Positions 1-64,000 of a DNA stretch of 64,000 bases are shown in pieces. Each line of letters starts with the position of its first letter. The stretch's first letter is position 1. Below the pieces are notes generated by a model. That model did not search any database. It was not told the DNA's origin and saw only the letters and a program-made list of their open reading frames with translations. The translations under genes were made by a program, and so were the position numbers. The stretch is from an uncultured Verrucomicrobiae bacterium. Lineage in GTDB: Bacteria > Verrucomicrobiota > Verrucomicrobiia > Chthoniobacterales > JAFAMB01. The stretch is from contig CAWBKA010000025.1 in NCBI GenBank assembly GCA_963789065.1, positions 13,211-77,210 on the forward strand, in the 5' to 3' direction.

Positions 1-504
1 TCCGATCACGTTCGCACCAAGGTGCTTAGCCCACTGCACCAGCAGGCCTCCCATCCCTCCCGCAGCTGCGTGAATCAAGACGAAGCTGCCGGGCACAGGT
101 GGCCGGAATTCGTGGATCAGGTAGTGTGCCGTCATGCCCTGCAGCGGGAAGGCCGCTCCTTCCTCAAATGTAAATTCCTCCGGTAGAGGAATCAGGCGTT
201 CGGCATCGGCCAGGATGGCTTCTGCATAGGCACCCGGCAAACCGGTAAACGCCACCCGATCGGATGGCTTCACGCTCCGGACGCCTTCGCCAACGGACTC
301 CACCACGCCCGCGCCTTCCAGGCCCGGCGTGAAAGGCACCTCGCGGGGATAAGTGCCGCGCCGCTGGCCGACGTCTACGAAGTTCACACCCGCAGCTACG
401 ATGCGCACCACCGCTTGACCTGGGCCCGGCGCCTCGATGGGCGCGACCTCCACCAGTTGCAGCACTTCGGGTCCGCCTTGTTTTTCTACTCGAATGGCTT
501 TCAT
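1..504 (-). CDS. qor: NADPH:quinone oxidoreductase (zeta-crystallin/MDR family), 3' end runs off the window
   Basis: Manual translation from ATG at 504: MKAIRVEKQGGPEVLQL...AAGVNFVD...PFTPGLEGAGVV...VLIHAAAGGMG (Rossmann motif). Confidence 0.88.
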   Translation of the reverse strand, partial: MKAIRVEKQGGPEVLQLVEVAPIEAPGPGQAVVRIVAAGVNFVDVGQRRGTYPREVPFTPGLEGAGVVESVGEGVRSVKPSDRVAFTGLPGAYAEAILADAERLIPLPEEFTFEEGAAFPLQGMTAHYLIHEFRPPVPGSFVLIHAAAGGMGGLLVQWAKHLGANVIG

Positions 505-537
505 AACATCGCTCATTTTTAGCTTAAGATAATGCGT

Positions 538-1200
538 CTAGGCAGCACGCCATTCTGGTTTTCGCGCTGCGCTCGCCTCCAAAAGTCCTTTCCGGACTCC
601 CTCCGCATCGAGGTTAGTTCCATAGACCGGCGTATCGGGCTGCTGTCGCCAGGACTCATCCAGGCTGCCGGCATCAACGCCATCGAATCCAAGCTGATCG
701 ACAAGCTGCAGGACGACCGCTTTAGCTTCATTATCATCGCCAGCTACCGGCAACGCAATGCGCCCAGCGGTGCCTTTAGGCTGCCCCAACTCCAGCAAGT
801 GTTGAGCTTGGATATTGTTGAAAGCCTTGATCACGGGACGGTTCAGCTGCTGGGCAACCCAGCGGCTTTCCGTCGTTCCGGCTTCGATTGCCTCGATACG
901 GCCGTCGCGTTGTTGCGGGTAATAATTGCCGGTATCCACGATGACAACCGTATCGGGCGTTGTCGCGAATAAGTCGCGAGGCAACTTTGGAATATTCTTT
1001 TCAGGGATTGTCACGATGACCACTTCTCCACTCCTGGCCGCCTCGGCAACCGACACGGGCTTTGCGCCGGTCTCCGCGGCCAATTCGGCGAGACTTTCGG
1101 GACCCCGTGAGTTTGCCACTGAAACATGATGCCCGAGGGCGGTTAAACGACGAGTAAGGGTGCCACCAATTTCTCCTGCGCCAATAATGCCGATTCTCAT
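538..1200 (-). CDS. NADP oxidoreductase, coenzyme F420-dependent family (F420_oxidored)
   Basis: MRIGIIGAGEIG, ANSRGPESL, VDTGNYYP, KAFNNI, GFDGVDAGSLDESWRQQP. Confidence 0.88.
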   Translation of the reverse strand: MRIGIIGAGEIGGTLTRRLTALGHHVSVANSRGPESLAELAAETGAKPVSVAEAARSGEVVIVTIPEKNIPKLPRDLFATTPDTVVIVDTGNYYPQQRDGRIEAIEAGTTESRWVAQQLNRPVIKAFNNIQAQHLLELGQPKGTAGRIALPVAGDDNEAKAVVLQLVDQLGFDGVDAGSLDESWRQQPDTPVYGTNLDAEGVRKGLLEASAARKPEWRAA

Positions 1201-1335
1201 ATTTCTCCTTCAGAAACGATCTATCCTATTTCATTGCTGTTTCCGACTTGAATTTAATGGACGCTGGCATTCGCCAAACCATTTTCGGTGATCGAGGGTT
1301 GGGTAAAAAAAAAATTCAGCCTCGGACGGAAGTTA

Positions 1336-2627
1336 GGGTCTGTCACGAAATAAGTGTATCAATAATCCTTCGAAATTGATACATTGGGGTTAATGGTTGA
1401 TATAGACGCGGTAAAGCGCCGCTTCGAGAGTTTGTTACCCGCAGTGGATGAGCGGATGCGCCGCTTGATTGCCGCGGCGGAGAGTCTGGCCATCGATTAC
1501 GGGGGTATTTCTATTGTCTCTCGTGCCACTGGAGTGTCCAGGCGTGCGATTGCGCGTGGTCTCGTCGAGTTAGGCAATCCTCCGGTGCCTTCCGGCGGAG
1601 CCATCCGCAAACCCGGCGGAGGACGTAAGCGCACAGCCGAACAGGACGAGACGCTGGTGAGAGATTTGGAGTCTTTGATCGAACCGCTGAGCCGTGGCGA
1701 TCCGGAGTCTGCGCTGCGCTGGACTTGCAAGAGCGTGCGCAAACTGGCCCAGGAATTGGGCCGAGGTGGTCATCGGGTCAGCCACCGTTTGGTGGCTGAG
1801 TTGCTGCACGAGTTAGGCTATAGCCTGCAGGCCAACGCCAAGACTTTGGAAGGCTCTTCGCATCCGGATCGCAATGCTCAGTTTGAGCATATCCACCGCA
1901 AGGTCCGGCGCTTCCTCAAGCAGGGTCAGCCAGTCATCTCAGTGGATACCAAGAAGAAGGAGTTAGTGGGGGACTTCAAGAACGGAGGCGGAGAGCTTCG
2001 GCCCAAAGGGGATCCGGAGCAGGTGCGGGTTCATGACTTCGTCATTCCCGAGTTGGGACGGGTCACTCCCTATGGCGTCTACGATGTGGGCAAGAATCGA
2101 GGCTGGGTCAGTGTGGGTGTTGACCACGACACGGCCACCTTTGCCGTTGAGAGCATCCGGCGCTGGTGGCGTTCGATGGGCAAACCCGTCTATCGCCAAG
2201 CTCAGCGCTTGCTGATTACCGCCGACTCGGGCGGGAGCAACGGCTCGCGAGTCAGGCTCTGGAAACTGGAATTGCAACAGTTTGCCGATGAAACCGGCTT
2301 GCACATCTCGGTGTGTCATTTACCTCCGGGCACCAGCAAGTGGAACAAGATCGAGCACCGTTTGTTTTCCTTCATCAGCCAGAATTGGCGTGGCAAGCCC
2401 TTGGTGAGCCACGAGGTCATTGTGAATTTGATTTCCGCCACCACCACTCAGACTGGGTTAAAGGTGCGGGCAAAGCTCGATACCAACGCCTATCCGCCAG
2501 GGGCCAAGGTGTCAAAAAAGCAGATCGCAGAGATCAATATTCATCCCGACTCGTTCCACGGAGAATGGAACTATACAATACGTCCGAATACCTGAGATAT
2601 TTGATACACTTATTTTGTTACGAATTC
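1336..2627 (+). mobile_element. Complete ISAzo13-family insertion sequence with imperfect terminal IRs and TTA target duplication
   Basis: Left end GGGTCTGTCACGAAATAAGTGTATCAA (1336-1362); right end TTGATACACTTATTTTGTTACGAATTC (2601-2627); TTA at 1333-1335 and 2628-2630. Confidence 0.88.
1393..2595 (+). CDS. ISAzo13-family (Rhodopirellula-type DDE) transposase
   Basis: GDPESALRWTCKS, HPDRNAQF, ISVDTKKKELVG, TADSGGSNG, PPGTSKWNKIEHRLFS, FHGEWNYTI. Confidence 0.95.
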   Translation: MVDIDAVKRRFESLLPAVDERMRRLIAAAESLAIDYGGISIVSRATGVSRRAIARGLVELGNPPVPSGGAIRKPGGGRKRTAEQDETLVRDLESLIEPLSRGDPESALRWTCKSVRKLAQELGRGGHRVSHRLVAELLHELGYSLQANAKTLEGSSHPDRNAQFEHIHRKVRRFLKQGQPVISVDTKKKELVGDFKNGGGELRPKGDPEQVRVHDFVIPELGRVTPYGVYDVGKNRGWVSVGVDHDTATFAVESIRRWWRSMGKPVYRQAQRLLITADSGGSNGSRVRLWKLELQQFADETGLHISVCHLPPGTSKWNKIEHRLFSFISQNWRGKPLVSHEVIVNLISATTTQTGLKVRAKLDTNAYPPGAKVSKKQIAEINIHPDSFHGEWNYTIRPNT

Positions 2628-3265
2628 TTAGATGACAGTGTTTGAACTTGCGTCCGCTGCCGCAGGGACACGGATCATTGCGGCCACCGGCGTGCCGCCC
2701 AATTTTCCCGTCGGGCTCCGCCAGCAAATCCATGATGGCCGCTGGCGGTTGGCGCGCGTGGAGCAATTTGGCCATCACCTTCATGTAAGGATCGATGGCT
2801 TTGAAAAAATGTTTGTAACCCGCGCAAAGATAGTTCAGTCCAGGCTCGCCGTCTGGCGTCTTGATGAATCGGTTTTTCGGGCATTCACCATGGCAAGCGA
2901 AGCGCACCTCGCATCGGCGGCAAAAGTTTGGCAAGGCGTCGAATTTCTCGCTGCCGAAATGTCGCTGGCCCGGCGAATTTGCCATCGCGCCCAAGCTCTT
3001 GTTTAAAATGTTTCCCAGCTTGTATTGAGGGTAAACGTAGTGGTCACAGGAATAGACGTCACCGTTGTGTTCCAGCGCCAGAGCCGCGCCACATTTCTCG
3101 GCAAAAAGACAGAGGCTGGAACCCAGGCCCATCCAGTTTCCCAAGGCCACATCGAATAGCTGGACAAAGATGCGACCCACATCGTAGCGGACCCATTCTT
3201 CGAATATCTGGACCAGGAAATTCCCGTATTGTCTGGCTTCCACACTCCACGACGTGACCGCTTTG
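2628..3265 (-). pseudogene. C-terminal part (SPASM + SEC-C) of an anaerobic sulfatase-maturating radical SAM enzyme; N-terminal radical SAM domain absent and last codons displaced by the IS
   Basis: ORF 2512..3330: FEEWVRYDVG, CLFAEKCG, EHNGDVYSCDHYV, CRRCEVRFACHGECPKNR, NYLCAGY, GRNDPCPCGSGRKFKHCH; no CxxxCxxC motif upstream. Confidence 0.82.
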
Positions 3266-3333
3266 CAGCCAGAGCCTTCCCCGAGAAACCTCGAAAGCGT
3301 GAGGCAGACACCTCGCACGCCTGTCGGCATTGA

Positions 3334-3642
3334 TCAAAAATCGTTTCGACTTTCTTCAGGCCGGTCGCGATCCTCTCGCGCACGTTCTCCGGGTTCGTAC
3401 GCGTCGATCTGAATGCGGTCTCCGACCTTCACCGGCGGGCTGGCAAATAAATCGAATTCGGCAAAGCCGCTGTTTCCTACAGAATACCCGGTACAGGCGA
3501 ACTGCTTGAGTGGCTCTCTGAGTTCAATTTCATAGATCTCATCTTTAGCCAAATACGAAACGCTCATTCGCCACAAGGTCAGGAAACTCAAGTCATCAAT
3601 GGGTTCGGTTCTTTTCTTATAATCTATTACTTCAGTCAACAT
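3334..3642 (-). CDS. Hypothetical protein
   Basis: 102-aa ORF with protein-like composition; no recognised motif. Confidence 0.4.
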   Translation of the reverse strand: MLTEVIDYKKRTEPIDDLSFLTLWRMSVSYLAKDEIYEIELREPLKQFACTGYSVGNSGFAEFDLFASPPVKVGDRIQIDAYEPGERAREDRDRPEESRNDF

Positions 3643-3769
3643 TAAAAATCGCGAGGACGCTAAATATAAGTATCAGGGGAGGGAAGCAAGGTCACCGGTG
3701 GCCACGATTAAAACTCCGAATGACTTCAAGAGAAGAGGTCGGCCGATTTCGCGGCCAGAAGGGGAATCG

Positions 3770-3928
3770 CTCGCACGGAGGTCACGGTGGTCACGGAGGG
3801 TTTCAGAGAATTTTTAGAGTTTACTTTTGTTGTTCGATGGATGGTGGCGAGGCACGGCTTAAGAGCGGGATCAACGATTGAGCGACAATTACAAGTATCC
3901 TCCGTGATCTCCGTGGCCTCCGTGCGAG
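3770..3928. repeat. ~160-bp palindromic dispersed element (ACGGAGGTCACGG family) with 30-bp inverted arms
   Basis: CTCGCACGGAGGTCACGGTGGTCACGGAGG ... CCTCCGTGATCTCCGTGGCCTCCGTGCGAG; partial inverted copy at ~54081-54195. Confidence 0.8.
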
Positions 3929-3982
3929 AATTTCCCATCTTCGTCTTAAGTTGCCGAGTGCGGACACGGTGCAAGAAAACTC

Positions 3983-4110
3983 AGCCCAGGGTTTACCCTG
4001 GGTTGGCCGAAATAAACGTTTCGCCCTGAAGGGGCGCGGAATGTGCACGCGATCGGGTTCAAAGGTCCGGAACCGATTCTCGCCGTAGCTGGTGGCCCCT
4101 TCAGGGCTAA
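3983..4110. repeat. REP-like doublet, family A (CCCAGGGTWWACCCTGGG plus GCCCYGAAGGGGC)
   Basis: CCCAGGGTTTACCCTGGG, GCCCTGAAGGGGC and GCCCCTTCAGGGC; more copies near 7980, 11510-11690, 15880-16460, 21790, 47350-47760, 56046. Confidence 0.8.
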
Positions 4111-4119
4111 GCCGGGTGG

Positions 4120-4280
4120 GAAATGTCGTGCTGCGTTTCGGGAGATTTTTAATGACGGTCGAACCAGGGCTGCACTTCAGGTTGCCATACGGTATCGACG
4201 CGGTGACCGTGCTACCGACCCGTCGCCAGTTAAAACTTGAATTCGGCTTCACCTCGCCCACCCCGGCGGAGAATCCCTCA
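4120..4280 (+). pseudogene. hflK: Internal fragment of an HflK/SPFH (FtsH modulator) gene
   Basis: VVLRFGRFLMTVEPGLHFRLPYGIDAVTVLPTRRQLKLEFGF; no TM anchor upstream and no continuation. Confidence 0.65.
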
Positions 4281-4325
4281 AGGCAGCACGGAGAAATTTG
4301 TTCTACCGTTAAAGTTTCTCTTTGC

Positions 4326-4350
4326 ACATACTGATACAGGGTATATGTAT
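4326..4350. promoter_or_regulatory. Possible CsoR operator (ATAC...GGGTAT pseudo-palindrome)
   Basis: ACATACTGATACAGGGTATATGTAT directly upstream of csoR. Confidence 0.35.
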
Positions 4351-4356
4351 ATCAAG

Positions 4357-4644
4357 ATGGAAGATCAAATCCGGGCCAAAGTCCGTGCGCGAGTCAAACG
4401 GATCGCCGGTCAAATCGCCGGTGTCCAGCGCATGATCGAAGAAGAACGGTATTGCATCGACGTGCTGAACCAGATCTCCGCGGTTCGTTCTGCCCTGGAT
4501 GCGCTCGGGGTGGAACTCTTAACGAATCACCTGAAAACGTGTGTCCTCGGAGATAAAAGCAGCGCGCATCCAACCGCTCAACCAATGAAACCCGAGGAGT
4601 TAGTTGAGGAGGTTCATAGTTTGCTAGCTCGATTTTTACGCTGA
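4357..4644 (+). CDS. csoR: CsoR/RcnR-family metal-sensing repressor
   Basis: [36 protein letters not shown]...NHLKTCV (Cys/His/Cys Cu ligands). Confidence 0.9.
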
Positions 4645-4655
4645 GGGAGCTCATC

Positions 4656-6989
4656 TTGAACACCAAATCAAACGTAGATTCGCCTTCTATGGCCCACCGT
4701 GACCGCCGAGACGTGAAGACACAGGAGCAAAACGACCACGCTGCGAAAGCTTCCGGCAACGGGGCCAAGTACACCTGTCCAATGCATCCGGAAGTTGTCT
4801 CCGACAAACCAGGAAGCTGCCCAATATGCGGCATGACCCTGGAACCGATGGTGCCAAGGGCGTCTGAAGGCAAGACCATCTACACTTGTCCGATGCATCC
4901 GGAGGTCGAACAGGACCATCCGGGCCAATGCCCAAAGTGTGGAATGACGCTTGAACCCAAGACGGTTGGCGGTGTCGACGAACACGAACAACACGAGATC
5001 CGGTCGGTCTCGGTAAAGTTTTGGGTGGGCCTGGGTTTGACGATTCCGGTTCTGATCCTGGCCATGGGCAAATTTGTTCCAGCTCTGAATCTGCAGACGC
5101 TGATCCCGATGTCGATCTCGAAGTGGCTGGAGTTGATCCTCAGTACACCCGTGGTCCTCTGGGCGGGCGCGATGTTCTTTGAGCGCGGATGGCGTTCCCT
5201 GGTCAATCGCCACCTTAACATGTTCACCCTGGTCGCGATGGGCGTTGGGGTCGCTTATTTGTATAGCGTCGTCGGAGTTGTCTTCCCGGGGATATTTCCG
5301 GATTCCTTCAAGGAAGGTGGTGAAGTCGCTCTGTATTTTGAGGCTGCCACCTCGATCACGGTTTTGGTCTTGCTGGGACAAATGCTTGAAGCCAAGGCCA
5401 GGAGTCAGACGGGTCAGGCCATCCGAGGACTTCTGGGCTTAGCGGCAAAGACCGCGCATCGAGTTCGAGACGGCAAAGAGGAGGAAGTCCCTGTTGAGGA
5501 AATAGGAAAAGGAGACGTTCTGCGGGTCCGTCCGGGCGAGAAAGTTCCAATCGACGGGCTGATCGTCGAAGGCAGGAGCACCTTGGATGAATCGATGATC
5601 ACAGGAGAACCGATGCCGACCGAGAAAACCGTCAACGACACCGTCATCGGAGCCACTGTTAACCAGACCGGCTCTTTTCTTATGCGGGCGGAGAAGGTCG
5701 GTGCGGACACCCTGTTATCTCAAATCGTCCACCTGGTCTCGGAGGCGCAGCGCAGTCGGGCGCCGATTCAAAAGCTTGCTGACACGGTGGCCGGCTATTT
5801 TGTGCCTGCCGTCATCTTGACGGCCATCATCGCGTTTATCGTGTGGGCAATATGGGGACCTGCTCCTGCCATGGCTTACGCCATCGTCAACGCCGTATCG
5901 GTATTAATTATTGCGTGCCCATGCGCGCTTGGATTGGCCACGCCGATGTCAATTATGGTTGGCGTCGGCAAGGGCGCCCAGAGCGGCATTTTGATCAAGA
6001 ACGCGGAAGCGATCGAACGCACTGAGAAGGTGAATTGTCTGCTCACCGACAAAACTGGAACGCTCACGGCGGGTAAGCCTCGGGTGACCAGCGCCATCCC
6101 GGCTTCCGGAGTTGATGAGCAACAATTATTGCGGATGGCGGCCTCTTTGGAGCAGAACAGCGAACATCCGCTGGCGCGCGCGATTGTCGACGAGGCAAAT
6201 GAAAAGAGGATTGCCGTAATGCCGGTTGATGATTTCCAATCCACCACGGGCGGGGGTGTTTCGGGTCGGATCGGTGGTCGGAAGGCGCTGATCGGCAAAG
6301 AAAAATTCCTCGCTGAAACGGGGCTGTCGATTCCGTCAGAATTGTCCGCCAAAGCCCGCGAGCTTCAGGAGAAGGCTCAGACCGTGGTCTGGGTCGCCTC
6401 CGATGGTTCGGTGGTCGGCGTCCTGGGTATTTCGGACCCGATTAAGAAAACGACTCCGGGCGCCATCAAGGCTCTGCACGACTTGGGGCTGAAAGTTATC
6501 ATGGCAACGGGTGATAATCGAAAAACCGCCGACGCGGTGGCTCGAGAACTGGCCATTGATGAGGTTCGCGCTGAACTCAATCCAAAAGACAAAAACGAGA
6601 TTATTAAACAACTGCGCCAGGAAAAATACGTGGTGGCGATGGCCGGCGACGGGATCAACGACGCACCCGCCCTGGCAGAGGCTGATGTCGGGATTGCGAT
6701 GGGAACCGGCACCGACGTAGCCATGCAGAGCGCAGGCATTACGCTCGTGAAAGGCGATCTGGTTGGAATTGTCAAAGCGATCGCGCTCAGCCGGGCGGTG
6801 ATGCGGAACATTCGCGAAAATCTGTTCTTCGCTTTTGTTTACAATGCGTTGGGGATTCCAATCGCGGCCGGCATTCTCTACCCATTTTTCGGGATTTTGC
6901 TAAGTCCGATGATTGCGGGAGCGGCGATGGCGTTTAGCTCGTTGTCCGTTATCAGCAACGCTCTGCGACTCAGAAATTTAAAGCTCTAA
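4656..6989 (+). CDS. copA: Cu(I)/Ag(I)-translocating P1B-type ATPase with two N-terminal heavy-metal-binding (YTCPMHP) domains
   Basis: YTCPMHPE x2, [38 protein letters not shown]. Confidence 0.95.
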
Positions 6990-7011
6990 CTGGGTTTGGC
7001 GGCGACTCATG

Positions 7012-7072
7012 GTGGCGTGGGCGTCTCGCCCGTGATCTTTGTGTGAGCGCGGGCGAGACGCCCATGTCACAA
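7012..7072. repeat. REP-like doublet (GGGCGAGACGCCC family) after copA
   Basis: TGGGCGTCTCGCCCG ... CGGGCGAGACGCCCA; related half at ~56065-56085. Confidence 0.65.
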
Positions 7073-7317
7073 TGCGAGCCCGACCGCTCACGCGGATTGC
7101 ACGGAATCAAGGGATTTGCACTTTGAGCGTTGCTGGTGAAAGCCGGTTAGGCATTGGCTGAATCGCCGGTTTTCTTTCGCTCGAAGAGAAGATGAATGAG
7201 TCAATGGATTTTCTGTCAAGCAGTCGCACTGGCCCGGGAGTATTTTGGGCGTCGGTATCCCGGAGAGCAACTTTCAACCGCGAATTATTGGGTGGGGATG
7301 TTCGAATAGGACAAATT

Positions 7318-7420
7318 CAACCGCGAATGGACACGAATAGACGCGAATAAAAACTGCATTTGCATCCCATTCGGTTGGCGTTCATTCGTGGTTTTCCAAT
7401 CTTCAGGGCCACGGCGCTAA
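7318..7420. repeat. Palindromic element, family D (CCGCGAATGGACACGAAT)
   Basis: CAACCGCGAATGGACACGAATAGACGCGAA ... TTCATTCGTGGTTTT; same family at ~30560, 32445, 55457-56030, 60660. Confidence 0.75.
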
Positions 7421-7963
7421 ACAGGCTGGAAGCCTATGCTACGTTGGTGGGCGGCGGCATAGCGCGAGAGGGCGCGCGACAAAGTAGCATAAGCATCCTG
7501 CTTGTCTTCTTGCGCGAGTGGGCAAATTCGTTTGCAGCGCTTGCGCCCACGGAGACAGGCTGGAAGCCTAGCTACGCTGCTGGGCGGCGGTATAACGCGA
7601 GAGGGCGCGCGACAAAGTAGCATAAGCATCCTGCTTGTCTTCTTGCGCGAATGGGCAAATTCGTGTGCAGCGCTTGCACCCACGGAGACAGGCTGGAAGC
7701 CTATGCTACGCTGCCGGGGCGGCGGTATAACGCGAGAGGGCGCGCGACAAAGTAGCATCAGCATCCTGCTTGTCTTCTTGCGCGAATGGGCAAATTCGTT
7801 TCCAGCGCTTGCGCCCACGGAGACAGGCTGGAAGCCTATGCTACGCTGCTGGCGGCGGTATAACGCGAGAGGGCGCGCGACAAAGTAGCATCAGCATCCT
7901 GCTTGTCTTCTTGCGCGAGTGGGCAAATTCGTTTGCAGCGCTTGCCCGCACGGAGACAGGCTG
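7421..7963. repeat. Tandem array of four ~134-bp REP doublets (family B, ACAGGCTGGAAGCCTATGCTAC), BIME/REPIN-like
   Basis: Unit starts at 7421, 7555, 7688, 7823 and 7956; each unit holds an inverted partner GTAGCATAAGCATCCTGCTTGT. Confidence 0.92.
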
Positions 7964-8023
7964 CTTGTGTGTATAAGCCCAGGCTTTCAACCAGGTCGAA
8001 ACCCTGGGCCGAATTCTGACAAC

Positions 8024-8872
8024 TTATACTAGCCCAAACTTCAAAGCATGCTGCTTCAAAAATTCCAGACCACGCATGGCGAGTTCTCTGGCTGGATATT
8101 TGCACGGACGCCAGACGCAAGTGGCGCGCATCAGATCAGGATTAATCTTAGCGAAAGCCTCCAGCACCAATGGGCCGGCGTAGTTAATTTCCTTTAGGCC
8201 GGTAAACACATCGTCCCAGTCTACCGTACCTTCACCAGGCAAACCCCGATGACTTTCAGAGATATGAATGTACTCAGCCAGCGGGCCAGCCTCCTTGAGC
8301 GCCTTGCTGTAGCCCTCCTCTTCGATATTCATGTGGTAGGTGTCAAAGTGGATAATCATGTCATCGGCCCCCACTGACCGAATCAGTTCCGCCGCGTCCG
8401 CACCGGTATTGTAGAGGTAGGTCTCGTAACGGTTTACCGGCTCAATTCCCAGTCGAACGCCTGCTTCTTGCGCATAAGGATGCAGCTTCCCGAAAACCTC
8501 GACAATCGTCCTTTTCTCCTCCGAGGTGGGAGGCGCGCCGCTCAGTGTACCCAAATGACAATAGAGACATCCGTTCAGACTTTTCCCGCCGAAGTCCCTC
8601 ACCCGATCTACGCTCTTTTTCAGAAACTCCAACGCTCCCCTTGGATTAGCAGGGATATGCAGATCTTTGGGCAGAGCAAGCGAGGCGGCGCCTTCGAGAT
8701 TATTTTCCGAGAGAAGCTTACCGATCAGGGCCGAGTCGAACTGGTCCGGATTCTGCAAAGGGATTTCGATCAGGTCGAATCCGAGCTCTGCAACCTCCGC
8801 GATGACCTTGGGAGCGAGCTGGTCGTCCCAGCTTCCTTCCAACAAAAAGCCATGAACTCCATATTTCGGCAT
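8024..8872 (-). CDS. Sugar isomerase/epimerase, D-psicose/D-tagatose/L-ribulose 3-epimerase family
   Basis: GIEPVNRYE, HFDTYHMNIEE, HISESHRGLPG, VLEAF metal/catalytic residues. Confidence 0.88.
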   Translation of the reverse strand: MPKYGVHGFLLEGSWDDQLAPKVIAEVAELGFDLIEIPLQNPDQFDSALIGKLLSENNLEGAASLALPKDLHIPANPRGALEFLKKSVDRVRDFGGKSLNGCLYCHLGTLSGAPPTSEEKRTIVEVFGKLHPYAQEAGVRLGIEPVNRYETYLYNTGADAAELIRSVGADDMIIHFDTYHMNIEEEGYSKALKEAGPLAEYIHISESHRGLPGEGTVDWDDVFTGLKEINYAGPLVLEAFAKINPDLMRATCVWRPCKYPARELAMRGLEFLKQHALKFGLV

Positions 8873-8894
8873 AAAAATGGTTTTCTATTTTGTC

Positions 8895-9844
8895 TCACCT
8901 CGTTTTACCGATCAATCGGTCAAGCGTGACCGCTGCAATGATAAGACTGCCCATGACCACGAGCTGATAAAAGGTCTGGATCTGCAGCATATTCAGGCCA
9001 TTGCTGATCGTGCCGATAATCAGGCCGCCCACCACCACCGAAGGAATGCGTCCTTTGCCTCCGAAAAAGCTCGTTCCACCGATGATCGCTGAGGCGATGG
9101 CAAAGGTTTCGAAACCCTGTCCCGCTGCTGGCTCCGCTGCTCCCAGGCGCGCCGTGGAGAGCACCCCGGCGAGACCGGCACAGACGCCTGAAATCATAAA
9201 GACAATCAGGGTATGCAGCTTAACATCAATGCCGGAAAAATAGGCCGCATCACGATTACCTCCCAGCGCGTAGATATTTCGGCCCAGGCGCGTTTTTGCG
9301 GTGACGAACCATAAAATGAGCGCTACGACCAGAGCCAGCATCACCGGAGCCGGAACAAAGAAGATACTTCCCGTTAGTGCGTTGATAAACTCATACGAGA
9401 AGCCAAAGACCGGATTCGCTCCGGAAATGATTAAAGTCACTCCCCGAAATATCGCGTTAGTTCCCAGCGTGATAATAAACGGGTGCAGCCCAGTGAAATT
9501 AACCAATACGCCATTGATCGCGCCAAGGGCGATACCGACTATTACGCCGCCAAGTAACACCGCGAACACCGGATGGACACCAGCGACCATTAATTTGCCA
9601 GTCGTCATCCCGGTAAGTGCGAGGATCGAGCCCACGGATAGGTCGATGCCCGCGATGAGAATCGCGAAGAACTCACCGAGAGCAATCAGAATGGTAATCG
9701 AACTCTGAACAAATATTTGGACAATATTGTCGGGTTTGGTAAAGATCGTGCGGGCGAAAGAGCGCTGAAGAAAACAACAATGATAACCAGGATGCAGAGA
9801 GTTCCGTATTGATCCCAGAATGTGGCCAGTCGTTTTCGATTCAT
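8895..9844 (-). CDS. alsC: D-allose ABC transporter permease (one apparent frameshift near 9750)
   Basis: FWDQYGTL, FVQSSITILIALGEFFAILIAGIDLSVG, GLHPFIITLGTNAIFRG, GGTSFFGGKGRI; closely resembles E. coli AlsC. Confidence 0.88.
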
Positions 9845-11450
9845 TTAGTCTCCTTTCCCGAGATAGCTAAACGGAGTATCTGCTCTTCGGTGGCGGTTTT
9901 TCCGTCGAGGATGTCTGCAATGCTGCCGGAATGAAACACGGCGAGGCGGTCGCACACGGCCAAAATCTCCGGAAGTTCCGAAGAAACCATGATGATCGCC
10001 TTTCCTTCGTTGGATAGATCACGCATAATCTTATAGATTTCTGATTTCGCTCCCACATCGATGCCACGCGTAGGTTCGTCGAAAATAAACACCTCCGGCT
10101 CCGTGCACATCCATTTGCCAACTAACACTTTTTGCTGATTGCCACCGGAGAGTTCGGTGATGTTCTGTTCAATCGATGCGCACTTGATTCGCAAAAGCTT
10201 TACGCTGAGTCTCCGCAATGGCGGCCTCCTCGCGCCCTCTAAAGAGGCCCCAGGTGCCACGGAACGCCGATATTTTGACGCTTCGAGAGATCGCGATGTT
10301 CGTTTTGATGGAAAAATTCGGCATGAAAGCCCGTCTGCCGACGATTTTCCGTGATGTAGGCCATGCCGTTCTTCACAGCCTCGACCGGTCCACGGGTGGT
10401 GATATCGTGTCCGTTAAGTTCAATGGTCCCAGTGGCCCGCGCCATCGTGCCAAACAGACAGTTCATCAGTTCTGTGCGGCCCGATCCGACCAGGCCCGCA
10501 AAACCAAAGATTTCACTGGCATAGACGTTAAAACTGACATCAACAACTTGCTTCCGATCGTAGCTGGAGACATTGCTGACCCGCAAAACCGGTGCCTGGT
10601 CCCGGTCGATAGTGTGTTCGGTGAGGAAGAACTGCTTAACCGCGCGACCGACCATCATGCGGACGAGCTCATCGTTCGTAATCTCGGCAATCATCCCGGT
10701 GCCCACCGTGGTGCCATCCTTTAAGATAGTGTACCGGTCGCCGATGGCGCGTACTTCACCCATTTTGTGCGAGATGAAGACTATCGCCGTGCCTTCGTTC
10801 CGCAGTTGGTGGACAATCGTAAAGAGACGCTGTATCTCCACGTCGGTCAAAGAGGACGTCGGTTCATCCATGACCAGGACGCGGGTATCCGCATCAAAAC
10901 TTTCGCAATCTCGATCATCTGGCGATGAGCGATTGCCAGTTCGCCGACCGGTTTTTTGAGGTCGATGGTCAGGCCTAACTTCTCCGCCATCGCCCTTGCT
11001 TCGCGTTCCATCAATGACCAATCAACAATGCCAAGTCTTTTCCACAATGGAAGATGGCTTTGCTCTCCAGGGTGAGCCGCTCCGCCTTCCGCGGCTGAGA
11101 CTCTTTCGCACCGGCATACGACCAACGAACAAATTTTCCAGAGCAGATAGCTCGTTAATAACACTGAGCTCCTGATAGATGATGGAAATGCCGTATTGAG
11201 CCGCCTGTTTTGGAGTTATAAGAGAGTGTGAGGTCCCGTCCACGATGATCTCGCCGGCGGACGGTTGATAGATGCCGGAAAGAATCTTCATCATGGTGGA
11301 CTTCCCGGCACCGTTCTCACCCATAATGACATGGACTTCCCCAGGATAGATGTTCAGGTTAACACCGTTTAATGCATGAATACCGCCAAAGGTTTTGACG
11401 ATTCCCTTCATTTCCACGATGGGTCCTGCCGCTCTTTCGTTGGTTGGCAT
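9841..11450 (-). CDS. alsA: D-allose ABC transporter ATP-binding protein (split over several ORFs by frameshifts)
   Basis: GENGAGKST, YQELSVINELS, MDEPTSSL, LSGGNQQKV, DEPTRGIDVGAK in ORFs 11022-11450, 10847-11164, 10239-11021, 9841-10260. Confidence 0.85.
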
Positions 11451-11483
11451 AGCAATGAAGCTAAAGTTTCGACAAGTGGGTCC

Positions 11484-11690
11484 GCGCCCCGCAGGAGCAA
11501 GAAAGCATAGCCCAGGGTTTACCCTGGGTTAATTCTCCCATCGGATGAGCCTGAAGGGCCCGTTAGTTACGGCGAGAATCGGGTGCCAATCAGACCACGT
11601 GCGCATTTCAAGCCTTTTCACGGCAAAGAACGTTTATTTTGCTAACCCAGGGTAAACCCTGGGCTATGCTCTCTTGGCCACTTCGGGCCG
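11484..11690. repeat. REP family A composite between alsB and alsA
   Basis: GCATAGCCCAGGGTTTACCCTGGGTTA ... TAACCCAGGGTAAACCCTGGGCTATGC (long inverted pair). Confidence 0.8.
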
Positions 11691-11828
11691 TATAACCGAC
11701 GCTAAACAACATATAATAGGCTTCTATCTCGCAGATGTTTCCTTTCTAAGGACGCGTGACCTCTACGGGACGCTCATAGGGCGGCACCTCGGCGAAATCT
11801 TGCCTTCCATCGAGGTGCCACCTTAAGG

Positions 11829-12779
11829 CTATTTTTTAGTCACCAGGATTGAATCGATCGGGACGAATTTTGGTTCGGCATCGAGCCCAATCTGCTTGCC
11901 GCCTTTCATCGCGTCGACCAGCAAATCGAGTCCCGTCGCACCCACTTTAGCTGGATCCTGTGCTACCGTTGCCGACAGGTGTCCTGCTTCAATCGCCTTG
12001 ATGGCCTCGGGGATACCATCCGTGCCAACGACCATGATCTTTCCGACCTTTCCGAGGTTCTGGACAGCCTGTGCCGCGCCAAGGGCCATGGTATCGTTGC
12101 AGCAATAGAATGCCGCGATGTCTGGTGTCCTTTGCAGTGCGTTGGTCGCTACGTCCAAGGCGCGCAGGCGGTCCCAATCAGCCGGTTGACTGGCCACCAG
12201 GTCGATGTTTTTTGCCGCCTTTAGCGCGTCCGTGGCACCTTTCTTGCGCGCTTCGCCGGAAGCGACGCCGGCTCGGCCTTCGATAATCGCCACCTTACCA
12301 CCTTTCTCGCCCAGTTGCTGGATAATGTAATCGGCTGCTTTCTTGCCCACGGCCACGTTGTCAGTCGTAACGTAACCTTCCACATTCGCGCCAGCCTGTT
12401 TGAGACTGTTCATGTCGATCTTTTCATCCAGGTCGACCAGGAAAATCCCCTTTTTATAGGCCTTGCCGACTACTTGAACTAGATTGACTGGGGAGAGCGG
12501 GGCAAAGGCAATGGCCTTGTAGTTCTTGTTCAGGAGATCTTCGAACAGCGTAAGCTGCGCCGCCACGTCGCTTTCCGAAGGAGAAGCAAAGACGTCCACC
12601 GGCACCCCTAACTTCTTGCTTTCCGCTTCGATCCCTTCTTTCATTTGTTGCCAGAAGGGATTGGCCAGAGTTTTCAAGAGGACAGCCACTTCGGCGGCGG
12701 CTTTACCCTGCTCGGGAGCACCGAGCATCGAGACAGACAACACCGCTATGGTAAGTATACTCTTCATCGACATTTTCAT
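11829..12779 (-). CDS. alsB: D-allose ABC transporter substrate-binding protein
   Basis: Signal peptide; VLLKTLANPFW, FASPSESD, IAFAPLSPVNLV, LDEKIDM, TTDNVAVG, ASQPADWDR; closely resembles E. coli AlsB. Confidence 0.92.
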   Translation of the reverse strand: MKMSMKSILTIAVLSVSMLGAPEQGKAAAEVAVLLKTLANPFWQQMKEGIEAESKKLGVPVDVFASPSESDVAAQLTLFEDLLNKNYKAIAFAPLSPVNLVQVVGKAYKKGIFLVDLDEKIDMNSLKQAGANVEGYVTTDNVAVGKKAADYIIQQLGEKGGKVAIIEGRAGVASGEARKKGATDALKAAKNIDLVASQPADWDRLRALDVATNALQRTPDIAAFYCCNDTMALGAAQAVQNLGKVGKIMVVGTDGIPEAIKAIEAGHLSATVAQDPAKVGATGLDLLVDAMKGGKQIGLDAEPKFVPIDSILVTKK

Positions 12780-12901
12780 AAACAATCTGAGTTTTCTGTT
12801 GTGGTTGTGGTAGTGTAGGTGAGTGAGCTAGTACACGTCCTAGCTGGATGGAAAGGCAGGAAAAGGGATCTCGAACGGAATTGACGTGAGCAATAGTTAA
12901 G

Positions 12902-13762
12902 CTATAGCAAGCTTCGGAGGAACTGGAGGGACTTGACGGCTTCTGCGTCGAGATCCGCGCCAGGCATAAGTTCGCGATAGACGGATATTTCGCGTCCGAT
13001 CGTGCCGCCACTCAGGACAAACGGCTCCATGACGATCTGGCCTTGATAGTCGATCTGCTTGAGCGCCTGGACCATCTCTTTCCACGGGAGGAAGCCGGTG
13101 CCGGGCGGTTTACGATTGTTCTCGCCGACATGGAAGTGGCCGAGGCGGGAGCCAGCGGCAAGGATCGCGCCGGACATCGAGTTTTCCTCGATATTCATGT
13201 GAAAGGTGTCCAGATGGGCGTGGAGAACGGGTGAACCGACCTCAGCGATATAGCTCATGACTTCGTCGCAGGTGTTGATGAGATAGTTCTCGAAGCGATT
13301 AACGACTTCGAGATTGAGCTGCACACCCAAGTCCTCGGCAAGCGCGCTGATTTCCTTCATGCTGGAAATGCTGTGCTTCCAGCACTGAGCTTTGGTGGCA
13401 CCGTGCGTTTCCAGGCGGGAGAGCCATCCGCTATAGAGGACGCCAGAGGCACAGGGAATACCAGCCTTCGCGCACGTGCGGATGAGGTTCAGCTCATAGT
13501 CGATGCCTGATTTTCGAATCGTCGCGTCGGGCGCCGCCGGGTCAAGGCGGGCGGGGACGCCGATAACACCTAGCACATCGATCTGCAGCTCCTTGGCGCG
13601 TCCCATGAAGTGCTCGATCTCGGCCTCGCTCATCTTCGTTAGCCGGAGGGTATTTATCTCCAGGGTGTCGAAGCCGAGCCGCTTCACTTTTTCAAGGTAG
13701 GGCAGGTAGTCCACATCCCACTCCGTGCACCAGTAGCCGTAGAGAATGCCTATTTTGTTCAT
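12902..13762 (-). CDS. D-psicose (allulose)/D-tagatose 3-epimerase family protein
   Basis: GILYGYWCTEW, LEVVNRFE, HLDTFHMNIEE, HVGENNRKPPG, VMEPF. Confidence 0.9.
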   Translation of the reverse strand: MNKIGILYGYWCTEWDVDYLPYLEKVKRLGFDTLEINTLRLTKMSEAEIEHFMGRAKELQIDVLGVIGVPARLDPAAPDATIRKSGIDYELNLIRTCAKAGIPCASGVLYSGWLSRLETHGATKAQCWKHSISSMKEISALAEDLGVQLNLEVVNRFENYLINTCDEVMSYIAEVGSPVLHAHLDTFHMNIEENSMSGAILAAGSRLGHFHVGENNRKPPGTGFLPWKEMVQALKQIDYQGQIVMEPFVLSGGTIGREISVYRELMPGADLDAEAVKSLQFLRSLL

Positions 13763-13814
13763 TGCTTCAGTTCTTTGGCTTCGAATTTTGCGCGCTTTTC
13801 GCGACTTCCTAACC

Positions 13815-15302
13815 TCAATTCGCTCTCCAAGTCTTTAATCTGGGATAAATTTCCAGGAAGCTACTGTAATGAGATTCGTAGAGAGCGACCGTGTCTCGGC
13901 TGGGCTCGGTCACCACGCTGAAAGAGGGAGCCAATTTTTGTACATCATAATATCCATGGTAAACGCCAGCTCCGATCCCGGCGATCATCGCGGCTCCTAC
14001 TCCAGCTCTCTCAGAGGCTTGCTCGCCCGTTCCCTGGCAGAGGGGTCGAGCCAGGATGTCCGTAACAATTTGACGCCAGAGCGGATTTGCTAATCCATTC
14101 CCTGAGGCCACCAGCCTGGTCAATTCGGCGCCACAGCCGACCATCGTATCGATGATCTGACGAAGGGCGAAAGCCACTCCTTCCAGAAGTGCTCGAACGA
14201 AGTGCCCAGGACCGTGACGCAGGGCGATCCCGACGAATCCAGCTTTGGCTCTCGGATCCATGATCGGTGCCCGCTCCCCGACAAGGTAAGGGAGAAAAAC
14301 TAACCCTTCAGAACCCGGTTCGACTTCGGAGGCCAGGGAAACCAATTCAGCGTAGGGTGATTTCTCTCTTCCCAGGACGGCGCGGAGCCATCTCAGCGCC
14401 ATGCCTGCAGACAGCATCGCACCCAGCAGGTACCACCTGGCTTGAGGGGCGTGACAGAATGTCTGCAGTCGCAGCTCCGGATCCATCAACGGCTGGTTGA
14501 GCGGAACAAAAACCTGGCCACCGGTACCGATCGTGATCGAACCTAGAGGAGGATCTATCAGTCCATTCCCGACGGCCTGCGCAGGCTGATCGGCGCACCC
14601 GGCCGAAACAGGGATTCCATGCCGCAAGCCCAACTGGGTGGCAGCCTCTTGACTCAGCGGGCCGACGACATCCGCCGAGGCGTGTACCTTTGGAAACATT
14701 GACCTCGGCAACTCCAACCGATCGATCACCTCGTCGGCCCACACTCGTTGCACGACGTTGAAAACACCGCTCCCCGAGGCATCGCTCTCATCTGTTCCAA
14801 GCTCGCCGGTCAATTTAAGGCGGAGAAAATCTTTCGGCATCAGGAAGGTCGCCGCCCGGTCAAGCGTCTCGGCCTCAAATTTTTGCAGCCAATATAACGA
14901 GGCAATCAGAAATCCCGTAGTCGGCGCAGTCCCGCAATGTTGCGTGAGAAGAGATTGACCGACGCGTTCTCTTAATTCGGGCAATAAATCCGCGGTCCGT
15001 TGGTCGGCCCAGATAATCGCGGGCCGGACCAGGTTTCTGCTCTGGTCGAGCAATACCAACCCATGCATTTGGCCAGAGAATCCAATCCCCAAAATCTCTG
15101 GATGACCCGCTTCGGCCAGGGCCTGCCGGACGGCAATGGTCGTCGCCCGCCACCACTGCTCTGGATCCTGTTCCGCGTATCCGAGACGCGGCGTAAGAAT
15201 CGGATACTCCGCCATTCCGACACCCTTCAATGCGCCCTCCACCGCAAAGACAACCACCTTCACGCTGGAAGTTCCGAGGTCTATACCTAAAAGGCTACTC
15301 AT
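13815..15302 (-). CDS. xylB: FGGY-family carbohydrate kinase (xylulokinase-like)
   Basis: LGIDLGTSSVK, GFSGQMHG, IIWADQR, PKDFLR, DASGSG, LPYLVGERAP. Confidence 0.85.
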   Translation of the reverse strand: MSSLLGIDLGTSSVKVVVFAVEGALKGVGMAEYPILTPRLGYAEQDPEQWWRATTIAVRQALAEAGHPEILGIGFSGQMHGLVLLDQSRNLVRPAIIWADQRTADLLPELRERVGQSLLTQHCGTAPTTGFLIASLYWLQKFEAETLDRAATFLMPKDFLRLKLTGELGTDESDASGSGVFNVVQRVWADEVIDRLELPRSMFPKVHASADVVGPLSQEAATQLGLRHGIPVSAGCADQPAQAVGNGLIDPPLGSITIGTGGQVFVPLNQPLMDPELRLQTFCHAPQARWYLLGAMLSAGMALRWLRAVLGREKSPYAELVSLASEVEPGSEGLVFLPYLVGERAPIMDPRAKAGFVGIALRHGPGHFVRALLEGVAFALRQIIDTMVGCGAELTRLVASGNGLANPLWRQIVTDILARPLCQGTGEQASERAGVGAAMIAGIGAGVYHGYYDVQKLAPSFSVVTEPSRDTVALYESHYSSFLEIYPRLKTWRAN

Positions 15303-15733
15303 TCTGGTGGTGTGAAGCCTTCATGGAAATCGGGGGGATCGCGGCCGAATTTGTGACCGTCGTCTGGCCCGGATTATTTTTCCTATACTTTTTAGGTAAA
15401 ATTTTGATTGCTTTTCAGTATGGCTGAAGCGGCCGCGTTGGCGCGATCAAAGACCGGTTCGGGCGCCTTGGCTTCTTTTTGGGCACCACTCCGATCGCGC
15501 TGACTTTCTTGACAATGAGGTCCTCGACCGCACGCCCCTTCTGAGCATGGAAGGCCGCACACAACACGACCAGTGCACCGGGGCCGCACTTCCGCGGGCC
15601 ATACGCATCCTTCTTCTGGACGGGAGTTAAGGCTACTCAAAACTGTACATCCTGGCTGGGGGTTCGTTAGGTATGACCTACCAGCGACTTGGCCAGACTC
15701 AGCTCTGAAAGTCAACGGTACCTTTCCTAAATA

Positions 15734-15770
15734 ACTTTACACCGTAAACCTGACTTTACTCCCGTAAACC
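15734..15770. promoter_or_regulatory. Candidate tandem operator: two copies of ACTTTAC-N3/4-GTAAACC
   Basis: ACTTTACACCGTAAACC TG ACTTTACTCCCGTAAACC; each copy is a TTTAC/GTAAA palindrome, upstream of the sugar operon. Confidence 0.4.
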
Positions 15771-16147
15771 TTGGTGGGACCTGGCGTGTGAGACACTTCA
15801 TGACTGAAGTTCTAAGGGATCTCTAGTTTTTTATTAGTTCCCTAGCTTGTGCGATGGGTTTCGACATTTCCAATCCCGTGGCCTGAAGGGCCAGCGCGAG
15901 CGTCTTCCCGGTGAAGAACCGCTTTCTAAGCGGTTCCTGCTCCGAAGGCCGAGAGGGCTAAAGACTGAGCCCAGGGCTTCGAATGTGTTTAGCGCCGGTC
16001 CTACGACCCGAAGAGCCATGCCCTGTAGGGCTGGGAAATGCGCACGCAATCTGGTTGGCAGCCGATGCTCGCCCTAACTACCTACCTAACTACCAGCCCC
16101 TTCAGGGCTCATCCCATGGGTGGAATAACCCAGGGTAAACCCTGGGC

Positions 16148-16416
16148 TGAATGGCGCTAAGTTAGGGGCTGTTTCGGGTGGGTTTTCTCACCGAAGACGC
16201 CGACAGGGCTAGCGCAGAGTAGCATAGGCTTCCAGCCTGTCTCGAGCCGACCACTTGATATTCGCACGTTCTTCTTCCCGCGATACTTCTGACCGCCCGA
16301 ACATGTCGCTTGGTGCCAACACAAATGACAGGCTGGAAGCCTATGCTACATTGCACAGCCTCTTCGGTCTTCCAGGGGTATGAAGCTCTCATTCCTCCTT
16401 ATCTTAGTGCCATTCA
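16148..16416. mobile_element. MITE-like unit with 21-bp IS4-like terminal IRs, carrying a REP family B doublet and flanked by a 20-bp direct repeat
   Basis: TGAATGGCGCTAAGTTAGGGG ... TCCTTATCTTAGTGCCATTCA; ACCCAGGGTAAACCCTGGGC at 16128-16147 and 16417-16436. Confidence 0.7.
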
Positions 16417-16536
16417 ACCCAGGGTAAACCCTGGGCTATGCTTTCCTGGCCCTTCGGGCCGCAGAATGAAATGGCGAACTACCGGGCCGATTCGGTCCGT
16501 ATGTCCGAAGCGGTCGCCGATAAGCGCTCACTTCGA

Positions 16537-16606
16537 ACGAAAGCTGGTACTCGACCGCTCGTTTCTCGTTCCTCGCAATCGTTCCCCAATCGTCCTCGTC
16601 CTCGGT
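16537..16606. repeat. Dispersed element with GAGGAC hexamers (family F)
   Basis: Inverted homologue at ~47889-47955 (CGAGGACGAGCTCGAGGACGATTGGGG...AAGTACCAGCTTTCGT). Confidence 0.65.
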
Positions 16607-16731
16607 TTCTTAGTTGTTAGGTCGGTTTCAGGTCGAAGACTTTGCTATACACATACGAAACCCTGGGCTGAGTCCTCAAGCCCCTTTTGGGCAGATTCTC
16701 CCAATATTATCTTCACGTTTCGCGTAGCGGG

Positions 16732-17544
16732 CTACCTGGCGTCTATTCCTTCGATGAACTGGAGAATTTCTCGCCGTACATCCTCGACGTGCTTTTGTTC
16801 GCTTACTGCTTTGGCGGTAATCTCGGCGAATCGCGCTCCAGGAATTTCTCGTGCGAGGACCTGCCCATACTCAAAGGGATGTAAAAGATCGTTGCGACAG
16901 GCTAAAACCAGGGTTGGAAAATCTATTTTTTTCCAGGAGGCAATATCTGGAGCCGGAACATCTTTGGGTAGGGATTCGAGTATCTCGAATGTTTCATCAG
17001 CCCGTTCCCGAAGAAATTGCACCATCCACGAGGCAGCATTTGCGGGCGAAGATTCTAAGGCAGTTTGATATTCAGCGGTGGACGCGAACAACTCTTTGCC
17101 TCGATGGGCGCCGTGCTCGCGAATCAAGCCAGCGATCTTGGGAAAAACGGCCAAATTAGGCGGCAAGGGTTCTGCTAACCAGGCGGCCCGACTTAAAATC
17201 AAGGCCCTGGTGCGGTCCGGATAGCGGACGGCAAAGTTCAACGCTATTCCTGCACCCATTGAGATTCCACCCATTACTACCTTGGGCAGATTCAGGTGGT
17301 CGAGCAGGTTGATGATGTCGTCGCTAAATGAGTTAAACCTCAGAAAGTCGCGGTTTCCGAGCGGCACGGTTCTGCCGTGTCCACGGCAATCCATTGAAAT
17401 CAGGCGAAACGGACGGTCCTCACCAAAAAATGACATCGGTTGGCTGATATCAGCTCCAAGGCCATGCTGAAACACGAAGGGTATCCGATCGTCGTGGTCG
17501 TCCGCGTAGTGAAACGTTATTCCGTTTGCTTCAAAGAAAGGCAT
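16732..17544 (-). CDS. Alpha/beta-fold hydrolase
   Basis: FQHGLG, MDCRGHG, GGISMGAG nucleophile elbow, D and H-like C-terminal residues. Confidence 0.88.
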   Translation of the reverse strand: MPFFEANGITFHYADDHDDRIPFVFQHGLGADISQPMSFFGEDRPFRLISMDCRGHGRTVPLGNRDFLRFNSFSDDIINLLDHLNLPKVVMGGISMGAGIALNFAVRYPDRTRALILSRAAWLAEPLPPNLAVFPKIAGLIREHGAHRGKELFASTAEYQTALESSPANAASWMVQFLRERADETFEILESLPKDVPAPDIASWKKIDFPTLVLACRNDLLHPFEYGQVLAREIPGARFAEITAKAVSEQKHVEDVRREILQFIEGIDAR

Positions 17545-17554
17545 GTCGAGTTGT

Positions 17555-18379
17555 TCAAGGTTGCGATTGAAGAATTCGGTCGAGGAACTCGCGAGAGAAT
17601 CGGACATCTTTTTCCTCCAGGCCGTGCATAATAAGGGGACCGGTAAATCCGATCTCTTTCAGGCATCGAAGGTAATATTCAAAATCGAGCATGCCCTTCC
17701 CAGCAGCGCACGGCTTAAAGTCATTGTTCCGATCTTTAGCATGGGCAATGACAATCGCATCACGCAACAAAGTAAAAGCCTCATCCAGGACTTCCTTCTG
17801 ATTGCGTTTGGGAGAAATCAGGTTGGCTGGATCAATGATAATCCGCAATCGAGGATTCCGCAGGTCATCGAGCAATTTCCGTGCGCGGATCGCTGAATTG
17901 GCGACGTTCTCGCTTTCAGGCTCGAAGGCCAGGATCAAGTTATTTTTCTCAGCGGCGAGCAGGGCAGCCTCGATGGATTGCACCATGTCATCCCAAGCTT
18001 CTTTGGAGTCATTATCGGCATGCCATTTCCACATGTTAACCGGGTCCCGCGTTCCTGTGCATAAGGTAATCACCGGGATACGAAGCCGGGCCGCGACTTA
18101 ACACAGGACTTCGAATTTTGCCAATCCGTCGCGACGAACCGCAGGATCGGGGTGAGCCATGTTGAACGTCCCGGACAGCGCCGCCAGTTCTACCGTCGCC
18201 TGTTCTGCAGCATCGGTTATCCGCTGAACCAGCTCGGATGACACGTTTTCTGGAAAGGTTTCGAGCCCGGCGCAAGACATGTTGAACTGCACGGAATAAA
18301 TTCCGTAACTGGCGATCGCCTGAAATAGCTCCTCGATCGTCGGCCGGCTAAAAGTCTTAGCGAAGATTCCGATTTTCAT
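17555..18379 (-). CDS. Sugar phosphate isomerase/epimerase (AP endonuclease 2 TIM barrel), frameshift near 18090
   Basis: MKIGIFAKTF, LSGTFNMAHPD, ITLCTGTRD, AFEPE, IIDPANL, AHAKDR, LIMHGL. Confidence 0.82.
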
Positions 18380-19456
18380 CAGATGGCTCCTGTGACGTCG
18401 GCAACCGCAACCGGTTCTCCCTTTTGGACGGACAACCGGATGGCTCGAAGAACTTTGAGAGCCGCCAAGCCATCTTCAATCCCAGCCGCCGGGAACTTGT
18501 CCTCTCCACGAATCGCGTCAGCGAATGACTCAACTTGCAATCGATAGAAATGGGCGTCCTCCCCCAGGACCCGCTTGAATTGACCATCTTTGAGTGAATA
18601 GCATTCCACTTCGGCCGAGCGTAAATACCATGGATTAAAGAGCTTGCCGATGACGCTGCCAAACTCGCCGTAAATTTGAAATCCTTCGTGCCACCCCATC
18701 CGCACGGATAAGGTGAGGTCCAGATGGCCAACGCTGCCATCCGCGAAATCTGTCGCCACGAACCAGCAGTACGCATCATACTTCTGCACCAGTTTGGCGT
18801 TCACGCTGGTGATCTCGCCGCCCAAAAACCGCGCGGTATCAACCAGGTGACTCCCATGCCCCAACAGATAGTAGGACTCCCGGTTAGCTTTTGGATTACC
18901 TTCCGGGCGCTTCGCTTTGGCGCTCTGGACGATCAATGGCTGGACATTTGCGGTCTCCACATACCGTGAAGTCGAGTCGCAATACCAGGCTTTGAGCGCA
19001 AGTCGGGTTCCCATCTCCTGATCAATGAAGCGACGCGCAAACGCGACACCGGGATCAAATCGTTTCATGGAGCCAACTCGACAGACCAGGTTGGGAGCCG
19101 CCTGTCTTATTTTCAGCAAGTCGAGGCCTTCTTCCACACTTACTCCTAGCGGTTTTTCGACCAGCACGTGCTTACCGGCCTCAATGGCTCGAGCCGCGGC
19201 AGAGACATGGAATTGATCGGCGATTCCGATGATCACCGCTTCAACCTTTGGATCGGCCAGCATCTCCTCGTACTTGGCTGTAGGCTACCTCGGGTTCCCA
19301 AATCTGCGCCATCCGATTTCGCAAGTCGTCGGCGGCATCACAGATGGCGTAGAGACGGGCATTGCGAGCTCTCTGGCAGCTCTCGAAATGGGCGGCCTGG
19401 GAGATCATCCCACAGCCAAGGACACCGATTCTAACAGGGTCAGGGGTCTTTTTCAT
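18379..19456 (-). CDS. Gfo/Idh/MocA-family oxidoreductase, frameshift near 19270
   Basis: IGVLGCGMISQAAH, GKHVLVEKPLG, MKRFDP, HGSHLVD. Confidence 0.87.
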
Positions 19457-19568
19457 GCATTTTCAAGTTATGATGAAGCAAAGAAAAAATAAATTTTGCC
19501 AGAGTCTGTCAACCGCGAGATATCGATCTTCTCGCATCTCGACCTCTCAACAATCGCTTTCGCTCTTC

Positions 19569-19599
19569 ACTCGTACTCGAACTCGTACTCGTACTCGAG
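19569..19599. repeat. Hexamer tandem repeat (ACTCGW) x5
   Basis: ACTCGTACTCGAACTCGTACTCGTACTCGAG. Confidence 0.8.
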
Positions 19600-19724
19600 T
19601 TCTGCTGCCTGCCTGGCAGGACGAGAATTTAGACGAAGCCAGCTCCAAAAAGTGAGTGCTTATGGCCGAACCCTTCGGCAGTATAACCGGCGCTAAACAA
19701 AGACCCAGCGCCTGCGTCAACAGA

Positions 19725-19880
19725 GACAAGCCTATGCTACCCTACCCTAACGGGCGGTGGCATGACGCGACAGGCGCACGGCAAAAGTAGCATAAGCATC
19801 CTGCTTGTCTTCCTGAGCGAATGGGCAAATTCGTTTGCAGCGCTTGCGCACAGGGAGACAGGCCGGAAGCCTATGCTACT
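19725..19880. repeat. REP family B unit (same ~134-bp unit as the 7421 array)
   Basis: ACAAGCCTATGCTAC ... GTAGCATAAGCATCCTGCTTGTC ... ACAGGCCGGAAGCCTATGCTAC. Confidence 0.85.
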
Positions 19881-20058
19881 TTGCGCTCGCCCCCATCGGC
19901 CTTGTCGGTGCGAAAAACCATCCGAAATAGCCCTTAACTTCATTAGAGCCATTCGGGACAGGTAGAATGGCGAGGCGGAAACTGCCGGCAGCGCATACTT
20001 GGGCGAACTAGTAAACGACACCATCTTTTTTGCCGGAGAAGCTAAGATGGCCAGGGAA

Positions 20059-21573
20059 TTAGTGGCCGGTCGCGGTCGCCGCGAGCCGACCTAGATACGC
20101 CTCCACATCGTTCCAGGCGTCGATTTTCGCGGCAAGGGCGACGTAGCCGTCGGGTCGAACGATCCATATGCCTCCGTCGGCGTAGGGTTTTCGCGGCAAA
20201 GGCTCGACAAGATTCGGATATTTCGAGAGCAGCGATCTCGACGCGGGCGAGTCTTCTGCGAACAGCGCAAAGCGCGGCGTGTTACCCGAACCCACCGCCG
20301 GTTCTCCCTCCCGGATCGGCGCCCGCTTGCCGGGTTCCGGGCCGCCGTGCGCATGCGCGGAATGCCCGTTCAACGGACTGTCAGGATAGGCGACATCCAC
20401 CTCCGAAAGGAGGTTTGCCATCGCGTGTTTGACCGGTGCGAAACCAAAAACGAGCGAAGCGACATGATTACGAATCGACTGCTTGATGCCACCCTTCATC
20501 ACGGCCACGGCCGTGGCTTTGCCCGTCGCTTCGAGAACCAGTTTGGCGATTGCGCTGCGCTCCGTACTGTAGCTGCTCAGCAAAGGTTCCGGCCCGCAAA
20601 TACCCCGCGAGACAAGCGCGAGTTTCCACGCCAGATTGCAGGCGTCATGCATCCCAGTATTCATTCCCTGGCCGCCCGCCGGGCTGTGAACATGGGCGGC
20701 GTCTCCGGCGAGGAAAACGCGACCTGATCGATAGTCCGAGACTTTACGTTCGTTGATACTGAAAGAGGAGAGCCAGACGGGATCGCTAGCTTGAATTCCA
20801 CCGGGGCCGCGCACGTCGAGAATTCGCTGCACTTCCTCCATCGTAGGAGCAGGACGATTTCCTTCGCCAATGGAGCCTGACGATTCTCCAACATCGGCAA
20901 TCACCCGGTATCGCGTTCCGTGAAGAGGAAAAATGGCCAGCACTCCCTCCGCATGCCAAAAGATATTGATCGCAGGAGCACCTGCGACGCCGTTCAGATG
21001 AAGATCGGCCAGGATCCAATCACTCAGCAACGTACTGCCGTGGAATTCCATGCCGAGTTGATGACGTACGGTGCTATGGGCGCCATCACAGCCGATCAGC
21101 CACGATGCTTCCGCGGTTTCTTCCCGGCCATCGGGATGGAGGAGTGTGCATGACACTCCGTCGGCGCTCGACTGAAATTGCTTTAATTCCACCTGGCGCT
21201 CCGCCTTTAGGCCAAACGTCGCAAGATGCTCTTCCAGCAGGCGTTCCGTATCGCTTTGCGGAATCATGAGCACGAAATTGTAGGGTGACTCGATGTGAGT
21301 CATTTCAACGTGAGCGATTTCCTCGCGCCCCGAAAGAATATTGACCTTCTCGACTTTAAACCCGGCCTGGATGAACCGCTGAGTGCAGCCGGTGCCCATA
21401 CGGTCGATCAGTTCGAGCGTACGCGCCCAGAGAACGAGCGCCTTGGATTTGTCGGTACGCTCGGTATTTTTGTCGATGAGGCGGACGGACAAGCCGTAAC
21501 GGGCCAGTTCTGAGGCCATCGTCAGTCCAACCGGGCCTGCCCCAGCAATCAGTACATCCGTCTTCATGGTCAA
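20059..21573 (-). CDS. FAD-dependent monooxygenase (PheA/TfdB-like, FAD_binding_3)
   Basis: VLIAGAGPVGL, LIGCDGAHS, RVFLAGDAAHVHSPAGGQGMNTG, IVRPDGYV. Confidence 0.92.
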   Translation of the reverse strand: MTMKTDVLIAGAGPVGLTMASELARYGLSVRLIDKNTERTDKSKALVLWARTLELIDRMGTGCTQRFIQAGFKVEKVNILSGREEIAHVEMTHIESPYNFVLMIPQSDTERLLEEHLATFGLKAERQVELKQFQSSADGVSCTLLHPDGREETAEASWLIGCDGAHSTVRHQLGMEFHGSTLLSDWILADLHLNGVAGAPAINIFWHAEGVLAIFPLHGTRYRVIADVGESSGSIGEGNRPAPTMEEVQRILDVRGPGGIQASDPVWLSSFSINERKVSDYRSGRVFLAGDAAHVHSPAGGQGMNTGMHDACNLAWKLALVSRGICGPEPLLSSYSTERSAIAKLVLEATGKATAVAVMKGGIKQSIRNHVASLVFGFAPVKHAMANLLSEVDVAYPDSPLNGHSAHAHGGPEPGKRAPIREGEPAVGSGNTPRFALFAEDSPASRSLLSKYPNLVEPLPRKPYADGGIWIVRPDGYVALAAKIDAWNDVEAYLGRLAATATGH

Positions 21574-21837
21574 TTTACTCGTCAGCGATCATCGAGATTA
21601 CTTGTCGTCAAGCAACAGAAGCCGGTCCGCTGCGATTGCTAAAGACGCACGGTGGCCTCAGCCAGTTGGTAAGCCAGATGTCTGGAAACGATAACCACAA
21701 GACAAGAAAGCGGCAAGCAGCCACGCGATTTCTTTGGCTGGGATTTTTATCGACCTGCATCATAAGTGGCCAAAAAAAAGGCATACCCAGCCCAGGATTT
21801 ACTCGGATTTACCCTGGGTCTGGAGCTTGGACATTTA

Positions 21838-21985
21838 AGGTTTCCAGCCTGTCTCCGCGTGCGCAAGCGCTACTAACGAATTTTGCCCATTGACCCAGGA
21901 AGACAAGCAGGAGGCTCATGCTACTTTGTCGCGCGCCCTGTCGCGTCACGCCGCCGCCCAGCAACGTAGCATAGGCTTCCAACCT
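21838..21985. repeat. REP family B unit, inverted orientation
   Basis: TTCCAGCCTGTCTCC ... GACAAGCAGGAGGCTCATGCTAC ... GTAGCATAGGCTTCCAACCT. Confidence 0.82.
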
Positions 21986-22137
21986 ATCTCCAGAGTTCCG
22001 GGTGGATCCACCGCTGCGTGTTATGCAGAAAATCGCCGCCGGAAACTTCATGGCTTAAATACCACCATCGGTACTTTGGTTCTATTGTGCGTCCTGGTCT
22101 AGGTTGGTACATTCGAGCTACTACATTTTCCAATCAA

Positions 22138-22704
22138 ATGACAGACCACCTTAGTAAAACTATCATAACACTTCAATGGCACTTCGCCGGTTTGCTAGCA
22201 ATCGGATTTACGTCAGTTTCATTGACACCAGCCAATGCTACTTCCGGAAGCCACATGTCCGCAATGGGCTCCCACGAGCATGGACAGCATGATGAACATT
22301 GTCACTACTCCAACCCTTTTTGGGGTTCATCGTTCCCCTATCATGCTGGCATCTACGACTCGACCTATTCCTACACGCCGACTCGAGAACAACTGACCAG
22401 GGCGAAGCAACAAGTTGAGGCTTATCTGCTCGCGGTAGAAAAGCGCCGAAAGCCTGCGGCTATCCACCGCTATATTTCGGTAGAAACTCTCCGGCCGACA
22501 AAAAAGCAACTTGAAGACTTTGCTAGAAAACAGCCGTCGGGGCGGCGCGTGGAGCCCGCCCAATTGCGTTGTTTAATGGTATTTGATACTCAAACCAGGG
22601 AGTTTGTCGGGTCCGGTTGTTACGTCGTCAGCAGCGAACCGTTGCCCGGAGCGGTCTCAACATTCGAGACCGTCAGCGCTGAGTTTGTTGGTCACGAAAC
22701 GTAG
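22138..22704 (+). CDS. Hypothetical exported protein with a His-rich N-terminal stretch
   Basis: Signal-like segment, HEHGQHDEHCH, C-terminal CLMVFDTQTREFVGSGCYVV. Confidence 0.65.
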   Translation: MTDHLSKTIITLQWHFAGLLAIGFTSVSLTPANATSGSHMSAMGSHEHGQHDEHCHYSNPFWGSSFPYHAGIYDSTYSYTPTREQLTRAKQQVEAYLLAVEKRRKPAAIHRYISVETLRPTKKQLEDFARKQPSGRRVEPAQLRCLMVFDTQTREFVGSGCYVVSSEPLPGAVSTFETVSAEFVGHET

Positions 22705-23056
22705 GAAGGGACAACTTGCGCCAAGGAGCCACTCTTTCGGCGGAACCTATCGCGAACTGACGCCCCATGAACGCATCCGCTAACACGGACAAATTCGACG
22801 ATCCGAACCTGCCCGGAGAAATGCGACGACGATTGCGTTGAAGCAAGTATTTTGCGGAACCGAATTGAACATCACGCAAGAAGGGGTGCCCCAGCGATAT
22901 CAGCGGAGGCTTGCTACCTCGGTTGGCAGGAATCGCTGACACTGTTGGCGAACCTTGTTGAGGCGGAAATTCCCGACCAGCCATGAAGCCGCCCGTGGCA
23001 TAAATATTCTTGCGGAGCATGATTGGAATGAAAACCCCTTTCAATCGCTTTCCCCT

Positions 23057-23431
23057 ATGCCACAGATCATCAAACAACCCACCCGCATCCAAGCTCACGG
23101 CAAGTTGCCAAAGACAATCGAGGAGTTCATAGGCCGCGCTAATTCCCAAACGCCGGCGGTGAGCATCGCACGGATGGTTAGCCCGTCAGGATGGAACGAG
23201 CCGGGACAGACACCCGATTTCGATGAGTTCACCGTGGTGCTTCGCGGGCAGGTCCAGGTCGAGACCCGCGACGGCACGCATCTGCTTAACGCGGGTCAGG
23301 CCGTCATTGTCAGGTGCGGAGAGTGGGTTCGCTACAGCACGCCCAGCACAGATGGCGCGGAATATATCGCCGTGTGTTTGCCGGCCTTTTCACCGCAGGC
23401 AGCCCATCGAGATACCCATGAAGTCGCCTAA
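23057..23431 (+). CDS. Cupin-domain protein
   Basis: KTIEEFIGR, WNEPGQTPDFDEFTVVLRG, GEWVRYSTP, YIAVCLPAFSP. Confidence 0.9.
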   Translation: MPQIIKQPTRIQAHGKLPKTIEEFIGRANSQTPAVSIARMVSPSGWNEPGQTPDFDEFTVVLRGQVQVETRDGTHLLNAGQAVIVRCGEWVRYSTPSTDGAEYIAVCLPAFSPQAAHRDTHEVA

Positions 23432-23471
23432 CCAGAGCATCTCGCACCCGCCATACGGGCCCGAAGGGGGC

Positions 23472-23703
23472 ATAAGCGCTAAGATAATCTGAGGCACTTC
23501 AAATGGCTTTTGTCCCGGAGGGACAGGCTGATAGTAGCCAGGTACGAAGTGCCTGGGTAGCGATGCAGAGAGGCCCCGTCCCGGAGGGACGGGGCTATTT
23601 TCCTCGTGATTGCAGGCACTTCGTGCCCGGCTACTATCGTGCCGTCCCTCCGGGACGAAAACCATCCGCCCGTCCAAGCGCCTCGCATTATCCTAGCGCT
23701 TAT
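23472..23703. mobile_element. MITE-like unit with 17-bp terminal IRs, carrying REP family C (GTCCCGGAGGGAC) and flanked by CCCGAAGGGG direct repeats
   Basis: ATAAGCGCTAAGATAAT ... ATTATCCTAGCGCTTAT; CCCGAAGGGG at 23460-23469 and 23705-23714. Confidence 0.7.
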
Positions 23704-23941
23704 TCCCGAAGGGGAGGGTCTCGAACATTGATATTTCTTACGCGTTGGATAGGCCAGCCATTTGGTTCCATCGATCGCGGTTTTCTTGGTAGTCCATCCA
23801 CGAATTGATGGGACGGACCGCTGAGATTTTACCTAATTTTTTACAAACGGTAATACAATCCCTACGGCGATGCCATGGATACGGAACCTACAGAGGTAAC
23901 GGCACTGCTGCGACGCCAACGTACGTTCCGCCGCAATTTCA

Positions 23942-26206
23942 TCAGCTGCGGTAATCGCCACTCTGAAAGAACTCGTAGACGACTTTGTAGTTAGTCATGA
24001 GGTATTCAGGATCGGTGAGCCACAGGCCATAGGCCTCGGCATAGAACTCCTCCGGCTTGAGGCGCCAGTTCTGTTCGGAATATTCAGTGAAGCGATTGAT
24101 CTTGTTCTTGGTGACCAAGTCGACGAATTTCTGCACCCGCAGCGTACGCCGTTGCGCTCCCGCCAGCGCCCTCTCTGCCTCGAGCCAGGTATCCTGCGCG
24201 GTCTCTACCGGCGCGAGAATCGTAAGCGCGGCGTGCGCGGGAAAAGCCTTGGAGAGCGCATCGCGGGCGATTTGGCGGGTCTCCGTTTGCGCCAAGACCG
24301 TTGTCTCGAGCCGGGTGGTGCCCCCGGTCGTAGCCGCCGCATTGGTGGCGAAGGTGGTTATCGCCGTGGCGGTATCCTCGACCGACTTCACGTACGCCGC
24401 GCTGCTGGTCACATCCGGTCCGGACATGGTCTTCAGGGTTGCTCGGGCAGCTTTCAATGCGGCATTGGCCGCATTCTTTTCCCTTGCTGCGTCCGCCTTG
24501 AAGGGCGCAACGACGGCCGGCGCCACGCGCGTCTTGGCAACCGCGGCCTCCTTGGTCTTTTCCGCCGCTTCCGCCTTCTTGTTTTCTTCGCTTCGAGCCT
24601 GGTTCACTTTCAGCAGCGCGTCCATCGTCTTGTTCAAGGCCAGGAGCTGCGTGGCGAGAGAATTCTCCAGCTTCGTATCACCGGCTTTCTTGGCGGCCTC
24701 ATATTGCTTATACAGAGCGTCGTAGTCGCCGGCCGCTTTCTTGTAGGCGGCGGCGCTTTCGTTGAGGGCAATACCTCTCTTGTTGCTTTCGATGATTGCC
24801 TCATCGTAAGCCGCGTCGGCGGGGCGGTAGACCGCCGTCTCCACCGCATGGCCGACTTCGTGCAAGATAGTGTGAAAGCTCACCGGAAAGGTCGCAGGCA
24901 TCCCTTTCACCTTGCCGCCGACGAAGCGCGGGGTCGTTGCCGGGAACGCGCGATCGGAGAGCTTAAGCGATGGGGTCTCGGTGATCTTCGTGGCCATTTT
25001 AGCGACGCCCCCTCCCCCAGAGAACACGGCGATGCCGTTGTCCGGGAGCGTTTGCACCCGGATCAATTCCACGCCCTTAAGCGCCGGCTTATCCAGCTTC
25101 GGTAACAACGCGAGCGCGGCCACCACGTCACTGATTTCCGCGTCTGACCACTTGGCCGTCCCATCATCCCGGACCGAAAGGAGTTTGTAGTCGTCCTTCA
25201 ATTGGGTAGACCCCGCGGCGACGGTGATCTGCGACGGCTTGGGAACTGGGCCGACAGCGACCAGTTCAACGCTGGCCACCCCTTGATCGTCGATACGTAC
25301 AGTGACACGTCCCTGCGGCTCCGGATCGCCCGCCTTGGCGGGCCACCCAATCGCGGTCACCAGGTCAGCTTCGGTGCCCCATCGGGTCTTCTCGGCCAGG
25401 TTCCAGAGCGCATAGAGCAAAAAAATCTCCTCCGTGCTGTCGGCGGTCACCCCGGTGGCGGTGGCGCTCTTGATCTCGCCGGCGTCGATCTTCTTCTTCA
25501 AATCGAGCTTGATATTCGCCAACGTGAGGCCAGCGGGTGGCGGCTTGAGTTTGTGCGCTCTGAAGTCATACTTGAGCGGCATCGGTGCGGAAGTCGGCGG
25601 CGTGGCAGGTGGCTGTTTGCCGCTTTTGGTCCCATCATCTCGCTGAATCGAACCGAATGGAGCCCAGCCGCTCACGACCACCGGATCACCACGCGCGGCC
25701 AGATGGCCTTGTTGGCGGGCCTCATGCTCCAGCAAACGGTCCCGGGTAATCGCGCGCTCACCGCTCCATCCGCTGGCCTGGCCGCGGCGCTGCTGCACGA
25801 CATGCGTCAACTCGTGCCCGATGAGGGCGTCGCCGGCTGGCGTACCAGGTCGATAGTGCCCAGGCGCAAAGTGGAGATCGCTGCCCTGCGCCAGCGCGAC
25901 GGCCCCGACCGTCGATGGGCCAGGGCCTTGGTGAATTCGAACTTTCGCGAAATCTTCCCCGAAGGAGCGCCCCATGCGAGCGAGCAGGGGCTGCGGGAGC
26001 GGCGCCGGCGAGTCAAAGATCCGAATGTTCGCGAAGTCAAAACCCGCAGCAGACCCGGAGGAACCGATGGTCACCGTCGCGGCAGCGCGGGCCGCAGCAG
26101 CGCCTAAAGGGCTGTCCGTCCCTGCGAGAACCGTCTGCTTGTCCGGGGGGTCGGGCGAGCGCGTTCTCTCGCGCGGAGCCATGATTCGTGTCATCTCGGG
26201 AACCAA
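23942..26206 (-). CDS. DUF4157 (eCIS core) protein with C-terminal gluzincin-like zinc metallopeptidase interrupted by a long helical insert
   Basis: MGRSFGEDFAKVRIH...ALIGHELTHVVQQ; second motif ILHEVGH; distal TEYS...PEEFYAEAY. Confidence 0.82.
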   Translation of the reverse strand: MVPEMTRIMAPRERTRSPDPPDKQTVLAGTDSPLGAAAARAAATVTIGSSGSAAGFDFANIRIFDSPAPLPQPLLARMGRSFGEDFAKVRIHQGPGPSTVGAVALAQGSDLHFAPGHYRPGTPAGDALIGHELTHVVQQRRGQASGWSGERAITRDRLLEHEARQQGHLAARGDPVVVSGWAPFGSIQRDDGTKSGKQPPATPPTSAPMPLKYDFRAHKLKPPPAGLTLANIKLDLKKKIDAGEIKSATATGVTADSTEEIFLLYALWNLAEKTRWGTEADLVTAIGWPAKAGDPEPQGRVTVRIDDQGVASVELVAVGPVPKPSQITVAAGSTQLKDDYKLLSVRDDGTAKWSDAEISDVVAALALLPKLDKPALKGVELIRVQTLPDNGIAVFSGGGGVAKMATKITETPSLKLSDRAFPATTPRFVGGKVKGMPATFPVSFHTILHEVGHAVETAVYRPADAAYDEAIIESNKRGIALNESAAAYKKAAGDYDALYKQYEAAKKAGDTKLENSLATQLLALNKTMDALLKVNQARSEENKKAEAAEKTKEAAVAKTRVAPAVVAPFKADAAREKNAANAALKAARATLKTMSGPDVTSSAAYVKSVEDTATAITTFATNAAATTGGTTRLETTVLAQTETRQIARDALSKAFPAHAALTILAPVETAQDTWLEAERALAGAQRRTLRVQKFVDLVTKNKINRFTEYSEQNWRLKPEEFYAEAYGLWLTDPEYLMTNYKVVYEFFQSGDYRS

Positions 26207-26226
26207 TTCCTAGTTCGTAGCCGATA

Positions 26227-28113
26227 TCATTTCCCGCTCAGGACATCAGCGGCAGAAGGGATGTTGGCCAAGTGAAGCCTCCGCGCTTCGATCGCTGCCT
26301 TACCTTGCCTGTCGTCCCCATCCACGAGGGACTTGTATCCATACAACGCCGCCAACATGCTGAGGGCGCGCTGATCGGGCGAGGTCAGCCCAATCAAACT
26401 CGGGCAGATGCGCAGGTCTCCCGCGGCGTACCAATACGCCACGTTGTGATCGCCGCAGCGACCACCTCCATCCGGTATGCACTTGAAAGAGAAGTCCGAC
26501 TTCAGTTCCGTATCCAGCGTTTTGTAGGCCCTGGAAAACTCATGCCGGGCGGGAGTATGCAGAGCCGCCTGGTGATTCCACATCCGTGCCTTCGTGATGG
26601 CGTCGGAGATGATGGGGATCCACTCATTTGGGCATTCTCGTAGACTATCTGAGATGAAGCCGTGCGCTGGACTGAATCCCGTCGCGACCTCACGGGCAAA
26701 CATCGCGTAAGACTCGGCATTGGTCAGCGCCTGGCCTGTCGTCAGATACGCGTAATAGGCGTCCCATTGATATCCGCGATCGACAATCTGTTGCTGCGCA
26801 CTCAGGCCCAACTGGGTGTGCCCGAACTCGTGGATGATCGTGCTGGCACGATCCTCCACCTTTCGTTCGAAAAAGGGACGGCAAAGGTTGATTTCATTGG
26901 GATTCCCCTCCGGTACAACTGCCGCGTATTCTTCGCTTCCCCTCCTGGTCCCGCAGGCCGGATCGCTGGCCGGCGGACAATTCACCCGGAAATTCCGACG
27001 GCCGAAGATGTCGTTCTGGATTGTCTCCAGGCGGTCCCTCACGTATCTGACGACGGCAGCGTCCAGGGAATGGAAATGCTTACTGAGCGCTGCTGCCGCC
27101 GTTTGCGCCGGTATCGTCTTCGCGCCGCTGAGGAACCCCTCTATGGCGGGAATCGTACGCGAAAGCCACTCGTTGGCCAGGTAGGCCGCCGGCTCGATCT
27201 TTCTGTGCTGATCCAGGTCGCAAGTCGCGCCCGGGTCGGCTTTCACTTCAGGCTCGCGCTGGACCACGGCTTCCGCGGTTCTCCTTTGCACGGGAACTCC
27301 GGAAATTCGCCTGACACTCGACCCTTGGCTTTGCTGGATCACATGGGTGAGCTCGTGCGCCAGAAGAGTGCGGCCCTTGGTGGTGTGAGGTGCAAACTGA
27401 GCAGCCCCGAACACGACATCCTTTCCTACGGTGTAGGCCAGAGCATTCACCGCCTGCGCCGCCGCCGACGCTTGCGCGTCGCTGTGAATTCTTACCCGGC
27501 TGAAGTCATAACCGAAGCGCGGCTCAAAAAACGCCCGGGTGGTCGGATTCAGCGGCCGCCCAGGTGAGCGAACGACCTCGCGGACAAGCGCCGGCGCGGC
27601 TGTCCCACCTAAGCGCGGCCGCCCCGCCACCCTCCTTCCGAGAAAGCTTTTCGGGCGCCTCCTCATCCTTCTCTTTCTTCTCCGCATCGGAGCACGACTG
27701 GCATTGCGCTGGACAGTCTGCTTCTCTTCTTCGTCGGTGCAGGTTTGACACTTTCGCTGCACGACCTCGCCGCTCGCCGAGGAAGACATGGACGCCGGAT
27801 CGGCCATATGCATTATCCGGGAGGCTAGCTGATCGGCTTCGCGCTCTAAAAGATCATTCGCCGCACCCACTTCCAGCTTGGTCTGGATCGGCCGCGGCGA
27901 CGAAACCCGTGCGATCGCCTGCGGCAGAAGCGAGGATGGCTGCTCTCCGAGCACAGGCTGGCGCACCTCGCCAACATCGAACGGAGCGGGGGCAAGATGG
28001 GGCTGGCGTGTCTTCTGCTGAACTGTTGGCTGATGCCCAGATGAACCGTGGGCATTTCGGTCATTCGATGTCCGGGTTGCGATTTCCTGAGCTACGACAG
28101 CGCGCAAGGCCAT
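26227..28113 (-). CDS. DUF4157 (eCIS core) protein with M35/lysine-specific metalloendopeptidase-like domain (ORF extends to 28242)
   Basis: IQTKLEVGAANDLLEREAD, QRKCQTC, FFEPRFGYDFSRVRIH...LLAHELTHVIQQ; INLCRPFF, IIHEFGH, DRGY, ALTNAESY. Confidence 0.85.
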   Translation of the reverse strand: MALRAVVAQEIATRTSNDRNAHGSSGHQPTVQQKTRQPHLAPAPFDVGEVRQPVLGEQPSSLLPQAIARVSSPRPIQTKLEVGAANDLLEREADQLASRIMHMADPASMSSSASGEVVQRKCQTCTDEEEKQTVQRNASRAPMRRRKRRMRRRPKSFLGRRVAGRPRLGGTAAPALVREVVRSPGRPLNPTTRAFFEPRFGYDFSRVRIHSDAQASAAAQAVNALAYTVGKDVVFGAAQFAPHTTKGRTLLAHELTHVIQQSQGSSVRRISGVPVQRRTAEAVVQREPEVKADPGATCDLDQHRKIEPAAYLANEWLSRTIPAIEGFLSGAKTIPAQTAAAALSKHFHSLDAAVVRYVRDRLETIQNDIFGRRNFRVNCPPASDPACGTRRGSEEYAAVVPEGNPNEINLCRPFFERKVEDRASTIIHEFGHTQLGLSAQQQIVDRGYQWDAYYAYLTTGQALTNAESYAMFAREVATGFSPAHGFISDSLRECPNEWIPIISDAITKARMWNHQAALHTPARHEFSRAYKTLDTELKSDFSFKCIPDGGGRCGDHNVAYWYAAGDLRICPSLIGLTSPDQRALSMLAALYGYKSLVDGDDRQGKAAIEARRLHLANIPSAADVLSGK

Positions 28114-28240
28114 ACTGGCTCCATGGCTCCAAGTAAGGTTACTTCGGACGAGGCTAGTGCGTTCCCACTGGTTTTTCCAGAGATAGTTGAGGATAAATTG
28201 CCTGCAAAATCGATCGAAAAAGTCTTCCCTTGCGTAGGCC

Positions 28241-28908
28241 ATGAAAGCATCGCGTCAGCCGCGCCAGTGGCTCAGCGCCGCTCTGCTGGCCGGCCTTAGG
28301 TCATGGCGGCAGCCGGCGCGCTCTTCGTCTATCTCGCCGACGAGGTCGGCGAGCAGAGATGGCTAACGAACCTTGACTCGATGGTCGCGCAGTTTTTTCA
28401 TCGCCATGGCACCCCCTGGTCGGTGCAGGCGTTCGAGGGCGTCACGTTTTTTGGCAACGCGTCTACCCTGACCGTGCTCGGCGTGGCCGTTGCGCTTGTG
28501 CTGGGTGCGTTCCGCCGCTGGTCGCTGCTATTGGGTTGGGCAGCGGCACTCGTCGGCACCGGGTTCCTGAACACGACCTTAAAAGGGATTGTTCGACGCC
28601 TCCGACCCAACCTGTCGGAGCCGTGGGTCACCGAGCCCGGCTGGAGTTTTCCGAGCGGTCATGCGATGGGTTCCTTTGTTGCTTACGGGTTTTTGGCTTA
28701 CCTGCTCACTCGCATTACCCCAGCCGATTTCCCGCGCCGGACAGGGATCGCGCTCCTTGCCGGCCTCGTTTTGCTGATCGGTTTCAGCCGAATCTACCTG
28801 GGCGTTCATTTCCTGAGCGATGTAATCGGCGGGTACGCGGCAGCCGCCGTCTGGCTCAGCTTTTGCATCCTGATGACCCGCCGAACGCAAGGCAGTGGTA
28901 AACCTTGA
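28241..28908 (+). CDS. PAP2-family membrane phosphatase (likely start 28241, frameshift just before 28303)
   Basis: KGIVRRLRP, SFPSGH, SRIYLGVHFLSDV. Confidence 0.9.
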
Positions 28909-28987
28909 ACCTTCGGCTCGGTTGCGCACCGGACCGCAAAACCCGGCAACAGCGTCTTAGCCCGAGGGAGAGTGTTTTGCGATGCAT

Positions 28988-30242
28988 CTAGGGACGTACG
29001 CGTTTAATGAATTCCGCGGTGACTCGATCCACCCTTCCTCTTTCCCTTGGCGTCGATCAATGTTCTCCGTGAGCCAGAAAAGAAATGCTTTTGGAACATC
29101 GTCACGGCAAATTCGGTGCGCGCATCATAATTTCCATCGAGCGGCGCAAAATAGCCGATCTCCCGAAGGTCCGTCTGTAGTTCACGGATCGGATTGCCGG
29201 TCACCGTTTCCGAGGGCGCGGCGCCTGCGACGGGCGGAGTCGCTGGCCATGGCTTGCCTCCACCCCAGACGCGCAGGCTGTCGCGGTCGCCTATCAGCAA
29301 GTGACTGCCTGGGCGCAGGAGAAAAAAACCGCCATAGGCTTTGTCGAGAGACATCGCGCCTCCGTTCGGCACCATGCCCAATCCGAATTTCTCCAAAGCC
29401 GCCCAATCAAATTCCAGACCGGGGCAGTCTCGGTCAATCAAGAGAACGTCGGTATGACCAACGATGCGGTGGCGCTTAATGGATGGATAAGCATTTAACA
29501 ATTGTTCGAGAAGGCCCATCAACGCGCTGATTTGCACATCTGGCCAAGGGGTTTTGGCTTTATGAGACAACTCGATGCCAATCGCGAAATTATTGACGTC
29601 CGCTTCTCCCCACCACGTTTGCCCGGGCCCGCCGGCATGCCATGCCCGGCTGGTATCTTGAACGACTTTGACGACCTGCGGGTTGGCTTCCGCGCTGATA
29701 ACATAATTAGAACTCACGTTGTCGTTTGGGTTGGCTTGTTGCTGTTCGAACCAGTTTAGCGTCCCCCCGATGTTCGTGCTTCCAGCTGTTTGATGGACGA
29801 CAATAAGTGTGATCTTCTCGTGCGTTCTGAAATTCGGGTTCTGATGGGGCGACCGGTGATACATCGGCTGCAACAAAACGCGGACCGGATTCGTTCCCGC
29901 CAAGACGGTCCCTCGGCTCTGCTGGCCTGGCAGCGGGAACGCGGTCTGTACCTTTCCCTTGAGAACGGTGATGCCCAATTCCAACGACCGAAACATTCTT
30001 GTCACCGACACGGCCAGATCTTCGGCTATGTCAGGACCTACCTGGAGATCGCTGGTGTAGCGAGGCGTGATACGAATCACATGACTCCCGTCGCTCAGGC
30101 CTTCAGTAATAACAGTGACTAAACCGTTGCCGGCGGTGCGGGGCGTTTTCGCGTCTTCGTTGTCATGATCGAAGGTAATGGCAGCCCCTACAACAGGATC
30201 CCCCGAAACGTACCGATTCATTACCTGGATCTGGGTTGGCAT
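28988..30242 (-). CDS. N-acetylmuramoyl-L-alanine amidase (Amidase_2) with N-terminal beta-rich domain and C-terminal peptidoglycan-binding domain (called ORF stops at 29004; shifted frame ends at 28988)
   Basis: IVVHQTAG, VSSNYVI, RAWHAG, NNFAIGIEL, IVGHTDV...CPG; ELQTDLREIGY...DGNYDARTEFAVTMFQKHF. Confidence 0.87.
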
Positions 30243-30613
30243 GATTAAAATTCCTTGCGAAAAGCAGGCGGGCTGGATGCTAAATATCTAGAGTCGAATT
30301 CGAAGAGTTTCAAGATTTTACAGAGCCTCAGGTGTCAAGTCAGCATGTCACGTGTTCACGACATCAAATTCACCCTGCTTGGAAGATCGAAAACGAGGAC
30401 GAGGACGATTTTTAGGCGCGATTTTCGATAAACGAGCGATCCGCTCGAGCGACGACGTTCATGCGCGTAAGCAAAGCGTCCCCGCTTTGCCTCTTGAGGA
30501 ACCGAGCGAAGCGAGAGGCTTCGGCGACCGCCGGAGCGACCGGGTGACGAGTGCGGCCTGGAAGATTGGAAAAACCGCGAATGGACACAAATGAACGCGA
30601 AGGGGATCCCATT

Positions 30614-30682
30614 CAGAGTCATAACAAGGCTTTCCTAAATCGGGAGCAGTGCCTCGGCGTTGCACCGGTCATCTTCCGGTGA
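30614..30682 (+). repeat. Left copy of a 69-70-bp hairpin-containing direct repeat flanking the RAYT gene
   Basis: CAGAGTCATAACAAGGCTTTCCTAAATCGGGAGCAGTGCCTCGGCGTTGCACCGGTCATCTTCCGGTGA. Confidence 0.85.
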
Positions 30683-31018
30683 AATGGAGCATAAAGCGGG
30701 GGGACAGATCAAAAGTACCCGGTTAGTTAGCCATCCACATCACTGGCCGGGCCTGGGTTTTTGATGAACTCGAGGTGTCGGCAAATACCGCGAAATCCGG
30801 GTACCGGGGAGGAGCCGGGAGGAATAAAACTGCCAGTATTCGAATCTGAAAGCGGTTGGTTCGGGTAACCGATTTTTGCCGGTAACACGATTTGGCGCCA
30901 AACACTCCTGCGGCGCCTGAAAAAGCGACGCTTGGGCGATGTTAAACGATCAAATAATTGGGTAGGGGCTTATTATATACTACACAATTATTATATGTTG
31001 TGTACGTTGATTCGCGTT

Positions 31019-32023
31019 ATGCGTTTTCCGCGAGTCAAAGCTGAGGGTCAGAGTTTTTATCACTGCATTTCAAGAGTCGTGGAGGGCCGCTTCATCTTCG
31101 GGTCTTCTGAGGGTCGGTGTCTGGAGGCCGAGAAATTTATCGATCTGATGCGCCGCCTGGAGGCTTTCAGCGGTGTCCGGGTCCGGACCTACGTGGTGAT
31201 GGCCAATCACTTCCATCTGCTCTGTGAAGTGCCTGAACCCAGGCCTTTGACCCAGAGCGAAGTCCTTGAGCGCATCGAAGCCTGCTACGGCCCGCAACGA
31301 GCGCAAGCGCTCAAGGAGAAATTGGCGCGCTGCGCTGAGGGACCCGATGCCATCGAAGAGAGCAACCGCCTGCTGGACCCTTTTCGCAGACGCATGCATG
31401 ACGTCTCGATCTTTCTCAAAGAGCTCAAAGGCCGCTTTGCCCAGGGGTTCAACCGTCGGCACGGCCGTTACGGAACTCTATGGGCCGAGCGCTTTAAGAG
31501 TGTTCTGCTGGAAGGAGGCCAGGCCGTGGCGACATTGGCCGCCTACATCGATCTCAACCCGGTGCGAGCGGGCCTGTGCGAAGACCCCAAGGATTATCGG
31601 TACTGCGGTTATGCGGAAGCGCTGGCCAAGGGCTCCCCTCTGGCCCAGGAGGGAATCAGGATCATTCTGGATCTGCCGCCGACCACTTGCTGGAAGGAAC
31701 TCAGCGCAGAGTATCGCCAGCATCTGTTTTTGCGGGGTGCGGTTGCCACCGAGAACACCCCGGCAGCCTTTGGATCGGAGAAGGCCCAAGAGGTCGTCGA
31801 GCAGGAACAGGGAGAACTCTCGCTCCAAGAGAGGTTGCGCTGCAAAATTCGCTCCTTTAGTGATGGAGTCATCCTGGGCAGTCGCTCCTTTGTGGAATCT
31901 CATTGCCAGCGGCTCAAGCAAAAGATTGGTTACCAGCGTAAATCTGGCCCCACCGCGTTGAAGATCTTCGGCCCAGCCGCGCTCTGGGTCTTTCGCAATC
32001 TGCGCGTCCGGAAATTCGGCTAG
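31019..32023 (+). CDS. REP-associated tyrosine transposase (RAYT; Y1/HUH family)
   Basis: FYHCISRVV, YVVMANHFHLL (HUH), GTLWAERFKSVLL, AYIDLNPVRAGL, PKDYRYCGY. Confidence 0.92.
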   Translation: MRFPRVKAEGQSFYHCISRVVEGRFIFGSSEGRCLEAEKFIDLMRRLEAFSGVRVRTYVVMANHFHLLCEVPEPRPLTQSEVLERIEACYGPQRAQALKEKLARCAEGPDAIEESNRLLDPFRRRMHDVSIFLKELKGRFAQGFNRRHGRYGTLWAERFKSVLLEGGQAVATLAAYIDLNPVRAGLCEDPKDYRYCGYAEALAKGSPLAQEGIRIILDLPPTTCWKELSAEYRQHLFLRGAVATENTPAAFGSEKAQEVVEQEQGELSLQERLRCKIRSFSDGVILGSRSFVESHCQRLKQKIGYQRKSGPTALKIFGPAALWVFRNLRVRKFG

Positions 32024-32084
32024 GTTTGGCCGGATTTCCGAGTTTAAAACTACTCAGTAGCGCAGAACCAGACTTCGTGCTTCG

Positions 32085-32154
32085 CAGAGTCATAGCAAAG
32101 CTTTCCTAAACCGGGAGCGGTGCCTTCGGTGTTGCACCGCTCATCTCCCGGTGA
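32085..32154 (+). repeat. Right copy of the RAYT-flanking direct repeat
   Basis: CAGAGTCATAGCAAAGCTTTCCTAAACCGGGAGCGGTGCCTTCGGTGTTGCACCGCTCATCTCCCGGTGA; stem GAGCGGTGC/GCACCGCTC. Confidence 0.85.
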
Positions 32155-32639
32155 GTCAAATGCCAGATGTCGAGATGTCGAACAGGAACGCCCGCGAGGC
32201 AGCATGGGTCCGTTGGAAGGACGGAAGGACTAGTGGATGAAACTTTGAGCCTGTCCCTCGATGCTGTTTCTAAATTCCCTTTATGCCGTTGTGCTTGTTA
32301 TGCTCCGCATGGTATCTGCATAGCGAAGTCTTCGACCTCAAACCGACCAGGTGGTCTTTGCACTCCGCAAAGCTGCCTCAAAAACTCGGCTCATTGTTCA
32401 ACTTTTTGACACCATGAACGGTTAGCGCCGGGGCATTGAAGGAAAAACCGCGAATGGGCGCGAAGGGGATCGGCATCAAAAGCGGTTTTTACTCGTATCA
32501 ATTAATGTCCATTCGCAGTTAAAAGTTGCTCCAATCTCCAATCGGTCCGTGCTGGCGCTAAACACGTACTCCGCATAACGGGTTGAGGGCCACCTTGTCG
32601 TCGCCTTTCTCGTTCGCCCAGCCATCCGGTCCGTCCCCG

Positions 32640-33443
32640 CTCAACTATCTCCCCCGCTCAACTATCCACTATCCGACCCGTCGTCCTGTTGGCCGTGCCC
32701 CAAGTCTCGCAAGCGCCCGCACAGGGCCAACTCATTATCCGACCTGTCCCCGCTTTCATATTGTCGAGATTGAGCAACAGCGTAGAACCGCCAAAAGTTC
32801 GCAGACCGTTTTCCAAGCAGCGCAGGAACGTCTCGGTATCCTGCCTGGTGACCGCCTCGCTATAGGCCTTGCGCGAATAACTCAATACCATCCGCAAGAC
32901 CCAACCACGGCGCTTCTTTCCTTGGCCGTCATCGATCGGCGCTCCCAAGCCGAAATCCAGCTGGAGTCCTTCTCCCGGTTGGCATTCCAAACGCCAGATC
33001 CGCTCGGGCTGGACGACTCGCAGCTTGCGCACAAAGCGCTTTACCGATTGTAGCAATCGGTGAAGCCGTTTTCCTCCACCAAATCCTGGTAAATACGTGG
33101 CCAACACATTATCCGACCTGTCCCCGATTACCCCGCCTGTCCCCGATTACCCCGTTCCAAGTCTCGCAAGCGCCCGCACAGGGCCAACTCATTATCCGAC
33201 CTGTCCCCGATTAACGGATAGTGGATAGTTGAGCGGGGGGAGAGGCGGATAGCACGGCCAGCAGGGGACAGATCGGATAGTCGGGACACGGCCAACAGGC
33301 GCGGCCAACGGGGACAGATCGGAGGCGGGTCGTCCTGTTGGCCGTGCCCCAGTCTCGCAAGCGCCCGCACAGGGCCAACTCATTATCCGACCTGTCCCCG
33401 ATTACCCCGCCGACTATCCGATCTGTCCCCTGTTGGCCGTGCA
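32640..33443. repeat. Mosaic of a ~50-70-bp GGGGACAG-containing module (three copies plus fragments) interleaved with istA
   Basis: AGTCTCGCAAGCGCCCGCACAGGGCCAACTCATTATCCGACCTGTCCCC at ~32702, 33159 and 33351. Confidence 0.8.
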
Positions 33444-34085
33444 CAAGCCGAAATCCAGCTGGAGTTCTTCTCCCGGTTGGCATTCCAAACGCCAGATCCG
33501 CTCGGGCTGGAACGGCTCGCTGCTTGCGCACAAAGCGCTTTACCGATTGGTAGCAATCGGTGAAGCCGTTTTCCTCGACCAAATCCTGGTAAATACGTTG
33601 CGCGCTGAGCCCGACCTCCGTCTTGGCCATGATCACTTCGGCTAGCGGTTCGCACTGACTCTTTCGCCCAACGCCATTGCCGGCGGTCGAAATGGCTGGT
33701 TTTACTTCACTAACTTCTTCAAACCCGGCGGTCGAAATGGCTGGTTTTGCTTCACTAACTTCTTCAACCCGGCGGTCGAAATGGCTGGTTTTGCTTCACC
33801 AGCTTCTTCAAGCCCGGCGGTCGAAATGGCTGGTTTTGCTAACCGCAAATACCGGCCAACGGTCTCTCGATCGATCCCAAGCTCGCGTGCGATCCGTCGT
33901 CGAGACCAGCCTCGGTCGTGTAAACTGTAAATCGTTGTTTGCAAGCTCACTTTTAAGGAGTTCGACATGCTCCATTGGTCCCGCATCCGGGTTGTTCCGA
34001 GGAACTGTTTTTTGTTCCAAAAAGTGGCTGGTTTTAAAGCCCGTAATTTCGACCTTTAGTGGCTGGTTTTGACTGACCGCTGACA
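32752..34085 (-). mobile_element. istA: Degenerate IS21-family element: left end plus 5' part of istA, internally duplicated and interrupted
   Basis: End TGTCAGCGGTCAGTCAAAACCAGCCACT (34085 down); GWSRRRIARELGIDRETVGRYL, LSAQRIYQDL, ECQPGEGLQLDFG, MVLSYSRKAYSE, CLENG...FGG...LDNMKA. Confidence 0.88.
33680..33839 (-). repeat. 44-45-bp tandem repeat (3.5 copies) inside istA encoding AKPAISTAGLEEAGE
   Basis: CCGGCGGTCGAAATGGCTGGTTTT four times. Confidence 0.9.
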
Positions 34086-34089
34086 AAGT

Positions 34090-34117
34090 AAGGGCGACGA
34101 ATGAAATCGCCGCCCTT
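34090..34117 (-). terminator. Probable terminator hairpin of the DUF5069 gene
   Basis: AAGGGCGACGA-ATGAAA-TCGCCGCCCTT just past the stop codon. Confidence 0.5.
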
Positions 34118-34128
34118 GCTCGAATTAA

Positions 34129-34566
34129 TTAGTGCTTGAAGCTGGCAAGATCATCGGCTTCGAGAAAGTCGACAAGGGTAGAACTCTCCGGCTTCAGGTT
34201 CAGCTTGGCGCATTCGCCCGCAAACCAGTCCTTTTGCTCCGGATTATCGTAAGGGCGGTAACCCTCAACTCCCGTGGACCACGCCTGTATTTCTTCGGAC
34301 GTCTTGGGGGTACCGTGGCTATTGAACCAAGTCACGACCTCCTCATCGGTTGCGCCCGAGCCCAAAAGCTTTTTGACCTCGTCCGCCTTTACGCCCTTGA
34401 ACTCGAAGAGCATCTGGTCGAGGGGACAGGCGTAATGGTATTCGCCGGCGTTGCCTTCGATAGAGGCGCGACCTTTGTCGATCATGCGCGCCATCAGGGC
34501 ATAGCCGGCGAGGCGCTTGCGAGGACTACGGGGTGATTCTTGGGTGAGGTTTTTCGAGGTAGTCAT
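34129..34566 (-). CDS. DUF5069 domain protein
   Basis: PRSPRKRLAGYALMARMIDKGRA, GEYHYACPLD, LEADD. Confidence 0.85.
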   Translation of the reverse strand: MTTSKNLTQESPRSPRKRLAGYALMARMIDKGRASIEGNAGEYHYACPLDQMLFEFKGVKADEVKKLLGSGATDEEVVTWFNSHGTPKTSEEIQAWSTGVEGYRPYDNPEQKDWFAGECAKLNLKPESSTLVDFLEADDLASFKH

Positions 34567-34663
34567 AATTTAATTTGCGGTTTGTCGTCACAAGATGGTA
34601 AAACGACATATGTAGGTAATACATCATCAGACGGAGAGTCTGTCAAAGTGTTACCTTCCCACC

Positions 34664-35317
34664 ATGACCGACGAGCGTTGCAAGATCGATCCACGCATCC
34701 GCCGCACCAGGCAAATGCTCTTCCAAGCTTTTCAAGAACTCCTGACCGAAAAGACCTTCGACCAGATCTCAGTGCGGGATCTTGCTGAGCGATCCACTCT
34801 CAATCGGGCCACCTTCTACGATCACTTTACCGATAAGTTCGCCCTCCTGGAGGCGATGATCGGCGAAAAATTCACTAGCTTCATCGACGCCCGCATGGCG
34901 AATACCGTGGGCACCTGCGAGGCAGGTTTAAGGCAGTTGATTCTGGCCGCGTGCGATTTCCTGGCCGAGGTGTCGTCAGGATGCCAGAAGCATCAGCGGC
35001 AATTTGAGCCCATCGTGGAATCCCGCGTGAAAGCCATCATGCGCGAAACACTCTTGGAGGGCTTGCGGAATCATAAGGCCAAATCACCCGAGCTGAAAGC
35101 CACCATGGTTAGTTGGGCAATCACGGGCGCCGCGCTGCAATGGAGCCGGGAGAGAGAAACCTCGGCGGACGAATTGCGGACGCCGTTCTTCCGACCGTCC
35201 ATACCGCCCTGCAGGCGGGCGAATCGACTAGGCGGGGTAACTTTTTACCAGCAAATCGGCTGGATCGACATCCCAGGTGAGGGTCGTGTCGGAGATTTTC
35301 CTGAACATGACACTTGA
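34664..35317 (+). CDS. TetR/AcrR-family regulator (C-terminus probably frameshifted)
   Basis: DPRIRRTRQML, ISVRDLAERSTLNRATFYDHFTDKFALL. Confidence 0.9.
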   Translation: MTDERCKIDPRIRRTRQMLFQAFQELLTEKTFDQISVRDLAERSTLNRATFYDHFTDKFALLEAMIGEKFTSFIDARMANTVGTCEAGLRQLILAACDFLAEVSSGCQKHQRQFEPIVESRVKAIMRETLLEGLRNHKAKSPELKATMVSWAITGAALQWSRERETSADELRTPFFRPSIPPCRRANRLGGVTFYQQIGWIDIPGEGRVGDFPEHDT

Positions 35318-36221
35318 AGCTAGACAGCCGCCTTGGCCAAAGTCAACGACTGGATGCCAACGATTTGCGACTACGAATGCTGGTTCTCCCATCTGAGCGT
35401 CTATAATTTCAAAGCCGGTTCTATTATTTCAGCAGTCCGGTCCATGCATCGGATGAAAACCGCCAGAAGTCCCACGGTCGGTCATGAAGTGGCCAAGTCT
35501 GGGGCGTATGGAAATAACCTACGCCACCAAGCTCCATAACCTTATTCAGTTCGATAACAAGCTTCCAAGGCATCAAAATGTGTTCCAGGACAGCAAGTGC
35601 CCAAACGGCACGAAAGCGGCCGTGAGGCAGGAGCTTCGACAAATGATGCGCATCGCCGACAACGTCGACATTCTCGCCCGGCAAGACATCAAACCCCGTA
35701 TAGAGCCACGATTCCGGACCGCGCCCGAGAGCCAATCTCCAAAAAATGCCCAGGCTTCACGGTTCGTAGCAGTTCTAAGAACTTCCCGTAGGAACCGTAA
35801 ACCGGATCGCCCCGCAGTGCCGCTTGCCCAATCGAAGGTATAATGATCTCTGATCGGTCGGATAGCATTACGGAGAGACTCGCTTCTCGCCTTGGACGTT
35901 GACCATCAACTAGCCGACGTACCTCAGAAAATCTGGCGGTTCGTGCCTGGGCCCCATGCACAGCGGCAAGATCGGGGCTTTCGAGATTGAAGTTTCGCAG
36001 TGAGAATGCCTTCTTATCGTCCGCAATAAAATTTATCGCGCAAACACGCTTGTGTGGATCGAAAACCCATCCATTCAAATACAATACGTCATCAAAGATT
36101 GAGAATCGGTCGATGGCGTGGCTAATTGCGGCGGCTGGCTCATTGCCTCGTCGATGGGGTGGTTCTCCATTAAGTGGGCAACAAGCCTTTCGTATTCCTC
36201 AACGAAATGAAACTGAGCCAT
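35228..36221 (-). CDS. Class I SAM-dependent methyltransferase (several frameshifts)
   Basis: FLEIGSRARSG, GFDVLPGENVDVVGDAH, AVLEHILMPW, HTPQTWPLHDRPWDFWRFS. Confidence 0.72.
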
Positions 36222-36290
36222 CCATTTTTCTCCAATTTTTGTGTCACATGTCCGTACGCGGGAGCATCGTTAAATTGCCAATAAACACCG

Positions 36291-39287
36291 TCATTGGACT
36301 CGCGCAGACCCTCCAGGGACGCTCGGCCACTCGGTGTCGCGAGATGTTGCGTCTCCCGCTACATCCTTAACTGAATCGCTCTGAGAAAGATAAGCCGCCA
36401 ACGGGACAGAGCCAGCTGGACGACCCCACAATCCGTATTCGACCAATCGACAACACAACCCAAAATCCTCTGAACCTCGACCAGAATCTGAATAGCCACT
36501 AACGGCTGCCCAAGCCTCTTTTGAAATTGTCGCCACAACCTGAGGATGTTGTCCGGCCATGAAAAGACCTGCATCAAAAGGATAGTCGCCTTTCAATACC
36601 GAGGCCCCTGATGGAGCCACCTGCAAGTAGGTAAAGGCGGCGCTGCTGTCACGGATAGCGGACAGAAAAGCACTAGCACATCCTGATAATAATCTGATGT
36701 TCGCGTCTAACGGCAGCACCCATGGCGTATCGGCTGCGTCGATGCCGGCATTCCGTGTTAAGCCGCAACCGCATACCTGTCTTGTTACTTAAAACGATGA
36801 TTCGATTGAAAAAATTCGCATACCGTTTCGCCCACTCAACCGATAATGATAACGACTTATCGGTTGACGCGTCATCAACAATACAAGGTCGAGTACCTGC
36901 CAATGTTTGGGCTCGAACCGATTCCAGGGCTTCTTCTAGATGGGGCGCGCAGTTACGGAAGGGCGCGACAACGGTAAGCTCCGCGTCGCCCAATTTGTCT
37001 GCCTCAAACACCATCTCCGCATCTGGTATCCGGATGGCTATGGGATGTGGTTGCCGGCGCAGCATCTCCAGCGCAAAAGCCCGAGCCGAGGCTTGGCCCT
37101 CTCCACGCAACTGCGGAATGGCGGAAAGGATAGAATCGGCTCCGCCTGAGCGGGCCGTAACGCCACAACATGTCGTGTTGTGCGGCGCGGGCAACCTGGT
37201 GGCGCAGCATTTGGTCGTCTACCAATCGGAGCAGCATGGTATACCATTCCTCCGGATGATCTGCTAAAAATCCCGTCACCCCATGCTGGATTGCCCGCCG
37301 ATAAGGGCCGGTAGGGGAGGCAATCGTTGGAATGTCCACCAAAGCGGCCTCGAAAAACTTTAGTTCGCTTTTTGCTTCGCAAAACGGATTGCCAACTTCC
37401 AGGGGAGCGATATTGATATCAAAACTGGGCGATATTTTCTGGCAGCTGTGGCAATGGGACCATGTCATGCCACTCGATCTGACTTTCGATTCCTCGAAAG
37501 GCGGGGAATTCCTCGACGATGACCGAAGGCACAGTGACGATTTTCTCCAAACCGAAATTGGAAAAGCACTAAGCGGCACTGTGGCCTTTCGCGCAGTACT
37601 CGCGCCACGGCGTCCGCCGCGGCTCTCAAAGTCGCGCTGATGGGTTCGCGACCCGCCAGCATAACCAATTCGGACCAATCATCTGATTTCTCGGATCGAC
37701 GACGGCGGACTGCGTGGCGCGAGATCTGGTAAGTCGAGCGTTCGAAACCATTGGATAGAACCAACGCCGGACGAAAAAAGCGACGAATGTTGTGGCCAAT
37801 TCTTCAGTTGGGACCGTGCAATAATCCGCAGCAATCATGCTCGCATGCAAGCGTGCACAATGTTCTTTCCATCTGCTCGGTGGTATAACCGCTCATGCGA
37901 ATTCCATCGATTACGTCTTCACGAATCTGGTCGGGGTCCACCAGTAGGTCATCGATGTCAAAAACCAGCTCTGGCTCCAGCGCGACGGGCGGTTTCTACA
38001 GGCCCGAGCAATTCGGTCGTCCCAAGGCACACGCCACATCACAATGAGGTCGGCGTCCGCCATCTCGTGAGAATGTGCCAGTAATTCGTCCCGGCGTATC
38101 CAGGATGCTTGCATCCCCGCCGCAATAGCGGCCTCGACATGGCGTAGCGACACGATACAGGTTCCCAGGCGTATCCGGCTCGCCGGAAATATACAATAGA
38201 CGAGTTTTGATCCCCGGCCGATGAGGTCTCGGGCATGAAACTCCGGTACCGTAGCACTCCGGCTTTTGGCATTGGCCAATTCTGCACGTGCCTGGCTTGC
38301 GCGTTGAGCGGCTCGGGCTCTCAGCTGCTGCTCGGCAGCAAGCCGGCGCATGAGTACTGTCGCCTCCTTTTCCACCGATTGGATACGCCTCTCGTAGTTG
38401 TCTTCAAGAGACTGGATCTGTTTTTGGTACTCTGCAGACCTGTGTCTCCAAACGAGCCGCTTCGGCCCGCAATGGACTGGATGTGTGCATCTCTGTTTGC
38501 GGCCTCTTCTTCTCTCTCAAGCTCATGTCGCGCTCTCAGCGACCAGCGTTCACCGAGCAATGAAAATCGCTGACGGATGGCGTGCACTCTTATGGGGTCA
38601 CGCACCGAACAAAGCTCCAGCAGCTTTGCAGAGACCAAACGCCCCACCGCGAGCAGACCCAGACCGTGCCCGTGCAAGAATTCGAAGGAGGGAAATTGTG
38701 TACGCAGCTCTTCCCAAAAGCGCCAGACCCCGAAATCACGCTCTCTTACATTCGTGTCGTGAAACAAAACAATCGCGCTTTCGGATAACTTCGGTTGCCA
38801 GCTCTCGAAGTCCTGTCGCACGGCCTCGTAAGTATGCAGACCGTCAATGTGCAGCAGGTCCACCGAGGAATCGGCGAAATAGGGAAGCGCTTCGTTGAAG
38901 GTGCAGCGAAGAAGCTCGGAAAAGGCTCCATAGCGATCGTCATGGAACCGGCGCAAATCCAGATAGACTTCCTCGCCGTAATGTCCCGTTTGATCGTCGC
39001 CTTGCCAGGTATCCACAGCATAACAACGCGTATCCAATCCGTTACGCAGTACCGCCTCGCAAAAAGCGGAATACGAGACCCCATTGTGAGTGCCCAGTTC
39101 GACCAGGAGTTCGCGGCTTGGCGGCGCCGACAATCCAATGAGCAAAAGGGACATGGCCGTACCAGGCACTGACTACACCCGTCCGCCCATCAGGCCAAAA
39201 GAGTGGGTCGAGGTCGGGTGCCCAGAGGTAGCTGCAGAGTGTCCTTATCTGCTCGAGTCGGTGGCAGGTGTACTCATTTAGCTTCAT
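36291..39287 (-). CDS. Multidomain glycan-biosynthesis protein: Methyltransf_24, coiled coil, GT4-like and GT2 domains (many frameshifts)
   Basis: SAWYGHVPFAHW, VELGTHNGVSY, VDLLHIDGLHTYEAV, FHDTNV; YISGEPDTPG, IGYAGGSRTHQRDF, APLEVGNPFCEAKSELKFFEAALV; IVDDASTD. Confidence 0.75.
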
Positions 39288-39315
39288 TTTGGCGCGGCCG
39301 TCCATCACCGCAGCC

Positions 39316-41769
39316 TTACTTGGGAGAAATAGTTGTCTCAAGTTGGAAGTTGCGCGAAGACCGGGGGTGCCATGGCTTTTTGCGCCGAGGCGGAGTTGGC
39401 ATTTCGAAATAATCGGGATGAAAGAGTAGATTTGGATTGTGGAATGGATCCGCAAAATCCAGCAACGATCCCCAGGTACTTTTTCAAGTACTCCCATTCG
39501 CGGAGTAATCGCTCGCGCGTGACCGGATCAACATCCTCCTTTCCACGCGAAGCGGATTCAAGGTGAAACAATTCCGCAAAGGGCGTCCAGACCACCCGGT
39601 AACCGTAATCTCCAAGGCGTAAACAAAGATCGACGTCATTGAAGGCCACCGGCAAATTGACTTCGTCAAACCCGCCGACTTCAAAGAAAACAGCAGGACG
39701 AATAGCGAGCACAAGTGGCAGTCACTGCCGAAAGCGTTCGCGTGAGGGCGAGTTGACCGCGATAGCCGGGATCGTTTCGCTCTGCGAGCCGGTGCACGTG
39801 AGACGCATATCCATCCGGCCCAAGCACCACACCGCCATGTTGCACTTGCTGATTGGCATAGAGCAGCTTCGCTCCCACAATACCCACGTCTGGCCGAGCA
39901 CATGTGATACCAATTCTCGAAGCCAGCCGGAGTCGATCACACGAATATCGTTGTTCAGCAGCAGAAGAACGTCGCCCTTAGCTTCTCGTGCGGCAGCATT
40001 GTTCAGTGCCGAATAGTTGAACAGGCCCGGGATAGCAAAGAATGCGGACGCGGCTTTCCTCACTGGAGAGACGGTCGAAAAGTCTCAGCGTGGCGGGTTC
40101 GACACTCCCATTATCAACGATCAGTACCTCAAAATTGCCATAGTCAGTTCGGTGTAGAACTCCATCGATGCATTCACCGAGAAGGTCCGACCCGGTCCCG
40201 GGTGGGAATGATAACGGAGACGCATGGCTCACAAGGAGGAAGTGGCCAGACAACGCGCACGGCGCCTGGAATCTGCGGTGCCGATTCGACAAGCGCATCC
40301 CGATTTCCCTGAAAGTCCAGATGATCGCGGACAGCCCGCCAGTGCGCTTCCGCCACATGAAGCCCAGGTCCTTCGTTTTTCGAAGAATCAGTTGCCTTCG
40401 CATCGCGACAGTGGTTGAGGATCCCGGGCACATGCACAATACGATCCGGAGTGGTCGCGCGCAGTCACACGCAACGCCAGATCGTAGAGATTCGGCCCCT
40501 TCAAAACCCGAACCGTAGCCAGCCGGCTGCTTCGACGAGGTCCCGGCGATAAACAGCGAGAGCGCTAAGATAGTCCTGCCCGAGAAGCAGGTCTGGATCC
40601 CAGCCGGGCTTGAACCACGGATCAGCCCGCTTCCCGTCAGAATCCAAGCGGTCACTATCGGTGTAAACGACATCTGCCTGTCGGTTGCCGCCCAGCGCGA
40701 TGACCACCTCGTAGAGTGCATGTTCCGCCAGAATGTCGCCAGGTTGGAGAAATGTCACAAATTCACCAGTGGTCGCGTGCAAGGCAGCGTTTGTCGATTC
40801 GGAGCTGCGAACCGAGCCCGATCGGACAAGTTTAATCCTTGGATCCAGGGTTCTTGCAGAAAGGAGAAATGGCTTGACCAGCGGTTCAGTAAGGTAATCG
40901 ACGGCGATGCAGAGCTCCCAATATGGATAGAGTTGTGAGGTTACAGATTCGAACGATTTGTACAGACTAACCACGGAGGTGGTGTCGACCGCAATTGTCA
41001 CCGAAATCAAGGGGCGGAAGGCCAATGTGGATATATGGGCACGGATCATTCCTCGATCCGTATCGCTGATGGTATCGTACTTGGCGACCCAAAGGCTGTA
41101 CGCTGTTTCTTCCTTCTGCGAAAATGAATGGACACTTTTTAGAGCTTCTTCCGAGTCAGCTAGCGCGGCGAGCACCTCTGCACGGGTTGCACCCGTTTCT
41201 CCTTTTGCCTGCCACAGTGCCAAAGCTTCCGTTTCTGGGGGACGACCGAGCCCATCGCGGTAGAGAGCATTCAGGTAATTGATATTTATCTGTTCTCCCA
41301 CTCCATGGCGCGCGCGAAATTCAGGCGATCGTACAATATTTTCAGCCAAAGCCTTTAGGGACAAACCCGAGCCCAATTCGCGCACCCAATGTTGGAGGCC
41401 CCCCGGCTCGGCTGGGCGACCCAAGGCCGCCTTATAAAGGCTGTTCACCCGCAGAGCGTGATCTTTGGCAGACAGACTTATCGGAGTGGTGGCACCGGTA
41501 TCGGCCACTGTAGCGAGGCGATAGAGGCGTGCCGATAAACTCGGAAAGGGCCGCAATACTCCGTGGCCGAGCGTCCTCAGAAATCGCTGGCCCACTACGC
41601 CGCGGAGGGATTTGGTCATGACCCGTTTCACCATGCTGCGCAAGCCGCCCCCGGTAAGCCGGTCGCCAGTGGCCCGCCAATACCCGAATCCTTCCCGGAC
41701 GGCCCCCTGGGCGGAAAACTGCTTCAGATTCGTAATAAGTTGCCGTGCGCGTTCTTGCAGGGAATTCAT
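39316..41769 (-). CDS. Glycosyltransferase with DUF4214 repeats and two GT2 domains (frameshifted)
   Basis: LYKAALGRPAEPGGLQHW, QLYPYWELCIA, VYTDSD...PWFKPGWDPDL, VSVIIPTRD, LLNNDI, VGAKLLY, GGFDEVNLPVAFNDVDLCLRL, HLESASRG. Confidence 0.82.
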
Positions 41770-41841
41770 TTGTCAGACGGGTATGGACGTATTGACCCGG
41801 CTTCTCGCTTCGAACCGAAGAAGAAGTGCCTGGCTACTGAT

Positions 41842-44120
41842 TTAAGCGTTATCGGCATGAGGGCGCCGGGCGAACACACAAAAAGCCGGTCCATTCGGAT
41901 GGTCACGGGACTCTAAGCCGGTCTCGCAGGTGAAGCCTTCGTCCTCGAGGACCCCGAGGATGTCCTCACGCAACATCCAGACACTGCCCGCGCCAGATCC
42001 GCCACAGAAGCCTTTCCATTCCAGCGCCTTGAGATAGCGATAGTCGTAGAAATGGACGGTTCGCCCATGGGACGTTTTCGTGGTACGCGGCTTAAAGTCG
42101 AATTTAGATCTCAGATCCTCGCGAAGCTCGAGAATGTTTGGATCGAAGTAGTGCGTCCACAGCCCGAGAGCGTCACTGGCGGCTGCCAGGCGCTCCAATA
42201 ACCCAATGGGGTCGAGCATGTGATACAGCACGCCTGAGCCAGTATGAAGTCGAAGTGCGCACGATTCGTATTGAAGTATTTGGTGAAATCGCCGAGCAGG
42301 AAGGTGGCGCCGGAAATGGGAACTGCCTGTTTCACCACCAGGCAGCGCAGCCACGCGCGCAGATTCGACTCGATGGCTATCACCTCCGCGCCGCGCTGTG
42401 TCATCATGTACGTATGCCCTCCCTCCAGGGGGCCAAGCTCCAAGACCTTAACCCCCGCGAAGCCGCCAAGCTTTTCCTCGAACCAGAGGATACGCCCGTC
42501 TTCGAAAAGACCTATTTTTCCGGTGGGAAGACCCGGTACGGCAGAACTCCATTCGCCCTCGAATACCCATGCGGCATTCTCTGGCGCTGGGAACCAATCA
42601 ACAAAACATTGGGCAGCGGCCTGGGAATGGGCGGGAGCGGGCGGAGATAGAGCAGCAACGGGAAGAGCGGTCTGGGGAATTGCCCCGGGGGATTCTTTGG
42701 TCAGGAGCCAATCGATCTGGTCCTTAGTCTCGACCAGCGTGCGTTTGAGCAAGGCAAGGCGTTGCTCCGCGATATCGGCATCGGAGAGCGATGCTGCCCT
42801 GGCCGCTCCGCCGCGGCGAAGCCAAGCGAAGAACTCGCATCCATTGGCCGGCGTTACGCGATCCACGCACCAGTTCGTTTCACCCAACCTTGCGAGCTCG
42901 AGCAGAAGCAGTTCGAAGCTGGCTGGAGTGAAGCGCCATGCGTGAAGATCTACATAGTCTTCTCGTTTTTCAATCAAATCGAATAGCTTTCGGGCCTCTT
43001 CAACAGTGTGAAAGAAGCGCAATTCCTGGGTAGGTTGCTGCCCCCACGCCCCAACACCTCCATTGTTAACGGCGTAGGCAACATGGTCAAAAGCAACGCG
43101 TCGGGTATGGCGCGATCGCTGTTCCGCATGCGCCGCCAGTAACTGGCCCGTGGTAGTTAGTGGCTGGAAGTAATCGAAGCAGTATCGCTTATCGGGAATC
43201 GCGAGGGCCACCACGCCGTCAGCCTTCAGGAGTACGGCCGCAGAGTTGAGGAAGGCGATAAGGTTGGGTGTGTGTTCAATCACGTGGCTAGCAACCAAAG
43301 CGTCGAAAGTGCCGTGAAGCGCCTTTGGCACAGCATCAGCTAGCGGTCCGCCGGTCCAGATGAAGTCCACCTCCTCAATGCGGTTGACGTCAACCCCGGG
43401 TTGGCCGCGGTAATGCGCGATCAATTTCTCGCGGGTGGTGTGGTCCAGCGTTTTTGTATTCCATCCCCCGGCTTTTGGAGCGATCGGATTGTAACTAGGT
43501 CCGATTTCGATGATGTGCGCCTCGCGAGAGACTGGAGCGAGCAAGATTTGATCTCGGGTCCCCTGATTGTCGACGTTAATGCTACGGGAGATTTCGGATC
43601 CTTGCTGAGGCAGCCTTTTCGGTTCCGTGGTCTTCGTGCCGGTTGCACAATTTTCTGCCGTGGGAAAGTTCACATCACCAGGGGGCGATTTCGTGGCCAT
43701 TAGTTTCATCAATGCCCGCCAGTGATTTCTATCGAGGCGGCCGAGCTTTTCGCGTAGAAATCTCAACCGCCGTTTCGCCAAGGCCCGAAAGCCACCTCCG
43801 GTGAACACGTCGATCCTCTTCCGCAATTGCTCGACCCCGGACCAAGCTTGACTCAGCTGATAATTCACGTGCACCCGCTCCTGCTTAAACTGGAATGTTC
43901 CCTGATCTCCTTGCGGGCTATCGACCAAGTGCATCGAAAGAAGGCGCTTCCGTCGAATGCTCACTCGTCGGGATCTCTTAAATCCTTGTTCCAAGCACGC
44001 GATATTACCAAGCCGGTTCAACCGCATCAAGTGCAATATTTTAAGCTGTGTTGTATTTAATCGAAGTTGATTGAGCCAAGCGGCTCGCATGGCGCATTGC
44101 ATAGTAGAGGCGCTTGTCAT
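41842..44120 (-). CDS. Tandem SAM-dependent methyltransferase protein (two MTase domains; frameshift near 42240; start uncertain)
   Basis: IIEIGPSYNP, ASHVIEHTPNL, IPDKRYCFD; KVLELGPLEGGHT, GVLYHMLDP, FCGG. Confidence 0.78.
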
Positions 44121-44144
44121 TGACAGTGGTTTGGATCATGCCGA

Positions 44145-45008
44145 ATGAAACTGCTTGAACTCCATGAGGTCGCAGTTTGGGATACCGTCGTGAATATTCG
44201 AAATCGCTTTGTCCGCCTATCGGCTTGGCTGGCGTTTGCGGGGGTCATTCTTACAAGCGTCCGGGCTTTGGCCGCCGGCGAAGATGCTCAAAATACCCCT
44301 ACTCCAACGCTGACAATCGCTGCTGCGGCCGACCTGAGGTTCGCCCTGGATGATTTGGTGAAGGAATTTGAGGAGAAGAATCCGGCCACCAGAATCAACG
44401 TCACCTATGGTTCTTCCGGCAACTTCTTCGCCCAGCTTCAGAACGGTGCACCATTCGATCTCTTCTTTTCAGCCGACATCGCTTACCCGCGGAAGCTTGC
44501 TGAGAAAGGCCTGGGTGCCGATGAGGTTTTCCTTTACGCCATCGGCTGCATCGTCGTCTGGGTGCCAAAGGATTCACCGGTGGCGGTCGACAAGCTTGGG
44601 ATTAAGGCGCTGTTGGAGCCGTCAATCCGCAAGATCGCGGTGGCCAATCCGGAGCACGCGCCTTATGGTCGCGCGGCAGTGGCGGCATTGAAAGCACTCA
44701 ATGTTTACAACCAGGTCGCATCACGACTGGTTTATGGGGAAAACATTGCGCAGACTGCGCAATTTGTGCAAAGCGGGGGGGCCGATGTTGGCCTTCTCGC
44801 ACTTTCACTGGCGGTCGCTCCGCAGATGCGGGATGCGGGGCGATTCTGGCAGGTGCCACTTGAGACCTATCCTCGAATGGAACAAGGAGGGATAATTCTC
44901 AAAACGACAAAGAATCTCGAGACGGCGCGAGCTTTTCGGGACTTTGTCCTGGGCGACCATGGACGGGAAGTTCTAAAGAGCTACGGCTTTGACCTACCGG
45001 AAAAATAA
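44145..45008 (+). CDS. modA: Molybdate ABC transporter substrate-binding protein
   Basis: IAAAADL, YGSSGNF, NGAPFDLFFSAD, ANPEHAPYGRAA, GENIAQ. Confidence 0.95.
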   Translation: MKLLELHEVAVWDTVVNIRNRFVRLSAWLAFAGVILTSVRALAAGEDAQNTPTPTLTIAAAADLRFALDDLVKEFEEKNPATRINVTYGSSGNFFAQLQNGAPFDLFFSADIAYPRKLAEKGLGADEVFLYAIGCIVVWVPKDSPVAVDKLGIKALLEPSIRKIAVANPEHAPYGRAAVAALKALNVYNQVASRLVYGENIAQTAQFVQSGGADVGLLALSLAVAPQMRDAGRFWQVPLETYPRMEQGGIILKTTKNLETARAFRDFVLGDHGREVLKSYGFDLPEK

Positions 45009-45011
45009 TAG

Positions 45012-45686
45012 ATGGACTGGCGCGCTATTGAGCTCAGTTTGCGACTTTCGGCTCTGACCACGTTCATACTGTTGATGCTTGGCTTGCCACTCGCTTCCTG
45101 GTTAGCTTTGTCCCGCTGGCGGTGGAAATTTTTCGTGGAAGCCGTTGTCGCCTTGCCCATTGTGCTTCCCCCGACGGTCTTAGGATTCTACGTGCTAATC
45201 GCAATCGGGCCGCACAGTCCGATCGGGCAAGCATATCTGGCAATCACTGGACGAGGACTGCCCTTTTCGTTCCAGGGTCTTCTAGTGGCTTCGGTGCTTT
45301 ACAGTCTGCCATTTGCCGTGCAGCCCTTTACAGCCGCGATTTCGACTGTCGATCGGCGATTGATCGAGGCTTCGTGGTGCCTTGGCAGAGGCTGGCTGGC
45401 AACGTTCTTCCGCATAACATTACCGCTGGCCTGGCCAGGGGTGCTGACCGGAGTGGTGCTGAGTTTTGCCCACACTCTAGGCGAATTCGGCGTCGTCTTG
45501 ATGATCGGAGGCAATCTTGCGGGGATTACCCGAACAATTTCTATTTCTATCTACGATCAGGTACAGGCACTCAACTATGGGGCTGCGAATCAGACTGCCC
45601 TGGCGCTGCTGCTGTTCTCTTTCCTGGTTCTCGCGATCACTTACGGACTGCAACGGAGGGGTATTGCGGTATGGCCAATGCATTGA
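45012..45686 (+). CDS. modB: Molybdate ABC transporter permease
   Basis: LPIVLPPTVLGFY, SLPFAVQP, FAHTLGEFGVVLMIGGN. Confidence 0.95.
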   Translation: MDWRAIELSLRLSALTTFILLMLGLPLASWLALSRWRWKFFVEAVVALPIVLPPTVLGFYVLIAIGPHSPIGQAYLAITGRGLPFSFQGLLVASVLYSLPFAVQPFTAAISTVDRRLIEASWCLGRGWLATFFRITLPLAWPGVLTGVVLSFAHTLGEFGVVLMIGGNLAGITRTISISIYDQVQALNYGAANQTALALLLFSFLVLAITYGLQRRGIAVWPMH

Positions 45687-46771
45687 CCCTGCGGCTTCGG
45701 AAGACATTTCCAAAAGGTCCGCGGATCGATGCTGATTTAAAGGTCGAACTCCATCCTCCGATCGTTACCGTGCTATTTGGTCCATCGGGCTCTGGTAAAA
45801 CGACGATCCTTCGCGCGCTCGCGGGACTCGAGCGATCGGCGAACTGTGACATTCAGTTTGGCCGGGAGACCTGGGCAGATGACAAAAATGGCCTGTTTCT
45901 TCCACCCCAGCGGCGTCACATCGGCTATCTCTTCCAGGATTACGCGCTTTTCCCCCATTTGACAGTGGCGGAGAATATCCGTTACGGCTTGGGTGATCTG
46001 TCCGGCAACGAATGCCAACTCCGGACTTCGGATCTATTGGAACGCTTTCAACTTCAAGATCTTGCGGCGCGTTATCCCCATCAGCTTTCCGGCGGCCAGA
46101 AGCAGCGTGTTGCTCTGGCCCGCACGCTGGCGCCCCAGCCGCGATTGCTCCTGCTTGACGAACCACTCTCCGCTCTGGACGGCCCGACCCGAGAAATGTT
46201 GCGCGCCGAACTGCGTCACCTGCTCAGCTCCCTGAAGATTCCCGTTCTCCTGGTCACTCATGATCGGGTGGAAGCTCTCGCGCTTGGAGACCAAGTCGCT
46301 ATCGTGAATGAAGGACAAATCGTTCAACACGCGTCGATTGAGGAAGTTTTTTGTCGACCATTAACACCGGCCATAGCGAAGATCGTAGCAGTCGAGACTG
46401 TCCAACTCGCTCGCGTCCTGCAAGCGGACGAGGAGCTGGTCACCGTGGCTGTTGGAGAGGCCCACCTAATCGCCGTGGCCTCACACTTCCCCTTGGGTGT
46501 CAGAGAGGCTTTCGTCTGCATTAGAGCCGAGAATGTTCTGCTGCTGAAGGGTATCGAAGCGGTGTCAGCCAGCGCGAGAAACCGGCTTCCAGGAACCGTG
46601 AAATCTCTTACCCGCGAAGGAGCGATGTGGCGCATCGAACTCGAGTGTGGATTCGAGCTGGCGGCTCTCTTAACCCGTCAGGCCTGCGAGGAATTAGCTC
46701 TGCAAGAGAACGACCATGTGCTAGCGATGATCAAAGCTACCAACGTGCACTTGATTGCGCGCCCCACCTAA
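45671..46771 (+). CDS. modC: Molybdate ABC transporter ATP-binding protein with TOBE domain
   Basis: GPSGSGKT, FQDYALFPHL, LSGGQKQR, LLLDEP, SARNRL, AMIKA. Confidence 0.93.
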   Translation: MANALTLRLRKTFPKGPRIDADLKVELHPPIVTVLFGPSGSGKTTILRALAGLERSANCDIQFGRETWADDKNGLFLPPQRRHIGYLFQDYALFPHLTVAENIRYGLGDLSGNECQLRTSDLLERFQLQDLAARYPHQLSGGQKQRVALARTLAPQPRLLLLDEPLSALDGPTREMLRAELRHLLSSLKIPVLLVTHDRVEALALGDQVAIVNEGQIVQHASIEEVFCRPLTPAIAKIVAVETVQLARVLQADEELVTVAVGEAHLIAVASHFPLGVREAFVCIRAENVLLLKGIEAVSASARNRLPGTVKSLTREGAMWRIELECGFELAALLTRQACEELALQENDHVLAMIKATNVHLIARPT

Positions 46772-46847
46772 CCATCGCTCCCATTGTCCAAGACCAGAAA
46801 AGCGGAGGCTTGCCGAAGGAGGGTTTCTTGCGCAACGAGAAGGATAA

Positions 46848-47066
46848 ATGTCCGTTCCTGACGTTACCAACGCGGTTTTACAGTGGCCCTTTCTGCCGAC
46901 CTTAGGGCGATTAGCACTCGCCTTGGGCACTGGCGCCTTTGTCGGACTGGAACGCGAACACCGCGGCAAAGCTGGCGCCAGAACATTCACCTTCGCCAGC
47001 TTGATCGGTTGCCTGGGCGGACTTCTGGGAAATTCCTACGCGCTATTGGGATTACCCCAGGGATGA
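46848..47066 (+). pseudogene. 5' fragment of an MgtC/SapB (DUF4010-associated) membrane protein gene, cut by the repeat cluster
   Basis: RLALALGTGAFVGLEREHRGKAGARTF. Confidence 0.72.
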
Positions 47067-47740
47067 ATGGCACGAAGATAAGGATGTTCTGGGATGGTTC
47101 TTCGTCCCGAAGTGACAGGAGGATCCAGCCCAGGAGCTCGAAGATAGTGCGAGGCACTCGATGGCGATTGGTTTTGTCCCGGAGGGACAGCACGATAGTA
47201 GACAGGCACGAAGTGCCTGGAATCACGAGGAAAATGGCATCGACCGTCCCTCCGGGACGGAGCCGCTTTAGGTCGATACCCGAGGCACTTCGTGCCTGGC
47301 TGCTATCAGCCTGTCCCTCCGGGACAAAAGCCATTCAGTTCTTAACGTCGCCCAGGGATAAATTCCTGGGCTGAGCTTTGTAGCCCCTGCGGGGCAAAGA
47401 ACGCGGACGCTCAAGAACGAAAGCGAGGACAGCTCACCTTCCTCGGAAAACCGAGACACTCGGCCCAGAATATCCTTATCTTAGTTAGCGCCATTCATCC
47501 CTGGGAACTCCCACGACGCGGTGCGTCCTGAAGGGACGCCAGACGGTGAGCGTGTCGCAGCGACCGAAATTGCCACTGCGATCGACAGCCAAAAAGAAGT
47601 TCGTCCCGCTCCCATTGCCTCTTAAGCCCTTTCAGGGCTCGTTCACAACATTATTTCCCAGGGTTAAAACCCTGGGCTAAGTTTTGTAGCCCCTTCGGGG
47701 CAAAAACCGTCCCAAACCCTCCTTATCTTCGTGCCATTCA
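47064..47740. mobile_element. 677-bp non-coding MITE-like composite with perfect 21-bp terminal IRs and CCCCAGGGA direct repeats; cargo is REP families C and A
   Basis: TGAATGGCACGAAGATAAGGA (47064-47084) and TCCTTATCTTCGTGCCATTCA (47720-47740); CCCCAGGGA at 47055-47063 and 47741-47749. Confidence 0.78.
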
Positions 47741-48081
47741 CCCCAGGGATAACCCCAGGGATTTGTACCTGTTTAGTTGTTTAGTTTAGCGTCGATCATA
47801 CGTCCCGAAGGGCCGTGGGTCTCAACCCTGAAACCGACCTGGCGAGCTAGCTAGTTATAGCTAGCTAGCTAACAACGGGCTAAGAACCCGAGGACGAGCT
47901 CGAGGACGATTGGGGCACGATTGCGAGAAACGAGCGGTCAAGTACCAGCTTTCGTCGAGATCCCTTCCCTCGCCTCTCCAATTCTCCAACAATTGCTTTC
48001 GCACTTTACTCGTACTATTAAGGCCGCTTTTGACCGCATTGTTGCAGGCTTTGTGAACAGGCCACGTCGGCCAGCACGTCC

Positions 48082-49077
48082 CTAACGCGCTTTTGGCGGC
48101 TCTTTTCGTTTTCGCCCTAGCTGCTGGCTGACATTCGCCGCACTTTTCATTCGAAGCCGTTCCGCAATCCAGCCTTGTGATACCGTGGTGTGGCGATGGA
48201 CGGATTCCGCAATCGCTACTTTACGCCGATCGCTGCCCGGTAACTCCTCCAGAGTCTCCTCTCCTAGTTTGTATTTCTTTAAACCTTTTCGGACCAGGTT
48301 TTCCGCTTCTTCCTGCGCGTGATCTCGCCCCATCTGACTCGTCTGATAGTTCCGATTGCGTTTTACCGCCTTGCGATTTGCTCGACTCAGCAACGCTTCT
48401 TTAAATTGTTCTGTTCCCCAGTACCAGCCTCGGGTCAGCGTACTTTGCAGACTTTGATTCCCAGGTTGTTTGGGCACGCCCTCGCCTTCCAATCCCTTCG
48501 CCTCAATCCGGGCCAAATACTCCCGCCGGCCCTTCACCGTATCCTTGATCCCGACGATCCCAAATCCTTCCTCTGTCTTCATCCATTCGGGTCGCTGACC
48601 CGCCGCCACCAGGTAGCCGCTGGCCAAGCTGCTCCATCGGTATTCGCTCAGACTCTGCTCTCCGGTCAGTTTGATCAGTCCGGCCCTGACGGGATTCAGA
48701 TGCACGTAGTCGATCAAGTTACTCAAATACTCGCCGTGCCCAAACTCGACGCCTTCGACCAGTACAGCTTTGTATCGACCTCCGAAGAGATGACCCCACA
48801 ACTGGTGCCGTCGATTAAATCGTCGAGTGTAGGTATTCTGCATCCAACGCATTCCGGCCACCAGATTCCCCTCCGGGGTTTCGATCACCCAATGATAGTG
48901 ATTGTCCATCAGTACCCAGGCATGAATCAGCCACCCGGTCTTCCCGCACGCCTCCCCCAAGGTATCGATCAAGCTATTTCGATCAATCTCATCATGGACA
49001 ATCCGTTCCTCTCGATCCCCTTTCGCCATGACATGGTAAATCGCTCCGGGATACTCAATCCGTAGTTGCCGAGCCAT
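48082..49077 (-). CDS. Second REP-associated tyrosine transposase (RAYT) with C-terminal HTH
   Basis: MARQLRIEYPGAIYHVMAKGD, AWVLMDNHYH, GHLFGGRYKAVLV, YVHLNPVRAGL, YRWSS, VSQGWIAERLRMKSAANVSQ. Confidence 0.92.
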   Translation of the reverse strand: MARQLRIEYPGAIYHVMAKGDREERIVHDEIDRNSLIDTLGEACGKTGWLIHAWVLMDNHYHWVIETPEGNLVAGMRWMQNTYTRRFNRRHQLWGHLFGGRYKAVLVEGVEFGHGEYLSNLIDYVHLNPVRAGLIKLTGEQSLSEYRWSSLASGYLVAAGQRPEWMKTEEGFGIVGIKDTVKGRREYLARIEAKGLEGEGVPKQPGNQSLQSTLTRGWYWGTEQFKEALLSRANRKAVKRNRNYQTSQMGRDHAQEEAENLVRKGLKKYKLGEETLEELPGSDRRKVAIAESVHRHTTVSQGWIAERLRMKSAANVSQQLGRKRKEPPKAR

Positions 49078-49127
49078 CCCTGCTCTTCTCACCTTGAGGT
49101 CGGCTTGTCAAGATTTGTTGACTGACC

Positions 49128-50387
49128 CTAAACCTTGACTCGTTCGATCCTGGCCCCGAGTCCTTCGAGCTTTTCATCGATCATTTCGTACCCGCGATCG
49201 ATGTGGTAAACGCGATTGATTTCGGTCGTCCCGTCGGCCAACAAACCGGCGAGAATCAAGGCGGCAGAGGCACGGAGATCGCTGGCCATCACTGGCGCAC
49301 CGCTCAAATTATCGACCCCGCGAATGTTCGCGGTGGCACCATTCAGCTCGATGGCAGCCCCCATTCGTTTCAACTCAGAAACGTGCATGAAACGTTGAGG
49401 AAAGATACTCTCGGTGACCGAACTCTCCCCTGCCGCGGTCGAGAGAAGAGCGCACATCTGGGCCTGCATATCCGTGGGGAAACCTGGATAAGGCTGGGTC
49501 TTCAGATGCAAAGGTTTGAGGCTTCCATTGGCGTGAATAGTCAGCGAACCGTTGGTTCCACCAATATAAAATCCGCAAGCCAGCAGGGCATCGGTTACTG
49601 CGGCCAAATGGTCTGATCTGACCCGGTTGACGGTGACTTGCCTGCCTGCGATAGCACCGGCGATCAGGAATGTCCCGGCCTCAATTCGATCCGGGATGAC
49701 CTCATGTTCCGCGCCATGCAATTCTTTCACACCCTCGATCTCGATGCGAGTCGTCCCAGCCCCTTTAACGTTCGCGCCCATTTTGTTGAGAAAGTTTGCC
49801 AGATCAACAACCTCCGGCTCGCAGGCTGCGTCTTCGATGATGGTCGTGCCATCGGCGAGAACCGCGGCCATCATGACGTTATCGGTGCCTAGAACCGTCG
49901 AGCCGAACTTGCCCTTCAGCGAAATCGTCGCTCCATGAAGGGAAGGAGCAAAAATCTTGACGTTACCGCTATGAACTCGCACCGCGGCGCCCAGCGCTTC
50001 AAAACCCCGAAGATGGAGGTCAATTGGACGATCTCCGATCACGCAGCCCCCCGGTAGTGATACGGTAGCCTCTTTTTCCCGTCCCAGAAGCGGCCCCAAC
50101 ACGCAAACCGAGGCGCGCATCTTTCGGACGATTTCATAAGGAGCCACGCTGTTGACCTGTGCCGCTCTCACCGTCACGATCCCGCTGGCTCGCTCCACCT
50201 CAGCCCCCAAATGGGCCAGAATCTGGAGCATATAATGGACATCACTCAGATCAGGCACCCGCTGGATAACACAGGGATCCTTGGTCAGCAAAGTCGCGGC
50301 CAGAATCGGTAAGGCCGAGTTCTTCGACCCACTGATCTTGACCGTTCCCGCTAAAGGATGCCCCCCATAAACGACAATTTTATCCAT
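49128..50387 (-). CDS. murA: UDP-N-acetylglucosamine 1-carboxyvinyltransferase
   Basis: SGSKNSALP, KMRAS, LPGGCVIGDRPIDLH, PDRIEAGT, YPGFPTDMQ, DLRASA, HIDRGY. Confidence 0.97.
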   Translation of the reverse strand: MDKIVVYGGHPLAGTVKISGSKNSALPILAATLLTKDPCVIQRVPDLSDVHYMLQILAHLGAEVERASGIVTVRAAQVNSVAPYEIVRKMRASVCVLGPLLGREKEATVSLPGGCVIGDRPIDLHLRGFEALGAAVRVHSGNVKIFAPSLHGATISLKGKFGSTVLGTDNVMMAAVLADGTTIIEDAACEPEVVDLANFLNKMGANVKGAGTTRIEIEGVKELHGAEHEVIPDRIEAGTFLIAGAIAGRQVTVNRVRSDHLAAVTDALLACGFYIGGTNGSLTIHANGSLKPLHLKTQPYPGFPTDMQAQMCALLSTAAGESSVTESIFPQRFMHVSELKRMGAAIELNGATANIRGVDNLSGAPVMASDLRASAALILAGLLADGTTEINRVYHIDRGYEMIDEKLEGLGARIERVKV

Positions 50388-51224
50388 ACCTGGCGATGAG
50401 GATTCGCTCGACTTCCTGGTAATCCTTCATAATTGAAATGTCCCGATAGTTTTGGCGAGCCAAATAATTCGCAACGCGTTCTGCCTGACCCTGCCCAACT
50501 TCAAGAGCGACCAGACCGTTTGACGCGATTTTGCCAGGAATTGATTCAATCAGCCTTTTAATAATCGTCAATCCATCTTCGCCCCCGTCGAGGGCGAGGG
50601 GGGATCGAATCGCACCTCGCGTTGCAATCCCGGAATATCTGCTGCAGGGATGTAGGGAAGGTTCGCGACAATCCAATGAAACGGGCCGTCGATCCGATCG
50701 AGCAGATCTGACTTGGAGAACGCGATTCGATCTTTGACCCCAAGACTGGCCGCGTTCTCTCGAGCCAACGCGAGCGCATCTTCCGAGATATCCACCGCGA
50801 CAACCTCGAGTTGTGGCTGCTCCAGCGCAAAGGTAATGGCCAGGATGCCGCTCCCAGTGCCGACATCGACCATTCGGGTCGCTTCGGACCCACCGGTGGC
50901 CAGATTCTTCAGGACTGTCTCAACCAGAAGCTCTGTTTCCGGCCGTGGGATCAGAGCGCGGCGATCGGTCTTGAATTTGCGCCCCCAAAAATCCCAGTGA
51001 CCCAAAAGATGCTGCAACGGCTCGCCCTCCGCCCGTCTTCGCACCTTTTCACGCAGGGGTACCAGCTCACGCTCGGACAGGGGCCGATCAAATTCGAGGT
51101 AGAGTTCGATCCGCTTCTTGCCGAGGGCGTCCGCTAAAAGATGCTCGATGTTTAAGCGCGGGTGTTCGACTTGCTTCTTGGCGAAGTACGCCGCCGTGTT
51201 TTGGAGGACTTCAAGAACGGTCAC
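50380..51224 (-). CDS. prmC: Release factor glutamine methyltransferase (frameshift in a C/G run near 50600)
   Basis: [32 protein letters not shown], then ALDGGEDGL...EVGQGQ in the next frame. Confidence 0.92.
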
Positions 51225-52309
51225 GCCGAAGCCGCTTCTAATCCCGCTTCTTTGAGCCGCTGCTCCATGTCGCTGACCTGCAGTCCGGTCACCATCTCGT
51301 CAAGTTGGCCCTCCATAAAAAGGTCCAGATTGTAGAGTGTCAGGCCGATTCGATGATCAGTAACGCGGTTCTGCGGAAAATTGTAGGTCCGAATTTTTTC
51401 TTCTCGACCGCCAGATCCGATCAGGCTTCGCCGGTGAGCCGAATACTTCTCGGCTTCCGCGAGCTGCTTTTCCTCGAGCAATCTGGAACGAAGGATAGCT
51501 AAAGCTTTCTCCTTATTCTTCTGTTGGCTGCGGCCATCCTGACAACGGACGATCTTACCCGTGGGAAGATGCAGGACCTGAACCGCAGAGTCGGTCGTGT
51601 TGACTCCCTGACCGCCTGGTCCCCCGGAGCGGCTCACCTCGATGCGAAGATCTTCGGGCCTGATTTCGATATCAACCTCCTCAGCCTCAGGGAGGACTGC
51701 CACCGTTGCCGTCGAAGTGTGAATTCGGCCCTGAGCTTCCGTCATCGGTACCCGCTGCACGCGATGAACGCCGCTCTCGTAACGCAATACTCGAAAGACG
51801 GACGCGCCACTGACCTTGAAGATGATTTCCTTGAGCCCTCCCAGCTCCGAGGCACTGCTTTCCAATTCCTCGATCTTGAATCCGTGCGGCTCGGCATACT
51901 TGCTGTACATTCGGTACAAATCAGCGGCAAACAAAGCAGCTTCACTCCCGCCTGTCCCTGCCCGAATCTCCATGATGGCGTCGCGATCTTCGTGCGGCTC
52001 GGGAGGCAATAGTGAGTACTGAACCGATCGGGTGAGCTCACTCACCCGCTTTTCCAAAGCCGGAATCTCGCCTTGGGCCAGTTCGGCCAGTTCGGCGTCG
52101 GGGCCGACTGCCAGTTCGCGATTTTCTTCCAGTTCGCGGGCGCTTTTCTCCAGAACCGCCCAATTCTCCACCAGAGTTTTCAGCGCGGCATGTTCACGCA
52201 GTACTTCCCTGGCTCGCTTCGGATTTTCAAAAAGCGAAGACGAGGCGACTTGGTTCGCCAATTCTTGGAACCGCCTCCGCTTCTGCTCGATTAGAAAGCC
52301 AAAATCCAT
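51221..52309 (-). CDS. prfA: Peptide chain release factor 1
   Basis: [22 protein letters not shown] (PxT), [18 protein letters not shown]. Confidence 0.97.
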
Positions 52310-52316
52310 GAAAATC

Positions 52317-52353
52317 AAAACGGTGAAAACGCGAAAAGCGTCCTCACCGTTTT
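52317..52353. terminator. Hairpin between rpmE and prfA
   Basis: AAAACGGTGA...TCACCGTTTT stem. Confidence 0.4.
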
Positions 52354-52372
52354 CAAAGACGATTGCAAAAAT

Positions 52373-52597
52373 TTACTTCGACTTGCTCCTGCCCAGGAGT
52401 GTCTTACCGTATCGCCGAGTGAATTTTTCGACGCGCCCAGCCGTGTCGACGAATTTCTGTTCCCCGGTAAAAAACGGATGGCAGGCGGCACAAATGCCGA
52501 TTTTGATATCACGCCGAGTCGACCGAGTGTGATAGACGGCACCACAAGCACAGACGATGGTCGTCTCGACGTATTTCGGATGAATGTCAGCCTTCAT
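52373..52597 (-). CDS. rpmE: 50S ribosomal protein L31 (Zn-binding type)
   Basis: [32 protein letters not shown]. Confidence 0.97.
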
Positions 52598-52643
52598 GTC
52601 AATAAAAAGAAAACCAACCTATCACAGAGTTCAGGCAGCGCAA

Positions 52644-54026
52644 GTGGAACCGAGGCTATTCGACAGGTTCTGGCAGCGGGTTTTAAGAAGCAGAAGCCGC
52701 CAGGCAGCGCTTTTCGCGGAGGACGGCAAAGTATCGCGGACTTTCCAGGACGTAGAAGAAGAACGGGCTGAATGGAGAGCCAGGCTGTCGGGGTTTTTAC
52801 CCGGTGACAGTGTTGTGGGCGCATTGGGGAATGATCCCTCCTGGCCCGCTTTTCTCCTCGCCGCCTGGGATCGAGCGCTCGTCGTGACGCCAATCGAACC
52901 AGACGGGACGGAAGCCCAACTTGACACCGTTCTGGAACTTGTCCGAGCCCAAGGTCTGGTCCGGGCGAGCAAGATAGAATGTTTCGATCGTCCGCAAATC
53001 GCCTGGGAAGGCCTCAGGCCCGACCTGTTGAAGATCACTTCCGGGACCACAGCCGCTCCGAGAGCCGTCCGGTTCCGTGAGTCACAACTGCTCGCTGATT
53101 GCCGAAATATCTGCGAAACGATGGGCATCCAACCGGAAGATTTGAACTTCGGGGTCATCCCATTCTCGCATTCGTACGGATTCAGCAACTTGATCACGCC
53201 CCTGCTCTTTCAGGGTACCGGCTTGATTTGCTCGACGGACCGGATGCCGAGAGCAGTTCACCATCACCTGCAGAAATCCGGAGCGACCGTTTTTCCTGGA
53301 ACGCCTGCACTATTTCAGGCGCTTGGATCGTTAGCAGGCGCCTCCGAACCGGTCGCCCTTCGCCTCTGCATCTCAGCCGGCGCGCCCCTGGCGCCCGAGA
53401 TTTCGCGCCAATTCCATCGGCGCTTCGGCCTTAAGATCCACAGCTTTTACGGTTCTTCGGAGTGCGGCGGCATCGCCTACGATCGGGGCGACGAACTGGA
53501 AAGGCAGATCGGCTTTGCCGGCACACCTCTGACTGGAGTTGAGGTGGTCAAGATTGACGCTAATCGGATCGCTGTCCACGGACCGAACGTTGGCGATGGT
53601 TATTTCCCCGCTTCAGACGTCGCGATCCTCAACGGTGAGCGGTTTGTTCCCGGAGATCTCATCGAATGGTCAAATCAGGAAATGCGTCTCTTTGGCCGGG
53701 TGACAGAATTCGTCAACGTCGCCGGAAGGAAGATCCACCCATCGGTCGTCGAAGAACATCTCCGGAAAATGCCGGGCGTTATCGATGCAATTGCCTTCGG
53801 TATTCCGTCGACAAACCGCAATGAAGATTTGGTTGCGTACGTGGTCTGCGCGAAAGGTCTCTCGCGACAGCTATTGGAAAACCATTGCCGCGAGGGCCTC
53901 AGCAGCTGGCAGGTTCCCCGCGAGATTCAGATCGTGCGAGAGCTTCCATTCAATAACCGCGGAAAAATAAATCGCTCTGAGCTATCTAAGCATCACATCG
54001 AATCCCGTGACGATCCTGGTTCCTAG
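52644..54026 (+). CDS. Class I adenylate-forming (AMP-binding) enzyme
   Basis: KITSGTTAAPR, PFSHSYG, ISAGAPL, FYGSSECGG, GD, NVAGRKI, GKINR. Confidence 0.88.
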   Translation: MEPRLFDRFWQRVLRSRSRQAALFAEDGKVSRTFQDVEEERAEWRARLSGFLPGDSVVGALGNDPSWPAFLLAAWDRALVVTPIEPDGTEAQLDTVLELVRAQGLVRASKIECFDRPQIAWEGLRPDLLKITSGTTAAPRAVRFRESQLLADCRNICETMGIQPEDLNFGVIPFSHSYGFSNLITPLLFQGTGLICSTDRMPRAVHHHLQKSGATVFPGTPALFQALGSLAGASEPVALRLCISAGAPLAPEISRQFHRRFGLKIHSFYGSSECGGIAYDRGDELERQIGFAGTPLTGVEVVKIDANRIAVHGPNVGDGYFPASDVAILNGERFVPGDLIEWSNQEMRLFGRVTEFVNVAGRKIHPSVVEEHLRKMPGVIDAIAFGIPSTNRNEDLVAYVVCAKGLSRQLLENHCREGLSSWQVPREIQIVRELPFNNRGKINRSELSKHHIESRDDPGS

Positions 54027-54080
54027 ACTGTTTCCAATTCCCCCTTTCTAACCTGCATTTTTCACAAAACCTCGGAAAGG

Positions 54081-54195
54081 CGAAGATGGGAAATTCTCGC
54101 ACGGAGGACACGGAGATCACGGAGGATTGTCATTGTTGATCAAATCGTTGATACCGTTCTTTAACGGTGGCTCGCCATAGTCCATCGAACAACCC
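54081..54195. repeat. Partial copy of the ACGGAGGTCACGG-family element
   Basis: GAAGATGGGAAATTCTCGCACGGAGGACACGGAGATCACGGAGGA matches the reverse complement of ~3830-3945. Confidence 0.75.
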
Positions 54196-54213
54196 AAATT
54201 TTCGGAATAAAAG

Positions 54214-54927
54214 GTGTTTACGAATTTGCTGGTTCCTAAACGGACATTCGATGGCACGATCGCTGAGATGATGGATCGTCCGCAGGTGGTTTCGGCGGAG
54301 TTGGAGCGTGATCTCGAGAATCTTGAACAACTGAATCGATACTTTGGGAGCTACGCTCTGGTTAGCTATTTCCTGCGTCGCTGGCTTCGTCCGGGGCACT
54401 CGTTCACCGCGATCGATCTGTGTACTGGATTCGGTGATATCCCTCGCTTCATCGTCAATTGGTGCCGAACGAACCGCGTTCCGGTGCAAATCACAGCCGT
54501 CGACTTTCAACCGGCCACGCTCGAATTGGCGATGGAGCGCTCAAAGGCCTATCCCGAGATCACCTTTTTGCAATCCGATGTTTTAAGCTTCAAACCAACC
54601 GGTTCAGTCGATTTCGTTTTTTGTTCGTTGGCGCTTCATCACTTTAATGAGAGCGCGGCAATCCGCCTTTTGCGGCGGGTGCGAAACATGGCGCGGCGCA
54701 GGGTCCTGGTGGCCGATCTCGAACGGACTGATTTCGGGATCGCCGGAATTTATCTGCTGACAGCCTGCGTTTTTCGTGAGCCAATGACCCGCTTCGACGC
54801 ACGGCTCTCGAGCCGCCGGGCATTTTCGTTCCGGGAAATGCAGCAGCTTGCCTCAGCCGCCGGTTGGGAACGATTCGGTCATCGGCGTTTCCCGGTTTGT
54901 CGGCAGGCGATCTGGTTCGAGGGTTGA
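54214..54927 (+). CDS. Class I SAM-dependent methyltransferase
   Basis: EMMDRP, LNRYFG, IDLCTGFGDIP, CSLALHHF, ADLER, DARLSSRRAFS. Confidence 0.88.
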   Translation: MFTNLLVPKRTFDGTIAEMMDRPQVVSAELERDLENLEQLNRYFGSYALVSYFLRRWLRPGHSFTAIDLCTGFGDIPRFIVNWCRTNRVPVQITAVDFQPATLELAMERSKAYPEITFLQSDVLSFKPTGSVDFVFCSLALHHFNESAAIRLLRRVRNMARRRVLVADLERTDFGIAGIYLLTACVFREPMTRFDARLSSRRAFSFREMQQLASAAGWERFGHRRFPVCRQAIWFEG

Positions 54928-54962
54928 ATCCGTAAGGAATACCAGCCAGAATATCGACAGCA

Positions 54963-55459
54963 ATGAGACTGTTAGCTTTATTTCTGCTGCCCCTGCCTTT
55001 GATTTCCGCCCAATTCGCCCGCGGACAAGAGAACAAAATAGATGTCGACCAGTTTCATTTGGAGACAATTGAAGGCGCCGAAGCTCATGCGAGCGTTGAC
55101 GCCGATTCCCAGGCGGCCAAAAGGAGGTGACAGTTGTCGTCTCTAAAATCGGCTTGGAGTTCTGGAGTGTAGAACTGCGGGCTCCCGGAATTAACTTCGA
55201 ATCGGGAAAAACGTACCAGGTGAAGTTTCAGGCGAAAAGTACTCCGGAGCAGTTCGTTTATGTTGTTCCGGAAAAGGTGGATGGAAACCAGGGATCGGTG
55301 GCAGAAGGGACGACGCTGCAAATTCCTGGCACTTGGACAGAGTGCACCGTTGTCTTTCATACGACGGACACCGCGAATCCTGGACGTCTTACCCTCTCCA
55401 GCTTGTCTGCGAATCCAGCCTCATATTGGTTTACCAACTTCAGCGTGAGCGAAGAATAG
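54963..55459 (+). CDS. Secreted carbohydrate-binding (CBM4/9-like) protein, frameshift near 55120
   Basis: Signal peptide MRLLALFLLPLPLIS from ATG 54963; WSVEL...GKTYQVKFQAKS...YWFTNFSV. Confidence 0.65.
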
Positions 55460-56030
55460 GGCAATTTTTCAACCGCGAATAGACGCGAATTGGATCCTCT
55501 TCCCCTTCGCGTTCATTCGTGTCCATTCGTGGTTTTTCCAATCTTCTGGGTCGGAGGGCCTAAGCAGGATTGTGGCGGGGCGGGGGCAGGTCGATAGGAG
55601 CAATTTCAACCGCGAATGGACACGAATAGACGCGAATAAAAACCCCAATTGGATCCTCTTCCCCTTCGCGTTCATTGGTGTCCATTCGTGGTTTTCCAAT
55701 CTTCTGGGTCGGAGGGCCTAAGCAGGATTGTGGCGGGGCGGGGGCAGGTCGAATAGGAGCAATTTCAACCGCGAATGGACACGAATAGACGCGAATAAAA
55801 ACCCCAATTGGATCCGATTCCCCTTCGCGTTCATTGGTGTCCATTCGTGGTTTTCCAATCTTCTGGGTCGGAGGGCCTAAGCAGGATTGTGGCGGGGCGG
55901 GGGCAGGTCGATAGGAGCAATTTCAACCGCGAATGGACACGAATAGACGCGAATAAAAACCCCAATTGGATCCGATTCCCCTTCGCGTTCATTTGCGTCC
56001 ATTCGCAGTCTTTCCGATCTTCAAGGCCAC
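55457..56030. repeat. Tandem array of ~158-bp units (3.5 copies) of palindromic family D
   Basis: AACCGCGAAT at 55471, 55608, 55767, 55925; each unit holds an inverted TTCGCGTTCATT.GTGTCCATTCGTGGTT. Confidence 0.92.
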
Positions 56031-56081
56031 TTCGCTATACAGATCCGGGGTTTACCCTGGGTCTCGGGCGGGACGCCCGTG

Positions 56082-56732
56082 TCACGCCTTCAGTGCCAGC
56101 AAGGCTAGCAGACGGCCGGTCTGGCCCTTTTCCATTCGATACGAGTAAAATTTCTTGAGATCCGCAGCGGTATTCTCACCGCAATCGAACACCTGTTTCA
56201 CCCCGGAATGCTTGAGCTGGAGGACAATCTCGGCCGCAAAATCGGCTTCATACTCCGGCGGTCGAATGCACGGGCTGAGCTGGGCGACGATGGTATCGGG
56301 ATCGCTCCCAAACTCCCTTGACATCTTTTGTACGGCAGCTCCGGCGATGTTTAGCGCGGTACCCTTCCTTCCCGAATGAAGAAGCCCGATGACTTGCTTT
56401 TTCGGGTCGACCAGGAATACGGCGCAACAATCGGCGACGTAAATTCCAAGCAGGATATCTGGATCACAGCTGATCAACCCATCGACTCCAACACTCCTGG
56501 CGGACGAAGCAATGGAGACAACGGCGATCGAGTTGTTATGGACTTGCTCGGCGAGACGAAGTTGCCGCGGACCAAAGGTTCGCAGCGCTACTTCATGATA
56601 TCCGTCCAGCCTCCGCAGGGCGGTTTCTCGATCGGTCCGAACATCGAGACCTGGCACTCTGAGAACGAATCCGTGCAAAACGTTTTCCAGAGCCTCGAGA
56701 GCGGGAAAACGTTCAACAGGAGGACTAGTCAT
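56082..56732 (-). CDS. YfiH/PgeF polyphenol oxidase (laccase-like) family protein
   Basis: EQVH, DGLI, YVADCCAV, HSGRKG, SPCI, FYSYR...TGR. Confidence 0.9.
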   Translation of the reverse strand: MTSPPVERFPALEALENVLHGFVLRVPGLDVRTDRETALRRLDGYHEVALRTFGPRQLRLAEQVHNNSIAVVSIASSARSVGVDGLISCDPDILLGIYVADCCAVFLVDPKKQVIGLLHSGRKGTALNIAGAAVQKMSREFGSDPDTIVAQLSPCIRPPEYEADFAAEIVLQLKHSGVKQVFDCGENTAADLKKFYSYRMEKGQTGRLLALLALKA

Positions 56733-58371
56733 TCGTTGTCTGCACTTTCCCCTGTGGCGGAGTCAGGGATATCCGTTTTGCCTTTCGAGTAGAAGGCGCA
56801 TTTGGGTCAAGCGGTGAGTTATATCTGGCTCGATTGGCCTTCGAAACCTCGGTCGCGGTTAGAGTCGACGGACGAGCCCGCCCATCATCAAAGATGTCGT
56901 TGTATTTCGTCTCGGTCCCGGTCGCCTGTTGGTAGGACGCGATGGCCGAAATATAGGAGAACTTGGCCGACACCAGGTTGGATCGGGCCGTGGTGAGCTG
57001 CTGTTGAGCATTCAAAACGTCCAACTGAGTGCCGGTGCCGGCGGCGAGCCGCTCATCGGAGAGACGAAGAGCCTCCAGGTTGACGTTGACACCGGTCTGG
57101 GCGCTATCGACGGTCAGGGCAGCCTGGCGCAGGTTGCTAACCGAAGTGGCGACCTCCAATTCGACCTGCCGGACGGCGTCATCGTACGCGACCTTCGCCT
57201 GTTCCAACTGCGCTCGCGCTTCTTTCATTTTCCCATAAGTCAGCCCGCCGTCGAAAACATTCCACGAGCCTGTAAGCTGGAAGAACCAGCCCTGCAAAGT
57301 ATTGCTCAGATCGCTGGTCGTCGGATTGTTCTTTTGCTCCCAGCCCACGCTGGCCGCAATCTGAGGTTTGTATCCGGAAGCCTGGACGGTAATGTTTTCG
57401 ACATCGGCGAGGATAGTGGAGCGCTGCGCCTTGAGAGACGGACGGTTGGCGCGAGCAGCAATCAGTGCGGAGCCGAGATCGTACTTGATTGGCTGAAATT
57501 CAAGCTCCCCCAACACCGGCAGCGGATTGCTGGTGGTGTACTGACGGTTGGCGGGAATGCCGAGGGTGCGCGCGAGCGTCACCTGTGCGATAAAGTAGTT
57601 ATTCTCGGCGGCGATCAGCTGTGGAATCTGGTTCTCGAGCTGACCCTCGGCCTGGAGGACGTTAAATTGCGGAACGGTCCCCGCCTCATAGCGGCTTTTC
57701 TGATCTTCGAGTTGACTCTGCAGGAGGTTCACCGATTCTTCCTGGACCTGCACCAAAGCTTTATTGAGCAGAATCTGATAAAATTGGGTGATCACGGTCT
57801 GCACCACCGTGTCAATGGTGTCACGAAGCTGGTAATAGGCTTGCTCCTCGTTGATCCGCGCCCCTCGACGCGACGCGATCGTGGCCCCGCCGTCATAAAG
57901 CAGTTGCGACAAGGTCAACTGAACGATCCAGCTTTGATTCTGTGAGATTGAGGCCGAACTTGAAAGCCCTGAAAGCCCTCCTCCGCTAAAAGGGACGGTG
58001 CTGGCGTGGGTTATGGTTGATAGGCCGGTGACGAGGTTGTTCGACACGTTGCCAGGACCGGGAACAGTGAGAACGTCAAAATTCGGAGAGGCGGAAGAGG
58101 AAAACGACGGACTGAGCGCACTGCTTTGCTGCGAATAGGTAGAGGTCATCGCCAAGTGCGGCAGCATTGGAGCTTGGGCCACGAAAACCAGACCCCTCGT
58201 AACCTTGAGCTGCTGAATTTGCTCAAGGATGGAGGCATTCTGCCTGAGCGCGAGCTCAACAGCTTCATTGATGGTCAGCGGATGACTACGCAAGCCGGCC
58301 GTCGACTCGCCGGCGATTAAATTGCAGGACAACCCTGCGAAGGCTAAGGCTAACAGCGGAAGTCTCATCAT
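56725..58371 (-). CDS. TolC-family outer membrane efflux protein
   Basis: Signal peptide; LTINEAVELAL, QLLYDGG, RYEAGTVPQFNVL, AGTGTQLDVL. Confidence 0.92.
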   Translation of the reverse strand: MMRLPLLALAFAGLSCNLIAGESTAGLRSHPLTINEAVELALRQNASILEQIQQLKVTRGLVFVAQAPMLPHLAMTSTYSQQSSALSPSFSSSASPNFDVLTVPGPGNVSNNLVTGLSTITHASTVPFSGGGLSGLSSSASISQNQSWIVQLTLSQLLYDGGATIASRRGARINEEQAYYQLRDTIDTVVQTVITQFYQILLNKALVQVQEESVNLLQSQLEDQKSRYEAGTVPQFNVLQAEGQLENQIPQLIAAENNYFIAQVTLARTLGIPANRQYTTSNPLPVLGELEFQPIKYDLGSALIAARANRPSLKAQRSTILADVENITVQASGYKPQIAASVGWEQKNNPTTSDLSNTLQGWFFQLTGSWNVFDGGLTYGKMKEARAQLEQAKVAYDDAVRQVELEVATSVSNLRQAALTVDSAQTGVNVNLEALRLSDERLAAGTGTQLDVLNAQQQLTTARSNLVSAKFSYISAIASYQQATGTETKYNDIFDDGRARPSTLTATEVSKANRARYNSPLDPNAPSTRKAKRISLTPPQGKVQTTND

Positions 58372-58856
58372 TTCTTAGGTAATTTGTCGGAGTAATCTGC
58401 GATCTTACGGTAGATCTGAAGCCAGGCTCTCCCTTCCTCGGCCGTGAGATGCTCCCGTAAAAGCGTCATTATCTTGTCCACCATGTCGCGACGGATTTCT
58501 GCGACCAGCCCGGATCCCTTTTGGGTGATTCTGACCATGACTTTGCGGCGATCATCCGAGGCATGTGAGCGCTGGACATATTCAAGCTTTTCGAGTCGAT
58601 CAACCAAACCGGTGGCCGCCGCGGTGGTGTGACCCATCTTCGAAGCGATACCGGACATCGTTATTACTTCCTGTTTATCGAGATAGCCCAGCAAAAAATA
58701 TTGCGGAAAGGAAACACTTCCATGCCTGAGTTCTTCTGAGAGGCTGAGCAGGAATTTGCGCTGCATTCGCATCACGATTTCGGCAAGTTCTTCCGCAGCG
58801 GGTTGGAGGTCGGAATCGGAGCGTTGCTCGGTCGAGCGTTGCCCGGTCGTATGCAT
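58368..58856 (-). CDS. MarR-family transcriptional regulator
   Basis: SFPQYFLL, TGLVDRLEKLEYVQR...DDRR. Confidence 0.92.
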   Translation of the reverse strand: MHTTGQRSTEQRSDSDLQPAAEELAEIVMRMQRKFLLSLSEELRHGSVSFPQYFLLGYLDKQEVITMSGIASKMGHTTAAATGLVDRLEKLEYVQRSHASDDRRKVMVRITQKGSGLVAEIRRDMVDKIMTLLREHLTAEEGRAWLQIYRKIADYSDKLPKK

Positions 58857-59203
58857 AGGCGATCTAAAAGGTTAACCGTGTTAATTTTCTCTGGCCCATG
58901 ATTTAAGCATACCGCCTCTCGTTTGCAATCGCCTAGCCCGCGTCGCCAGCAATTCGTCGAGATTTGCCAGCGCCGCAGACTGTCAGAGCGGAATTTTCCG
59001 ACCTGACCGGAGTATCCGACTGCTTTTTGGGTTGTGAGTTTTGTGGTTTGCGCCTGGCATGTCGAGCTTTTCCCTCGCCCTGGAGGATTGATTCACCCAA
59101 AACTCAAATCCGAAAAGGCCATTTACACGATGTACCTTTTTAGGTAACCAATGGCTGATAGTTTAATTTCCAACTTAAGACTCACCGTTCTGAGGGCAGC
59201 ACT

Positions 59204-60559
59204 ATGGCATACCAAAATGTTCAGCCGCCTGCCGGCGAAAAAATCACGACGCACGACGGCAAAATCCAGTGTCCGGACAATCCGATCATCCCTTTCATCC
59301 GCGGAGATGGCACCGGCCCGGATATTTGGGCGGCCAGCGAACGCGTATTTGACGCCGCAGTCGAAAAGGCCTACCACGGCTCTAAGAAAATTGCCTGGTT
59401 CGAAGTCTACGCCGGCGAAACGGCGAAGAATCGTTTCGATGAGTGGTTGCCGGAAGACACGGTCACCGCTTTCAAAGAGTATCTGGTCGGGATCAAAGGA
59501 CCCTTAACAACACCGATCGGCGGGGGAATCCGCTCTCTGAATGTCGCCTTGCGACAAATGCTGGATTTGTACGTTTGTCTGCGACCAGTTCAGTATTTCC
59601 AGGGCGTACCATCGCCGGTCCGCAACCCGGAAAAGGTCGACATGGTGATTTTCCGTGAAAACACCGAAGACATTTACGCGGGGATCGAATTTCGCGCTGG
59701 AACTCCGGACTCGCAGCGTTTCCTGAAACTCTTCGAGCAAGAATTCCCTAAAGAATTTGCCAAGATCCGTTTCGGGACCGAGAACGCCGCGAAAGCATTT
59801 TTAGCCAACGAATCGGCGCTCGGGACTCCGCAAATCGAGGTCGGGATCGGGATCAAGGCGGTGAGCCATCTCGGATCCAGCCGTCTGATTGCCGCTGCCA
59901 TCCGATACGCCCTGGTAAACAAAAGGAAATCTGTCACCTTCGTGCACAAGGGAAACATCATGAAGTTCACCGAAGGAAGCTTTAGGGATTGGGGTTATGA
60001 CCTGGCTGATACTCTTTTTGCCAACGAGACCTATTCCTGGTCAAAGTGGGAACGGACGAAGAACGAGCAAGGCGAGAATAGCGCAAACGCGGAGATGAAG
60101 GCGGCTTTGGCCGCAGGCAAAATCCTCGTCAAGGACGCCATTGCTGACATAACCTTGCAACAAGTCCTGACTCGACCGGAAGATTTCGACATCATCGCAA
60201 CGCTTAATTTGAACGGTGACTACCTCTCCGACGCCCTCGCTGCTCAGGTCGGAGGAATCGGCATCGCACCCGGTGGTAATATAAATTACCACACTGGTCA
60301 CGCCATCTTCGAGGCCACCCATGGCACCGCGCCGAAATATGCCAATCTCGACAGAGTCAATCCGGGCTCGGTGGTGCTCTCGGGAGAGATGATGCTACGG
60401 CATCTCGGCTGGATCGAAGCCGCGGACCTGGTGATCAAAGGCCTGAACGGCGCGATTGCCAGCAAGAAAGTCACCTACGATTTTGCCCGCCTAATGGATG
60501 GGGCAACTGAAATCAAGTGCTCGGAGTTCGGAGACAACATCATCGCGCACATGAGCTGA
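59204..60559 (+). CDS. icd: NADP-dependent isocitrate dehydrogenase
   Basis: [63 protein letters not shown]. Confidence 0.97.
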
Positions 60560-60560
60560 G

Positions 60561-60840
60561 TGGTTTTGGGTTTTGCGTTTTGCGTTTTGCGTTTTGAGTA
60601 GGGCATCCCGGCGAGCGTTGCGTTCGTATCTGCTTAGCGCCGTGGGCCTGAAGAATTGAAAACCACGAATGGACACGAATGAACGCGAAGGGGGATCGGA
60701 TCCAAATTCCGGTTTTTATTCGCGTCTATTCGTGTCCATTCGCGGTTTAAATTTGCTCCTATCGGCCCGTGCCCGCGTGCGACAGGTACATGCGCCCGTC
60801 ACGCAAAAACGCAAAACCTTAAACCCAAAACTCAAAACGC
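60561..60840. repeat. Nested intergenic repeat: inverted heptamer tracts (GTTTTGC)n and (CAAAACG)n enclosing a family D doublet
   Basis: GGTTTTGGGTTTTGCGTTTTGCGTTTTGCGTTTTGAG ... GCAAAAACGCAAAACCTTAAACCCAAAACTCAAAACG. Confidence 0.8.
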
Positions 60841-60845
60841 CTGCT

Positions 60846-62147
60846 TCAGGTGGCGATCTCGATCTCGTCCTTGGTTGTAATATCGTCTTGAAAGAAAATA
60901 TTCCTCTGGCGATCCCAAACGTATCGATGAAGAAGAACTTTGAGCGTCGCGGTTAACGGAATCGCCAGAACTGCTCCAAGCAGGCCTCCCAAAACGAGCG
61001 TCCAGAGAAAGACCGAGACGATGACTGTCATCGGGTGCAGACCGACCGAGTTCCCGACGATGCGGGGCGTTGTCACCAATCCATCGATTTGAGCGACGAT
61101 TAAAAAGAAGATAATCGTCACCCATAGCGGGTGTATCCAATCATTGAATTGCGCGAAGGCAATCAGGACCGCCGGGATGTAACAAATGATGTACCCGGCA
61201 TACGGCATAATTCCGAAAAAGATGAACCCGAGACCGATCAGAAAGCCAAACTGGAGCCCCAGAATCGACAGTCCGATCGCCAATAAAACTCCGTTAATCA
61301 GGGCGACGACCACTTGGCCACGAAAAAAATTGATCAGATAACCGTTGATCTCGGTTAGGACAGAAACTACCTCGTCCTTAAATTCGGAGCGCCGAAGCGG
61401 TAAGTAGTTGCTCCAGGATTCCGCGATCTGCGGACTCTCTTTCAAAAAGAAAAAGAGATAAATAGGGACAATGAGCAGGCCGAACATGAAGCCGAAGACA
61501 CCAAAAACGCCGGTCAAACTCGTCTGGAAGAATGTCCAGGAGCGCTGAACCAGCGTTGGGAGCTGGTCATTCAGATACTGCAATGATTGTTGTACGTAAG
61601 GGTTATTTTGATAACGCGCGAGACCGACGTTGGAACTCGGGTTGCCTGACGAATCCGGCGGAACCGGCGAGGGAATCGGTTCAGGGGTGGGAGATGGCTT
61701 GCCACCAAGTTGAGGAAGTTTCTCCAAGTTTCGCTCGAGAAAGCCGTCAAGCGCACCCCATCCTCGTCCCAAATAACCAGGAAGAGCGGAGGAAAATTTC
61801 ACGCTTTCAGTGTAGATCGAAGGAACGACTCCGACGACCAGGAGTACGGCGCCCAGAAGAAACGCTCCGAAGACGATAACGACGGCCAGAAGCCGAGGCA
61901 GCTTTCTACGGGCCAGCCAACTTACCACCGGCTCCAAAAGATAGGCGAACACTCCGGCAACCGCGACCGGCAACAGCAGAGGCTGAAGAAACGTGAGAAT
62001 CTGCGTCGTGACATATAAGGTGAAGACAACAATCCCAGCGATCACCAGCAACGAAAGCGAAGTGATCGCGTTCCATAGCATCTTTTTCTGCCAGGGCGTC
62101 GGATACAAGATTGCCAGCAGGATGGTTTCGACCTGCAAAGGTTGCAA
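60846..62147 (-). CDS. AI-2E family transporter (PerM/UPF0118)
   Basis: YLLEPVV, FFRGQ, MPYAG, QIDG...PRIVGNSVGLHP, GAVLAIPL. Confidence 0.92.
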   Translation of the reverse strand: MQPLQVETILLAILYPTPWQKKMLWNAITSLSLLVIAGIVVFTLYVTTQILTFLQPLLLPVAVAGVFAYLLEPVVSWLARRKLPRLLAVVIVFGAFLLGAVLLVVGVVPSIYTESVKFSSALPGYLGRGWGALDGFLERNLEKLPQLGGKPSPTPEPIPSPVPPDSSGNPSSNVGLARYQNNPYVQQSLQYLNDQLPTLVQRSWTFFQTSLTGVFGVFGFMFGLLIVPIYLFFFLKESPQIAESWSNYLPLRRSEFKDEVVSVLTEINGYLINFFRGQVVVALINGVLLAIGLSILGLQFGFLIGLGFIFFGIMPYAGYIICYIPAVLIAFAQFNDWIHPLWVTIIFFLIVAQIDGLVTTPRIVGNSVGLHPMTVIVSVFLWTLVLGGLLGAVLAIPLTATLKVLLHRYVWDRQRNIFFQDDITTKDEIEIAT

Positions 62148-62308
62148 CGAAAAAGCGCGTTGGAGTCGCAGGCAAAGCGTCCCGGATTGCTCGATGCTCG
62201 AAAGGGCGAGGCGGCTTTGGTCAGCGTTGAAGAGGCAAGCCGGGACCCTTCGCGTACACTGTATTTAAACGGATACTCGGGTACAATGTCTGATCTCTAA
62301 CATCGAAT

Positions 62309-63298
62309 ATGACCATCTCGACTGAGGCGATAACGGAGGAGGTGAACAGTAACGGCCAATGGGTGCACGCGGTTCAGAATGAAATTTCCCGGGTGATCGT
62401 CGGCCAGAAATATCTTATCGACCGGCTGCTCATCGGTTTGCTCGCTAACGGCCACGTTCTCCTGGAGGGGGTGCCCGGATTGGCCAAAACACTCGCGGTC
62501 AAAACGCTGGCCTCCTGCATCAAGACGAACTTTCGCCGCCTTCAATTCACCCCGGACCTGTTACCGGCCGATATCATAGGGACGATGATCTACAACCCGC
62601 GGGACGGTGAATTTCGGCCAAAACTTGGCCCGATATTTTCCAACCTCATTTTAGCGGATGAAATCAATCGAGCACCCGCGAAGGTGCAGAGCGCCTTGCT
62701 TGAAGCGATGCAGGAACGCAGCATTACCATTAGCGAAAAGACGTATCCGCTGGCGGATCCTTTTCTGGTCCTGGCTACGCAAAATCCGCTTGAGCACGAG
62801 GGCACCTATCAACTTCCGGAAGCTCAGTTGGATCGGTTCATGCTAAAGCTCAACATTGGTTATCCATCCAAGATCGAGGAACGCAAGATCCTGGACCTGA
62901 TGGGCACCTCAGCGCCAAATCTCTCGGTTGAAACGGTCACCTCACCAGAAGCAATCATCCGCTCGCGGGACATCGTAAATCGCATATTTATCGACGAACG
63001 GGTGAAAGATTACATCGTCGATATTGTCTGGGCGACTCGGCGTCCCAAGGATTACAACCTCGGCATGGACGGATTGATCAGGTACGGAGCCTCGCCGCGG
63101 GCAACGATTAATCTTACCCTGGCGGCTCGAGCCCACGCCTTCCTTAGCGGGAGAGGTTATGTGACCCCGCACGACATCAAATCCGTTGGGCCAGATGTCT
63201 TGCGGCACCGGGTGATCATCAGTTACGAAGCCGAGGCCGAAGAAGTCACCAGCGAGATCATTATTCAGAGAATTTTTTCCGGCCTGGCGGTCCCCTGA
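62309..63298 (+). CDS. moxR: MoxR-family AAA+ ATPase
   Basis: HVLLEGVPGLAKT, QFTPDLLP, ADEINR, ATQNPLEHEGT, LDRF, GASPR. Confidence 0.95.
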   Translation: MTISTEAITEEVNSNGQWVHAVQNEISRVIVGQKYLIDRLLIGLLANGHVLLEGVPGLAKTLAVKTLASCIKTNFRRLQFTPDLLPADIIGTMIYNPRDGEFRPKLGPIFSNLILADEINRAPAKVQSALLEAMQERSITISEKTYPLADPFLVLATQNPLEHEGTYQLPEAQLDRFMLKLNIGYPSKIEERKILDLMGTSAPNLSVETVTSPEAIIRSRDIVNRIFIDERVKDYIVDIVWATRRPKDYNLGMDGLIRYGASPRATINLTLAARAHAFLSGRGYVTPHDIKSVGPDVLRHRVIISYEAEAEEVTSEIIIQRIFSGLAVP

Positions 63299-63307
63299 CG
63301 TGAATCG

Positions 63308-64000
63308 ATGCAGTCCGTACCTGAGATACTAAAAAAAATCCGGAAGCTGGAACTCCGAGCTCGCCGTTTCGTGGAAACGGCTTTTGCCGGTCAGTATCAC
63401 AGTGTCTTTAAAGGGCGCGGAATGAATTTCCATGAGTTCCGTCAATACGATTTCGGCGACGAAGTTCGCTCGATAGACTGGAATGTCACAGCCCGAATGG
63501 GTGAGCCGTTTGTCCGGAAATATATCGAGGAACGGGAGCTGACAGTCATGCTCCTGATCGACGTGAGTGCATCGGGCAGCTACGGCAGCGTGAACGCCAG
63601 TAAGAGAGAACTGGCCGCGGAAGTCGCGTGCCTGCTGGCATTTTGCGCGATCCGAAACAACGACAATGTCGGTTTGATCCTATTCACGGATCGCGTGGAA
63701 CTCTACGTTGCGCCGAAAAAAGGGCGGACTCATATCCTGCGACTGATCCGCGAAATTCTCTACTACGAACCGGCTGGAAGGCGCACCGATCTGGCGGTAC
63801 CTCTGATTTTTCTGAATCGAGTGACCACCAGACGCGCCGTCGTTTTTCTCATCTCGGATTTCCAAGCGGTGAATTATGAGAAACCTTTAACCATCTGCAG
63901 CCGCCGCCACGATCTGATTGCCATTCCAATCGAAGACCGGGGCGAACATTCTTTGCCGGATATCGGCGTGGTCCGGGTTGAAGATCCTGAAAGCAACTCG
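63308..64000 (+). CDS. DUF58 protein (MoxR partner), runs off the window
   Basis: Manual translation: YHSVFKGRGMNF, RQYDFGDEVRSIDWNVTAR, EEREL, DVSASG. Confidence 0.9.
   Translation, partial: MQSVPEILKKIRKLELRARRFVETAFAGQYHSVFKGRGMNFHEFRQYDFGDEVRSIDWNVTARMGEPFVRKYIEERELTVMLLIDVSASGSYGSVNASKRELAAEVACLLAFCAIRNNDNVGLILFTDRVELYVAPKKGRTHILRLIREILYYEPAGRRTDLAVPLIFLNRVTTRRAVVFLISDFQAVNYEKPLTICSRRHDLIAIPIEDRGEHSLPDIGVVRVEDPESNS

Follow-up and report, generated by a model that had tools for sequence, protein, structure and literature searches.

A gene-less composite unit with IS4-family ends and IS200-like Y1 hairpins in a verrucomicrobial genome

Introduction

Insertion sequences of the IS4 family move by cut-and-paste. 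Members of subgroup IS4 have ends of the form -AATR--------WTW, generate target duplications of 10–13 bp, carry a YREK motif in the transposase, show a strong target preference and measure 1400–1650 bp; ISNpu3 has been assigned to this subgroup (De Palmenaer et al. 2008, PMC2266710). Nezha is a MITE of 130–170 bp (Delihas 2011, PMC3184786). Another IS4-family element, ISRm22, inserts into REP palindromes, and recombination among its copies was given as the reason for its mismatched flanks (Tobes and Pareja 2006, PMC1525189).

REPINs are reported to be copied by a RAYT that does not jump and, in the available parts of the accounts, have neither TIRs nor long duplications (Bertels and Rainey, 10.1101/2021.07.10.451892; Nunvar et al. 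2010, PMC2817692). TnpA-Y1 proteins of subclass 1.2 are mostly cyanobacterial and Bacteroidetes, and their elements generally lack typical IS200 end structures (Quentin et al. 2018, PMC6006769). Neither this account nor that of the TIRtrons (Di Nocera et al. 2013, PMC3733652) links the Y1 elements to IS4 ends in its available text, and the available text of a MITE review (PMC10969869) leaves IS4 unmentioned. The Acido-Lenti-1 motif (PMC2864571) was still “of unknown function” in a 2026 preprint (10.64898/2026.10.21.760802).

Here we analysed a 64,000-nucleotide stretch of an uncultured Verrucomicrobiae bacterium (the whole stretch is called the window below). A preliminary description had proposed that IS4-like DDE ends in the window capture RAYT-type REPs, carry them and target other REPs, a scheme that it did not recognise as described. 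The claim of novelty needs to be narrowed, as insertion of an IS4-family element into REPs (ISRm22) and MITEs of the subgroup (Nezha) are in print; MITEs, nesting and IS4 insertion into REPs are each already known. IS4 MITEs that carry Y1 elements or REP doublets were undescribed in the literature searched, a scope that excluded ISfinder and most subscription papers.

Results

Borders of the unit

The unit occupies positions 47065–47739, is 675 bp long and is bounded by 20-bp TIRs and an 11-bp target duplication (Table 1). It had been described as a 677-bp unit with 21-bp TIRs and a 9-bp duplication. The perfect inverted repeat behind that description (47064–47084 and 47720–47740) and the direct repeat on both sides are present, but the register was off by one base and the duplication is longer. 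We moved the register because the base preceding GAATGG is variable across 63 strong ends (44 T, 7 A, 6 C, 6 G) and because 11-bp duplications lie next to GAATGG elsewhere. Among the matches listed in a GTDB scan, 47 short elements of other taxa adjoin an exact 11-bp duplication in 23 cases, an exact 12-bp one in 1 and a copy with one mismatch in 9, with no duplication in 14.

Table 1 Positions of the unit, its parts and its surroundings in the window
Feature	Positions	Strand	Remarks
MgtC-family membrane gene remnant	46848..47066	+	72 aa; PF02308 E 6.6e-7, under curated cut-off
Target duplication, left copy	47054..47064		11 bp
Left TIR	47065..47084	+	20 bp, IS4-subgroup-IS4 type; also bounds congeners' full IS elements
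IS4 end and REP-A half hairpin	47065..47134	+	End module of congeners' REP-A/Y1-carrying MITEs
Decayed CAT-ended MITE	47135..47335	.	84% to CAT-ended unit 23471–23704
Truncated inner IS4 end of 350-bp MITE	47338..47350	-	Last 8 bp missing
Inverted left half of REP-A MITE	47351..47496	-	Hairpins, spacer, inner TIR
Right half of REP-A MITE	47497..47739	+	Inner hairpins followed by REP-A end and right IS4 end
REP-A end hairpin pair, Rfam Acido-Lenti-1 motif	47657..47702	+	RF01687, 40.7 bits
Right TIR	47720..47739	-	20 bp, perfect match to left TIR
Target duplication, right copy	47740..47750		11 bp
Target 11-mer, third copy	47752..47762		One base past right copy, 12-bp period
336-aa Y1 transposase	48082..49092	-	PF01797; TIRtron-like (class 2); ~340 bp from unit
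267-bp MITE	16149..16415	+	The unit's IS4 ends, REP-B cargo, 22-bp direct repeat on both sides
234-bp MITE	23471..23704	.	CAT-type ends, REP-C cargo; family of main unit's nested cargo

The end sequence matched 79 times in the genome and once in each of two base shuffles. When the flanks of unlinked end pairs were compared, 38/2532 matched exactly, and REP-type flanks taken alone gave 38/725, a chance rate of 5% that is not negligible. The 11-mer of the unit, in contrast, flanks no other of 72 ends, and three of its six occurrences in the genome are at the locus of the unit itself, so that a chance origin of this duplication is unlikely. Exact duplication is not the rule here: the 20 end pairings in this genome include 5 with an exact duplication, 3 with one mismatch and 12 with none, indicating that flanks are often swapped or decayed.

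The preliminary description had seen no credible ORF in the cargo, and in the ORF list no ORF of transposase size is found inside the unit, where the ORFs are short and overlapping. The unit thus has TIRs common to full IS elements, a flanking duplication and no transposase ORF, as a MITE does. MITEs are typically multi-copy and shorter than 500 bp; the whole 675-bp composite is single-copy, and its sub-units of 240–350 bp are multi-copy. The fold z-score of the unit (−14.5) merely restates its inverted repeats.

The ends belong to an IS4-family element of congeners

The pattern of the ends was present in 19/41 genomes searched, and the reversed control gave 0 matches. In three congeners (G016, G006 and G011) we found full IS elements, that is, 11 end pairs 1860–1886 bp apart, 6 of which have exact 11-bp duplications. 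Between these ends lies a transposase of ~488 aa with PF01609 and an NF033592 score of 230 bits (cut-off 115), in the translation of which the YREK motif reads Y-2-R-3-E-6-K. The preliminary description had taken the ends of the unit for IS4-like; this is supported, and congeners provide the cognate IS4-family transposase. Strong matches to the transposase protein were obtained in 6/18 congeners, and a PDB search with it returned nothing below E 0.1.

The consensus of the 63 ends agrees with the signature of subgroup IS4, and the 11-bp duplication, the YREK motif and the strong target preference are also those described for the subgroup (PMC2266710). The full copies differ from that description in being 1860–1886 bp rather than 1400–1650 bp long, which we attribute to a second, convergent ORF (DUF6788), and the 675-bp unit differs in having no transposase. 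As the length is outside the subgroup range, we call the element subgroup-IS4-like and do not file it as a typical member, a placement based on ends, duplication, motif and length. Its best plasmid matches are Nostoc IS4 transposases (43%) with GAATGGCAC ends. ISAcma16, a name taken from plasmid annotation, has a transposase 38.6% identical, similar ends and an exact 11-bp duplication but, unlike the full IS here, is 1483 bp long. Nezha and ISNpu3 likewise combine a MITE with subgroup-IS4 ends and a full copy in another species, a likeness drawn from their descriptions; the Y1-hairpin cargo and the nesting seen here are absent from the available account of Nezha (PMC3184786). The ends are not confined to this lineage, as the GTDB scan gave at least 129 stretches from Verrucomicrobia, Proteobacteria, cyanobacteria, Acidobacteria, Planctomycetes and others.

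An origin of the inverted repeats by inverted duplication of a larger repeat, with no transposase at all, was also considered. It would suit the two unit ends, which are 84% complementary over 56 nt and so beyond the TIR. However, the same ends bound transposase genes in the full IS copies, and in many phyla they bound short elements with 11-bp duplications, which makes this origin scarcely credible.

No intact cognate transposase was found in this assembly, which is 73% complete, so that its absence from the genome is not demonstrated. Twelve DDE_Tnp_1 loci are present and none is bounded by the ends of the unit (there is one stray match with 2 mismatches); PF13006 had no match in the genome, and none of the 7 matches to NF033592 was above cut-off. 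A weak 54-residue match to the transposase on contig C15 is in no long ORF.

The cargo hairpins are ends of IS200-like Y1 elements

GTAG heads are seen at 47198–47201 and 47686–47689, each followed by a palindrome, and the arms occur in inverted pairs. The REP-A end hairpin pair is the only Rfam match in the window (gathering score 37). REP-A flanks a 150-aa Y1 gene on contig C13 and a Y1 gene at locus L189, and REP-C flanks the Y1 gene L188 of the congener G010, in each case in inverted orientation; both cargo hairpin types thus form the ends of short Y1 elements of the IS200-like kind. Next to REP-B, on contig C1, there is a Y1 frame of 207 aa.

The preliminary description had called the cargo RAYT-type. 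The hairpins are indeed ends of Y1-transposase elements, but the REP-A and REP-C genes are IS200-like: the REP-A genes score 55.6–58.8 bits with NF033573 (cut-off 55) and 20–23 with NF047646 (cut-off 80), and the REP-C gene matches NF033573 only, with 49.6. A class 2 RAYT as the enzyme of REP-A and REP-C is not supported by these scores. The REP-B gene is class-2-like (61.3, below cut-off). Both the REP-A-flanked and the REP-C-flanked genes show the subclass 1.2 motif Y---Q-HH (PMC6006769), whereas their long GTAG-headed hairpin ends are unlike that subclass as described. As in REPIN–RAYT systems (10.1101/2021.07.10.451892, PMC2817692), GTAG-headed hairpins stand in inverted pairs around a Y1 gene and also occur as gene-less doublets. 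Unlike in the available accounts of those systems, doublets and whole Y1 elements lie between DDE ends here, and the enzymes of two out of the three hairpin types are IS200-like and not RAYTs.

Intermediates between a Y1 element and a hairpin MITE were found in congeners. Locus L211 of G010, 758 bp long, is bounded on both sides by IS4 ends with an 11-bp duplication and encloses an entire, though frameshifted, REP-A/Y1 element, and the 266-bp MITE L044 corresponds to L211 minus the gene. At L197 and L193, one IS4 end is accompanied by an intact Y1 gene, and at L272 CAT-type ends surround a similar, frameshifted Y1 element. When 20 Y1-gene loci were compared, GAATGG ends were present on both sides at one locus, CAT ends on both sides at another and a single end at eight; the remaining ten lacked IS4-type ends even though these were part of the query. 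The gene is broken at the only locus with both GAATGG ends. Together with the full IS and the unit, these loci make up a traceable series from a full IS4 element, by way of a complete Y1 element enclosed in IS4 ends and then a gene-less hairpin MITE, to a multi-layer composite.

The series could also be read in another order, in which Y1 enzymes put their own elements or doublets into pre-existing empty IS4 MITEs, and the IS4 ends capture nothing and just carry. Consistent with such later insertion, the ten Y1 loci above lack IS4 ends, a 114-bp element without these hairpins exists in G006, and hairpin-free MITEs of 67–232 bp with the same ends are common outside the lineage (25/46 interiors, among the matches listed, fall short of z ≤ −3). 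The other 21/46 interiors, among the same matches, fold far better than shuffles (z ≤ −3), with many hairpin types unrelated to each other. Against later insertion, only ~35–40 bp of each end is IS-like and is followed directly by hairpin, and a non-exhaustive search found no empty MITE that corresponds in its two halves to the end modules of either L211 or the 350-bp family described below. We regard later insertion as rather unlikely; it would alter the order of events and not the composite anatomy, and it can coexist with our preferred explanation, in which IS4 ends came to enclose Y1 elements.

Internal anatomy of the unit

Multi-copy parts make up the unit, namely a 350-bp MITE with a decayed CAT-ended MITE as cargo, and a left and a right half of a REP-A MITE. 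Damage is seen at both inner ends. This bears out the composite nature suggested in the preliminary description from an internal end-like sequence at about 47474–47497; that end is real (47474–47496, with 4 bp inserted relative to the consensus), and there is another inner end, truncated, at 47338–47350.

Positions 47065–47350 belong to the 350-bp MITE family; 55 bp are deleted from this member, and its right end has lost the last 8 bp. Its first 70 nt (47065–47134) are 87% identical to L197 and L193, where the same end precedes the intact Y1 gene. The nested CAT-ended MITE begins with a worn CAT-type end at 47135–47155 and contains an inverted pair of GTAG-headed REP-C arms at about 47167–47218 and 47283–47334; the 55-bp deletion relative to the full 350-bp copy falls in the spacer of these arms. 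Unit positions 106–196 are 83% identical to the flank of the Y1 gene at L190. The inner junction of the 350-bp MITE has the decayed form at 5 loci, which differ in their outer flanks, and an intact end at 5 others.

The inverted left half of the REP-A MITE has hairpins at 47351–47370 and 47383–47395. Its junction with the 350-bp part recurs at four other loci; the same linkage is seen on contigs C19, C25 (second locus) and C33. In the right half, the REP-A arm at 47497–47507 was used as a target. This half has 6 genome matches over at least 70% of its length, itself included (73–100%), and it is also joined to MITE ends on contigs C1 and C4. Counted over at least 70% of length, the 350-bp family has 10 matches and the 268-bp family 19.

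Two other TIR pairs in the window had been described as related to those of the unit, all three with different REP cargo. The 267-bp MITE shares the ends of the unit. Its 22-bp direct repeat is a whole REP-A palindrome, of which MITE-free paralogous REP-A doublets hold one copy. The 234-bp MITE, in contrast, has CAT-type ends, of which there are 22 in the genome, and belongs to another IS4-family element; moreover, its REP-C cargo is the same as that of the main unit. At locus L031, CAT ends surround another IS4-family transposase and sit in a REP-A loop inside a GAATGG MITE.

A second composite (C4:135296–135790) consists of a MITE and the same right half, and its inner end has a 1-bp insertion. 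It is flanked by a 10-bp duplication of a non-REP site, and two paralogous sites, one identical and one mismatched, have a single 10-mer. In G007, elements of 1.8–2.0 kb made of a hairpin MITE and an IS481-like insert have exact 11-bp duplications in 3/4 cases. Composites in G013 were discarded as proof of joint movement, as their duplications are all common REP-A arms.

Target sites and the neighbouring Y1 gene

In this genome, 40/77 ends abut a REP-A-type arm when one mismatch is allowed, whereas the background is 0.26%, and the central C(A/T)G is present at 52/77. The elements of G013 are also mostly in REP-A-type arms. Elsewhere the picture is different: among the matches listed (n = 133), 2 flanks are REP-A arms, 84 have the central C(A/T)G and 49 a TIRtron-type motif, for which shifted controls gave 0–1 of about 130. 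The claim that DDE ends target REPs thus holds strongly for this genome but rarely elsewhere, where TIRtron-type motifs dominate. The motif match alone does not make these sites TIRtron ends, since a homologue of the neighbouring Y1 gene is within reach in just 3/129 outward flanks, at two loci, among the matches listed. Two of the 11 full IS copies occupy REP-A arms, and three occupy TIRtron-type ends resembling that of the neighbouring Y1 gene.

A RAYT had been placed ~340 bp from the unit, and a Y1 gene is indeed found there, but it is TIRtron-like and without cargo hairpins. Its Y---NP motif and GGGGWSAS-type terminal repeat are like those of TIRtrons (PMC6006769, PMC3733652), and with NF047646 it scores 58 bits against a cut-off of 80. 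It is 84% identical to L205, which has TIRtron-type terminal repeats on both sides; at the present locus the upstream repeat is kept (about 49102–49126) and no downstream repeat was found. No REP-A or REP-C flanks the gene, and none lies upstream of it. This gene was considered as the partner RAYT of the unit and ruled out, since there are no cargo hairpins around it and cognate Y1 genes are on contigs C13 and C1.

The dedicated, co-evolved two-enzyme shuttle that the preliminary description envisaged with the neighbouring RAYT, as the main route of REP spread in the genome, was examined against these data. One of the three hairpin types is within 400 nt inward of 64/77 ends, as such a shuttle would predict, and the upstream repeat of the neighbouring gene is the kind of site taken by IS4 copies in congeners. 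However, only 31/102 REP-A, 44/119 REP-B and 33/86 REP-C motif matches are found inward of an end at a distance of up to 450 nt. Some two thirds of the hairpin copies are therefore outside MITEs, suggesting opportunistic nesting and not a dedicated shuttle. The scarcity of REP-A targets outside the lineage (among the matches listed) and in full IS copies, the occurrence of the same REP-C cargo between two different IS4-family ends, and the lack of cargo hairpins around a neighbouring gene that is not the cognate one also speak against a shuttle, and we consider it very unlikely.

Left flank and search for empty sites

To the left of the unit, the MgtC-family gene is cut after about codon 67–69 and its frame stops at the left border of the unit. 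Intact proteins of relatives have ~445 aa, and congeners keep the gene intact but in other contexts; just residues 1–69 are present here, and the remainder was absent from the assembly. A truncated gene on the left and repeat DNA on the right indicate that the site was rearranged before or after the insertion.

No empty allele of the locus was found, and no contig in four runs spans the unit. Fifteen runs checked for the locus contained at most 0.22 of its words. Two contigs stop matching at 47049 and have ~11% other letters, and may come from other strains or species. The reconstructed empty sites of 17 elements gave spanning matches for two, both of them in paralogous repeats, and a genus-wide search for the C4 composite gave right-flank paralogues and no orthologous empty site.

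These observations bear on whether the span ever moved whole. Independent MITEs and lone ends might have piled up at a REP-rich hot spot, the 11-mers being due to chance or recombination. The single copy of the whole composite, the rate of chance matches among REP-type flanks, the many lone ends in the genome and the truncated MgtC-family gene would all suit such a pile-up, and swapping of flanks is suggested by the 22-bp duplication at 16149 and by elements whose flanks are inverted, as proposed for ISRm22 (PMC1525189). In contrast, the 11-mer of the unit flanks no other end, the outer TIRs show no difference over their 20 bp while the inner ends have both suffered damage, and the analogous C4 composite duplicated a non-REP site. 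A mere pile-up is thus improbable in our judgement, and we favour movement of the composite as one piece.

Discussion

Our results indicate that the unit is a gene-less composite that combines IS4 ends with hairpins of IS200-like Y1 elements, and that it was probably assembled MITE in MITE and probably moved whole in trans. From components and intermediates that are present in these genomes, we infer the order of events, the joint movement of the unit and the sufficiency of the enzyme as follows. IS4 ends would have come to enclose Y1 elements, and subsequent loss of the Y1 gene would have produced hairpin-doublet MITEs. The IS4 transposase appears to prefer palindromic 11-mers centred on C(A/T)G; REP-A arms fit this preference, so that every REP-A-carrying MITE would itself be a target. 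A MITE may then land in a REP-A arm inside another MITE, after which the inner end would decay and the two outer ends would define a larger unit, and at least three such rounds would be required for the 675-bp unit. The composite would then have been moved as one piece by the IS4 transposase in trans, the last move taking place without a Y1 enzyme, and the IS4 family may now be orphaned, or nearly so, in this genome. ISRm22 differs from the unit in being a full IS of subgroup IS4Sa with 6-bp repeats, and REP-carrying MITEs do not appear in the available text of its report (PMC1525189).

The series from the full IS to the multi-layer composite shows how REP-like doublets can be copied without an enzyme of their own, and it bears on the manner in which REPs and single-copy Y1 genes are dispersed. 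Our results further place the Rfam motif Acido-Lenti-1 at a mobile-element end. The pieces for a transposition assay are identified, namely the 488-aa transposase, the 20-bp ends and a defined 11-bp target.

More tentatively, the same end found across phyla might mark a clade of IS4 elements specialised on Y1 elements, which would target their terminal repeats, wrap them and spread them; the targets could be TIRtron ends broadly and REP-A arms in this lineage. If so, the clade would spread Y1 genes and hairpin doublets that are unable to jump alone, and DDE MITEs would be a general route for the birth and dispersal of REP-like families such as Acido-Lenti-1. Repeated excision and end-joining would then leave scars with a 12-bp period, and the third copy of the target 11-mer beside the unit is possibly such a scar of an earlier excision.

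Tandem copies of the target sequence beside element ends

The composite element of the window is flanked by an 11-bp target duplication, and some of the ends surveyed adjoin a tandem of the target 11-mer with a period of 12 bp, that is, with one extra base. This arrangement was found at 2 of the 58 ends in the host assembly and at 6/114 ends in related genomes; a period-11 tandem was seen in one further case. The controls gave 1 and 0. Such a 12-bp-period tandem may be the scar of an excision after which end-joining repair added one base. LigD-POL is described as adding non-templated nucleotides (PMC8068969), and a LigD polymerase domain was found in all five genomes checked. Ku was found in three of the five and was not found in the host assembly.

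Features discussed in this section
Feature	Sequence	Position
Tandem target 11-mer	Window	47740-47762
Tandem target 11-mer	Host assembly, C25	5750
Tandem target 11-mer	Individual loci L033, L037, L038, L256, L263, L264	
MITE with 22-bp duplication	Window	16127-16437
CAT-ended MITE	Window	23471-23704
CAT-ended MITE	Host assembly, C1, C11, C19, C21	
Element of two CAT-type ends	Host assembly, C29	26399
Truncated MgtC-family gene	Window	46848-47066
Multi-copy repeat	Window	47869-47960
Y1 gene with repeat arrays	Host assembly, C24	50336-50608

Enlarged, repeated and related insertions

Four elements of 1765-2023 bp in one relative (G007; L247-L250) combine IS4 ends, a hairpin MITE and the same IS481-like ORF, and three of the four have exact 11-bp duplications. 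In G010 (L038, contig C1), a MITE of ~440 bp has grown to ~2.8 kb through insertion of an element that contains a 614-aa frame, and an 11-bp direct repeat is retained. At another locus (L176), two 137-bp MITE copies stand in tandem with one target 11-mer between them: this is one site hit by repeated insertion. Next to the pair lies a gene homologous to the Y1 gene of the window.

The 267-bp MITE of the window is bracketed by a 22-bp duplication that comprises an entire REP-A palindrome; other MITE copies have a single REP-A arm on each side and no duplication. This pattern fits recombination between copies that had inserted in opposite arms.

A second MITE family has CAT-type IS4 ends and REP-C cargo, and its targets are mostly a different, GC-rich palindromic repeat. 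CAT-type ends number 22 in the host assembly, where one 33-bp element consists of nothing but two of them. In the full IS of G006 and G016 (L027-L037), a small DUF6788 ORF is convergent with the transposase, and both frames stop inside or beside the terminal repeats.

Flanks of the composite element

An MgtC-family membrane gene, directly preceded by a molybdate ABC transporter operon, is truncated at the composite element. Between the element and the window's Y1 gene lies a further repeat with about a dozen matches in the genome. Elsewhere in the host assembly, a tandem repeat of ~31 bp forms long arrays to the left and right of a Y1 gene, with the two arrays inverted relative to each other.
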